In this document: in pieces, positions 1 to 10,290 of the stretch
How positions within the stretch are numbered: the first letter of the stretch is position 1
Layout: the number at the start of each line of letters is the position of its first letter
IMG/VR virus record: IMGVR_UViG_2711768000_000004
DNA from: a virus
Taxonomy: Duplodnaviria > Heunggongvirae > Uroviricota > Caudoviricetes
Direction: 5' to 3' (one strand)
Length of the DNA: 10,290 nt
The notes under the pieces: generated by a model
The model's database searches: none
Seen by the model: the letters and a program-made list of their open reading frames with translations, nothing else
Told to the model about the DNA's origin: nothing
Position numbers and translations under genes: made by a program

Positions 1-87
1 AGAGCCTGTCCAATGTGCATAAAAAAATCCGGAAACAAGTGAGCGTTTCCGGATTCTTACACAGCCACTGGATCGGTCAACTGATCC

Positions 88-1335
88 TTAACTGATCGGC
101 ATTACACCACCGGGACGCGGATTCATATCTTCCAGGTCGCGGCAGTCATTGGAAGAGTAAATTCCCCAGTTGATCCCGGTGGCGTAGGCTTCAAAACGGG
201 ACTTCATATCCCCGCGCAGTAACGCCCCGGCGTTAAATTTGGCGTAATAAACGCCCTGCTTACTTTTTCGTACCAGTCCGGTGTTGATCCGCTGTTCGAT
301 GCGGGTCAGATACGGCACCAGTGAATAGTTGATAAATCCCAGCCCCAGCTCTTCGATATTGTTGAAGGTGGCGCGATCGGTGTTCTGCACCATGTGCAAC
401 GGCACCCGGAACAGACGACAGATTTCTTCCAGCTGAAACTTGCGGGTTTCCAGGAACTGACTGTCCTCGGCGTTCAGCGCCATCGACTTCCAGTCCAGCC
501 CCATTTCCAGAATCATCGGGCGGTGAGCATTGCCAAGCCCCGTGTGACACTCCTCAAAATCTTTCTTCAGACGCTCGTAAGCATCCGGCGTGAGCTTTTG
601 TTCCGTACGCAACACACCGGATGTCACCGCACCATTACTAAACAACCTGGCACCGTGCTCCTCGGTTGCCGCTGCCAGTGAAATGGCCTCACGCGCATAC
701 GCAATGGGATTCAGCCCGACAAGTCCATCCAGCGTCAGGGTGCGCACATGCCAGATTTCATTCTGGGTCAACACATCCACGGAACCATCCGGAAACGTCA
801 CCTGATAAACCGGCTGCCACTGGCTGTTCAGCTTCGGTTCCACACAGCCCGGATCTATCGGAAGAAGCTCCACCACTTCTCCCAGTGCCTTTACCTTGTA
901 GGCGTAAAAATTCCCCCGTAGACACAGGCAGACAATAACCAGCTCCCAGAATTCCTGCGGTGTCATGTAGCCATTAGGTTTTGCCGAAACCAACTTATGC
1001 AGTCGTTCATCCACCGCCCGTGTTTTCAGGGTACCGCTGATTTTGTAGAGACTGCAGGGCAGCATACCAACAGACTCTGCCAGCACCCTGACGCAAGAAT
1101 AGACCGCCGTCAGGCGCATGGCCCGCTGGCTACTGATCCGCTTTCCGGTATAGGTGTCGTATGACAGCCCGATAGCATCAGCAGTTCTGCTGGCGTGGTC
1201 ACCGGCACATCGCTTTTTCGTTGAAATAATCCCGAAAAGAACACTATTTACCTCCGCCGACAGACTGCCGTGTACGGTCGAGATATCGCGCCACCAGCCA
1301 CGACCAGAACAGGCACAGCGCCCCGGCAACAACAA
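88..1335 (-). CDS. Phage portal protein (HK97-like family); stop at 88 is firm, start is unresolved (1335 is the maximal ORF, a TTG)
   Basis: 415-codon ORF directly downstream of the terminase large subunit. Translation has a portal-like N-terminal motif ([27 protein letters not shown]). The first in-frame ATG is at 1119; no ATG or GTG lies in frame between the upstream small ORF stop (1244-1246) and 1119. Confidence 0.75.
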
Positions 1336-1426
1336 AACCCGCCGGGGGATAAATCAGCCAGGCACCATACGCCAGCAAAAGCGCACCCAGCACGCCCACC
1401 AGAGGCGCGAGAATCAGCATGATCAT
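1244..1426 (-). CDS. Small hydrophobic (two predicted TM segments) protein of unknown function
   Basis: ATG at 1426-1424 preceded by GAGG about 7 nt upstream, immediately after the terL stop TAA (1440-1438). The 60-aa product [48 protein letters not shown] is strongly hydrophobic with CTG-rich E. coli-like codons. Confidence 0.5.
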
Positions 1427-1437
1427 AATTACCTCAG

Positions 1438-3171
1438 TTAAAGCGAGCGGATCCCGTAGGACTCAATGTGGTCAGACAGCGTGTCTTCTTTCTCGTACAG
1501 CATGGCTCTGCCAACCGCCATAATCAGCGCAACTGCACCATCGATTTTGTTTTCCGCCTGCTCTTTGACGGGTTTCACCACATCATCGTTACCCGGCATG
1601 TTTTTGCCGACCACGTTGCCGATACACCAGGTCATGATGGGATTGCCGTCATGATGAAAACGTCCCGATTCAATCGCTGCTTCCAGCTCTTTCATCGGAT
1701 CGGACATATTGGTGAAGTTCTGGACGATAGTGACGGGATTCAGGTCTTCATCAGCAAGGTCATGTGACAACCCGGTCGCCCCGAAGGGGTCGATGGGTGA
1801 CTCACTGACCGGGCTGATTTTGTTCGCCGCTTTGGCCTCCTCGAGGATGTAGCGATAATCCACCTCCGCACCATCGGTAACGGTCAGAACGCCCATTTCC
1901 ACCCATTTCTGAAAGCGTTCGGCTGTCCGTCGATCTTCATTTTTCTCGACGCTGTACACCGTGTCATACGGTACCCAGAAACGCGGGGCCACACTGTAGT
2001 AATGCGTTTTACCGTCAATCTCGCGGGTATAAAGTCGCGCCATGCTGTTCATATCCAGCTTACGCGCCAGGTCAAAGGCCAGAATGCACGGCTGCCCCTC
2101 GAACTGCTCAAGGGTCAGTGATTTATCCTCGCAGCTCTGCCAGCTCACCAAGTTGAAATACGCCGAACGCGCCGACACCCAGATATTGAGGTGTTTTGTT
2201 TTAAAGACGTTTGCCAGACGGGCGTTATTTTTCGCACGCTGCTGCTGACTTAACAAAAATTCGCGATAAACCGACACGCCAATATTTGGATTGGCTTTTT
2301 CCAGCACCTGCGGGCCGGTCCAGTCGTCACCTTCATCAACGGTATAGATGATCCCGAACAGTTCATCGTTAGGCACCGAGCCGTTGAGCATCTCGATGAC
2401 TTCCCGCCGCTTGTCGTAGCACGGCCCCTCAATGTTGTACCCGGCGGTGGTGATGGCCCACATCAGTGGCTGACGTCGCGCCCCCATCCCGGTAAGCATT
2501 GTGGTATAAAGCGCATCGGTGGCATGCTCGTGATATTCATCAACCACGGCACAGTGGGGTGATGAACCATCACCTGGGTTGCCGATCAGCGGTTCAAACC
2601 GCGCGCCATCCTCCGGACGGTTCATGTTTGAGGCGTTAACCTCAATCCCGAACGCTTCCGTCAGCATGGGTGTGCGTTTACACATCAGTCGCGCCGGGCG
2701 AAAGACTTCCCACGCCTGTTTCTCTGTCGTGGCACCGGAATACACTTCCGCGCCAAACTCGTTATCACAGGCAAAACAATACAGGGCAACACCGGCAGAG
2801 ATTGCTGATTTGCCGTTCTTACGGGGGATTTCGGTGTACACCTCCCGGAAGCGGCGCAACCGGGTGCCTTTATTGACCCAGCCAAACGCACAGCAGATCA
2901 CAAATAGCTGCCACGGCTCCAGCGTGATGGGCATCCGTTTGAATGCCCACTCCCCCTTGGTGTGCGGCAACAGCTGAATAAATTTCGCGGCCCGTTCAGC
3001 CAGGTCCTTGTCGAAGCGGTAACGAAACGACTTACTTTTTTCCGCCATCAGGTCATCAAGATGGCGCTGGCAGGCCTGAATCACAAACTGGCAGGCAACA
3101 ATCTTTCCGCGCACGACATCCCGGGCATACTGATTTGCAGCATTTACGTTGGGGTAAGATTTCCGGCTCAT
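1438..3171 (-). CDS. Terminase large subunit (TerL)
   Basis: 577-aa ORF with Walker A-like PRKNGKS, an acidic VVDEYH motif and a C-terminal nuclease-like region. Its ATG (3171-3169) overlaps the upstream terS stop TGA in an ATGA arrangement. Confidence 0.95.
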
Positions 3172-3662
3172 GATTCGATAATTTTCAGAAACGGGTTAGT
3201 GGCTTTCTTCTGCCCCGCCAGGCCAATCAGACGCTGGCGGCTGCTGGGGTCGAGTCCGAGCATTGCCCCCGTGCTGCTCATCTCGGACTCCTGTTCTTTT
3301 TTGGCGGTCAGCTCCGGATTTTTGACCCTGCCGCCCATTGCACCGGTGATGGTGTTGCCCTGTATGGCAATATTTTTCACGGCACGTCGCCAGAACTCAT
3401 AGGCCACGCACCACCGCTCAAGTACCGCCAGGTCAGTCACGCACAGCAGGCCCTGACCGCAGAGTTCTTTGGTTGTCAGTTGCCACATGATCGTGGCGAG
3501 AGGGAGATCTTCTTCAGCGAACCACTCTGGTGGCTCAACACCTTTGATGGGCGTAAAAACAGGTTCATCTTTGTTCAGGGCTCGCTTGCCGGGGTTTCCG
3601 GCCAGCGCCTTGCGCGCCGTTGGCTTGGGGCGACGCCCGGAACGCCCCGCCGTTCCAGCCAT
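3168..3662 (-). CDS. Terminase small subunit (P27 family-like)
   Basis: ATG at 3662-3660 with AGGAG about 9 nt upstream. N-terminus [27 protein letters not shown] is typical of P27-type small terminase subunits. Sits between an HNH gene and terL, as in HK97-like packaging modules. Confidence 0.85.
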
Positions 3663-3671
3663 ATGCGGCAC

Positions 3672-3783
3672 TCCTGGTTAAATTTCATTTTTCGCGGGTA
3701 TAAAAAAACGATGGGGCGGGCAGTCCGGAAGACGTCAGGTCACAGGGATTTGCCCCGCCCCTCCCTACAAGTGAGAATAATTA
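3672..3783. other. Candidate cos / packaging-initiation region
   Basis: Intergenic region between the HNH gene and terS. GC-rich imperfect dyad GGGGCGGGCA (3713-3722) and TGCCCCGCCC (3751-3760) pairs at 8 of 10 positions and flanks a GACGTC-containing core. HK97-like phages place cos between HNH and terS. Confidence 0.3.
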
Positions 3784-4134
3784 TCACCGGATTCGTTCGC
3801 GCGCTGTTTTCGCTTTATGGCAGGGCCAGCACAGACTCTGCAGGTTGCTGTCTGCGTCTGTTCCGCCATGCGCTTTCGGGATGATGTGGTCGACGGTTTT
3901 CGCCTCGCTCACCACACCGACACGCAGACACAACTGACACAGACCTTTATCGCGCTTCAGAATACGGGCACGAATCACCGTCCATTTTGAGCCATAGCCA
4001 CGCTGGTGGCGGCTCAGTCCGCGCTGGTGCTGCACCCAGCCTTCACCGCGATGTTTATCGCAGTAACCCGAACTGTCTGTGGTTGTACCTGCACATCCAC
4101 GCTTACGGCAGGCACGTGGGATTAGTGATGGCAT
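3784..4134 (-). CDS. HNH homing endonuclease (packaging-associated)
   Basis: 116-aa ORF with Cys-rich CxxC pairs and an HNH core (DHIIPKAHGGTDADSNLQSLCWPCHKAKT). ATG at 4134-4132 with GAGGT upstream. Immediately precedes terS. Confidence 0.9.
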   Translation of the reverse strand: MPSLIPRACRKRGCAGTTTDSSGYCDKHRGEGWVQHQRGLSRHQRGYGSKWTVIRARILKRDKGLCQLCLRVGVVSEAKTVDHIIPKAHGGTDADSNLQSLCWPCHKAKTARERIR

Positions 4135-4176
4135 AAATACCTCATACCCTGCGAAATGTTTACCACGATAAAAAGG

Positions 4177-4641
4177 CTACTTAATGCACTGAGTGCGGAT
4201 ATACTCCTGTGCCCCTTCCAGTTGCATCTGCATCGTCATCAGCCGCTCTCTGAGGGTGAAATAATCCCGTTCAGCGGTGTCTGCCAGTCGGGGGCTGGTT
4301 GCATTATCCACGCCGGAGGCGGTGGTGGCTTCACGCACTGACTGACAGACTGCTTTGATGTGCAACCGACGACGACCAGCGGCAACATCAGCGCGCAGAG
4401 TTTCATTTTCAGCTTTCGCATCAGCTAACTCCTTCGTGTATTTAGCATCGAGTGCATTAACATCACGCTGTCTCTGCTGCATGTCAGTAATGGTTGCGTT
4501 CGCCAGCTTCAGTTCTCTTGCGTTTTTGTCGCGCTGCTCTTTGTAGGTAATGGCGTTATCACGGTAATGATTAACAGCCCATGACAGGCAGACGATGATG
4601 CAGATAACCAGAGCGGAGATAATCGCGGTGACTCTGCTCAT
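4177..4641 (-). CDS. Rz: Spanin inner-membrane subunit (i-spanin, Rz)
   Basis: Translation from [21 protein letters not shown] has an N-terminal TM segment then a coiled-coil periplasmic domain. It closely matches my recollection of DLP12 RzpD / phage 21 Rz. The ATG (4641-4639) overlaps the endolysin stop (ATGA). Confidence 0.85.
4239..4421 (-). CDS. Rz1: Spanin outer-membrane lipoprotein subunit (o-spanin, Rz1), embedded in Rz in an alternate frame
   Basis: [20 protein letters not shown] has a signal peptide and lipobox (VVGC) followed by a proline-rich PPPPPAW segment. The gene lies wholly inside Rz, the classic Rz/Rz1 arrangement. Confidence 0.8.
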
Positions 4642-5135
4642 TGCTGCCCCCACAAACAGACTTCACGCTCAATCTCACGACGGGTCATCAGCCCTTTCCA
4701 TTGCTTACCGCCAGCATATGTCCAGCGACGTAGCTGGTCACATGCGCCTTTGATATCGCCCTGGTTTATTTTGCGAAGAAGCGTCGATGTTCTGAAATTG
4801 CCAGCGCCCACGTTGTAAACGAACGAGTAAAGAGCGCCGCGCGTTGTTTCCGGTATATCGACTTTGATGTACGGGTTAATTTGTCTGGCGACAGTGGCAA
4901 GGTCTTTATTCAGGAGGGCTTTGCATTCTGCTTCGGTATACGTTTTACCGAGCATGATGTCTTTTCCGGTGTGTCCGTGACATACAGTCCATACACCAAT
5001 GATATCTTTGTATGGTATGTAGCTGACACCTTCCAGACCATCGTTACCACCTGGGCCAGTGATTAACACAGATGCTATAGCAACAGCCCCACCACCAATA
5101 GCAGCTGCAACAGCCTTGCGTAATGATGGCGACAT
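4638..5135 (-). CDS. SAR endolysin (lysozyme, phage 21 R / DLP12 RrrD-like)
   Basis: 165 aa. N-terminal signal-anchor-release segment [20 protein letters not shown], then a lysozyme core with E-D-T catalytic residues ([11 protein letters not shown]...[10 protein letters not shown]). Near-identical to my recollection of RrrD / R21. ATG at 5135-5133 with GAGGTG upstream. Confidence 0.9.
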
Positions 5136-5157
5136 TATTCACCTCTCGCAGCCTTAC
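5135..5157 (-). pseudogene. 3'-terminal remnant (last 7 codons plus stop) of a pinholin gene (S21/EssD-like), truncated by IS2
   Basis: Minus strand reads (C)GT AAG GCT GCG AGA GGT GAA TAA, i.e. K-A-A-R-G-E-stop. This matches the C-terminus ...REDRRKAARGE of S21/EssD as I recall it, with the usual TAATG overlap onto the endolysin start. The rest of the gene is replaced by IS2 starting at 5158. Confidence 0.55.
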
Positions 5158-5677
5158 TAGACTGGCCCCCTGAATCTCCAGACAACCAGTATCACTTAAA
5201 TAAGTGATAGTCTTAATACTAGTTTTTAGACTAGTCATTGGAGTACAGATGATTGATGTCTTAGGGCCGGAGAAACGCAGACGGCGTACCACACAGGAAA
5301 AGATCGCAATTGTTCAGCAGAGCTTTGAACCGGGGATGACGGTCTCCCTCGTTGCCCGGCAACATGGTGTATACGGAGAAGCACATCCGTATCATCAGTG
5401 TGACGACTGCGGCGGCCATCCATCCAGTCATCGGTTCGTCTGAGAATGACGTGCAACTGCGCACGCGACACCCGGAGACAACGGCTGACTAAGCTTACTC
5501 CCCATCCCCGGGCAATAAGGGCGCGTGCGCTATCCACTTTTTTGCCCGTCCATATTCAACGGCTTCTTTGAGGAGTTCATTTTCCATCGTTTTCTTGCCG
5601 AGCAGGCGCTGGAGTTCTTTAATCTGCTTCATGGCGGCAGCAAGTTCAGAGGCAGGAACAACCTGTTCTCCGGCGGC
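5158..5677 (+). mobile_element. IS2 (IS3 family) fragment with aberrant structure
   Basis: 5158 onward matches the IS2 left inverted repeat (TAGACTGGCCCCCTGAATCTCCAGACAACCA...) and the orfA start (ATG 5249, [41 protein letters not shown]). After about 5371 the sequence becomes the reverse complement of internal IS2: the minus strand encodes the InsC C-terminus and InsD N-terminus ([59 protein letters not shown]). The fragment ends at the N run. Confidence 0.8.
5249..5371 (+). pseudogene. IS2 orfA (InsC) N-terminal fragment, 41 codons, then sequence diverges
   Basis: In-frame match to the IS2 InsC N-terminus. Reading frame leaves IS2 orfA after ...ARQHGV at the junction near 5361-5371. Confidence 0.7.
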
Positions 5678-5712
5678 NNNNNNNNNNNNNNNNNNNNNNN
5701 NNNNNNNNNNNN
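5678..5712. other. Unresolved sequence (35 N)
   Basis: Run of n characters; assembly gap or masking. Confidence 1.
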
Positions 5713-5774
5713 CGATTTTGATATCGGGCCATTAAAAAAGATCGCGTAGCATTCTTAATTCATGAGGAACTTTA

Positions 5775-5839
5775 CCCGCCAGCAATCTGAGTAGCGAAAG
5801 CTGTTCATCCCCAATGTTTTTGCTGGCGGGTCCTTTTTT
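5775..5839 (+). terminator. Plus-strand terminator-like stem-loop with T tract
   Basis: ACCCGCCAGCAA (5775-5786) pairs with TTGCTGGCGGGT (5820-5831) around a 33-nt loop, followed by CCTTTTTT. Orientation is opposite to the phage genes. A plus-strand reading frame ends ...DFDIGPLKKIA-stop at 5749 just upstream. Confidence 0.35.
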
Positions 5840-6278
5840 CTACGGTCCTCCTCCCCGGAGGGGGGCATTTCATTATTTTTCTAATCGTTACTGGTGAGAA
5901 GGCGGAAGAAAAAGCCAGTTCTTCGCCCCTAAATAACAGCATGATTCCAGTCCATGCAAAATCTGATTTCCAGCTCACACATACCGAGCACTGTACAAAA
6001 AACCGCCAGCCAAGGCAGTTAAGAGTGTGTTCCCGGGGTTTGCTTAGAATATTTTGTAAGTTGTCCGAAGAGATATTTACAACACCAGAATGATGAATCA
6101 TCAGTCCCCTGCCAGAGGTTCACTACGTAACCTGACCGACAATGCACCATTCTGGTGCTGAAAAAAGAGCACTGGAACTGCAACAAAACAACATCACAGA
6201 ACAGGAGATGGTAAGGAGTCAGACATTCCCACACAATATTGTGTCAGTGCAAATAACAACCTTCGTCTCAAATCTCGC

Positions 6279-6353
<75 letters not shown>

Positions 6354-6356
6354 ATA

Positions 6357-6432
<76 letters not shown>

Positions 6433-6434
6433 GC

Positions 6435-6511
6435 TGGCCCACCACCGAGGACTCGAACCTCGCACCGTCAACTTAGAAGGTTGATGCTCTATCCGGATGA
6501 GCTAGTGGTGG
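6435..6511 (-). tRNA. tRNA-Arg (anticodon UCU), argN-like
   Basis: CCACCACTAGCTCATCCGGATAGAGCATCAACCTTCTAAGTTGACGGTGCGAGGTTCGAGTCCTCGGTGGTGGGCCA. Acceptor stem CCACCAC/GTGGTGG, anticodon stem TCAAC/GTTGA with loop CTTCTAA, T arm CGAGG-TTCGAGT-CCTCG, encoded CCA. Confidence 0.85.
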
Positions 6512-6512
6512 T

Positions 6513-6589
6513 TGGTGGCCCTTGCTGGACTTGAACCAGCGACCTGGCGATTATGAGTCGCTCGCTCTGACCAACTGAGCTAAAGGGCC
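6513..6589 (-). tRNA. tRNA with CAU anticodon (Ile2/lysidine type, ileX/ileZ-like; Met not excluded)
   Basis: GGCCCTTTAGCTCAGTTGGTCAGAGCGAGCGACTCATAATCGCCAGGTCGCTGGTTCAAGTCCAGCAAGGGCCACCA. Anticodon loop CTCATAA. Very similar to my recollection of E. coli ileX. Encoded CCA; a 27-43 A-C mispair in the anticodon stem. Confidence 0.8.
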
Positions 6590-6600
6590 GGAGGCAGAAT

Positions 6601-6629
6601 AATAACCATATGTCATCACATCTGCAAAC
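6601..6629 (-). promoter_or_regulatory. Candidate sigma70 promoter for the tRNA cluster
   Basis: Minus strand TTGCAG (6629-6624), 17 bp, TATTAT (6606-6601). The first tRNA 5' end (6589) lies about 12 nt downstream of the -10. Confidence 0.4.
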
Positions 6630-6677
6630 TCATCTGACCACCAGCACGTTTAACGTCCTGTGCCGTTTTTCAGGTAT

Positions 6678-6703
6678 AAAAAAACCCGCTCATCGGCGGG
6701 TTT
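6678..6703 (-). terminator. Rho-independent terminator (minus strand) upstream of the tRNA cluster
   Basis: Minus strand AAACCCGC-cgatga-GCGGGTTT followed by TTTTTTTA. Stem is 5-8 bp, loop 6 nt, T tract at 6684-6678. Confidence 0.55.
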
Positions 6704-6773
6704 AAGCTGTGTGGCGTAGTAACCACTCTTAACAGGATATTCAACTTTTTACGATCGTAAAGTTTTCGGAAAA

Positions 6774-6934
6774 NNNNNNNNNNNNNNNNNNNNNNNNNNN
6801 NNNNNNNNNNNNNNNNNNNNNNNNNNNNNNNNNNNNNNNNNNNNNNNNNNNNNNNNNNNNNNNNNNNNNNNNNNNNNNNNNNNNNNNNNNNNNNNNNNNN
6901 NNNNNNNNNNNNNNNNNNNNNNNNNNNNNNNNNN
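6774..6934. other. Unresolved sequence (161 N)
   Basis: Run of n characters inside or just downstream of the ORF6N-domain gene. Confidence 1.
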
Positions 6935-7252
6935 CCACGCCTGATCGGTTTCGAGCATTTTGGCGTGACGGGCTGCGCCACGTTCTGTCCAGAGGATGAG
7001 GGAGCGAACGTTACGGGCAATTTTCACAGAAACTCTTAAAGAGTTTTCGTTCTTCAACTCTCGTAACGCATCACCTTCTATCAGGAAAAAATGTTTACCT
7101 TCTATAAACCGTTCTTTGTTTCGATTGAAATTGTTTGTCAAACGCTGGCGCTCTGTTCCGTACAAATCAGCCAGCAGCTCTGTTGTCATGACAGGAAGAT
7201 GGTTATGCGTAAGTGACGGGAGTTTTTCAATAGACGTGCGATTCATAGACAT
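6935..7252 (-). CDS. ORF6N-domain protein (KilA-N/ORF6N-type phage DNA-binding, antirepressor-like), 3' end lost in N gap
   Basis: ATG at 7252-7250 with AAAGGA upstream. The 105 aa before the gap (MSMNRTSIEKLPSLTHNHLPVMTTELLADLYGTERQRLTNNFNRNKERFIEGKHFFLIEGDALRELK...RSLILWTERGAARHAKML) resemble the ORF6N domain pattern as I recall it. Confidence 0.55.
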
Positions 7253-7389
7253 GTCCTTTCGAATATTTTGATTTACCCCTTTTGAGAGGGTGACCGGGCG
7301 CTCAAAACCGTCGAAAGTCGGCGGGCGTATTTCCATTGCTGGTATTGTATTAGCCGCACACCCGGTCATAAACCAAGAATTCTGGACAC

Positions 7390-7417
7390 AAAAAAACCAC
7401 ATGGCTATCGGGTGTGG
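7390..7417 (-). terminator. Terminator/attenuator-like hairpin in the leader of the ORF6N gene
   Basis: Minus strand CCACA-cccgatagcca-TGTGG followed by TTTTTTT (7396-7390). Lies about 30 nt downstream of the second promoter. Confidence 0.45.
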
Positions 7418-7452
7418 ATACCGCTTTCGAGGTGTTTTGAGCACCGCGGGGA

Positions 7453-7481
7453 AATGTAAACTGCAAACCTGAAACTGTCAA
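7453..7481 (-). promoter_or_regulatory. Near-consensus sigma70 promoter (second module)
   Basis: Minus strand TTGACA (7481-7476), 17 bp, TACATT (7458-7453). Confidence 0.5.
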
Positions 7482-7607
7482 CACCGTCAGGTTCCAATCA
7501 TCGGGTGGTGAGACGCACAGGGTTGGAACTACCGGGAAACCGACCGGCGAGCTTTTCAGCTCCCCCATGCGCCCCACCATAATTCAGATGTGCGCGTGCA
7601 TACGACA

Positions 7608-7630
7608 ATAAAAAACACGCTCGCGGCGTG
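7608..7630 (-). terminator. Rho-independent terminator, candidate tR'
   Basis: Minus strand ACACGC-cgcga-GCGTGT followed by TTTTTATT. About 75 nt downstream of the promoter that abuts Q. Confidence 0.6.
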
Positions 7631-7692
7631 TGTCTGTCGCGGTCTCTATCCGGGGTTCCAATCCCGACGCCAGATTTTGCTGGCGCGTGAGG

Positions 7693-7722
7693 AATATAGC
7701 CCCGGACAATGTGTCTGGTCAA
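7693..7722 (-). promoter_or_regulatory. Candidate late promoter PR' with adjoining Q-utilisation region
   Basis: Minus strand TTGACC (7722-7717) begins 5 nt after the Q stop codon; -10 TATATT (7698-7693) at an 18-bp spacing. Initial transcribed region forms the hairpin CGCCAG-caaaat-CTGGCG. Position matches PR' in lambdoid phages. Confidence 0.55.
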
Positions 7723-7726
7723 GCAC

Positions 7727-8113
7727 CTACATAATTCGTTCTACGTATCTGTCCATCTCCAGCCGGATATCAAGCATCATCAACATGCCATCAATAACCC
7801 CTTCCGCTTTCTGCAGGCGCTTGCCAATACAGGTATCCGAACACCCATGTTTCCGTGCCAGACTCATAAAAGTCATTCCACCTACGTAATAATCCACCAG
7901 CAAATCGTGCAAATCCTGATTTTTCTTGTTCAACCGGGCCATACAGCCACAAATTATCATTGCATCATCATCAGAACACTGAGGGCGTGATTTCACTTTC
8001 GACGGAATTAACCCTTTAAAACCAGCAGCGATCGACGCCCAGGATACATCTTCATGAGTGTTTGCAGCCCAAGCCCCCCACCGTTCCATAACCTGCTGAA
8101 TATCACGCGCCAT
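7727..8113 (-). CDS. Q: Late-gene antiterminator Q (QuuD / DLP12-type)
   Basis: [61 protein letters not shown]... closely matches E. coli QuuD as I recall it. ATG at 8113-8111 with AGGTGA upstream; overlaps the rusA 3' end. Confidence 0.9.
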
Positions 8114-8474
8114 CGTTATCACCTGTGATTTCATAAATCTTCACGCCCAGTCGCCCACCAGGAACGAGCTGACCGCGCACAATATTGATTTCATCAAACT
8201 GCTCGTCGTCTATGAGTAGTCCGGCATGCGTCAGCGCATCCAGTGGTGCTTTCAGGATATTGTCCAGGTCACGACGGCGCTTATCCGGTGGCTCTGCAAT
8301 AATCTTTATCGCCAGCCTTCCGGACAGGTTTAATTTCAGCCGCTGCTGGCGAACAATTAGCGTCACATCACGGCGATAACGCTCACCAACTTTTGATACA
8401 AAATATGTGCTGCCACGACGTCGCCAGTAAGTATTCACCGTCGGCGGATAAGGTAAAATAAACTCATGGCGCAT
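8103..8474 (-). CDS. rusA: Holliday-junction resolvase RusA
   Basis: 123 aa, [21 protein letters not shown]...[24 protein letters not shown], typical RusA. Start ATG (8474-8472) overlaps the upstream gene stop (ATGA). Confidence 0.95.
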
Positions 8475-8716
8475 CAGCGCAGCACCTCCTGCACCATTTT
8501 TTCAAACTTTCCAACTTTGGTTTCCAGCTCTGCCACACAATCAACGAGCTCATCCACCGCTTTTTGTGCGCGATGTTTCGCCTGCATCAGTTCCCTGAGC
8601 GCTGGCACCATATCCCGACGAATGGCATCTTTTGTTACACCTGTTTTTTCCAGTTGTTCCGCCTGTCGCAACATTTCCTGCGCGTGTTTACGCAATTGTT
8701 CAGAGGTAAAAGTCAT
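8474..8716 (-). CDS. Small helical/coiled-coil protein of unknown function
   Basis: MTFTSEQLRKHAQEMLRQAEQLEKTGVTKDAIRRDMVPALRELMQAKHRAQKAVDELVDCVAELETKVGKFEKMVQEVLR, translationally coupled to rusA. Start is ATG 8716 or TTG 8731 (the TTG overlaps the dnaB stop). Confidence 0.5.
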   Translation of the reverse strand: MTFTSEQLRKHAQEMLRQAEQLEKTGVTKDAIRRDMVPALRELMQAKHRAQKAVDELVDCVAELETKVGKFEKMVQEVLR

Positions 8717-8727
8717 TGTCTGGTTGT

Positions 8728-10119
8728 TCAAAAGAAACGCTCCATCTTACTGCTGTCGGTACGTGTATTGCTGTATCTGCGCGGCTGGGGCTGCCGCATT
8801 GGGGTGGAAAGAACCTGTGCGCTTTCCTGGTCCACAGGCAGAAAATGTCCGTTATAAAAACGCCGGTAAATCGTCCCCAGAGAACCGTTACGTTGTTTCG
8901 TGATATTAATTTCTGCTATGCCTGTAGCCTGTGTATCCGGGTTGTACACTTCATCCCTGTAAAGCATCAGAATGATGTCTGCATCCGCCTCTATTTCTCC
9001 GGAATTTTTCAGGTCTGAGTTCATGGGACGTTTATTGGGTCTGGACTCCACACCGCGGGAGAGCTGGCTCAGCGCAATCAACGGAAAACCACCGGATTTT
9101 GCCAGGCCTTTAAGCCCCTTTGAGATTTCACCCACGGCAAGGTCATGACGCCCCGTGGTTCGGGTTTTTATCAGCCCGAGATAATCAACCACCACCAGCG
9201 CCGTTTCCGGATGTTTAATCAGATGGTGTTTCGTTGTTGCGCATATCTCATCAATGGTCAGGTTCGCCTGGTCCACCATCCAGATATTGCGCCCGGTCAT
9301 CCGCCCCACCCCTTGTGAGAAACGCGCCCAGTCTTCATCTTCAAAGTGAGCCACAGATTTCAGGCGTGATACTGGCATCCCTCCAGCCGCAGACACCATA
9401 CGTTCACCAATCTGGATGTTCGCCATCTCCATGGTGAACAGAAGCACACCATGCCCCTGCTCAGTCACCTTGTCGATGATGTCCAGCGCAAGTTCGGTTT
9501 TCCCCATCGAAGGACGGGCGGCAATGAATACCAGGTCTCCGGGCTCCATACCGCCTGTTTTTGCGTCCAGTTCATCAATACCGGTCATCAACGTCCTGGA
9601 TTTCTCCAGCCCCTGATTCCGGCATTCAACACGCTCAACCACTTCCGGAAGCACATCATCAATATGTACCGGCTGAATGACGCCCTTTCCTGTCGACAGT
9701 GTGACCATCATGTTCTGCGCATCCTTCAGGGCATCTTCAGCTGCTTCACAGGTATGCGCATCACGTAATTTCTGCAGCGCCTCATTCAGTGTTTTTTCTG
9801 CATCGCGCAGTGCGGCATTGCGCCGCAACGCTGCAACATAGTGCTCCAGTGAAGACTTCACCCAGGTTTTACGCCCGGTATCAGTAATCACCGGGGCAAG
9901 TTCCGGCATCTCATTACACAACAGCACGGGGTCAATCACTCCTGAAACACGGGCCTGTCTGCAGATGCCTGTGTAGATATCCCGATACGCTCGTACAGAA
10001 AAAATGTCCGCCGGTAGTGTGATCAGAATATCCATCACTTCATGATCTGCCCCACGCAGAAAGAATGCGCCAATGACAGCGCCTTCCAGGTCATCATTAC
10101 GCCAGACTGGTGTTGTCAT
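8728..10119 (-). CDS. Replicative DNA helicase, DnaB family (phage-encoded)
   Basis: 463-aa product with DnaB N-terminal domain, Walker A (ARPSMGKTELALD), Walker B / arginine-finger region (ADADIILMLYRDEVYNPD) and KRPMNSDLKNSGEIE. ATG at 10119-10117 with GAGGTG upstream. The six-frame ORF extends to 10260 only because it runs into IS2. Confidence 0.9.
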   Translation of the reverse strand: MTTPVWRNDDLEGAVIGAFFLRGADHEVMDILITLPADIFSVRAYRDIYTGICRQARVSGVIDPVLLCNEMPELAPVITDTGRKTWVKSSLEHYVAALRRNAALRDAEKTLNEALQKLRDAHTCEAAEDALKDAQNMMVTLSTGKGVIQPVHIDDVLPEVVERVECRNQGLEKSRTLMTGIDELDAKTGGMEPGDLVFIAARPSMGKTELALDIIDKVTEQGHGVLLFTMEMANIQIGERMVSAAGGMPVSRLKSVAHFEDEDWARFSQGVGRMTGRNIWMVDQANLTIDEICATTKHHLIKHPETALVVVDYLGLIKTRTTGRHDLAVGEISKGLKGLAKSGGFPLIALSQLSRGVESRPNKRPMNSDLKNSGEIEADADIILMLYRDEVYNPDTQATGIAEINITKQRNGSLGTIYRRFYNGHFLPVDQESAQVLSTPMRQPQPRRYSNTRTDSSKMERFF

Positions 10120-10222
10120 GCAGCCACACCTCTGATACAAGAACGGTAGCTGGGCCAGTTGAACGACAACCAGTTGCGCCCCCCGTCTGTGATCCTGTCG
10201 GCAATGCGGGGGCTGATGAACG
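10116..10222 (-). pseudogene. C-terminal remnant (about 35 codons) of an upstream replication-initiation gene truncated by IS2
   Basis: Open frame ...AFISPRIADRITDGGRNWLSFNWPSYRSCIRGVAA-stop ends with a TGA that overlaps the dnaB ATG (ATGA coupling). The frame is cut at the IS2 terminus at 10222/10223. The replication role is inferred from position only. Confidence 0.4.
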
Positions 10223-10290
10223 CTGGATTTGCCCCTATATTTCCAGACACCTGTTATCACTTAACCCATTACTGGCTTGCTGCCGTAGAT
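10223..10290 (-). mobile_element. IS2 right end (IRR and 3' end of orfB); element body continues beyond the window
   Basis: Reverse complement of 10223-10290 reads ...CGGCAGCAAGCCAGTAATGGGTTAAGTGATAACAGGTGTCTGGAAATATAGGGGCAAATCCA, the IS2 orfB C-terminus (...NGLSDNRCLEI-stop) and terminal repeat as I recall them. Confidence 0.75.

Follow-up and report, generated by a model that had tools for sequence, protein, structure and literature searches.

The locus raises a simple question, namely where its portal gene begins. In the window (the whole stretch of viral DNA that was analysed, 10,290 nt), the portal-frame ORF occupies 88..1335 on the minus strand, on which all signals discussed at this locus lie, and according to the ORF list and its translation it starts at a TTG and encodes 415 aa. 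A Pfam search matched it to PF04860 (Phage_portal) with E=3.3e-107 over profile positions 2–321 of 321. The ORF runs into a small ymfR-like ORF (1244..1426, ATG start, 60 aa), with an overlap of 92 nt (1244–1335); the initial annotation had likewise seen the frame open back to TTG 1335 and had put the overlap at about 90 nt. When the portal frame was read codon by codon from 1243 to 1120, ATG, GTG and TTG were all absent, the only non-AUG candidates being ATT and ATC codons, and the first Met codon is ATG 1119–1117, which agrees with the earlier statement that no in-frame ATG or GTG follows the small ORF until that Met. A GTG at 1244–1242, with GGAGG (1255–1251) placed 6 nt upstream, opens an ORF of 44 codons in a different frame that is closed by TGA 1112–1110, again as previously described. 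Four explanations had been offered for this arrangement, namely initiation at a non-canonical codon, a mutation that shifts the frame, a sequencing error and a real gene overlap.

We conclude that the portal gene is almost certainly a pseudogene that has been inactivated twice, and that it belongs to a degraded phiP27/SfII/ST64B-like prophage of Shigella sonnei; none of the results speaks against this. The features on which this reading is built are collected in Table 1.

Table 1. Features of the portal locus in the window
Feature	Position	Strand	Basis
ymfR-like gene for a small hydrophobic (membrane) protein, intact	1244..1426	-	ORF; same length and position in relatives
Shine-Dalgarno sequence GGAGG of the portal gene	1251..1255	-	columns invariant against SfII, phiP27 and ST64B
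Portal codons 1–21, GTG frame, with the true start GTG 1244–1242	1182..1244	-	phiP27 match and starts of relatives
1-nt deletion site	1181..1183	-	single gap column against all relatives; undeleted in L017
Premature TGA, closing the 44-codon ORF that opens at the true start	1110..1112	-	ORF list
Portal codons 22–380, in the -1 frame relative to the start	105..1182	-	match to phiP27 residues 22–380; holds the whole Phage_portal domain
Spurious upstream extension inside ymfR, with TTG 1335, 1332 and 1329	1245..1335	-	open by chance; not portal-coding; without similarity to portal N-termini
First in-frame ATG of the shifted frame	1117..1119	-	used by gene callers (343 aa); without a Shine-Dalgarno sequence
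IS4 end, replacing portal codons 381–413	1..104	-	InsG matches; portal homology ends at 105

The first 1.7 kb of the window is 89–91% identical to phages SfIV, SfII, SfI, ST64B and phiP27. As intact relatives we compared phages SfII (portal record AGQ45495.1), phiP27 (NP_543090.1) and ST64B (Sb4), together with three PGAP-annotated E. coli prophages (e.g. WP_240745495.1). In SfII and phiP27, terL is followed by a 183-nt 'membrane protein' gene and a portal gene of 1242 nt, which begins on the last base of the small gene's stop codon; the three E. coli prophages carry a 183-nt gene labelled 'protein YmfR' or hypothetical, a 1242-nt 'phage portal protein' gene and an 'HK97 family phage prohead protease' gene. 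The same one-base overlap is present in the window, where the TAG stop of the ymfR-like gene (1246–1244) shares a base with the GTG (TAGTG). The 60-aa ymfR-like product matched no family in a Pfam search, and its counterparts in the relatives are annotated as 'membrane protein' or 'protein YmfR'. The annotated portal starts of SfII, phiP27 and all three E. coli prophages are equivalent to GTG 1244 of the window. The intact portal protein is 413 aa long, with the prohead protease gene next to it, and the N-termini of the relatives consist of 22 common residues, then D or E, then a further 12 common residues. The ST64B RefSeq entry (NC_004313.1, locus L003, 2054–3298) places the portal CDS 3 nt upstream of the conserved GTG; judging by the shared sequence AAATAGTG, its start codon would be ATA, which looks like a slip in start-codon annotation.

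Against this background, the coding similarity of the window switches frame within the gene. In protein comparisons the GTG frame matches residues 1–21 of the phiP27 portal (20/21 identical, E=1e-12) and the long frame matches it from residue 22 through residue 380, exactly the switch that had been anticipated when a frame-by-frame comparison with portal proteins was first proposed. At the DNA level, window positions 1440–1050 align with SfII, phiP27 and ST64B at 96% identity, with GGAGGTAAATAGTG invariant, and there is a sole gap column in the window, the relatives having GAGCTGGCGGATGC where the window has GAACT-GCTGATGC. Global alignment with each of the six intact portal genes puts the 1-nt gap at 1182, offset 62 counted from the GTG, and in the alignments with phiP27 and E. 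coli A36 no other indel occurs over the 1140 nt before the IS4 junction. The lesion is the loss of one G (either of the two) from an ancestral GG doublet 63 nt into the gene (CTGGCT to CTGCT). The ancestral state was observed directly, since exactly the undeleted sequence that had been predicted, GAACTGGCTGATGC, is present in one IMG/VR contig (L017), whose reading frame stays open from the GTG as far as its DNA extends. Re-insertion of one G after CTG (1184–1182) restores GAA CTG GCT GAT GCT (ELADA) and yields a continuous portal of 380 residues, 97.4% identical to phiP27 and 97.6% identical to A36. The deletion thus leaves codons 1–21 in the GTG frame, which runs to the stop at TGA 1112–1110, and codons 22–380 in the long frame. 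Of the explanations offered initially, the frameshift mutation is the correct one, given the frame switch at codon 21/22 and the 1-nt gap next to 1182. The initial annotation had named one observation that would refute its reading of the locus, homologous portal proteins that align without a break in a single frame, beginning at a canonical start codon; such continuity is found in the homologues and is broken in this window. We therefore have both a frame-disrupting change relative to six intact orthologues and an identifiable ancestral allele (L017), as expected of a pseudogene.

The same comparison bears on the apparent overlap. A genuinely overlapping gene, in which the portal starts at TTG 1335 or 1332 within ymfR, would agree with the openness of the frame as far as TTG 1335, and the CP000038.1 locus (L010) does carry a 414-aa gene model that begins at TTG 1332. 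However, the long frame encodes 51 residues ahead of the deletion site, 30 of which lie upstream of the GTG, and these show no similarity to portal N-termini; the conserved N-terminus is matched by the other frame, and the relatives, which start at GTG, have no such extension. Nor is the open frame backed by a conserved start signal. A real overlap of 92 nt is consequently unsupported, and we consider a TTG start vanishingly improbable. The idea of a non-canonical start in the long frame fares no better, as the residues before the shift are unlike portals and the relatives all start at GTG; among codons 1243–1120 only ATT and ATC could have served, and the homology switch makes such a start unnecessary.

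The deletion was observed in many independent records. An exact-protein look-up with the large terminase of the window, a protein indexed in 4305 blocks of the assembly collection, returned ten loci (L004–L013). Some of them are complete chromosomes, for instance CP000038.1 of S. sonnei Ss046 (PMC5447701; genome by Yang et al. 2005, as cited there). All ten share an identical core of 66 nt around the deletion, nine of them are also identical over a 341-nt stretch from the region upstream of ymfR to portal codon 47, and several match window positions 1–5157 at 100% identity. When IMG/VR was scanned with a pattern that permitted zero or one extra base at the site, seven contigs were retrieved; six (L018–L023) have the deleted form together with the 44-codon ORF, and the seventh is L017. 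In 5,426 complete E. coli genomes searched with window positions 1100–1260, no record was found at 99% identity, and in the 15 E. coli matches listed the record span exceeds the query span by one base (162 against 161 nt in 14 of them, 159 against 158 nt in H79), so that the deletion was not seen outside S. sonnei-type loci. In locus L009 (CP021144.1), a further 1-nt loss is present in a C5 run of the ymfR-like gene (CCCCC to CCCC, equivalent to window 1349–1345) and the 60-aa gene is not called there; this may be another step of decay or a homopolymer sequencing error.

The alternative that the gene is intact in the organism and that one base was simply dropped from the record is extremely unlikely in view of this distribution. 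The record does have two runs of N (5678–5712 and 6774–6934) and rearranged IS2 fragments, which suggest draft or masked sequence, and the lost base does lie in a short run of G. A GG doublet, however, is not an error-prone homopolymer, and the same deletion recurs in the 66-nt core of CP000038.1 and the other assembly loci, in the 341-nt identity and in the six IMG/VR contigs, which excludes the sequencing error suggested by the initial annotation and makes this a fixed mutation. The deletion is a real mutation, common to every S. sonnei-type locus that we examined.

Elsewhere in the window, Pfam assigned the neighbouring ORFs to a small terminase, a large terminase (with ATPase and nuclease domains), an HNH endonuclease, Rz, a lysozyme and a DnaB-like helicase. 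The N runs, 35 and 161 bases long, indicate that the record was masked or scaffolded. A 231-aa ORF at 6749..7444 ('ORF6N domain') crosses the second of them, where related loci have 257 real bases, and its length is therefore unreliable. At 5156–5677, fragments of IS2 (IS3-family) take the place of the holin gene and ~130 nt upstream of it, both of which are present in L010 at 1692–2014; one end of IS2, 216 nt long, precedes an internal IS2 piece of 317 nt in the opposite orientation, which directly abuts the N run. This arrangement is either a real IS2-associated rearrangement in the strain or an assembly artefact at a repeat. A search for repeats around 4900–6000 that might explain the IS2 fragments found nothing.

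The second lesion, which the initial annotation did not mention, is a 3' truncation. Portal homology ends at window position 105, corresponding to codon 380 of 413, and an IS4 terminal repeat (TAATGCCGATCAGTTAAG) follows immediately at 104–87. The last 33 portal codons are thus replaced by IS4, which supplies the last five codons of the long ORF (VMPIS) and its TAA stop (90–88), and window positions 1–109 are 98–100% identical to InsG/IS4 records. A complete copy of the element in L007 measures 1426 bp (L007 7068–8493) and encodes a 442-aa transposase with Nterm_IS4 and DDE_Tnp_1 domains; its 18-bp ends match each other with 2 mismatches (regex search, up to 3 allowed). In L004–L006 and L010, the IS4 transposase gene is itself broken by an IS3-family element.

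No target-site duplication was found around IS4 in L007: its flanks, ...CCCGGTGGTG and CAGCCCTTGAGC..., are unrelated, and the far one is not portal sequence, the phiP27-like portal 3' end being ATGTGTATCTGACACCGATGAAC.... In both L007 and L008 the far flank is chromosomal, with genes for Ribosomal_S30AE, PheL and CM_2/PDT (chorismate mutase/prephenate dehydratase). When the 3' remainder of the portal gene, the protease gene and the capsid gene were sought with phiP27 DNA over ~2.5 kb beyond IS4 in L004–L010, there was no match. The missing target duplication and the unrelated far flank point to an IS4-associated deletion or rearrangement rather than a simple insertion. The morphogenesis module has been deleted or moved by such a rearrangement, in the latter case perhaps by an IS4-mediated inversion to elsewhere in the genome. 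The genomic context is divided: the upstream half is as expected for an HK97-type portal, with terS, terL and ymfR present, and the downstream half is unlike it, since the places of protease and capsid are taken by IS4 and, beyond it, by chromosomal genes.

Could the two frames nevertheless be joined during translation? Programmed frameshifts are known in phage structural genes, for example in the tail assembly chaperone G/GT of lambda-like phages, and the situation here is alike in having two overlapping frames in a morphogenesis gene with a -1 relation. The shift needed from GTG 1244 into the long frame is indeed -1, no stop codon interrupts the -1 frame anywhere in the interval, and an A5 run at 1218–1214 (CGA AAA AGC) would permit re-pairing of the P-site Lys-tRNA in -1. 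Nevertheless, a slippery-site scan of 1244–1110 found no XXXYYYZ heptamer, the only runs being T4 and A5; slippage at A5 would replace residues 11–21, and the product would still be without the 33 C-terminal residues and would have no capsid to enter. The two-frame layout is also not conserved: all examined relatives encode the portal without a frame change, and hence there has been no selection for a recoding signal. Unlike lambda-like G/GT, the portal gene has no conserved slippery heptamer, the shift is missing from all intact relatives, and its two-frame state is explained by a lineage-specific 1-nt deletion. Production of the portal by programmed -1 frameshifting or slippage is accordingly exceedingly unlikely.

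A different possibility is that an N-terminally truncated portal fragment of 343 aa is translated from ATG 1119. No canonical start precedes this codon in the long frame, and 343-aa models beginning there have been called in L005–L009 and L013. The sequence upstream of it (GAAAGCGGATCAGTAGCCAGCGGGCC) contains no GGAGG-like or other Shine-Dalgarno-like site, though, and the product would lack 42 conserved residues at its N-terminus as well as the 33 at its C-terminus. The initial annotation had put the N-terminal loss at about 70 residues, a figure that holds when counted from the spurious TTG 1335 and does not when counted from the real GTG 1244, which gives the 42. There is also no sign of selection, as the repaired protein carries R233C (window 548–546) and P365S (152–150) at positions that are invariant in the six intact relatives. 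These substitutions fit relaxed constraint on the coding sequence, two changes being too few for proof. We regard translation of this fragment as very unlikely.

The two start sites just discussed, the TTG-1335 extension and ATG 1119, are by-products of the frameshift. Public gene calls disagree accordingly at this locus: L010 has 414 aa, most others have 343 or 336 aa from ATG 1119, and L004 has none. With the terminase present in 4305 blocks, the locus is very widely sequenced, and the wrong models are probably widespread in protein databases. The value of the present result lies mainly in annotation, in that two artefactual models (343 aa, and 414 aa with a false N-terminus) are to be replaced by a single pseudogene, which starts at GTG 1244, is frameshifted at 1182 and is cut by IS4 at 105.

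As for the history of this pseudogene, the gene originally began at GTG 1244–1242, served by GGAGG 1255–1251 and overlapping the ymfR-like stop by one base. Loss of one G of the GG next to 1182 left 21 correct codons followed by 23 wrong ones up to TGA 1112–1110, with the remaining 359 homologous codons in the -1 frame and without a start codon of their own. By chance that frame is open back into ymfR as far as a TTG, giving rise to the apparent overlapping start. IS4 has also replaced the last 33 codons, with the following head and tail genes gone from this position.

What is left fails as a functional portal gene on three counts, because the frame is interrupted after codon 21, the native C-terminus is lost at codon 380 and the downstream head genes are missing. 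We infer that no functional portal is made; the loss probably does no harm in a prophage that has become unable to assemble particles. A portal fragment may still arise by leaky translation. It is most unlikely that such a fragment, whether initiated at ATG 1119 or produced by rare -1 slippage within the A5 run, has been domesticated as a dominant-negative defence and kept across S. sonnei, where it would poison portal ring assembly of superinfecting phiP27/SfII-like phages; none of the results presented here supports this scenario.

By its sequence and upstream gene order this is a portal gene of the phiP27/SfII/ST64B type. It shares with those phages and with the E. coli prophages the order of terS, terL, ymfR-like gene and portal, as well as the GGAGG and TAGTG start context, and its repaired product is 91–98% identical to their portals over 380 residues. 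It differs from them in the 1-nt deletion after codon 21, in the presence of IS4 in place of codons 381–413, and in lacking the genes for prohead protease and capsid, which in every relative come after the portal. Regions of phiP27-like prophage have already been reported in S. sonnei (PMC5447701), and a literature search for this specific pseudogene yielded only general papers, on S. sonnei prophage regions and on insertion-sequence pseudogenisation in Shigella. One of the latter describes numerous insertion sequences in Shigella genomes as a cause of pseudogenisation (PMC8072062). The portal gene fits this known course of genome decay; it is an ordinary case, fully explained, and raises no new biological question. 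Compared with the Shigella pseudogenes formed by insertion sequences and frameshifts (PMC8072062), the pattern is the same, a prophage gene with a point frameshift and an insertion sequence, and the portal gene does not differ from them in kind but is one specific instance.

What the first reader, a model, noticed from the sequence alone, without database searches (positions are those of the whole stretch)
5158..5712. Aberrant IS2 structure: forward left end joined to an inverted internal segment at an 11-bp repeat, then an N gap
5158 to about 5371 is IS2 in forward orientation. From there to 5677 the sequence is the reverse complement of an internal IS2 segment (InsC C-terminus and InsD N-terminus are encoded on the minus strand). 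The junction lies in AACATGGTGTA (5361-5371), which occurs in both orientations within IS2. This is either a real intra-IS inversion or deletion, or a repeat-induced misassembly. The adjacent N run and the second IS2 copy at 10223 make the artefact explanation quite plausible.
Basis: partly seen in the sequence, partly recalled or inferred. Interest (0 to 1): 0.45.

Follow-up and report, generated by a model that had tools for sequence, protein, structure and literature searches.

The report
Misassembled IS2 copy in draft contig
The odd "half-forward, half-backward" IS2 insertion sequence is really written in this database contig, but it is almost certainly a false join made while a short-read draft genome was assembled, not a rearrangement in the bacterium.

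Summary
Window 5158-5371 is IS2 bases 1-214 forward. Window 5361-5677 is IS2 591-275 reverse-complemented. The two share AACATGGTGTA, the only internal inverted repeat of 11 bp or more in IS2. A 35-N gap follows.

The window is a whole draft contig, CWVC01000142.1 (GCA_001254475.1). The same junction occurs in six other NCBI draft assemblies, at different chromosomal sites and in different IS2 subtypes. In five of them the contig ends inside the reversed arm. It is absent from about 27,800 IS2 matches in 5,426 closed E. coli genomes, and from the plasmid, phage, IMG/VR, GTDB and JGI collections searched. At three of those sites, closed genomes with 100% identical flanks carry a normal full-length IS2.

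The other edge of the N gap carries a second false-looking join. Sixteen bases of the chromosomal usher gene yqiG are fused to phage DNA through another 11-bp overlap.

Closed genomes with the identical prophage have no IS2 here. They have 323 bp of holin sequence that the contig lacks.

Verdict: assembly or gap-filling artefact around a probably real IS2 insertion in a prophage holin gene. Low interest.

The parts
4638..5135 (-). Prophage endolysin gene rrrD (165 aa). This is the unique left flank of the IS2 insertion.
   Evidence: ORF and translation; Pfam Phage_lysozyme; 100% identical to closed genomes.
5136..5157 (-). Last 22 nt of the class II holin gene, cut off by the IS2 left end.
   Evidence: Alignment to empty-site relatives L004 and L023 stops at 5157. 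The holin is annotated immediately upstream of rrrD.
5158..5371 (+). IS2 left end, bases 1-214 (IRL plus the first 41 codons of insC). It starts exactly at the IS2 terminus, so it probably marks a real strain-specific insertion.
   Evidence: 99.07%; mismatches at IS2 32 and 87.
5361..5371 (.). 11-nt overlap AACATGGTGTA shared by both arms. It equals IS2 204-214 and the reverse complement of 581-591. This is the false-join point.
5372..5677 (-). IS2 bases 580->275 in reverse complement (insD N-terminus and insC C-terminus on the minus strand). This is the fold-back arm, probably sequence from other IS2 copies.
   Evidence: 100% identity.
5249..5443 (+). Chimeric 64-aa ORF across the junction (InsC residues 1-41 followed by 23 out-of-context residues). 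It is useful as a search handle for the artefact.
   Evidence: The exact protein is found in 7 NCBI draft assemblies.
5678..5712 (.). 35-N scaffold gap. Its length is an estimate, not a measurement.
   Evidence: The other N run (161 N) stands for 257 nt in closed relatives.
5713..5739 (+). 27-nt exact match to the chromosomal fimbrial usher gene yqiG. Bases 5713-5728 are foreign to the phage. Bases 5729-5739 (CCATTAAAAAA) are shared by yqiG and the phage. This is a second 11-nt-overlap chimeric join.
   Evidence: Phage homology starts at 5729.
5729..6773 (-). Prophage DNA upstream of the holin (98-aa ORF and four tRNA genes). This is the right flank.
   Evidence: 99.9% identical to closed relatives; tRNAs.
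6774..6934 (.). Second scaffold gap, 161 N.
   Evidence: It corresponds to 257 nt in closed relatives.
10224..10290 (-). Right end (bases 1331->1265) of a second IS2 copy of a different subtype. The contig ends inside it.
   Evidence: 91% to K-12 IS2; 100% to the CP025842 variant.

Best explanation
The structure exists in the database record but not, as a consensus structure, in the genome.

The isolate most likely carries an ordinary 1.3-kb IS2 inserted in the 3' end of the holin gene of a lambdoid prophage, 22 nt upstream of the endolysin start. IS2 is multi-copy in this genome, with at least two subtypes visible in the window, so the short-read assembler could not walk through it.

During scaffolding or gap filling, the contig end inside IS2 (at base 214) was continued with sequence from the opposite strand of IS2 (from base 591 backwards). 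The join went through the only 11-nt inverted repeat in the element. The opposite gap edge was likewise joined, through an unrelated 11-nt match, to a few bases of yqiG. In a sister assembly yqiG sits next to another IS2 copy. The rest stayed as Ns, and the true 323 bp of holin sequence plus about 1.1 kb of IS2 were lost.

Shown:
- the exact breakpoints;
- recurrence only in draft assemblies;
- canonical IS2 at identical sites in closed genomes;
- the second chimeric join;
- that N lengths are only estimates.

Inferred:
- which step made the join. It was either a greedy overlap rule (for example GapFiller closes a gap on an overlap of 10 nt or more) or rare fold-back chimeric library molecules formed at this inverted repeat and then followed by the assembler;
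- that the flank/IRL junction at 5157/5158 is a real insertion.
For: 1. The window is the complete draft contig CWVC01000142.1 of GCA_001254475.1.

2. The exact 64-aa ORF spanning the junction is on record in 7 NCBI draft assemblies, with 5 different flanks among the 6 whose short arm abuts unique DNA (L013's abuts an N run). The IS2 parts carry 0, 1, 2, 2, 2, 5 and 5 mismatches to K-12 IS2. All have IS2 1-214 joined to the reverse complement of 591 onwards.

3. In 5 of the 7 the contig ends inside the reversed arm (at IS2 195, 343, 419, 465, 465). In the window the arm ends at an N gap. In L013 an N run abuts the short arm.

4. None of about 27,800 IS2 matches in 5,426 closed E. coli genomes has the junction in one piece. 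The two places with at least 80% coverage are nested or adjacent IS2 copies. The same holds for 4,939 plasmid matches and for phages. The 34-mer across the junction has 0 exact matches in IMG/VR, the GTDB representatives and the JGI metagenomes.

5. For three of the sites, closed genomes are 100% identical to the draft over 3,014 nt (flank plus IS2 1-214) and then continue as a canonical full-length IS2. The drafts depart exactly after base 214. The pairs are L017 and L015 against CM143725, L018 against CP068041, and L014 against CP030111.

6. Window 5713-5739 is a 27/27 match to chromosomal yqiG, fused to phage DNA through the 11-nt CCATTAAAAAA. This overlap is AT-rich and too weak for physical annealing, but it is enough for a string-overlap rule.

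7. L013 is another ENA-accessioned draft with a neighbouring accession number and the same IS2 SNPs. In L013 an IS2 sits in yqiG in the orientation that places this 27-mer 86 nt beyond the IS2 left end. Window 5372-5739 is therefore collinear with that other IS2 locus.

8. Closed genomes with the same prophage are 100% identical on both sides. They have no IS2, they have 323 bp that the window lacks, and they have 257 nt where the window has 161 N.

9. GapFiller closes gaps on an overlap of 10 nt or more. The Sanger pipeline feeds SSPACE and GapFiller only the non-properly-paired reads and states that these greedy tools can make false joins. Chimeric reads at inverted repeats are a documented library artefact.
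Against: - No raw reads could be examined, so the true sequence at this locus in this isolate was not seen.
- No closed genome has an IS2 at this particular holin site, so the 'canonical IS2 here' part rests on analogy.
- An 11-nt overlap is far below de Bruijn k-mer sizes. Two sibling arms are exactly 127 nt, and one arm (L019) carries read-like errors near its end. This suggests that junction-containing molecules physically existed in some libraries. I cannot say whether they arose in the tube or in a minority of cells.
- I could not reconstruct how a 29-nt-overlap extension would add just 16 nt of yqiG next to an unfilled gap.
- That this assembly went through SSPACE and GapFiller is inferred from its ENA-type accession and its variable-length N runs. 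It is not documented (one search found no paper).
Confidence: 0.87

Rival explanations
1. A real, fixed rearrangement in this isolate made by two replication template switches (MMBIR/FoSTeS-like). Synthesis inside the holin-borne IS2 stops at base 214. It re-primes through the 11-nt inverted repeat on another IS2 copy (the one in yqiG), copies IS2 580->1 and about 100 nt of yqiG, then switches back through CCATTAAAAAA to the phage 323 bp downstream. The net result is a deletion of about 1.45 kb replaced by an inverted templated insertion of about 0.68 kb. The N gap would simply hide the repetitive part.
For: - Both junctions have microhomology, and the inserted block is collinear with one donor locus of the L013 type.
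- The path returns to the same phage locus.
- This reading would explain the missing 323 bp of holin.
Against: - The identical IS2 junction recurs in six other drafts, where closed relatives have normal IS2.
- It is never seen in closed genomes.
- CCATTAAAAAA is a very weak primer.
- The contig would be expected to carry more than 16 nt of yqiG at its edge.
- Whether this isolate has the yqiG::IS2 donor was not verified (led nowhere).
Confidence: 0.08
2. A simple in vivo inversion of IS2 segment 215-580 by recombination between the two 11-bp inverted repeats, leaving a full-length but scrambled IS2.
For: - The breakpoint lies exactly in the inverted repeat pair.
- The window's arm stops at 275, so it is formally compatible.
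Against: - In sibling contigs with the same junction the reversed arm runs through the inner repeat copy and on to IS2 195 (L014) or to base 1 (L013). It does not turn back into 592 onwards.
- No closed genome shows such an inversion.
Confidence: 0.02
3. A mobile, non-autonomous IS2 derivative (about 794 bp: IS2 1-214 plus the reverse complement of 591-1, so two left ends) that transposes to new sites with help from intact copies.
For: - L013 shows the complete 1-214 / 591->1 unit ending at an IS2 terminus on both sides.
- The unit is seen at several genomic sites.
Against: - The units sit in different IS2 subtypes.
- They occupy exactly the sites where closed relatives have full-length IS2.
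- The element is absent from all closed genomes and plasmids searched.
- IS2 transposition needs an IRR-IRL junction (PMC3299598, seen).
Confidence: 0.01

Closest known systems
Canonical IS2 (IS3 family, 1331 bp; insC/insD with a programmed frameshift)
   Same: Both arms are IS2 sequence at 99-100% identity. The left arm starts at the exact IRL terminus next to unique DNA, as a real insertion would.
   Different: Only bases 1-214 and 275-591 are present, and the second block is reversed. There is no IRR, no intact transposase and no visible 5-bp target duplication.
False joins by greedy scaffolders and gap fillers (SSPACE, GapFiller) and contig-end misassemblies in short-read drafts
   Same: - The joins sit at a gap edge.
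- They go through overlaps just above GapFiller's default closure threshold of 10 nt.
- The gap lengths are wrong.
- Sequence is recruited from another copy of the repeat.
- The pipeline authors themselves warn of false joins.
   Different: I could not show which program produced this contig. The same junction also appears in assemblies that look like products of a different assembler (arms of 127 nt).
Fold-back or inverted-repeat chimeric reads from library preparation (PDSM model, PMC10908179)
   Same: The read goes forward to one copy of an inverted repeat and continues as the reverse complement from the other copy, which is exactly the topology seen here.
   Different: The phenomenon was described for human capture libraries. 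Here the evidence is indirect, because no reads were seen. It would not explain the yqiG/phage join.
Nested or head-to-head IS2 copies in closed genomes (for example Shigella dysenteriae plasmid CP026806, E. coli PSJ-16)
   Same: Forward and reverse IS2 sequence lie next to each other.
   Different: Those junctions are at IS2 termini, with a target duplication and complete elements. None is at 214|591.

Membership tests
Canonical IS2 element | Full length of about 1331 bp, bounded by IRL and IRR | tested here: not met
   Only IS2 1-214 and 591-275 are present. There is no IRR before the phage sequence resumes.
Canonical IS2 element | Intact insC-insD (orfA/orfB) reading frames on one strand | tested here: not met
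   InsC is cut after codon 41 and fused to 23 foreign residues. The InsD N-terminus lies on the opposite strand.
Canonical IS2 element | 5-bp target-site duplication | not testable with these tools
   The right end is missing from the record (N gap at 5678-5712). The expected duplication is CTTAC.
Assembly or gap-filling artefact | The junction is confined to draft assemblies and lies at contig ends or gap edges | tested here: met
   7 of 7 occurrences are in drafts. In 5 the contig ends inside the reversed arm, in the window the arm ends at an N gap, and in L013 an N run abuts the short arm. There are 0 single-piece occurrences in closed E. coli genomes, plasmids or phages.
Assembly or gap-filling artefact | Independent closed assemblies of the same locus show the normal structure | tested here: inconclusive
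   This is met for three sibling sites. For the window's own site, the closed relatives have no IS2 at all, so the normal structure in this isolate is inferred.
Assembly or gap-filling artefact | Other signs of misassembly at the same place | tested here: met
   A yqiG 27-mer is fused to phage DNA through an 11-nt overlap at the other gap edge. 323 bp of unique holin sequence are missing. 161 N stand for 257 nt.
Assembly or gap-filling artefact | Raw reads do not support the junction at single-copy depth | not testable with these tools
   No read data are available.
Inversion between short inverted repeats | After the inverted segment the sequence resumes forward at IS2 592 | tested here: inconclusive
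   The window's arm stops at 275. In siblings L014 and L013 the arm continues to 195 and to 1 instead, which does not meet the feature.

The most novel reading that the evidence does not exclude
The isolate really carries a microhomology-mediated, two-step templated insertion. The holin-borne IS2 is truncated at base 214 and continued with an inverted copy of IS2 580-1 plus about 100 nt of yqiG, copied from a second IS2 locus. It rejoins the phage 323 bp downstream. That would be a bacterial MMBIR-like event nucleated at the only 11-bp inverted repeat of IS2. The recurrent junction in other drafts would then reflect low-level in vivo fold-back molecules at that repeat.
Probability: 0.08. Interest if true: 0.45.

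Novelty: not a real feature. Interest (0 to 1): 0.08.

Why it matters
There is little biological interest. The likely truth is an ordinary IS2 insertion that knocks out the holin of a prophage.

The practical value is as a warning. The same false IS2 fold-back, and the 64-aa chimeric "transposase" ORF it creates, are deposited in at least seven public draft genomes. They could be mistaken for IS2 variants, inversions or novel small ORFs.

The junction (IS2 214 joined to the reverse complement of 591 through AACATGGTGTA) can be screened for directly. Finding it at contig ends shows that sequence next to scaffold gaps in repeat-rich genomes should not be interpreted without the reads.

Tried and rejected
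1. I tested whether the arm ends are set by SNPs between IS2 subtypes.
   - Polymorphic sites at 214 (CP025842 variant) and 592 (CP080127 variant) flank the repeat, which looked promising.
   - The SNP patterns of the seven contigs differ. The arithmetic 87 + 127 = 214 fits only some of them. I dropped this as an explanation.

2. I searched for the junction as a real structure and found nothing.
   - I used a 101-nt junction query against closed E. coli genomes, plasmids and phages.
   - I used an exact 34-mer in IMG/VR, GTDB representatives and JGI metagenomes.
   - The few high-coverage hits are nested or adjacent IS2 copies.

3. I checked hits that joined rrrD and IS2 in closed genomes. These are IS2 copies in bor or nested in rrrD, not this site.

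4. K-12 could not serve as the truth for L018. L018 lacks the K-12 IS2I insertion and has IS2 elsewhere in yqiG. The closed genome CP068041 served instead.

5. I tried to show that the window's own lineage has IS2 in yqiG in the L013 orientation.
   - No closed E. coli genome has that insertion in one piece.
   - A protein search with the truncated usher returned no exact representative that could be traced to contigs.
   - This remains unverified.

6. The 32-mer joining yqiG and phage is absent from IMG/VR.

7. No paper mentioning the assembly accessions was found.

8. The minus-strand 100-aa chimeric ORF is not on record anywhere.

Full report
**What is in the sequence**

I aligned the window with IS2A of E. 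coli K-12 (NC_000913 381260-382590, 1331 bp).

- Window 5158-5371 is IS2 1-214 forward (99.07%).
- Window 5361-5677 is IS2 591->275 reverse-complemented (100%).
- The two alignments overlap in AACATGGTGTA (5361-5371).
- An exhaustive k-mer comparison of IS2 with its own reverse complement shows that this 11-mer pair (204-214 / 581-591) is the only internal inverted repeat of 11 bp or more in the element. The breakpoint is therefore homology-directed, not random.
- The 35-N run (5678-5712) follows. There is a second N run of 161 at 6774-6934.
- Window 10224-10290 is the right end of another IS2 in reverse orientation. It belongs to a different subtype: 6 mismatches in 67 nt to K-12, and 100% identity to the copy in CP025842.

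**Context**

The minus strand carries a lambdoid prophage. In order it has portal, terminase, HNH, Rz, the endolysin rrrD (4638-5135), then four tRNA genes, Q, RusA and a DnaB-like helicase.

The IS2 left terminus abuts unique DNA 22 nt upstream of the rrrD start, inside the 3' end of the class II holin gene. The join is at the exact IS2 terminus without any overlap, so I take this flank/IRL junction as a real insertion. This is an inference.

**Where the window comes from, and the key result**

The junction creates a 64-aa chimeric ORF: InsC residues 1-41 followed by 23 unrelated residues. An exact-sequence look-up finds this protein on seven contigs of seven NCBI draft assemblies. One of them, CWVC01000142.1 of GCA_001254475.1, is the window itself in full length.

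Alignment of all seven to IS2 shows the identical join, 1-214 followed by the reverse complement from 591.

- In the six contigs whose short arm abuts unique DNA there are five different chromosomal flanks: pdeL, csiD-gab twice, yqiG, this prophage, and one other. In L013 the short arm abuts an N run and the long arm abuts a second prophage.
- The IS2 parts carry 0 to 5 differences from K-12, so the join arose repeatedly.
- In five contigs the contig simply ends inside the reversed arm (at IS2 195, 343, 419, 465, 465).
- In the window the arm ends at the N gap.
- In L013 the unit is 1-214 plus 591->1, with an N run on its other side.
- Where the arm is long enough (L014, L013) it runs through the inner repeat copy and onwards. 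The topology is therefore a fold-back, an inverted duplication of the IS2 left end. It is not an inversion of 215-580.

**Absence from finished sequence**

- A 101-nt query centred on the junction hits 27,847 IS2 places in 5,426 closed E. coli genomes. It never hits in one piece. The two places with at least 80% coverage are an IS2 next to a truncated IS2, and an IS2 nested in an IS2.
- Plasmids (4,939 places) give only three two-piece hits, from a nested IS2 on Shigella dysenteriae plasmids. Phages give none.
- The 34-mer across the junction has no exact match in IMG/VR, in one genome per GTDB species, or in JGI metagenomes.

**Closed genomes at the same sites**

For three of the sites I found closed genomes with the same IS2 insertion.

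- L017 and L015 (csiD flank) match CM143725 at 100% and 99.93% respectively.
- L018 (yqiG flank) matches CP068041 at 100%.
- L014 (pdeL flank) matches CP030111 at 100%.
- Each match runs over 3,014 nt, that is, 2.8 kb of flank plus IS2 1-214.
- In each case the closed genome continues as a full-length IS2, while the draft turns back at base 214.

This is the nearest available substitute for long reads, and it says the fold-back is not the genomic structure there.

**The window's own locus**

An exact look-up of its RrrD protein retrieved closed chromosomes of about 4.8 Mb: CP104423.1, LR213449.1, CP151372.1 and CP049183.1. They compare with the window as follows.

- They are 100% identical to window 1638-5157 and 6935-8287, and 99.9% identical to 5729-6773.
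- They have no IS2 in the holin.
- Between the positions matching window 5157 and 5729 they have 323 bp, the rest of the holin gene and its upstream region. These 323 bp are missing from the window.
- Where the window has 161 N they have 257 nt.

The N lengths are therefore estimates, and the scaffold is unreliable around both gaps.

**A second false-looking join**

The 16 bases right after the N gap (5713-5728) do not belong to the phage. Together with the next 11 bases they are a 27/27 match to the chromosomal fimbrial usher gene yqiG. The phage homology starts at 5729 with CCATTAAAAAA, an 11-mer that yqiG and the phage happen to share.

Both edges of the gap therefore consist of foreign sequence attached through an 11-nt overlap. 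The second overlap is so AT-rich that physical annealing is implausible, whereas a string-matching rule would accept it.

L013 is another ENA-accessioned draft with a neighbouring accession number and the same IS2 SNPs (32G, 87T). In L013 an IS2 sits in yqiG in the orientation that puts this 27-mer 86 nt beyond the IS2 left end. Window 5372-5739 (reverse complement of IS2 580-275, gap, yqiG 27-mer) is thus collinear with another IS2 locus. This is what one expects if read pairs from another IS2 copy were used to fill this gap. I could not verify that the window's isolate has that yqiG insertion.

**Mechanism**

What is documented:

- GapFiller extends gap edges base by base and declares a gap closed when the two extensions overlap by at least 10 nt (default n = 10). 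It trims contig edges because they are error-prone.
- The Sanger high-throughput pipeline runs 16 rounds of SSPACE and 120 of GapFiller. It uses only reads that did not map as proper pairs. It states that these greedy tools can make false joins.
- Fold-back chimeric reads at inverted repeats are a known library artefact.

What is inferred:

- This assembly went through such a pipeline. This rests on its ENA-type accession and its variable N runs.
- The 214|591 join came either from a rule accepting overlaps of 10 nt or more, or from rare fold-back molecules whose k-mers the assembler followed once proper IS2 reads were unavailable or ambiguous.

Some siblings hint that physical chimeric molecules existed in some libraries. 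Two arms are exactly 127 nt, which from my own knowledge is the largest k commonly used by SPAdes. One arm (L019) carries read-like errors at its tip. Either way the multi-copy nature of IS2 and its single 11-nt inverted repeat explain why the same join recurs.

Canonical IS2 transposition joins IRR to IRL, through a figure-of-eight and a minicircle (PMC3299598 and PMC3219604, seen). It does not generate internal 214|591 joins.

**Rivals**

- A real double template switch (MMBIR-like) using a yqiG::IS2 donor would give the same order and orientation and would explain the missing holin. It would have to coincide with a junction that is demonstrably artefactual elsewhere, and it predicts more yqiG sequence at the contig edge. 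I give it about 0.08.
- A simple inversion is contradicted by the sibling topology (about 0.02).
- A mobile two-left-end mini-IS2 is contradicted by its absence from all closed genomes and by its occupying the sites of full-length copies (about 0.01).

**Verdict**

The feature is not real biology. Interest is low. The only practical lesson is that this chimeric IS2 junction and its 64-aa ORF are a recurrent contaminant of public draft assemblies.

Noticed in passing
window 5713-5739: A 27-nt exact match to the chromosomal usher gene yqiG is fused to prophage DNA through a shared 11-mer, CCATTAAAAAA. This is a second chimeric join at the other edge of the N gap.
   Followed up: yes
L013-L019 (NCBI drafts GCA_001256155.1, GCA_020085915.1, GCA_003546115.1, GCA_045753715.1, GCA_902807285.1, GCA_020085615.1): The same IS2 214|rc591 junction and the same 64-aa chimeric ORF are deposited in six other draft genomes. 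In five the contig ends inside the reversed arm, and two arms are exactly 127 nt long.
   Followed up: yes
window 6774-6934: The second scaffold gap has 161 N where closed genomes with the identical prophage have 257 nt. At least one independent draft contig of relatives (L028) also ends at about window 6773, which suggests a repeat there.
   Followed up: partly
window 5136-5157 and the missing 323 bp: If the IS2 insertion is real, it truncates the class II holin 22 nt before the endolysin start and would disable lysis by this prophage. Closed relatives have the holin intact.
   Followed up: partly
window 10224-10290: A second IS2 of a diverged subtype lies about 100 nt upstream of the DnaB-like helicase gene (gene call 8728-10119). 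It has 6 differences in 67 nt from K-12 IS2 and is identical to the copy in CP025842. It presumably interrupts the DnaC-like loader gene seen in relatives. The contig ends inside it.
   Followed up: partly
IS2 positions 214 and 592 (L012 = CP025842 copy; L011 = CP080127 plasmid copy): Natural IS2 subtypes are polymorphic exactly at the two outer edges of the 11-bp inverted repeat. The change 214 A>G shortens it to 10 bp. The change 592 A>G lengthens it to 12 bp, the kind of change that quasi-palindrome template switching produces.
   Followed up: no
L013 8560-10703: The sister scaffold places a complete IS2, 19 N, and then the fold-back unit head to head between yqiG and an unrelated prophage. 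This looks like another IS2-induced false scaffold join.
   Followed up: partly
window 6279-6589: There are four prophage tRNA genes on the minus strand (Gly-TCC, Thr-TGT, Arg-TCT and a CAT-anticodon tRNA). ARAGORN calls the last one Met, while RefSeq annotates it as Ile in relatives (probably the lysidine-modified Ile2 type).
   Followed up: no

Follow-up and report, generated by a model that had tools for sequence, protein, structure and literature searches.

A non-coding spacer between the tRNA cluster and the holin gene of a lambdoid prophage probably carries two convergent RNA units

What occupies the 566 bp that separate the tRNA cluster from the lysis cassette in this prophage, where an insertion sequence and an assembly gap adjoin a stretch with no recognisable gene? 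Between the antiterminator gene Q and the holin gene, lambdoid prophages carry Shiga toxin and other conversion genes, and the same slot is already known for small RNAs (sRNAs) that rewire host regulation, including AsxR, AgvB and the Pas RNAs. The window, by which we mean the whole 10,290-nt stretch of DNA analysed, covers such a late region, with the 566 bp at 5713-6278 and the following surroundings:

Whole window, minus strand: late-region genes of a lambdoid prophage, all on this strand, beginning with a DnaB-type helicase, RusA and antiterminator Q
7727-8134, minus strand: antiterminator Q, after which come an isrK/C4-type RNA region, an ORF6N-domain gene and four tRNAs
6589-6279, minus strand: the four tRNAs (Met, Arg, Thr, Gly)
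6279-6353, minus strand: tRNA-Gly
5713-6278: the 566-bp spacer, beyond which lie the lysozyme, Rz, HNH and terminase genes (minus strand)
5713-5728: 16 orphan bases, cgattttgatatcggg, between the N gap and the start of homology
5679-5712: run of N, the first real base being 5713
5158-5678: internally rearranged piece of IS2, running from the left inverted repeat at 5158
5137-5157: holin remnant, the last seven codons (...KAARGE-stop), overlapping the lysozyme start and identified by comparison with the holin of Escherichia coli CFSAN029787

The IS2 annotation of the damaged stretch (5136-5712) was obtained computationally, and the sequence at 5158 is what we take to be the end of the element. 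IS2 insertion and rearrangement, together with the assembly gap, removed the holin gene from the window along with the -35 box of module A, the left-hand unit described below. None of the complete E. coli genomes extends the match to the left of about 5729, the 5728/5729 junction has no exact match in IMG/VR or in the JGI metagenomes, and the orphan 16-mer (5713-5728) has no full-length match in the more than 200 loci fetched.

To the right of this damage the sequence is well represented elsewhere. Positions 5729-6278 recur at 99.3-99.8% identity in nine complete E. coli genomes, including CFSAN029787 (L001; NZ_CP011416.1, about 18.1-18.9 kb), in which they lie within the spacer between tRNA-Gly and a class II holin gene, with no annotation inside it. 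In these relatives about 130 further bases lead from 5729 to the holin start codon. Prophage contigs with the element core number 46 in IMG/VR, and a search of species representatives found it in Shigella flexneri and E. coli only. The same adjacency to the holin is seen in most element-bearing prophage contigs with enough flank (over 30 prophage contigs), the holin MYQMEKISTG... being the immediate neighbour in most such copies, and in about ten copies an IS is situated exactly between holin and element. Holin adjacency in intact relatives is established. On balance, we judge it probable that the 566 bp are a native non-coding spacer of the lambdoid late region, a 'moron' slot holding two convergent RNA units, here called module A (plus strand) and module B (minus strand). 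What appears as a gene-less gap beside an IS and an assembly gap would then be native, conserved non-coding sequence and not debris.

Module A lies next to the damaged side and comprises the following features:

5729-5979, plus strand: module A as a whole, antisense to the late operon
5710-5715, plus strand: expected position of the -35 hexamer TTGACA, replaced in the window by the gap and unrelated bases
5733-5738, plus strand: -10-like hexamer TAAAAA, located by alignment
5745-5841, plus strand: predicted sRNA of about 95 nt, from the fold
5745-5773, plus strand: unpaired 5' region
5774-5785 with 5820-5831, plus strand: 12-bp outer stem, followed by UCCUUUUUUCU to about 5841
5788-5795 with 5800-5807, plus strand: inner hairpin with a GAAA loop
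5834-5839, plus strand: U-tract
5845-5880, plus strand: second hairpin, GUCCUCCUCCCCGGAGGGGGGC, with a U-rich tail, poorly conserved in other lineages and possibly a back-up terminator
5926-5979, strand unassigned: second conserved block, about 90% identical between lineages

We regard module A as a probable sRNA gene with a putative promoter and a predicted terminator of its own; its transcription, termination and processing, and any targets, are inferred. In every other copy with enough flank, TTGACA stands at an invariant 17-nt spacing from TAAAAA while the spacer sequence itself varies. The -10 hexamer lacks the usual final T, for which reason the consensus promoter scanner did not list it. 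The plus-strand terminator-like structure reported in the preliminary description is real (-31.6 kcal/mol, z = -4.2, equalled by 0 of 200 shuffles), and the GC-rich hairpin reported with it is present at 5845-5866, with a U-rich stretch after it. Upstream of the terminator there is space only for the promoter-like TTGACA-17-TAAAAA and about 30 unpaired nucleotides.

The terminator segment is the most conserved part of module A (93% against 72-82% in the flanks), and its stem is invariant across lineages except for one G-U and one A-C change; the widespread ColV lineage has an A-C mismatch in the stem. A covariance model of the predicted RNA (R1) scores 125-130 bits on five of five lineages, and only 2 of the 17 variable columns fall within the 40 paired columns (P = 0.008). 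Over its full length the sRNA is not more conserved than its surroundings, the window type and that of the intact lambdoid prophage L008 being about 90% identical by alignment count, compared with 88.5% across the 662 bp beside it. The set consists of only seven near-identical variants; of the 20 pairs, none has changed on both sides and 18 never vary, and covariation is uninformative for module A because of this low diversity. When the 5' region was scanned for trans-targets in an intact relative, nothing but the trivial cis-antisense match was conspicuous, and the scan was without power, since seeds scored as low as -23.5 kcal/mol after shuffling.

The block at 5926-5979 continues in relatives as ...CTCACATAATAACC, which is possibly a plus-strand promoter of a PapR/AgvB-like sRNA, whereas in the window the homology ends at 5979. 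In the window type, the tRNA trailer joins module A at this position, inside the apparent -10 box of the next sRNA promoter of L008. Intact relatives also have a late-strand terminator just upstream of the holin, which is absent from the window. Given that both the -35 box and the adjacent holin have been lost, the copy of module A in the window is probably silent.

The distribution of module A is established from complete genomes. A module of about 350 bp containing the 5729-5979 stretch is present in 1431 of 5426 E. coli genomes (~26%) at about 85% identity. Copies are situated directly upstream of the holin in intact lambdoid prophages (L008, L009), beside iss and Rz/Rz1 pseudogenes on ColV-type plasmids (L002), and in an IS-flanked remnant or island of CFT073 (L003). 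Promoter and terminator are intact in decayed prophage remnants with Rz/Rz1 pseudogenes, and E. coli Nissle 1917 is among the strains with an intact copy. No O157:H7 record occurs among 60 evenly spaced entries of the 1512 matches to module A, and the phage GenBank collection contains no match even in distant mode. The module is likewise absent from the IpeX/nmpC (DLP12) and ynfU (Qin) regions of K-12, and a literature search by sequence with module A or its complement returned no match.

The remainder of the spacer, passed over in the preliminary description, is a separate conserved structured RNA on the opposite strand (5980-6278), with these features:

5980-6278, minus strand: module B, the complete trailer of the phage tRNA cluster, beginning with the base that follows tRNA-Gly and ending where module A joins it
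6161-6250, minus strand: domain P1, branched, from an RNAalifold consensus of 26 variants
6250-6245 with 6174-6169, minus strand: closing stem of P1 (GCACUG with CAGUGC), enclosing small hairpins
6168-6161, minus strand: U-run of P1, UCUUUUUU
6080-6160, minus strand: P2, a long hairpin (about 30 pairs; GAAUGGUGCAUU ... AUCAUUCUGGUGUUG), conserved more strongly than the rest of the trailer
5995-6020, minus strand: second terminator-like hairpin, AACUGCCUUGGCUGGCGGUU, followed by six U, from the terminator scan, converging on module A

P1 is predicted, from the modelled consensus, to be the first intrinsic terminator of the tRNA operon, albeit of an unusual, branched form. The CCGCC/GGCGG stem of the second terminator recurs in relatives with a variable loop and a U run. 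Covariation in module B is established. The consensus over 26 variants contains 47 pairs, of which 11 are compensatory, and 97.8% of its cells are paired. In helix 1 pairing reaches 98.9%, with one compensatory pair; there are one and three such pairs in helices 2 and 4, and helices 5 and 6, which form P2, contribute 30 pairs (six with compensatory changes) that are 95-99% paired. Controls with slid partners reached 31-52% paired and at most four compensatory pairs, a comparison biased in favour of module B because its pairs were derived by RNAalifold and counted on the same alignment. None of 500 shuffles attained the paired fraction, the counts of compensatory pairs or cells, or the covariation score of module B; its count of further pair types is not above the shuffles, 498 of 500 of which reach it.

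In the window P2 is predicted to consist of 16 + 10 + 5 pairs, a long, nearly continuous duplex of the size expected of an RNase III processing site (about 20 bp or more). It folds at -42.8 kcal/mol on the minus strand (z = -3.7) as against -25.7 kcal/mol on the plus strand (z = -1.1). Only this part of the trailer folds better than shuffles, the 292-nt whole giving z = -1.1. Many of the P2 pairs are G-U and would turn into C-A on the opposite strand; these pairs together with the strand-asymmetric folding imply that the selected structure is an RNA on the strand of the tRNAs and late operon.

The position of module B relative to the tRNAs is also fixed. In 127 of the 130 copies with enough flank, the P2 core lies 129-146 nt downstream of the end of a same-strand tRNA, which in 126 is tRNA-Gly. 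Homologues of about 70% identity directly follow the last tRNA of the cluster at every locus examined (tRNA-Gly, or tRNA-Glu in one locus), and trailer homologues are situated in prophages with different, unrelated lysis cassettes. The distribution of this module, too, is established: it is present in 233 E. coli genomes, 224 of them beyond the nine mentioned above, its core hairpin occurs in at least 120 IMG/VR contigs, and the phage GenBank collection yields two weak matches. Rfam 15 contains no family for module B and gives only spurious matches of microRNA-type hairpins over P2, and a sequence-based literature search with fragments of the module found no match.

Could the spacer nevertheless be the relic of a protein-coding gene? 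The preliminary description had favoured an antisense cargo gene, with the plus-strand terminator and a frame ending at 5749 as its 3' end and its body lost to the IS2/gap region. Antisense morons are indeed known in the slot, as with nmpC upstream of essD in DLP12, and the window assembly does not supply the sequence left of 5729. However, the frame in question (ORF 5525-5749) exists only by reading through the N bases, with 12 X residues, and is therefore an artefact, while in every other copy the terminator is preceded, some 130-250 bp upstream, by a holin, an IS or a prophage remnant, with no gene on the plus strand. Comparison with intact related prophages, set beforehand as the check on this reading, finds the same sequence adjoining the class II holin with no gene between them, and the roughly 130 bp available there leave no room for a lost antisense gene. 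We therefore reject the cargo-gene reading, which retains almost no credence. A small protein or type I toxin encoded in the region is just as hard to credit. The earlier observation that 5713-6278 contains no credible gene is borne out, for no ORF has a Pfam match, including the two longest (5805-6101, 98 aa, and 6019-6234, 71 aa, both minus strand), and none is conserved in frame or length among related copies; this absence of a conserved ORF is established. The ORFs are, as described, short and mutually overlapping (20-98 aa). The candidate frames are a 27-codon frame, a 37-aa frame at 5755-5868 (minus strand), an ORF beginning MHHSGVV... and hypothetical proteins called by PGAP, namely a 63-aa protein over module A in L008 and proteins of 80-87 aa over the trailer in L065 and L067. 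The 27-codon frame exists, yet it starts at 5814 and not at 5811 as first given, and its ATG is confined to the window type and missing from the other sequence variants, so the type I toxin-like element suggested from it is not supported. In the window, L001, ColV and CFT073 types the 63-aa frame is interrupted, and the MHHSGVV... ORF, which starts in the 3' arm of P2, varies from 15 to 150 aa, diverges directly past the stem and has an ATA start in several copies. Neither strand has a conserved ORF, where a type I toxin-antitoxin system would call for a conserved short hydrophobic one overlapped by an antisense RNA. PGAP otherwise leaves both modules unannotated, and the hypothetical proteins with which it covers them are probably spurious. 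The preliminary description of the region was thus real and its main interpretation wrong, while its secondary suggestion of a small RNA is supported by module A and probably right.

Other readings accept the conserved elements and assign them a different role. Module A could represent cis elements of the late region and not a gene, either an insulator against stray antisense transcription coming from the lysis side or a leader structure of the holin mRNA, with its promoter hexamers fortuitous. The imperfect -10 box and the 0 of 20 covarying pairs are compatible with this, as is the predicted nature of its transcript; moreover, the outer stem also forms on the minus strand (-28.3 kcal/mol, z = -3.0), and the first 105 bases upstream of the holin are common to phages without the rest, such as the Stx1d prophage L010. 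Against it, TTGACA keeps its exact 17-nt spacing despite a varying spacer, the U-tract is on the plus strand only, two G-U pairs of the inner hairpin are mismatches on the minus strand, the module is kept where the holin to be regulated is gone, and the verified sRNAs PasA and PasC have an identical position and orientation. We consider the cis-element reading rather unlikely, although it deserves some weight. For module B, the long and nearly perfect inverted repeat of P2 might act as DNA, for example as a protein-binding or recombination site, and in four related loci the match stops after the initial 165 bases of the right half, placing a breakpoint near 6144 within the repeat, though these may be contig ends. 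Yet about a quarter of P2 pairs are G-U in most sequences, changes from G-C through G-U to A-U preserve pairing of the minus-strand RNA only, the fold energy is strongly strand-asymmetric, and the position is fixed relative to a same-strand tRNA, which makes a role as DNA very unlikely.

Returning to the reading of two convergent RNA units, both modules fit the pattern of known convergent sRNAs at prophage moron sites, and they match no Rfam family or sRNA tested. Rfam was scanned at gathering and E-value thresholds, with 5680-6300 taken to E-values of up to 10, and the loci of PasA, PasB and PasC were fetched for comparison with coordinates from Table S6 of PMC8550237. PasA and PasC are Hfq-dependent prophage sRNAs of EPEC E2348/69 (PMC8550237; bioRxiv 10.64898/2026.05.13.724894; Pearl Mizrahi et al. 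2021; Zhu, Shabalina and Storz 2026), antisense to and next to the holin in EPEC prophages (PMC8550237). Like module A, they are short (~80-95 nt), reside in lambdoid prophages antisense to the late operon, have their promoter (a putative one in module A) beside a class II holin and end in an intrinsic terminator stem with GCCAGC/GCUGGC. Antisense adjacency to the holin/lysozyme operon is found for module A in L001, L008, L009 and most IMG/VR copies, and for PasA in L005. Module A differs in the 44-nt structured loop of its terminator, and expression and Hfq dependence have been shown for PasA and PasC but are predictions for module A. Identity with PasA, PasB or PasC was considered, and no similarity was found by blastn or covariance model: the PasA/PasC loci gave no blastn alignment with module A at word size 7, and model R1 had no match in them (L005, L006) at E-values of up to 10.

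Convergent sRNAs at the moron site downstream of PR' have been described previously (Tree et al. 2014, PMC4104026). The window shares the layout of the AsxR/AgvB type, with two facing non-coding units flanked by moron or tRNA genes on one side and by the next conserved gene of the phage on the other, and the 5' part of module A is more variable than its 3' part (84% versus 93%), as in the AsxR/AgvB family. The RNAs of that family are anti-sRNAs of 51-60 nt in which some 42 nt at the 3' side are conserved, in contrast to the predicted ~95 nt of module A; AgvB and AsxR (RF02702, RF02703) have no Rfam match in 5680-6300 at E-values of up to 10, and the terminator sequence of module A was not found in the supplement of Tree et al. 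2014. In L008, L009 and L010, the role of module B as sense-strand convergent partner upstream of the holin is taken by STnc100/PasD (RF02076), the Rfam model of which scores 64-114 bits in these three loci as a positive control and finds nothing in the window at E-values of up to 10. Module B is tied to the tRNA cluster, while STnc100 is not.

PapR is an Hfq-dependent sRNA of ExPEC encoded in prophage-like DNA (Khandige et al. 2015, PMC4546395). Module A does not contain the primers by which PapR is delimited (CGGGCTGAAGTCCGG at the start, TCTCCCAGCGCGGGCTTTTTTT at the end), and a PapR-like 3' end is situated just downstream of module A in L008. The order in L008 is holin, late-strand terminator, module A, conserved block, PapR/AgvB-like 3' end, a shared hairpin and STnc100 on the late strand; read in this way, the slot is an sRNA island. 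The published work on OMV small RNAs and hlyF/iss plasmids annotated by Rfam only.

Module B also resembles RNAs derived from tRNA operons. In E. coli the trailer 3'ETS-leuZ reportedly acts as an sRNA sponge, and, like it, module B adjoins the final tRNA of its operon on the same strand and has a predicted intrinsic terminator with a U-run at its end. Module B is phage-borne and far longer (~285 nt as against ~50 nt), with two predicted terminators and a hairpin of some 30 pairs; by analogy, sponge activity of module B is a speculative possibility.

Based on these features, we propose how the two units could operate. Transcription of the tRNAs would start at a promoter-like site at 6628-6599, recognised as a consensus match, and run through all four tRNAs. 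Since the cluster has this site and a terminator at 6700-6685 on either side of its start, the tRNAs are probably transcribed alone in the lysogen. The transcript would then meet P1, P2 and the second terminator in turn, and in the lysogen the two trailer terminators could prevent constitutive tRNA transcription from running on into the lysis genes. In intact relatives another late-strand terminator would act just upstream of the holin, and Q-modified polymerase would read through all of them. P2 is located after the first U-run and would therefore be made only on read-through; during lytic growth its duplex would be a likely processing site for RNase III. Another possibility is that the trailer is set free as a stable tRNA-linked RNA of the 3' external transcribed spacer type. 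From the holin side, module A would converge on the trailer, transcribed from a sigma-70-like promoter beside the holin as some 30 unpaired nucleotides followed by a strong intrinsic terminator with its U-tract. The lysogen may produce it as a base-pairing sRNA that probably depends on Hfq and possibly acts in trans. Its sequence is also perfectly complementary to the late transcript immediately ahead of the holin.

The slot between Q and holin thereby gains two further conserved elements, both absent from Rfam 15. Module B combines solid covariation with a handle on how constitutive tRNA expression is separated from the lysis genes, and module A is a candidate regulator in extraintestinal pathogens, found as it is on ColV plasmids that carry iss and in about 26% of complete E. 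coli genomes. A bolder proposal, which we put forward only tentatively and hold to be possible, is that both modules are functional regulatory RNAs of uncatalogued kinds, module A a new Pas-like, Hfq-dependent family and module B a tRNA-linked trailer RNA. If so, module A would have spread with lambdoid prophages and been kept after their decay on ColV plasmids and ExPEC islands, and its retention in a quarter of sequenced E. coli would imply a target in the host or in virulence. Module B, in turn, would be processed at P2 and then work in trans, as a sponge or an sRNA, or else it would determine how much of the late transcription gets through to the lysis genes.

Terminator-like sites are more frequent around the spacer than expected by chance, the terminator scan listing 5 in 5100-6700 compared with 1.5 +/- 1.1 in shuffles. 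At one related locus (L069), the trailer is followed by a different plus-strand terminator.

Module A, the candidate antisense sRNA gene that adjoins the holin in relatives, includes a second conserved block. In relatives the sequence there is ATGCAA/ATACAG-N18-CATAAT, which may be a plus-strand promoter; the homology of the window type stops within the -10 of that possible promoter. This block and the further elements of the window and compared loci are as follows.

Elements in the window and in related loci
Window 5926-5979 and E. coli STEFF_1 (L008) about 5300-5357: second block of module A, ~90% conserved between lineages
L008 5300-5660, plus strand, downstream of module A: a 3' end with close resemblance to PapR and the EcOnc08 family (...CTTCACGTTTTATTCCTTGCCGCCCGTGCCTCCCAGCGCGGGCTTTTTT)
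L002 3774-3895 (ColV plasmid) and L003 3771-3893 (CFT073): STnc490 (Rfam)
L069 1279-1302, plus strand: a different terminator (CACGAGTATTCCTGGATGCTCGTG plus T-run)
L005 3760-3900 (E2348/69 PP2), minus strand, directly after PasA: another promoter-like TTGACA, with a terminator (ttagccagcg...cgctggcttttttt) that resembles that of PasC
L008 5001-5192, L065 1373-1612 and L067 1423-1683: PGAP hypothetical proteins (e.g. WP_000502162.1) covering module A or the tRNA trailer
Window 5158-5368 forward and 5369-5678 inverted: rearranged IS2 copy
Window 7284-7699, minus strand: isrK, C4 antisense RNA with a1/b1 targets, and sRNA-Xcc1 (Rfam)

The PapR/EcOnc08-like 3' end in L008 converges with STnc100 through a common hairpin, CCCCTCCGGAGAGGGG, and was not called by the Rfam AgvB and AsxR models. 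The L069 prophage, which carries the longer form of the tRNA trailer, has a plus-strand terminator convergent with the trailer's second terminator, which hints at one more antisense sRNA family in the slot between tRNA and holin. The arrangement after PasA suggests that Pas-type genes stand in tandem in the E2348/69 PP2 prophage. The PGAP hypothetical proteins are probably spurious calls on RNA elements, since their frames in L008, L065 and L067 are not conserved in other lineages.

On ColV plasmids and in CFT073, STnc490 takes the position held by the holin in intact prophages, with module A on one side and Rz/Rz1 pseudogenes on the other; thus, the retained fragment is mainly non-coding RNA, with iss, located just past the pseudogenes, added on the plasmid. 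The module A core occurs twice in the IMG/VR contig L023 (185-206 and 1465-1486), on the same strand and 1280 bp apart.

Only the last seven codons of the holin remain in the window, owing to an IS2 insertion at 5158, and the rearranged IS2 copy is directly followed by an N gap. It follows that the prophage probably has a defective lysis cassette, or else that 5136-5712 is mis-assembled. Nine loci from Shigella flexneri, E. coli and contigs of IMG/VR (L012, L014, L026, L029, L032, L036, L040, L042 and L053) carry the same IS, ending ...CATGCTTGACAACTTAATAGGGGCA, at an identical position, where it separates the holin start from CCCCCCGACAGACC of module A. This points to either a hot spot of site-specific insertion or one inherited event.

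Just downstream of the late antiterminator gene Q, the isrK, C4 and sRNA-Xcc1 region, flanked by Q and an ORF6N-domain gene, resembles a P1-type immunity/antirepressor control module.

Follow-up and report, generated by a model that had tools for sequence, protein, structure and literature searches.

Organization of the locus

The window, meaning the whole 10,290-nt stretch of DNA analysed here, covers a lambdoid prophage whose gene order is read along the minus strand. Judged by its sequence matches, this prophage is almost identical to one in Shigella sonnei. The ORF6N gene is the first sizeable protein gene located 3' of the antiterminator gene Q, and ~480 nt of non-coding DNA separates the two. 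The coordinates of the genes, RNA elements and pairing sites are listed in Table 1. The cognate repressor gene falls outside the window. A weak transposase-like ORF is present near the ORF6N gene.

The Rfam search on the strand of the gene identified four full-length elements between Q and the gene, all above the gathering score. A previous sequence-only reading had described the gene as the first one after a Q-dependent promoter. The position, between Q and the tRNA and lysis genes, is borne out. However, the intervening DNA is not a plain PR'/tR' region; it consists of an isrK/C4 module followed by an sRNA-Xcc1 module, referred to below as leader units 1 and 2. The isrJ RNA (RF01393) gave no match at E ≤ 1 in positions 5500-8200; the Gifsy-1 locus gives 100 bits.

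Table 1 Features of the ORF6N locus, in the direction of transcription.
Feature	Position	Strand	Remarks
DnaB-like helicase	10260-8728	-	followed by a small ORF
RusA	8474-8103	-	precedes Q
Q antiterminator gene	7727..8134	-	Pfam PF06530, E 2.7e-52; PHROG 79
isrK promoter, TTGACC-18-TATATT	7693..7722	-	promoter scan 10/12; starts 5 nt past the Q stop
c4-a1b1	7699-7647	-	RF03163, 50.1 bits (gathering 46.7); overlaps IsrK
IsrK sRNA	7686-7610	-	RF01394, 77.5 bits (gathering 50)
b1 loop UUGGAAC	7661-7655	-	in IsrK
IsrK intrinsic terminator	7631-7615	-
C4-like antisense RNA (STnc1160 equivalent)	7501..7584	-	RF01695, 71 bits (gathering 45)
Leader ORF, orf45 equivalent	7350..7580	-	76 codons; ends inside Xcc1
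b' GUUCCAA in C4	7529-7523	-	complement of UUGGAAC in b1 and b2
b2-like second UUGGAAC copy	7491..7497	-	4 nt past the C4 end
Promoter P2, TTGACA-17-TACATT	7453..7481	-	promoter scan 10/12
Short decoy sRNA of unit 2 (predicted)	7390..7446	-	predicted from sequence
Decoy hairpin GGUG-CUCAAAA-CACC	b1 at 7441-7435	-
Decoy a1 UCGAAAG	7430-7424	-	second copy of the loop target
Decoy terminator CCACA...UGUGG, then U7	7417-7397, 7396-7390	-
sRNA-Xcc1	7284..7367	-	RF02221, 77.4 bits (gathering 53), full length
Xcc1 hairpin-2 loop a' CUUUCGA	7317-7311	-
Xcc1 J region b' UUUUGAG	7307-7301	-
b2 (A)UCAAAA	7272-7266	-	complement of the J region UUUUGAG
a2 UCGAAAG	7262-7256	-	exact complement of the loop CUUUCGA; overlaps SD AAGGA (7258-7254)
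ORF6N antirepressor-type gene, visible 5' part	6935..7246	-	104 codons from ATG 7246, 106 from ATG 7252
Scaffold gap	6774..6934		exactly 161 N; content by homology 257 nt
Intrinsic terminator closing the cassette	6682..6703	-	inside the ~100-nt 3' UTR, in the place of isrJ in Gifsy-1
tRNA cluster, 4 tRNAs (CAT, TCT, TGT, TCC anticodons)	6279..6589	-	between the cassette and the lysis genes
Lysozyme, Rz, HNH, TerS, TerL, portal			beyond the tRNAs, in that order
Second N run	5678-5712		35 N

Translation from 7252 to 6935 yields 106 sense codons that remain open straight into the 161-N run, so that the C-terminus is masked, as had been stated earlier. The second ATG, at 7246, is probably the true start, because the SD sequence AAGGA lies 7 nt upstream of it and just 1 nt from the ATG at 7252, because E. 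coli EC12 lacks the first ATG, and because the annotation of a 99%-identical protein from S. sonnei begins at MNRTS. A more distant in-frame start at 7336, corresponding to the MEIRPPTFDGFERPV... extension that is annotated in some Salmonella proteins, was rejected; EC12 carries an in-frame TAG there and the region belongs to the Xcc1 RNA.

The assembly gap and the complete protein

Two contigs were used to recover the content of the gap. Contig L004 (GCA_001256535.1), reached via the neighbouring Q protein, matches the window with 100% identity across 1562 nt and reaches 140 nt beyond the edge of the gap with the frame intact. Contig L005, the S. sonnei contig of protein P0001, was found by protein search. 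It matches the window with 99.97% identity along the 2954 nt that precede the gap and 100% identity along the 161 nt that follow it, and bridges the gap with 257 nt, that is, 81 codons, TAA and 8 nt. The equivalent of the gap in E. coli EC12 is also exactly 257 nt long. P0001 is the best of 3604 homologues, a 187-aa "ORF6N domain-containing protein [Shigella sonnei]" with 99% identity. By homology, the last 81 codons read EVFEKLEDCYF...LVERLMRF and are followed by TAA; the gap-encoded peptide expected from the relatives is EVFEKLEDCYFNQKQPPAAQNTSIENDGCALLSHFDKHGQVEFTEKVPADAMVCTLERFKFYLEQHGWIVARKEQLVERLMRF, followed by the stop. On these alignments the full protein is 187 aa long, its final 35 residues being taken from the 99.97%-identical relative and not from its own genome. 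The sequence 3' of the gap (6773 downward) aligns with the post-TAA sequence of EC12 and constitutes the 3' UTR.

By the same comparison, the count of 161 N is an underestimate of the gap; N counts that are too low are typical of scaffolders. The gap was probably caused by a repeat, because the ORF6N paralogues P0062 and P0098 have a different N-terminal half and an almost identical C-terminal module. P0098 bears an S. sonnei source name. Alternatively, the gap may have arisen from an inserted IS element, from rearrangement or from collapse, such that the gene is broken and represents a pseudogene in a decaying prophage. The gap does fall exactly within the gene, its stated 161 nt differ from the 257 nt of the relatives, and the second N run and the transposase-like ORF are close by. 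Nonetheless, a broken gene is very improbable, because L004 remains in frame beyond the gap edge, both flanks match L005 with nothing rearranged, and the C-terminal module shared with the paralogues is a simpler cause of the gap.

The gap had also been proposed to conceal an effector domain or cargo, and an immediate stop within it had been considered. No immediate stop occurs in the relatives, where another 81 codons follow in the open frame. These codons, the stop and 8 nt take up all 257 nt, so no second gene fits the gap, and the encoded segment is a small AnrP-type module. The broader proposal, namely that the gene is a moron or cargo gene carried on the late transcript under Q control and that the gap holds an effector domain or a further cargo gene, draws on the location between Q and the tRNA and lysis genes, where stx and other morons reside in related phages, on the promoter-like sites and terminator that the gene does possess, and on its absence from that position in some relatives. 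However, with the gap filled in this manner, with full-length matches to an antirepressor PHROG and to AnrP (described below), and with upstream RNAs of the immI/IsrK regulatory set, which accompany ant genes at whatever location, a cargo gene is hardly credible; the predicted function concerns the lysis-lysogeny switch of the phage and not host fitness. The question posed by the gap can thus be closed, since nothing exotic appears to lie inside and the gene looks like a standard prophage-induction regulator.

Protein family and predicted fold

Residues 15-99 of the visible 106 aa match the Pfam ORF6N family (PF10543) with an E value of 2.2e-21 and a score of 76.4 bits against a cutoff of 27.8, in agreement with the initial domain assignment. 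The Bro-N (PF02498) and KilA-N (PF04383) profiles, which had been named for comparison, gave no match at E ≤ 1, and Pfam returned ORF6N alone. With P0001 serving as a proxy for the complete protein, PHROG 2379 ('anti-repressor') aligned end to end (2-187 versus 3-187 of 187; E 6.8e-85). The full-length protein also aligns with STM2616 of Gifsy-1 (187 aa), with 50% identity over 184 of 187 residues (E 4e-58). STM2616 (SL2578) was equated with AnrP because the stretch bounded by the isrK start and the isrJ end measures 911 nt in Gifsy-1, in agreement with the ~910-nt operon RNA reported in PMC4825925. The P22AR C-terminal domain (PF10548) is absent from P0001, which contains ORF6N only, and present in the Nil2 antB product. 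These matches place the gene in a catalogued family, that of the ORF6N antirepressor type, of which it is an ordinary member.

A sequence search of the PDB gave no match at E ≤ 1. An AlphaFold model was built on 60 homologues (pLDDT 75). The model comprises a winged-helix-like α/β N domain that corresponds to ORF6N (approximately residues 10-98), a long helix at the junction that spans the invariant LILWTERGAARHAKMLETDQAWEVFEKLEDCYF, a disordered linker (residues 114-129) within the gap-encoded part, and a C-terminal module, also in the gap, made of a small β-hairpin and two helices and common to Gifsy-1 AnrP. The homologues retain the N domain and the junction and exchange the C-terminal module; four or more types of this module occur, one of them being the P22AR C-terminal domain of the Stx-phage AntB. 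As judged from these sequences, module swapping fits a C-terminal tail that acts as specificity determinant.

The resemblance of the ORF6N model to DNA-binding winged-helix domains raises the alternative that the protein is a sequence-specific DNA-binding transcription factor, an activator or a competitor of the repressor that would act on phage promoters via ORF6N, rather than an antirepressor that binds the repressor. In addition, PMC4825925 credits the effect of AnrP to "activated transcription activity", without a protein-protein interaction, and the term 'anti-repressor' in PHROGs and RefSeq is an annotation only. On the other hand, close relatives fuse the ORF6N module to the P22AR C-terminal domain, named after the phage P22 antirepressor, and the genes behind C4 and Xcc1 gates are of the classical ant class. 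We regard the DNA-binding factor as unlikely; either mechanism ends in induction. By analogy with AnrP, we infer antirepressor activity for the encoded protein.

Leader unit 1: the isrK/C4 elements

The isrK promoter of unit 1 is conserved in Gifsy-1, Nil2 and EC12, and its -35/-10 spacer varies between loci. The cassette of promoter and RNAs follows unrelated Q families in the window (PF06530) and in Gifsy-1 (PF06323), ninE in Nil2, and a non-Q gene, away from any Q, in E. coli RMDEC465. These contexts suggest that the promoter goes with the RNA cassette and not with Q. A dual role as PR', with Q acting at this locus, may nonetheless exist, in view of the variable spacer and of the lack of any further candidate promoter between Q and the ORF6N gene. 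At the other end, the cassette terminator, which would also fit such a role, takes the place of tR' of RMDEC465, and the sequence past its U-run, into the tRNAs, is identical to the post-tR' tRNA leader of RMDEC465.

The b1, b' and b2 sites of unit 1 covary as a three-way set when the window, EC12, Nil2 and Gifsy-1 are aligned. The window and EC12 have GGAAC/GUUCC/GGAAC, whereas Nil2 and Gifsy-1 have GGCGU/ACGCC/GGCGU, a pattern that, at the level of sequence, resembles P1/P7 heteroimmunity. An a-a' pairing of IsrK loop 1 (GCAAAAUC) with C4 loop 2 (UCGGUUUC) was also considered; the two are not complementary, and the b-type pairing alone is clear.

Counted from the start of isrK, the two AUG codons of the leader ORF (7580 and 7568) fall at +107 and +119, the positions given for Gifsy-1 in PMC4825925 Table 1, and the b2 site of unit 1 lies downstream of both. 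No family match was found for this ORF. In EC12 it is 44 aa long and stops ~200 nt before the gene start. In the window its stop, at 7350, is located 100 nt before the ATG at 7246 without overlapping the gene start, so the arrangement for translational coupling of the Gifsy-1 type is absent and unit 1 may act only via read-through. In Gifsy-1 and Nil2 the ant gene starts ~50 nt past b2, whereas the window and EC12 have a second promoter in place of that segment. In its sequence, the leader of the window looks like the order isrK-C4-antA, promoter-Xcc1-antB of Nil2 and 2851 from which antA has been lost.

Leader unit 2: sRNA-Xcc1 and its putative decoy

The second promoter, P2, has a homologous site in Nil2 that is annotated 'promoter sequence by homology', and a TTGAC-type promoter upstream of an a1/b1 unit is visible in most other Xcc1 loci. 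A LexA box (CTG-N10-CAG, 7490-7475) overlapping P2 was discarded as a candidate site; it is not conserved in EC12, which has ATG...CAG.

Two segments of sRNA-Xcc1, the hairpin-2 loop and the J region, are complementary to the a2 and b2 sites in front of the gene, and the loop target overlaps the SD sequence. Copies of both sites, a1 and b1, are found in the predicted short decoy RNA between P2 and Xcc1. The predicted duplex of the a'-b' region of Xcc1 with the decoy is more stable, at -32.2 kcal/mol, than that with the SD site, at -14.2 kcal/mol. The decoy matched no Rfam family at E ≤ 1, and RNAalifold gave no consensus fold for it on the MAFFT alignment, probably because of register shifts in that alignment. 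Within the Q gene, positions 8003-7995 could likewise pair with the Xcc1 loop over 9 nt; EC12 does not share this stretch of complementarity, and it was taken as a chance occurrence. The C4 covariance model gave no match on the Xcc1 element at E ≤ 1; thus, analogy and not homology is claimed between C4 and Xcc1.

Predicted pairing of Xcc1 with the SD region at other loci

The loop and its target change together at other loci. EC12 combines a CUACUGA loop with a UCAGUAG site near the SD sequence; in Nil2 the loop and the site are CUACUUG and CAAGUAG. MAFFT shifts the loop and stem registers by 1-2 nt, and register-free tests of cognate against non-cognate pairs were used in place of column-based counts of covariation. 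We measured the longest perfect complement between loop and SD region at 13 genomic loci whose loops all differ; its mean length is 7.15 nt in cognate pairs versus 3.85 nt in non-cognate ones, and none of 100000 permutations reached the observed cognate mean. The SD-side complement is positioned at +22 to +26 past Xcc1 in 12 of the 13 loci, and an upstream complement at -59 to -90, likewise in 12 of 13. A cognate upstream copy was present in 14 of 17 Xcc1 units inspected.

An independent sample was obtained by scanning viral contigs with the RNA core of hairpin 1 alone, such that no selection through ORF6N was involved. In 80 viral elements with distinct loops the cognate mean is 6.6 nt versus 4.4 nt for non-cognate pairs (0/20000 permutations reach the mean), and a complement of at least 7 nt occurs in 51 of the 80 cognate elements versus 3% of non-cognate pairs. 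The target ends 6-11 nt before the ATG in 49 of 64 cases. Eighteen of 20 sampled viral loci score above the Rfam gathering score for sRNA-Xcc1. The N-terminal domains of 61 downstream viral ORFs include Bro-N (14), KilA-N (14), P22AR-N (10), AntA (7), Rha (5) and ORF6N (5), and a gene of the antirepressor class is located downstream of Xcc1 in 55 of the 61. Conversely, C4 (with or without isrK) or Xcc1 lies directly upstream in 24 of 40 ORF6N loci from other species, and the Rfam elements of this leader also precede ORF6N or ant genes in EC12, RMDEC465, Nil2 and phage 2851.

Complementarity and covariation suggest that Xcc1 forms a gate on the ORF6N gene. No proposal that sRNA-Xcc1 occludes a ribosome-binding site was found in the literature searched, where it is described in Xanthomonas campestris as a trans-acting, HrpG/HrpX-controlled, virulence-linked RNA that is located upstream of symE in integrons; one paper records its occurrence in APSE phages ahead of an ORF6N gene, without explanation. 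The complementarity of the Xcc1 loop to the SD region, together with the upstream decoy copy, appears to be a new result. On balance, we lean towards sRNA-Xcc1 being the counterpart of C4 in another, widespread family of switches of the immI kind, in which the loop and J region would cover the SD sequence of the next gene, one of the antirepressor class, and a short decoy RNA would offer a higher-affinity copy of both sites. At this locus the switch would be stacked behind isrK/C4, such that two RNA locks with different specificities would guard one antirepressor.

Proposed regulation

The explanation that we favour, and consider probable, is that the visible sequence represents the 5' two-thirds of a gene for a 187-aa ORF6N antirepressor-type protein, a counterpart of AnrP and of the N module of AntB, that is controlled by two RNA gates in series. 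Transcription from the isrK promoter would yield the short IsrK (a1b1) RNA, and read-through of IsrK would produce a long RNA with the C4-like antisense RNA and the leader ORF. Similarly, P2 would give rise to the short a1/b1 decoy RNA and, upon read-through, to sRNA-Xcc1. Pairing of the Xcc1 loop and J region with b2 and a2 over the SD sequence would block translation, whereas surplus decoy RNA would sequester Xcc1 and thereby make the ribosome-binding site accessible. The direction of regulation, namely which state is ON, is assigned by analogy with P1 c4 and IsrK. Once made, the protein would counteract a prophage repressor, by analogy with AnrP, and the loss of repression would switch on the early/Q operon and tip the prophage into lytic growth.

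Antirepressors provide an SOS-independent route of induction for prophages of Shigella, E. coli and Salmonella. The leader offers a testable mechanism for sRNA-Xcc1, an Rfam family whose function has been open since 2010-2011, and the association of Xcc1 extends to the whole domain-shuffled antirepressor class. It also suggests that immI-like antisense "immunity" modules belong to at least two structural families and are stackable. If this is true, loop and target sequences alone could predict cross-regulation of antirepressors between co-resident prophages.

Comparison with known systems

One of the closest parallels to the locus is that of Gifsy-1, where STM2616 is flanked by Q, a1b1/isrK, C4 and isrJ and sits between Q and tRNA. 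In Gifsy-1, transcripts from the isrK promoter that run past the IsrK terminator cover orf45-anrP; this long RNA is not translated unless short IsrK binds to it in trans, translation of anrP requires that of orf45, and expression of anrP raises the level of antQ-operon mRNA and induces Gifsy-1 (PMC4825925, Hershko-Shalev et al. 2016). Q, the isrK promoter, IsrK, the C4-like RNA, the 187-aa ORF6N protein, the terminator, tRNA and lysis genes follow one another in the same order in both prophages, with leader-ORF AUG codons at identical positions (+107 and +119) and proteins that are 50% identical over their full length. However, the Q proteins belong to unrelated families (PF06323 in Gifsy-1, PF06530 in the window), the b specificity is GGCGU in Gifsy-1 and GGAAC in the window, and the leader ORF stop overlaps the anrP start in Gifsy-1, whereas the two are apart in the window. 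Furthermore, the window interposes a ~200-nt promoter-decoy-terminator-Xcc1 unit, and isrJ is found in Gifsy-1 only.

The Stx phages Nil2 (AJ413274) and 2851 (FM180578) carry isrK-C4-antA followed by promoter-Xcc1-antB. The leader of the window and the segment encoding the N-terminal 106 aa align with these phages at 76-79% nucleotide identity. Nonetheless, the window has no antA, such that unit 1 is joined directly to the promoter of unit 2. The product of antB ends in the P22AR C-terminal domain, whereas the protein of the window has the AnrP-type C-terminal module, and the ant modules of the Stx phages are located in the nin region rather than after Q.

In the immI system of P1/P7 (c4 - icd - ant), as in the window, an RNA of the C4 family is flanked by a1/b1 upstream and by b2-type target copies downstream, the antirepressor gene is preceded by a small leader ORF, and the pairing sites covary in heteroimmune style. 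The two differ in that the leader ORF of the window starts inside the C4 element and not after it, and in that an a-a' pairing in unit 1 is not evident by simple complementarity. Lastly, the sRNA-Xcc1 of Xanthomonas is matched at this locus over the full length of its covariance model, whereas the element constitutes a 5' leader both here and at ~100 other loci.

Proposed pairing of sRNA-Xcc1 with the Shine-Dalgarno region of the next gene

The hairpin-2 loop of sRNA-Xcc1, together with its J region, is complementary to two sites that cover the Shine-Dalgarno sequence of the next gene, and likewise to an upstream decoy copy. These loop and J pairings covary across ~90 distinct elements in a comparison of the window with loci L001, L002, L006, L011-L063 and L089-L208. 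The gene downstream of Xcc1 is of the antirepressor class in 55 of the 61 viral cases. A 9-nt perfect complement to the hairpin-2 loop, GUCGAAAGU, also occurs inside the Q coding sequence (7995-8003). E. coli EC12 does not carry it at that position and, since the position is not conserved, this match is probably due to chance.

The decoy copy falls within a predicted short RNA that resembles IsrK and has counterparts visible in most Xcc1 loci. The predicted RNA matched no Rfam family at E ≤ 1, and RNAalifold returned no consensus fold from a MAFFT alignment.

The stacked order isrK-C4-Xcc1-ORF6N gene is also present on an IMG/VR viral contig (L153, 2422-3753), where a further isrK-C4 pair follows, and is therefore not unique to the prophage of the window.

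Features of the window
Feature	Position	Strand	Remarks
ORF6N gene, visible part	6935-7246	minus	runs into the assembly gap
sRNA-Xcc1	7284-7367	minus	
Sites over the Shine-Dalgarno sequence	7254-7272	minus	two sites
Decoy copy	7424-7441	minus	
Predicted IsrK-like short RNA	7390-7446	minus	~57 nt; consists of b1 hairpin, a1 site and terminator, preceded by a promoter at 7481-7453
IsrK loop	7655-7661		
C4 J region	7523-7529		
Downstream copy	7491-7497		
Four-tRNA cluster	6279-6589	minus	anticodons CAT, TCT, TGT, TCC; between cassette and lysis genes
Second N run	5678-5712		35 N; between tRNAs and lysis genes
100-aa ORF	5235-5537		near second N run; weak transposase-like PHROG match, E 8e-6

ORF6N mosaics and the assembly gap

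The ORF6N proteins (the window's product and homologues P0062, P0098, P0013, P0019 and P0033) are mosaics recombined at an invariant junction, LILWTERGAARHAKMLETDQAWEVFEKLEDCYF. One C-terminal module was found with a differing N half, and one N half carries four or more kinds of tail. The assembly gap probably arose from a tail that co-resident prophages have in common. In a sister contig from the assembly matching the window (L003; GCA_001256535.1, contig CXEP01000389, 2569-2906), a 257-N run directly follows the isrK terminator and is succeeded by RusA-like sequence, a join that looks like mis-scaffolding of two prophages.

The 3' joint of the cassette

From the U-run of the cassette terminator to the first tRNA (6590-6703), the window has exactly the sequence that follows the terminator downstream of the Q-like DUF1133 gene in E. 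coli RMDEC465 (L002, 6230-6330), whereas the terminator stems of the two differ. A mosaic joint thus lies at the tR' position. The same tRNA cluster occurs in RMDEC465, where the annotation gives its first three tRNAs as Ile, then Arg, then Thr; the CAT tRNA of the window is thus probably tRNA-Ile2. No holin was identified within the window.

Specificity of unit 1

Three segments, namely the loop of IsrK, the J region of C4 and the copy further downstream, covary with one another when the window is compared with the equivalents in loci L008 and L006. In that order, the pairing segments read GGAAC/GUUCC/GGAAC in the window and EC12, whereas they read GGCGU/ACGCC/GGCGU in the Salmonella prophage Gifsy-1 and the Stx phage Nil2. 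Sequence comparison thus suggests that unit 1 has distinct specificities in the two pairs, a difference in IsrK/C4 pairing sets that can be likened to the immI heteroimmunity of P1 and P7.

Follow-up and report, generated by a model that had tools for sequence, protein, structure and literature searches.

What are the two promoter-plus-hairpin modules that separate the antiterminator gene Q from an ORF6N-domain gene in this viral DNA, and do they serve late transcription? Both modules, which the first-pass annotation had found in the window (the whole 10,290-nucleotide stretch that was analysed), are real: each consists of a promoter followed by a hairpin and a U-tract, lies on the minus strand and stands at the position given there. 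The promoter consensus matches by themselves are only suggestive, since the window holds three sites with at least 10 of 12 matches against 1.0 ± 0.9 in dinucleotide shuffles, 5% of which reach three. Additionally, Rfam places isrK, c4-a1b1, C4 and sRNA-Xcc1 in this order along the window, each above its gathering score (Table 1). Taken together, both modules are probably the leader RNAs of back-to-back antisense-RNA switches that guard an antirepressor gene, rather than late antitermination sites.

Table 1. Features of the region from Q to the PR' homologue, with positions in the window
Feature	Position	Strand	Basis or detail
Q antiterminator gene, Q21/Q933W family	7727..8134	minus	Pfam PF06530, E = 3e-52
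P_isrK promoter	7693..7722	minus	TTGACC 7722..7717, 18 nt spacer, TATATT 7698..7693; 10/12 matches
c4-a1b1 motif (RF03163)	7699..7647	minus	50.1 bits, gathering score 46.7
IsrK sRNA (module 1)	7610..7686	minus	Rfam isrK (RF01394), 77.5 bits, gathering score 50
C4-type antisense RNA (RF01695; STnc1160 homologue)	7501..7584	minus	84 nt; 71 bits, gathering score 45
b2 site of unit 1, UUGGAAC	7491..7497	minus	
P2 promoter of module 2	7453..7481	minus	TTGACA 7481..7476, 17 nt spacer, TACATT 7458..7453; 10/12 matches
Module 2 leader RNA	7390..7446	minus	Complementarity, fold, family conservation
sRNA-Xcc1 family RNA (RF02221)	7284..7367	minus	Rfam, 77.4 bits, gathering score 53
Downstream Xcc1 targets, b2* CUCAAAA 7286..7280 and a2* UCGAAAG 7262..7256	7256..7286	minus	
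ORF6N-domain gene, AnrP-like putative antirepressor	6775..7246	minus	Pfam ORF6N, E = 2e-21
Homologue of H-19B/933W-type PR' region, third promoter/terminator module	6675..6761	minus	85% identity to H-19B

Three elements had been absent from the first-pass annotation: C4, which lies between the modules, sRNA-Xcc1, which follows module 2, and the third promoter/terminator module at 6761..6675.

The Rfam match identifies module 1 as isrK, the gene of a known sRNA that forms the a1/b1 leader of a P1-type C4 antisense RNA. The 5' part of IsrK forms two hairpins and displays b1 (UUGGAAC, 7661..7655) in a hairpin loop, a1 (GAGACCG) lies at 7646..7640, and the terminator comprises a stem at 7631..7615 and a U-run that ends at 7610. 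The C4 RNA (fold z = -5.0) carries the matching segments: its b' (GUUCCAA, 7529..7523) pairs with b1, and its a' (CGGUUUC, 7542..7536) pairs with a1 through a duplex that includes one G-U pair. This b' differs from those of Gifsy-1 and Nil2, changing together with b1 and b2, and the same P_isrK promoter stands before isrK in Gifsy-1, Nil2 and E. coli EC12. In Nil2 and Gifsy-1, b2 is followed by a2, an SD sequence and the ant gene, whereas no a2 was found between C4 and module 2 in the window, from which the SD and the ant gene of unit 1 are also absent. The lack of an a2 or SD target for unit 1 in this window counts against a model of two units. Homology to Stx phages and most E. coli ends near 7472.

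Position would suggest a different identity for module 1, which begins 5 nt past the Q stop codon and has the promoter, short RNA and terminator of a PR'-qut-tR' region with a 6S-like RNA, the reading first proposed for it, with module 2 as a further site of antitermination by Q. A weak -10-like CAAAAU at about +8 to +13 of IsrK also agrees with this proposal. However, this element sits within a hairpin loop, which the Rfam isrK consensus shows as conserved, and Rfam assigns the module to isrK with an overlapping c4-a1b1 target motif. The same promoter and RNA recur unchanged in Gifsy-1, where the preceding Q gene is another one, annotated as phage 82 Q-like, and in the Nil2 nin region, where at least five genes (antA, antB, roi, ninG and ninI) follow; these contexts indicate that it is C4 and ant, rather than Q, that the module accompanies. 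Module 2, in turn, is found with sRNA-Xcc1 in many Proteobacteria and many phage contigs, whatever lies upstream and in numerous contexts that are unrelated to each other.

The closest characterised Q belongs to phages of the H-19B/933W type, whose late promoter PR' has been mapped by experiment, and the homologue of that PR' region is found elsewhere in the window. The window Q is 81-84% identical to H-19B Q in an alignment that ends at residue 133 of 135, and has lost the last 19 codons relative to H-19B Q. After the ORF6N gene, 6761..6673 shares 85% identity with the sequence downstream of Q in H-19B and Sakai Sp5, a sequence in which the PR' start falls according to the distances of 258 nt and +173 published in the StxS work on Stx phages (Sy et al. 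2020, PMC7547250); the start in H-19B and Sp5 was placed by these distances, the Sakai coordinates in the StxS paper being those of an older record version. Specifically, the window homologue has a -35 element (TTTACG, 6761..6756) inside a leftover Q 3' end, a -10 element (TATCCT, 6739..6734), a predicted start near 6727, a -10-like TACTAC at 6721..6716 (+7 to +12; TACATT in H-19B) and a hairpin at 6703..6682 followed by a U-run, with a fold z of -3.3. Its conserved initial transcribed block occurs only once in the window, an Rfam scan of the H-19B PR' region returned no family, and the sole match of modules 1 and 2 to the H-19B region downstream of Q is 20 nt over the U-run. With this evidence, we regard it as highly improbable that module 1 is PR' or module 2 a Q target. 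Because the PR' homologue lies about 1 kb beyond the modules, the isrK-to-ORF6N block appears to be a cassette inserted between Q and PR'.

In unit 2, the leader predicted downstream of P2 carries b1* (GGUGCUCAAAAC, 7445..7434), whose CUCAAAA core lies in a hairpin loop, and a1* (UCGAAAG, 7430..7424), which is followed by an invariant GCGG, a hairpin at 7417..7397 (CCACA, an 11 nt loop, UGUGG) and a U7 tract at 7396..7390. The sRNA-Xcc1 RNA presents a' (CUUUCGA, 7317..7311) in the loop of its hairpin 2 and b' (GUUUUGAGCGCC, 7308..7297) at its junction, and ends in a 3' tail ACCC; 18 of 18 related loci tested also score above the gathering threshold of this family. The loop is complementary to a1* and again to a2*, which overlaps the SD sequence AAGGA of the ORF6N gene, and the junction UUUUGAG is complementary to CUCAAAA both at 7441..7435 and at b2*. 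Each complementary stretch of unit 2 is just 7-12 nt long, and all of them lie within 200 nt on one transcript. In E. coli EC12, UCAGUAG stands at both a1* and a2* and matches the EC12 loop CUACUGA, and Nil2 has a third loop/target specificity. The Xcc1:leader duplex reaches -47 kcal/mol against -29 ± 4 for shuffles, while the C4:leader duplex is no better than shuffles. The duplex of Xcc1 with the 5'UTR is likewise not better than shuffles (z = -0.65, intramolecular structure being ignored), and full-length duplex energies were set aside as an uninformative measure for the short 5'UTR sites. The Rfam C4 model gives no score on Xcc1, so common descent with C4 is not supported.

The same arrangement is widespread among 91 distinct viral Xcc1 loci, which were compared with 870 non-cognate controls. 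An adjacent b1-a1 pair lies upstream in 73 of the 91 (7.4% of controls), a b2-a2 pair lies downstream in 57 (2.9% of controls), and both pairs are present in 56 (0.3% of controls). These two-pair loci have 44 distinct a' loop sequences, which co-vary with their targets; in bacterial genomes, both pairs were found in 34 of 76 candidates. Across the family, a2 abuts the SD, with the start codon 8-11 nt further on in most loci, and the genes downstream encode proteins with P22_AR, Rha, KilA-N, Bro-N, ORF6N or AntA domains. No conserved icd/orf45-like upstream ORF was found in the 91 loci; an AUG stands at the Xcc1 5' end in 54 of them, and the resulting ORFs span the RNA in only half. In EC12, a 37-codon ORF ends inside a2*, and in the window the frame continues into ORF6N.

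These counts bear on the possibility that the module 2 RNA and sRNA-Xcc1 simply act in trans on host targets like other sRNAs, their flanking complementarity being incidental. This is assumed in work on Xanthomonas and Xylella, where sRNA-Xcc1 is described as trans-acting and under HrpG/HrpX control, and IsrK and StxS illustrate that other roles are possible for phage leader RNAs. However, both pairs in 56 of 91 loci, with so many loop sequences, cannot be incidental, and hypervariable loops speak against a conserved host target. We consider it very unlikely that host targets alone explain these RNAs, and Xcc1 may have an additional host role beside its flanking targets.

Conservation across related loci is also the reason for taking module 2 as real. 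Its hairpin is thermodynamically weak, with a 5 bp stem that the terminator scan did not pick up, and the fold of the leader is not more stable than those of shuffles (z = +1.1). Nevertheless, among the 73 related loci, a hairpin and U-run lie between a1 and Xcc1 in 69, against 5.7% of control windows, and a promoter with at least 8 of 12 matches is found in 66, against 15% of controls, its -10 element usually ending 10-15 nt before b1. A MAFFT alignment of 43 leaders put the stems out of register, for which reason RNAalifold found no pairs in it; an anchor-based count, used in its place, gave 14 different paired stems for the leader hairpin across the family. Two further pairings were considered and rejected: GCGG as an antiterminator with the hairpin 5' strand, since GCGG is fixed while the stems vary, and pairing of the leader hairpin 5' half with the Xcc1 5' strand, which fits the window (8 bp) and EC12 and did not seem general on inspection of other loci. 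Of the further roles that the first-pass annotation had offered for module 2, attenuator and small RNA gene, the best reading keeps both: a leader/decoy RNA with a leaky terminator, in an antisense-RNA unit that would control ORF6N.

The tandem arrangement itself is rare: with at least 80% of the query covered, it occurs in just 1 of 5,426 complete E. coli genomes. This rarity, the loss of a2 and the ant gene from unit 1 and the 19 codons missing from Q would all suit a decaying recombination scar without present function. Decay is difficult to reconcile with four RNAs above their Rfam gathering scores, with an a'/a1/a2 triplet that is intact here and co-switched in EC12 and Nil2, and with the same tandem layout in a viral contig (L005), which also carries isrJ. 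We consider such a scar highly improbable.

Translation of ORF6N would start at the ATG at 7246..7244 or at 7252..7250, and an N mask at 6775-6934 hides the 3' half and the true stop of the gene. The full-length protein, taken from an identical viral contig (L038), shares 49% identity with Gifsy-1 AnrP, the expression of which induces Gifsy-1 (PMC4825925).

We consider it likely that the region between Q and ORF6N comprises two tandem antisense-RNA control units of the P1 immI type, present as a cassette before the late promoter. The sequences compared show the anatomy, the complementarities and the way in which these co-vary, the conservation of promoter and terminator, and a cargo of antirepressor type. 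In each unit, a constitutive sigma-70 promoter would produce a short leader that displays the target mimics b1 and a1 and ends at a leaky intrinsic terminator, whereas read-through and processing would yield a structured, tRNA-like antisense RNA, with second site copies b2 and a2 downstream. Unit 1 would be IsrK and C4 as in Gifsy-1, here without a2 and its own ant gene. In unit 2, the Xcc1 loop and junction would pair with a2* and b2* on the ORF6N mRNA and cover the SD, leaving the AnrP-like antirepressor untranslated in lysogeny. The terminated module 2 leader, bearing the same sites, may titrate Xcc1, and production of the antirepressor would then depend on how much leader there is relative to antisense RNA. 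That the antisense RNA is processed, acts in trans and represses translation, and that the leader serves as a decoy, is proposed by analogy with P1 c4 and Gifsy-1 IsrK.

Excision and action in trans matter most for the alternative of a switch that works only in cis, in which the a1b1, a'b' and a2b2 segments pair within one read-through transcript and open or close the SD, with no diffusible RNA or decoy. The closeness of all complementary segments on a single transcript would allow this, and the Gifsy-1 read-through isrK-orf45 RNA has two alternative structures, one of them translationally silent, with which compensatory mutations agree. On the other hand, P1/P7 c4 reportedly acts in trans as an immunity factor, a finding attributed to Citron and Schuster in 1990. 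A stable, processed form of STnc1160 accumulates, and IsrK is functional when provided in trans. The long closing stem of Xcc1 and the NCC tail that follows it in 76 of the 91 RNAs point to excision as a separate RNA; together with the precedent of C4, which is an RNase P substrate (PMC2190699), they lend indirect support to excision of Xcc1 by RNase P and to its action in trans. In addition, a cis-only switch would not need the leader's own promoter and terminator, which are kept in 66-69 of 73 loci. We judge such a switch unlikely.

Beyond this locus, we lean, with some reserve, towards the view that sRNA-Xcc1, annotated in Proteobacteria, phages and integrons, represents a second, previously unrecognised class of C4-like processed antisense RNA, with a programmable two-site address made up of hairpin loop and junction. 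Each copy would have its own decoy leader outside Rfam, driven by a promoter and ending at a terminator, and the three RNA parts would jointly switch antirepressor and possibly toxin genes. Here, the switch would be stacked behind IsrK/C4, giving two RNA locks in series between Q and PR' that guard one AnrP-like inducer. No paper in the searchable literature assigns this antisense mechanism to sRNA-Xcc1, and the IsrK/C4 unit is already known from Gifsy-1. Unit 2 suggests a testable mechanism for a widely annotated family without an established function, and its leader would be a conserved companion element of Xcc1 that RNA family databases lack. The hypervariable, co-varying loop/target triplets suggest that orthogonal RNA repressor/decoy pairs exist in large natural variety, and such pairs probably decide which prophages cross-react in induction or immunity. 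The likely late promoter in such prophages would lie about 1 kb from the place that position alone suggests, and the Q-PR' junction appears to accept regulatory cassettes. The switch may also bear on the induction of Shiga-toxin-type phages, given the homology between its protein product and AnrP.

Several known systems resemble parts of this arrangement. The sRNA-Xcc1 of Xanthomonas integron cassettes belongs to the same Rfam family and is seen in the literature as a trans-acting, virulence-linked sRNA; a 2025 preprint places Xcc1 upstream of symE in the most widespread cassette. Integron-type copies from Xanthomonas and Rhodanobacter share the upstream b1-a1, and no b2-a2 was detected in them within about 260 nt, a search of the Xanthomonas type that allowed G-U pairs also giving no convincing site, so the mechanism may not cover the whole Xcc1 family. 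The lambdoid PR'-qut-tR' regions (lambda 6S RNA; StxS, PMC7547250) also have a constitutive promoter and an early terminator downstream of Q. Modules 1 and 2 differ from them in having no homology to them and in not being tied to Q in other genomes; the true homologue at 6761..6675 retains the first hairpin only, tRNA genes replacing the 258 nt tR' region of Stx phages.

Satellite phage P4 immunity (seqA, CI RNA, seqC), compared by layout alone, has the same order of site, processed RNA and site, and was cited by the Gifsy-1 authors as a structural homologue of IsrK (PMC4825925). P4 CI causes premature transcription termination, whereas the downstream site in the window overlaps the SD, which points to translational control. 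The isrK-orf45(STnc1160)-anrP locus of Gifsy-1 (Hershko-Shalev et al. 2016, PMC4825925) is closer still, since it stands directly after a Q gene, contains direct homologues of module 1 and C4, regulates a homologous protein and produces a short terminated leader alongside the read-through mRNA. There, a2 of the C4-type RNA lies at the anrP SD, whereas in the window the second unit (P2, leader and Xcc1) separates C4 from the gene and lengthens the spacer by about 200 nt. The authors of that work prefer IsrK acting on the mRNA over titration of the C4-like RNA (PMC4825925), which counts against the model proposed here.

Unit 2 departs from the immI system of P1 and P7 (c4, a1b1, a2b2, icd, ant) in that its RNA is sRNA-Xcc1, which has a larger, conserved hairpin 1; its leader has its own terminator, its a2 covers the SD of the antirepressor gene itself, and the search of its family for a conserved icd-like upstream ORF gave none. 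It shares with immI the order, on one transcript, of upstream targets, a structured antisense RNA and downstream targets at the RBS of an antirepressor gene or operon, as well as two-site recognition through a' and b', a tRNA-like RNA end and relatives whose specificities differ by co-variation.

The genes of the window lie on the minus strand, and both of the modules, each a promoter with a downstream hairpin and U tract, that the first-pass annotation had placed between Q and the next gene are present at the coordinates it gave. Their promoters rank as the window's two best sigma-70 matches; however, three sites match the consensus at 10/12 or better, against 1.0 ± 0.9 in shuffled sequence, so that consensus match alone is weak evidence. 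The module 2 hairpin is thermodynamically poor, its 5 bp stem closing an 11 nt loop, and the module 2 leader folds no better than shuffles. A further hairpin, CCUGA...UCAGG (7466-7493, minus), encloses the module 2 -35 box and shows a compensatory change in E. coli EC12 (CAUGA...UCAUG); it would arise only in read-through RNA from the isrK promoter, directly after b2.

Coordinates of promoters, RNAs and genes in the window
Feature	Position	Strand	Description
Q antiterminator gene, Q21/Q933W family			flanking gene; PF06530
Module 1 promoter	7722..7693	minus	TTGACC, 18 nt spacer, TATATT; sigma-70 match 10/12
isrK	7686..7610	minus	Rfam; overlaps c4-a1b1 target motif 7699..7647
Module 1 terminator	stem 7631..7615, U-run to 7610	minus	downstream of promoter, with two hairpins before
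C4 antisense RNA	7584..7501	minus	Rfam
Module 2 promoter (P2)	7481..7453	minus	TTGACA, 17 nt spacer, TACATT; sigma-70 match 10/12
Module 2 hairpin and U7	hairpin 7417..7397, U7 7396..7390	minus	downstream of promoter
sRNA-Xcc1	7367..7284	minus	Rfam
ORF6N-domain protein gene			flanking gene; domain match
PR' homologue promoter	TTTACG 6761..6756, TATCCT 6739..6734	minus	16 nt spacer
PR' homologue start	near 6727	minus	predicted
PR' homologue -10-like TACTAC	+7 to +12	minus	
PR' homologue hairpin and U-run	6703..6675	minus	strong
Lysozyme gene and further long ORFs			downstream

In an Rfam scan, matches to four RNA families follow one another on the minus strand, each exceeding its curated threshold. 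The Q family name is taken from 10.1101/651190. A masked N run (6775-6934) conceals the 3' half and true stop of the ORF6N gene, and the predicted ORF end at 6749 is an artefact of reading across the mask; the full 189 aa protein is supplied by an identical viral contig (L038).

Module 1 together with the C4 RNA (unit 1) is already known. Gifsy-1, a Salmonella prophage, has the same order of isrK promoter, IsrK, C4-like RNA and ORF6N-type anrP after antQ. There, IsrK is transcribed from a promoter of its own and ends at a leaky terminator, whose read-through yields the orf45-anrP message and the stable processed RNA STnc1160; IsrK given in trans activates anrP translation, and when AnrP is expressed antQ transcription rises and the prophage is induced (Hershko-Shalev et al., PMC4825925). 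Complementary segments like those of P1 c4, a system in which recognition parts a' and b' of the antisense RNA pair with upstream (a1, b1) and downstream (a2, b2) target sites, are also seen in the window. Specifically, C4 b' GUUCCAA is complementary to UUGGAAC both in an IsrK hairpin loop (7661..7655) and directly 3' of C4 (7497..7491), and C4 a' CGGUUUC pairs with GAGACCG of IsrK. In Gifsy-1 and Nil2 all three positions have another b specificity (ACGCCAA with UUGGCGU), and the a2 of these phages lies at or just before the ant gene Shine-Dalgarno sequence, whereas the window is without that a2 and gene, the C4 RNA of unit 1 having lost its translational target. Nil2 presents the fuller state: isrK, C4 and antA, followed by promoter, leader, Xcc1 and antB. 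The window's similarity to Stx phages, and to most E. coli, ends near 7472, within the module 2 promoter. A 76-codon ORF (7350-7580, minus) begins at an AUG on the C4 5' end, a position matching Gifsy-1 orf45, spans the promoter, leader and terminator of module 2 and has its stop within Xcc1; it has no Pfam match.

Module 1 had been read as PR'-qut-tR', the lambdoid late promoter, Q site and terminator, and module 2 as a possible second antitermination target. Neither module is likely to be a qut/tR' element: Rfam identifies module 1 as isrK, and a PR' homologue lies at 6761..6673. The window Q is 81-84% identical to that of H-19B and lacks the last 19 residues; in H-19B and Sakai Sp5, Q ends ...GTTTACGATCGTAA. 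According to the mapping of Sy et al. (PMC7547250), PR' transcripts begin 258 nt before the 3' end of tR' and have an RNase E site at +173; each of these distances agrees with initiation 7 nt past a TATCAT -10 box in H-19B and Sakai Sp5, whose paired -35 TTTACG sits in the last Q codons. Window 6761..6673 is 85% identical to this post-Q stretch and takes in a remnant of the Q 3' end; the transcribed block conserved at PR' occurs just once within the window. The series therefore comprises three promoter/terminator modules rather than two, the third at 6675-6761. Because the PR' homologue is located 3' of ORF6N and other phages hold different cargo at the Q-PR' junction, the isrK-to-ORF6N block has been inserted as a cassette between Q and PR'.

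The Q 3' remnant that precedes the third module (6675-6761, minus) reads TTTTCCGAAAACTTTACGATCGTAA. Of the PR'-tR' interval of Stx phages, the window keeps the first hairpin alone, and H-19B has TACATT in place of TACTAC, a substitution by which pause function at the window PR' homologue may be weakened. The PR' transcripts of H-19B and Sakai Sp5 contain, at about +26 to +50, a hairpin with a T7 run that looks like a canonical terminator (L127 1995-2019; L128 769-793); given the 258 nt length published for the StxS precursor (PMC7547250), transcription evidently continues past it in vivo. Directly 3' of the PR' homologue lie four tRNA genes (6279-6589, minus; Met-CAU, Arg-UCU, Thr-UGU and Gly-UCC), resembling the cluster 3' of tR' in Stx2 phages, with a promoter-like TTTGCA, 18 nt spacer, TATTAT ahead of them (6599-6628, minus).

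Module 2 belongs with the Xcc1 RNA, the two forming unit 2 (sites marked by asterisks). Xcc1 hairpin 2 carries the loop CUUUCGA, whose complement UCGAAAG occurs twice: within the module 2 transcript (7430..7424) and at 7262..7256, where it overlaps the ORF6N Shine-Dalgarno sequence AAGGA. Likewise, the complement CUCAAAA of the single-stranded Xcc1 junction UUUUGAG occurs in the first leader-hairpin loop (7441..7435), where the match is extendable to 12 bp, and again directly past the Xcc1 3' end (7286..7280). EC12 has the same layout with its three a-type sites switched together (loop CUACUGA, targets UCAGUAG), and the Nil2 specificity is CUACUUG with CAAGUAG.

This layout recurs among 91 distinct RNAs parsed from viral contigs with a pattern built on the conserved Xcc1 core. 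The longest perfect complements are longer in own than in other-locus flanks (means of 8.1 against 6.3 nt on the upstream side and of 7.3 against 5.8 nt on the downstream side), indicating that the variable part of each Xcc1 fits its own flanks better. Adjacent b1-a1 pairs occur upstream in 73/91 loci, b2-a2 pairs downstream in 57 and both in 56, against 7.4%, 2.9% and 0.3% of 870 non-cognate pairings, and the 56 two-pair loci contain 44 different a' sequences. A hairpin and U-run separate a1 from Xcc1 in 69 of the 73 upstream-pair loci (5.7% of control windows), and 66 of the 73 have a promoter of at least 8/12 upstream of b1 (15% of controls), the -10 usually ending 10-15 nt ahead of b1. Anchored on the conserved loop motif and U-run, the leader hairpin is fully paired in 48/67 loci, with 14 different stems. 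At the other end, a2 terminates at a Shine-Dalgarno sequence, with the start codon 8-11 nt further in most loci, and among 33 downstream proteins nine Pfam families are represented, all of them phage antirepressor-type domains (P22_AR_N/C, Rha, KilA-N, Bro-N, ORF6N/ORF6C, AntA and ORF11CD3). All 18 loci tested against Rfam are sRNA-Xcc1; no Rfam family matches their leaders, and only two also contain isrK and C4. Bacterial genomes, including Pseudomonas, Neisseria, Bartonella and Paraburkholderia, repeat the pattern.

Integron-type Xcc1 copies of Xanthomonas and Rhodanobacter (L133, L148, L153, L169, L171, L188, L193, L215, L238) keep the upstream b1-a1 pair and have no detectable b2-a2; they may have a target elsewhere or use a different mechanism. 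A GC-rich hairpin follows these RNAs, then a Shine-Dalgarno sequence and a small ORF. Xcc1 leaders also share an invariant GCGG directly 3' of a1 and a conserved CCCG(A/U)(C/A/U)AG motif in the terminator-hairpin loop (window 7397-7423; leader alignment A3); the pairing model accounts for neither, and they could be protein-binding or processing signals. Tandem Xcc1 units with differing loop specificities occur, two in viral contig L107, and a Xylella fastidiosa Temecula1 genomic island is described as having five, ~385 nt apart. Another viral contig has three CRISPR-DR4 repeats (L039 2202-2349) ~1 kb from its Xcc1 unit. In the window, an AUG at the Xcc1 5' edge (7369..7367) opens a frame in phase with ORF6N (7244-7369, minus), a possible N-terminal extension of 39-41 aa; in EC12 (L001 3767-3890) it is a 37-codon upstream ORF with its UAG end inside a2*, and it is not conserved across the sRNA-Xcc1 family.

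For unit 2 we infer the following steps. P2 would fire constitutively, and most transcripts would end at the weak leader terminator as an RNA of ~57 nt displaying b1* and a1*, read-through transcripts carrying Xcc1. The long closing stem and the ACCC tail of Xcc1 make it probable that this RNA is cut out in tRNA-like form; RNase P is known to act on C4 (PMC2190699). Pairing of Xcc1 with b2*/a2* would then keep ribosomes off the ORF6N message. Much of the leader is complementary to Xcc1 (duplex -47 kcal/mol vs -29 ± 4 for shuffles), specifically to Xcc1 and not C4, so the leader could serve as an Xcc1 decoy, and unit 1 may supply additional read-through transcription to unit 2.

The literature searched that ties sRNA-Xcc1 to C4, antirepressor, ORF6N, prophage or antisense consists of annotations and two remarks only, the 2011 original paper being outside this scope. 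One remark places Xcc1 ahead of an ORF6N gene in some APSE phages; in the other, from 2025, its position upstream of symE was said to suggest 'a divergent regulatory mechanism'. What would be new is the proposed P1-type antisense control by a different RNA family, with a leader not described before and with tandem stacking.

Follow-up and report, generated by a model that had tools for sequence, protein, structure and literature searches.

The 10,290-nt stretch of DNA analyzed here (the window) is a decayed P27-like lambdoid prophage remnant in the Shigella sonnei lineage, cut at one end by the insertion sequence IS2 directly upstream of the replicative helicase gene dnaB. The best explanation, to which we assign a probability of about 0.88, is that this IS2 marks the join left by a larger rearrangement that fused the helicase-loader gene of the prophage to the chromosomal gene ypjA. 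Both the junction and the remnant are already present in published complete genomes and there is nothing new at the locus; a literature search for this particular locus returned nothing specific.

The plus strand across the junction reads GATGAACGC up to position 10223 and TGGATTTGCCCCTATATTTCCAGACACC from position 10224, also given as GGGGCTGATGAACGC followed by TGGATTTGCCCCTATATTTCCAGACACCTGTTATCACTTAACCCATTAC. Pairwise alignment of the window with the prophage of E. coli EC11 is unbroken to 10223 and collapses there. A megablast search with positions 9900-10290 matched 9900-10223 to many prophages at 95-97%, under the paired annotation of replicative DNA helicase and ATP-binding protein, and no match ran past 10223, with the junction present in 0 of the 5,426 complete E. 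coli genomes. Among phage records, 10100-10223 corresponds to the overlap between the DnaC-like helicase loader and replicative DNA helicase genes of phiP27 and PhiR49_2, and the last 67 nt (10224-10290) are 100% identical to annotated IS2/InsD ends, with the match starting at 10223/10224. The terminal sequences that were compared, starting TGGATTTGCCCC at the right end and TAGACTGGCCCCC at the left end, are those of IS2. Because prophage homology ends at 10223 and IS2 identity covers 10224-10290, the IS2 terminus is position 10224, one base to the right of the coordinate given in the preliminary description. An exact search for the junction recovered 11 IMG/VR contigs and found no match in the contigs of species-representative genomes, a collection that probably lacks S. 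sonnei. The combination of a perfect 67-nt IS2 match with the 97% protein match described below is far beyond chance.

The frame that runs into the junction on the minus strand consists of exactly 35 sense codons (10119-10223) followed by a TGA at 10116-10118, which overlaps the dnaB ATG (10117-10119) as ATGA (10116-10119). The encoded peptide is identical at 34 of 35 positions (97%, E = 2e-22) to residues 258-292 of a 292-residue EC11 protein annotated as an ATP-binding protein. The EC11 protein has IstB_IS21 and Bac_DnaA Pfam matches at residues 112-269, and its phiP27 homologue is annotated as a DnaC-like helicase loader. These similarities identify the 35 codons as the C-terminal tail of a DnaC/IstB-like helicase loader broken between codons 257 and 258 of 292. 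The ATPase domain is nearly all lost because the domain matches lie at residues 112-269 and the remnant starts at 258. The window holds a gene fragment and no member protein of the loader family with its ATPase domain; the fragment does occupy the position of a loader gene, in that a DnaB-type helicase gene follows at once and its start codon overlaps the stop codon of the fragment. The loader and helicase genes of EC11 and phiP27 overlap in the same way (4 nt in annotated coordinates), and the DnaB of the window has the same length as the products of their genes. A look-up of the exact 463-residue DnaB in the assembly collection gave 3506 index blocks, corresponding to thousands of assemblies, and the protein is carried at 10 of the 10 places listed. 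The preliminary description had proposed that an IS2 end cuts an open frame upstream of dnaB, leaving about 35 codons with similarity to the C-terminus of a phage replication protein. This is borne out, with the terminus moved from 10223 to 10224, and the suggested comparison with related intact prophages both places the break, after 10223 in the EC11 alignment, and names the gene that the tail belongs to. The 35-codon frame should be labelled in annotation as a pseudogene fragment of a DnaC-like loader.

The window stops inside IS2, and the far side of the element was read from relatives with an identical junction, namely nine complete chromosomes (L013-L021) and one IMG/VR contig (L011). The nine chromosomes are those among the matches listed for the exact DnaB. 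One of them is HE616528.1, which we take to be Shigella sonnei 53G, and the species assignment rests on that assumption. The relatives are 100% identical to the window across 6935-10290, and we infer the far side in the source genome from them. IS2 is complete in all ten at about 1331 bp (1326-1331 bp across records), with ORFs of 121 and 301 residues that match HTH_Tnp_1 and rve and with imperfect terminal repeats (a 32-nt inverted repeat at 78%), so that the length, terminal repeats and two ORFs of IS2 are all present in the relatives with this junction; the window shows 67 nt of the element. The transposase genes lie on the minus strand at the junction and are transcribed towards dnaB. The left end of the complete element does not adjoin the 5′ part of the loader gene; it adjoins the chromosomal autotransporter/adhesin gene ypjA, and this flank is 96.7-99.3% identical to E. 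coli ypjA/EhaD. The truncated gene, ypjA′, is reduced to 459 residues and stands in the context csiD - ygaQ - ypjB/C - pinH - ypjA′. The joint of ypjA′, IS2 and the loader remnant in HE616528.1 has the same junction sequence as the window, which merely stops 67 nt into the element.

The five bases flanking IS2 are AACGC on the loader side and GCAAC on the ypjA side. Because the flanks lack the 5-bp target duplication, this IS2 is a rearrangement or deletion joint and not a simple insertion, and its identity as IS2 is unaffected. The earlier statement that the element is not a simple single insertion is therefore upheld, by these flanks and by the presence of ypjA beyond IS2 in the nine chromosomes. 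The expectation that the sequence past 10290 would supply the rest of IS2 and the 5′ part of the cut gene held for the first and failed for the second, where ypjA is found instead. When the left-end region of the IS2 beside ypjA (8566-8779 in L013-L021) is compared with the left end at 5158-5371 of the window, 6 of 218 positions differ; at least two IS2 sequence variants coexist in the lineage, because the two copies differ at these positions. The features of the window are collected in Table 1.

Table 1. Features of the prophage remnant and of the insertion sequences in the window.
Feature	Position	Strand	Basis or remark
IS4 end cutting the 3′ end of the portal gene	1..104	-	E. coli prophage homology begins at 105-107
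Portal gene, last phage gene kept	105..1335	-	Pfam Phage_portal, 3.3e-107
IS2 left end (IRL, nt 1-214)	5158..5371	+	Orientation opposite to IS2 at 10224
IS2 internal segment, nt 591 down to 275, reversed	5361..5677	-	Joined via an 11-nt overlap, 5361-5371
35-N run (scaffold gap)	5678..5712	.	Followed by unmatched 5713-5728; prophage resumes at 5729
Four tandem phage tRNA genes, Gly-TCC, Thr-TGT, Arg-TCT, Met-CAT	6279..6589	-	ARAGORN
Q antiterminator gene	7727..8134	-	Pfam Phage_antitermQ, 2.7e-52
RusA Holliday-junction resolvase gene	8103..8474	-	Pfam RusA
dnaB, intact phage DnaB-type replicative helicase	8728..10119	-	Pfam DnaB_C, 7.8e-73; 463 residues
3′ remnant of DnaC/IstB-like helicase loader gene	10116..10223	-	35 codons and TGA
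IS2 right-end flank, 5 bp AACGC	10219..10223	.	Flank comparison in complete genomes
IS2 right end (IRR side)	10224..10290	-	Last 67 nt before the window end

All phage genes of the window lie on the minus strand. The gene order in the complete chromosomes runs from IS2 through the loader remnant, dnaB, an 85-residue ORF, RusA, Q, a 74-residue ORF, an ORF6N protein and the tRNA genes to holin, lysozyme, Rz, HNH, TerS, TerL, a 60-residue ORF and portal, with IS4 following in several. The remnant spans 105-10223 of the window (about 10 kb), with IS4 as its boundary at the portal end and IS2 at the loader end. Positions 1-104 are the end of an IS4, as judged by its terminal repeat, and in several of the chromosomes (L014, L015, L018 and L020 among them) an IS4-type transposase (Nterm_IS4, DDE_Tnp_1) adjoins the portal gene. 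The remnant is not a complete P27-like prophage with integrase, regulators, replication, lysis and morphogenesis genes: it reaches only from the 3′ end of the loader gene to the portal gene, everything from the integrase through loader codon 257 is gone, and the functions for integration, regulation, initiation and helicase loading are lacking, as are those for head and tail. The term replication-defective cryptic prophage, which had been applied to the locus, is correct and, if it errs, understates the damage.

Several further observations concern the interior of the remnant. The tRNA genes lie downstream of Q; phiP27 has two tRNA genes there, followed by stx2e and then the lysis genes, and no toxin genes are present at the tRNA position of the window. 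The small and large terminase genes are immediately preceded by the HNH endonuclease gene (3784-4134). Positions 6774-6934 are 161 N that stand in place of 257 nt in the 100%-identical relatives, covering the 3′ part of the ORF6N-domain gene and a spacer, and the listed 231-residue ORF at 6749-7444 is an artefact of reading through this N run.

The second IS2 sequence in the window, reported earlier as a fragment at 5158, is real, and its left-end piece (5158-5371) is 100% identical to IS2 in L004. The insertion point lies directly after CGCAGCCTTAC, within the holin gene at 7 codons from its stop; the holin gene overlaps the start of the lysozyme gene. The left end is followed by a fold-back into a reversed internal IS2 segment, and the switch point sits in the internal 16-nt imperfect inverted repeat of IS2. 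The 35 N and the 16 nt that follow them (CGATTTTGATATCGGG, 5713-5728) stand where 323 nt including the holin gene are missing. Neither the fold-back junction nor the 16 nt after the gap was found in IMG/VR, and the fold-back region is unmatched in complete E. coli genomes; the fold-back may be a genuine rearrangement by template switching or a chimera made in assembly.

None of the nine complete chromosomes has the insertion at 5158, nor do L022 and the four S. sonnei-type IMG/VR contigs in which the site is covered (L003, L006, L007 and L011). A complete 1331-bp IS2 is found at exactly the same holin site in L023 (3191-4525) and L024 (260-1594), whose flanks are about 98% identical to the window and mark a slightly different lineage. 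The element in these two sequences is a plain insertion because it is bordered by a perfect CTTAC target duplication. Use of the same site suggests either a hot spot for IS2 insertion or transfer of the segment between lineages. The copy at 5158 is an independent, strain-specific insertion, unrelated to the IS2 at the junction and probably later than it.

The preferred explanation of the joint starts with one IS2 in the loader gene and another in ypjA. Homologous recombination between the two elements, which is the likeliest route, or intramolecular IS2 transposition would then have fused the loader and ypjA sites. The early half of the prophage would have been lost or displaced in this step, taking with it the integrase, the excisionase, the regulators, the helix-turn-helix initiator-like protein and loader residues 1-257, and the remnant would be unable to excise, to initiate replication or to load its own helicase. 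With the portal gene cut by IS4 it would not form particles either, and the IS2 at 5158 would have entered the holin gene of this strain later and independently. The junction, the remnant and, in the relatives, the far-side flank are observed; the order of these events, and deletion or displacement of the early half, we infer. A search for the reciprocal junction, in which the left end of IS2 would be joined to AACGC, turned up two matches in IMG/VR, both with unrelated flanks. Among the best 80 of 147 IMG/VR loci that match the 5′ 257 codons of the loader, the loader gene is uninterrupted in all 80 and none comes from the 11 junction-carrying genomes. These negative results for the reciprocal joint come from the virus-flagged contigs of IMG/VR and mildly favor deletion. 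Recombination between two IS2 copies and transposase-mediated adjacent deletion both fit, because the reciprocal junction that would tell them apart was not found in IMG/VR.

The end of the window inside IS2, where the far side is not directly seen, leaves room for a simple insertion of IS2 into a prophage that is whole in other respects, with the 5′ part of the loader and the early genes just past the element. That arrangement is extremely improbable given that in each of the ten relatives that share the junction (nine complete chromosomes and L011) ypjA is on the far side and the 5-bp duplication is lacking. The window looks like a complete short-read scaffold with its ends in repeats, as suggested by its start inside IS4, its end inside IS2, two N runs and a chimeric-looking IS2 segment, and these same features could point to a loader/IS2 junction that is itself an assembly artefact of a short-read draft. 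The identical junction occurs in nine closed chromosomes and in 11 independent IMG/VR contigs, which makes an artefact barely conceivable. The two IS2 copies in the window could also be seen as acting jointly on the 5-kb dnaB-RusA-Q-tRNA block that they bracket, either as the borders of an invertible segment or as a composite transposon. The copies are indeed oppositely oriented with the block between them, and inverted IS copies are reported to be substrates for inversion in Shigella, which has high rearrangement rates (PMC8072062). The block nevertheless keeps the ancestral orientation found in phiP27 and EC11, with which it is collinear. The 5158 copy, fragmentary in the window, is missing from all other S. 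sonnei-type sequences examined, and in the sequences where IS2 is complete at this site a target duplication marks it as a plain insertion. The block turned up at no other location. A composite transposon is further contradicted by the differing outer flanks and the ancestral phage context of the block, and joint action of the two copies is very unlikely. Both IS2 ends flanking the block are real, and their bracketing of it is coincidental, the 5158 copy being separate and absent from relatives. The earlier idea of IS2-mediated rearrangement survives in the loader/ypjA joint and fails for an inversion between the copies, since the block is collinear with phiP27 and no inversion is recorded. 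Genome scans that encounter an apparent IS2 pair bracketing a block of this kind should not take it as a mobile or invertible unit.

It had been suggested that the IS2 right end could supply promoter activity reading into dnaB, and neither site prediction nor a published reporter assay supports this. A scan for sigma-70-type consensus sequences covered 650 nt, comprising the IS2 end (its last 400 nt) and the junction; it gave no site on the dnaB strand and no terminator-like site between IS2 and dnaB. A -35-like TGGAAA in IRR is followed 16-18 nt on by GCGTTC, CGTTCA or GTTCAT, none of which is usable as a -10 by eye, and neither a consensus nor a hybrid promoter is present. In a reporter assay the promoter activity of the 150-bp IS2 right end was undetectable, and this end had the lowest probability of gaining a promoter by mutation, with a Pnew of 0.02 (PMC12095673). 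Two reading frames are open across the junction from the IS2 end: a 44-codon ORF that starts at GTG 10250 and keeps the ATGA overlap with dnaB, and the dnaB frame itself, which extends up to GTG 10260. The stop codon of InsD lies 11 nt inside IS2, so no fusion protein is formed.

A wider version of the promoter proposal holds that dnaB expression is driven or made possible by the IS2 right end, whether from a promoter (outward or hybrid) or by transposase read-through, and that the orphan helicase is maintained and expressed. The IS2 transposase genes do face dnaB with no terminator-like site between them, the 44-codon hybrid ORF starts at a GTG within the IS2 end and preserves the ATGA overlap, and dnaB is intact. 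These points are outweighed by the lack of a promoter-like site on the dnaB strand, the lack of a usable -10 at the right distance from TGGAAA, and the inactivity and low Pnew of the 150-bp right end (PMC12095673), and the proposal is unlikely. Read-through from the IS2 transposase promoter into dnaB, as judged from gene orientation and the absence of a terminator-like site, is possible. S. sonnei is a young clone, and an intact and identical dnaB is therefore no evidence of selection. It is most unlikely that a DnaB orphaned of its loader and initiator has been kept and is expressed by IS2 read-through, coupled via the 44-codon leader ORF, in the service of the host; if it were, the orphan DnaB could, for example, interfere with the replication of incoming phages or back up the host DnaB.

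The closest points of reference for the remnant are P27-like phages and prophages. The Stx2e phage phiP27 (NC_003356) is collinear with the remnant from L18 to L38, and phiP27, EC11 and PhiR49_2 share with the window the order loader - DnaB - small ORF - Q - tRNAs - lysis - HNH - TerS - TerL - small ORF - portal. DNA identity in the loader/dnaB overlap region is 91-97% to phiP27 and P27-like E. coli prophages, and phiP27 has the same HNH-terminase arrangement, with an annotated cos site between the HNH and terminase genes. Upstream of the shared segment phiP27 has an integrase, an excisionase, regulators and a helix-turn-helix protein (L17), and downstream it has head and tail genes, whereas in the remnant nothing is left of the genes before loader codon 258 or to the right of the portal gene. 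The remnant also differs in that the stx genes are missing, RusA is present and a lambda-type holin/lysozyme/Rz cassette replaces the phiP27 lysis genes. IS2 and IS4 are among the five insertion sequences that have expanded in Shigella and caused pseudogenes, gene loss and strain variation, and their expansion together with gene loss is documented in S. sonnei (Hawkey et al. 2020, PMC7373316). The present locus resembles that pattern, with IS2 and IS4 bounding the remnant and a further strain-specific IS2 in the holin gene, and is ordinary IS-mediated prophage decay of the kind documented for Shigella at population scale. It has little import beyond annotation, and illustrates both how repeats end and scramble short-read scaffolds and how Shigella prophages are whittled down by IS2 and IS4 until only inert pieces are left.
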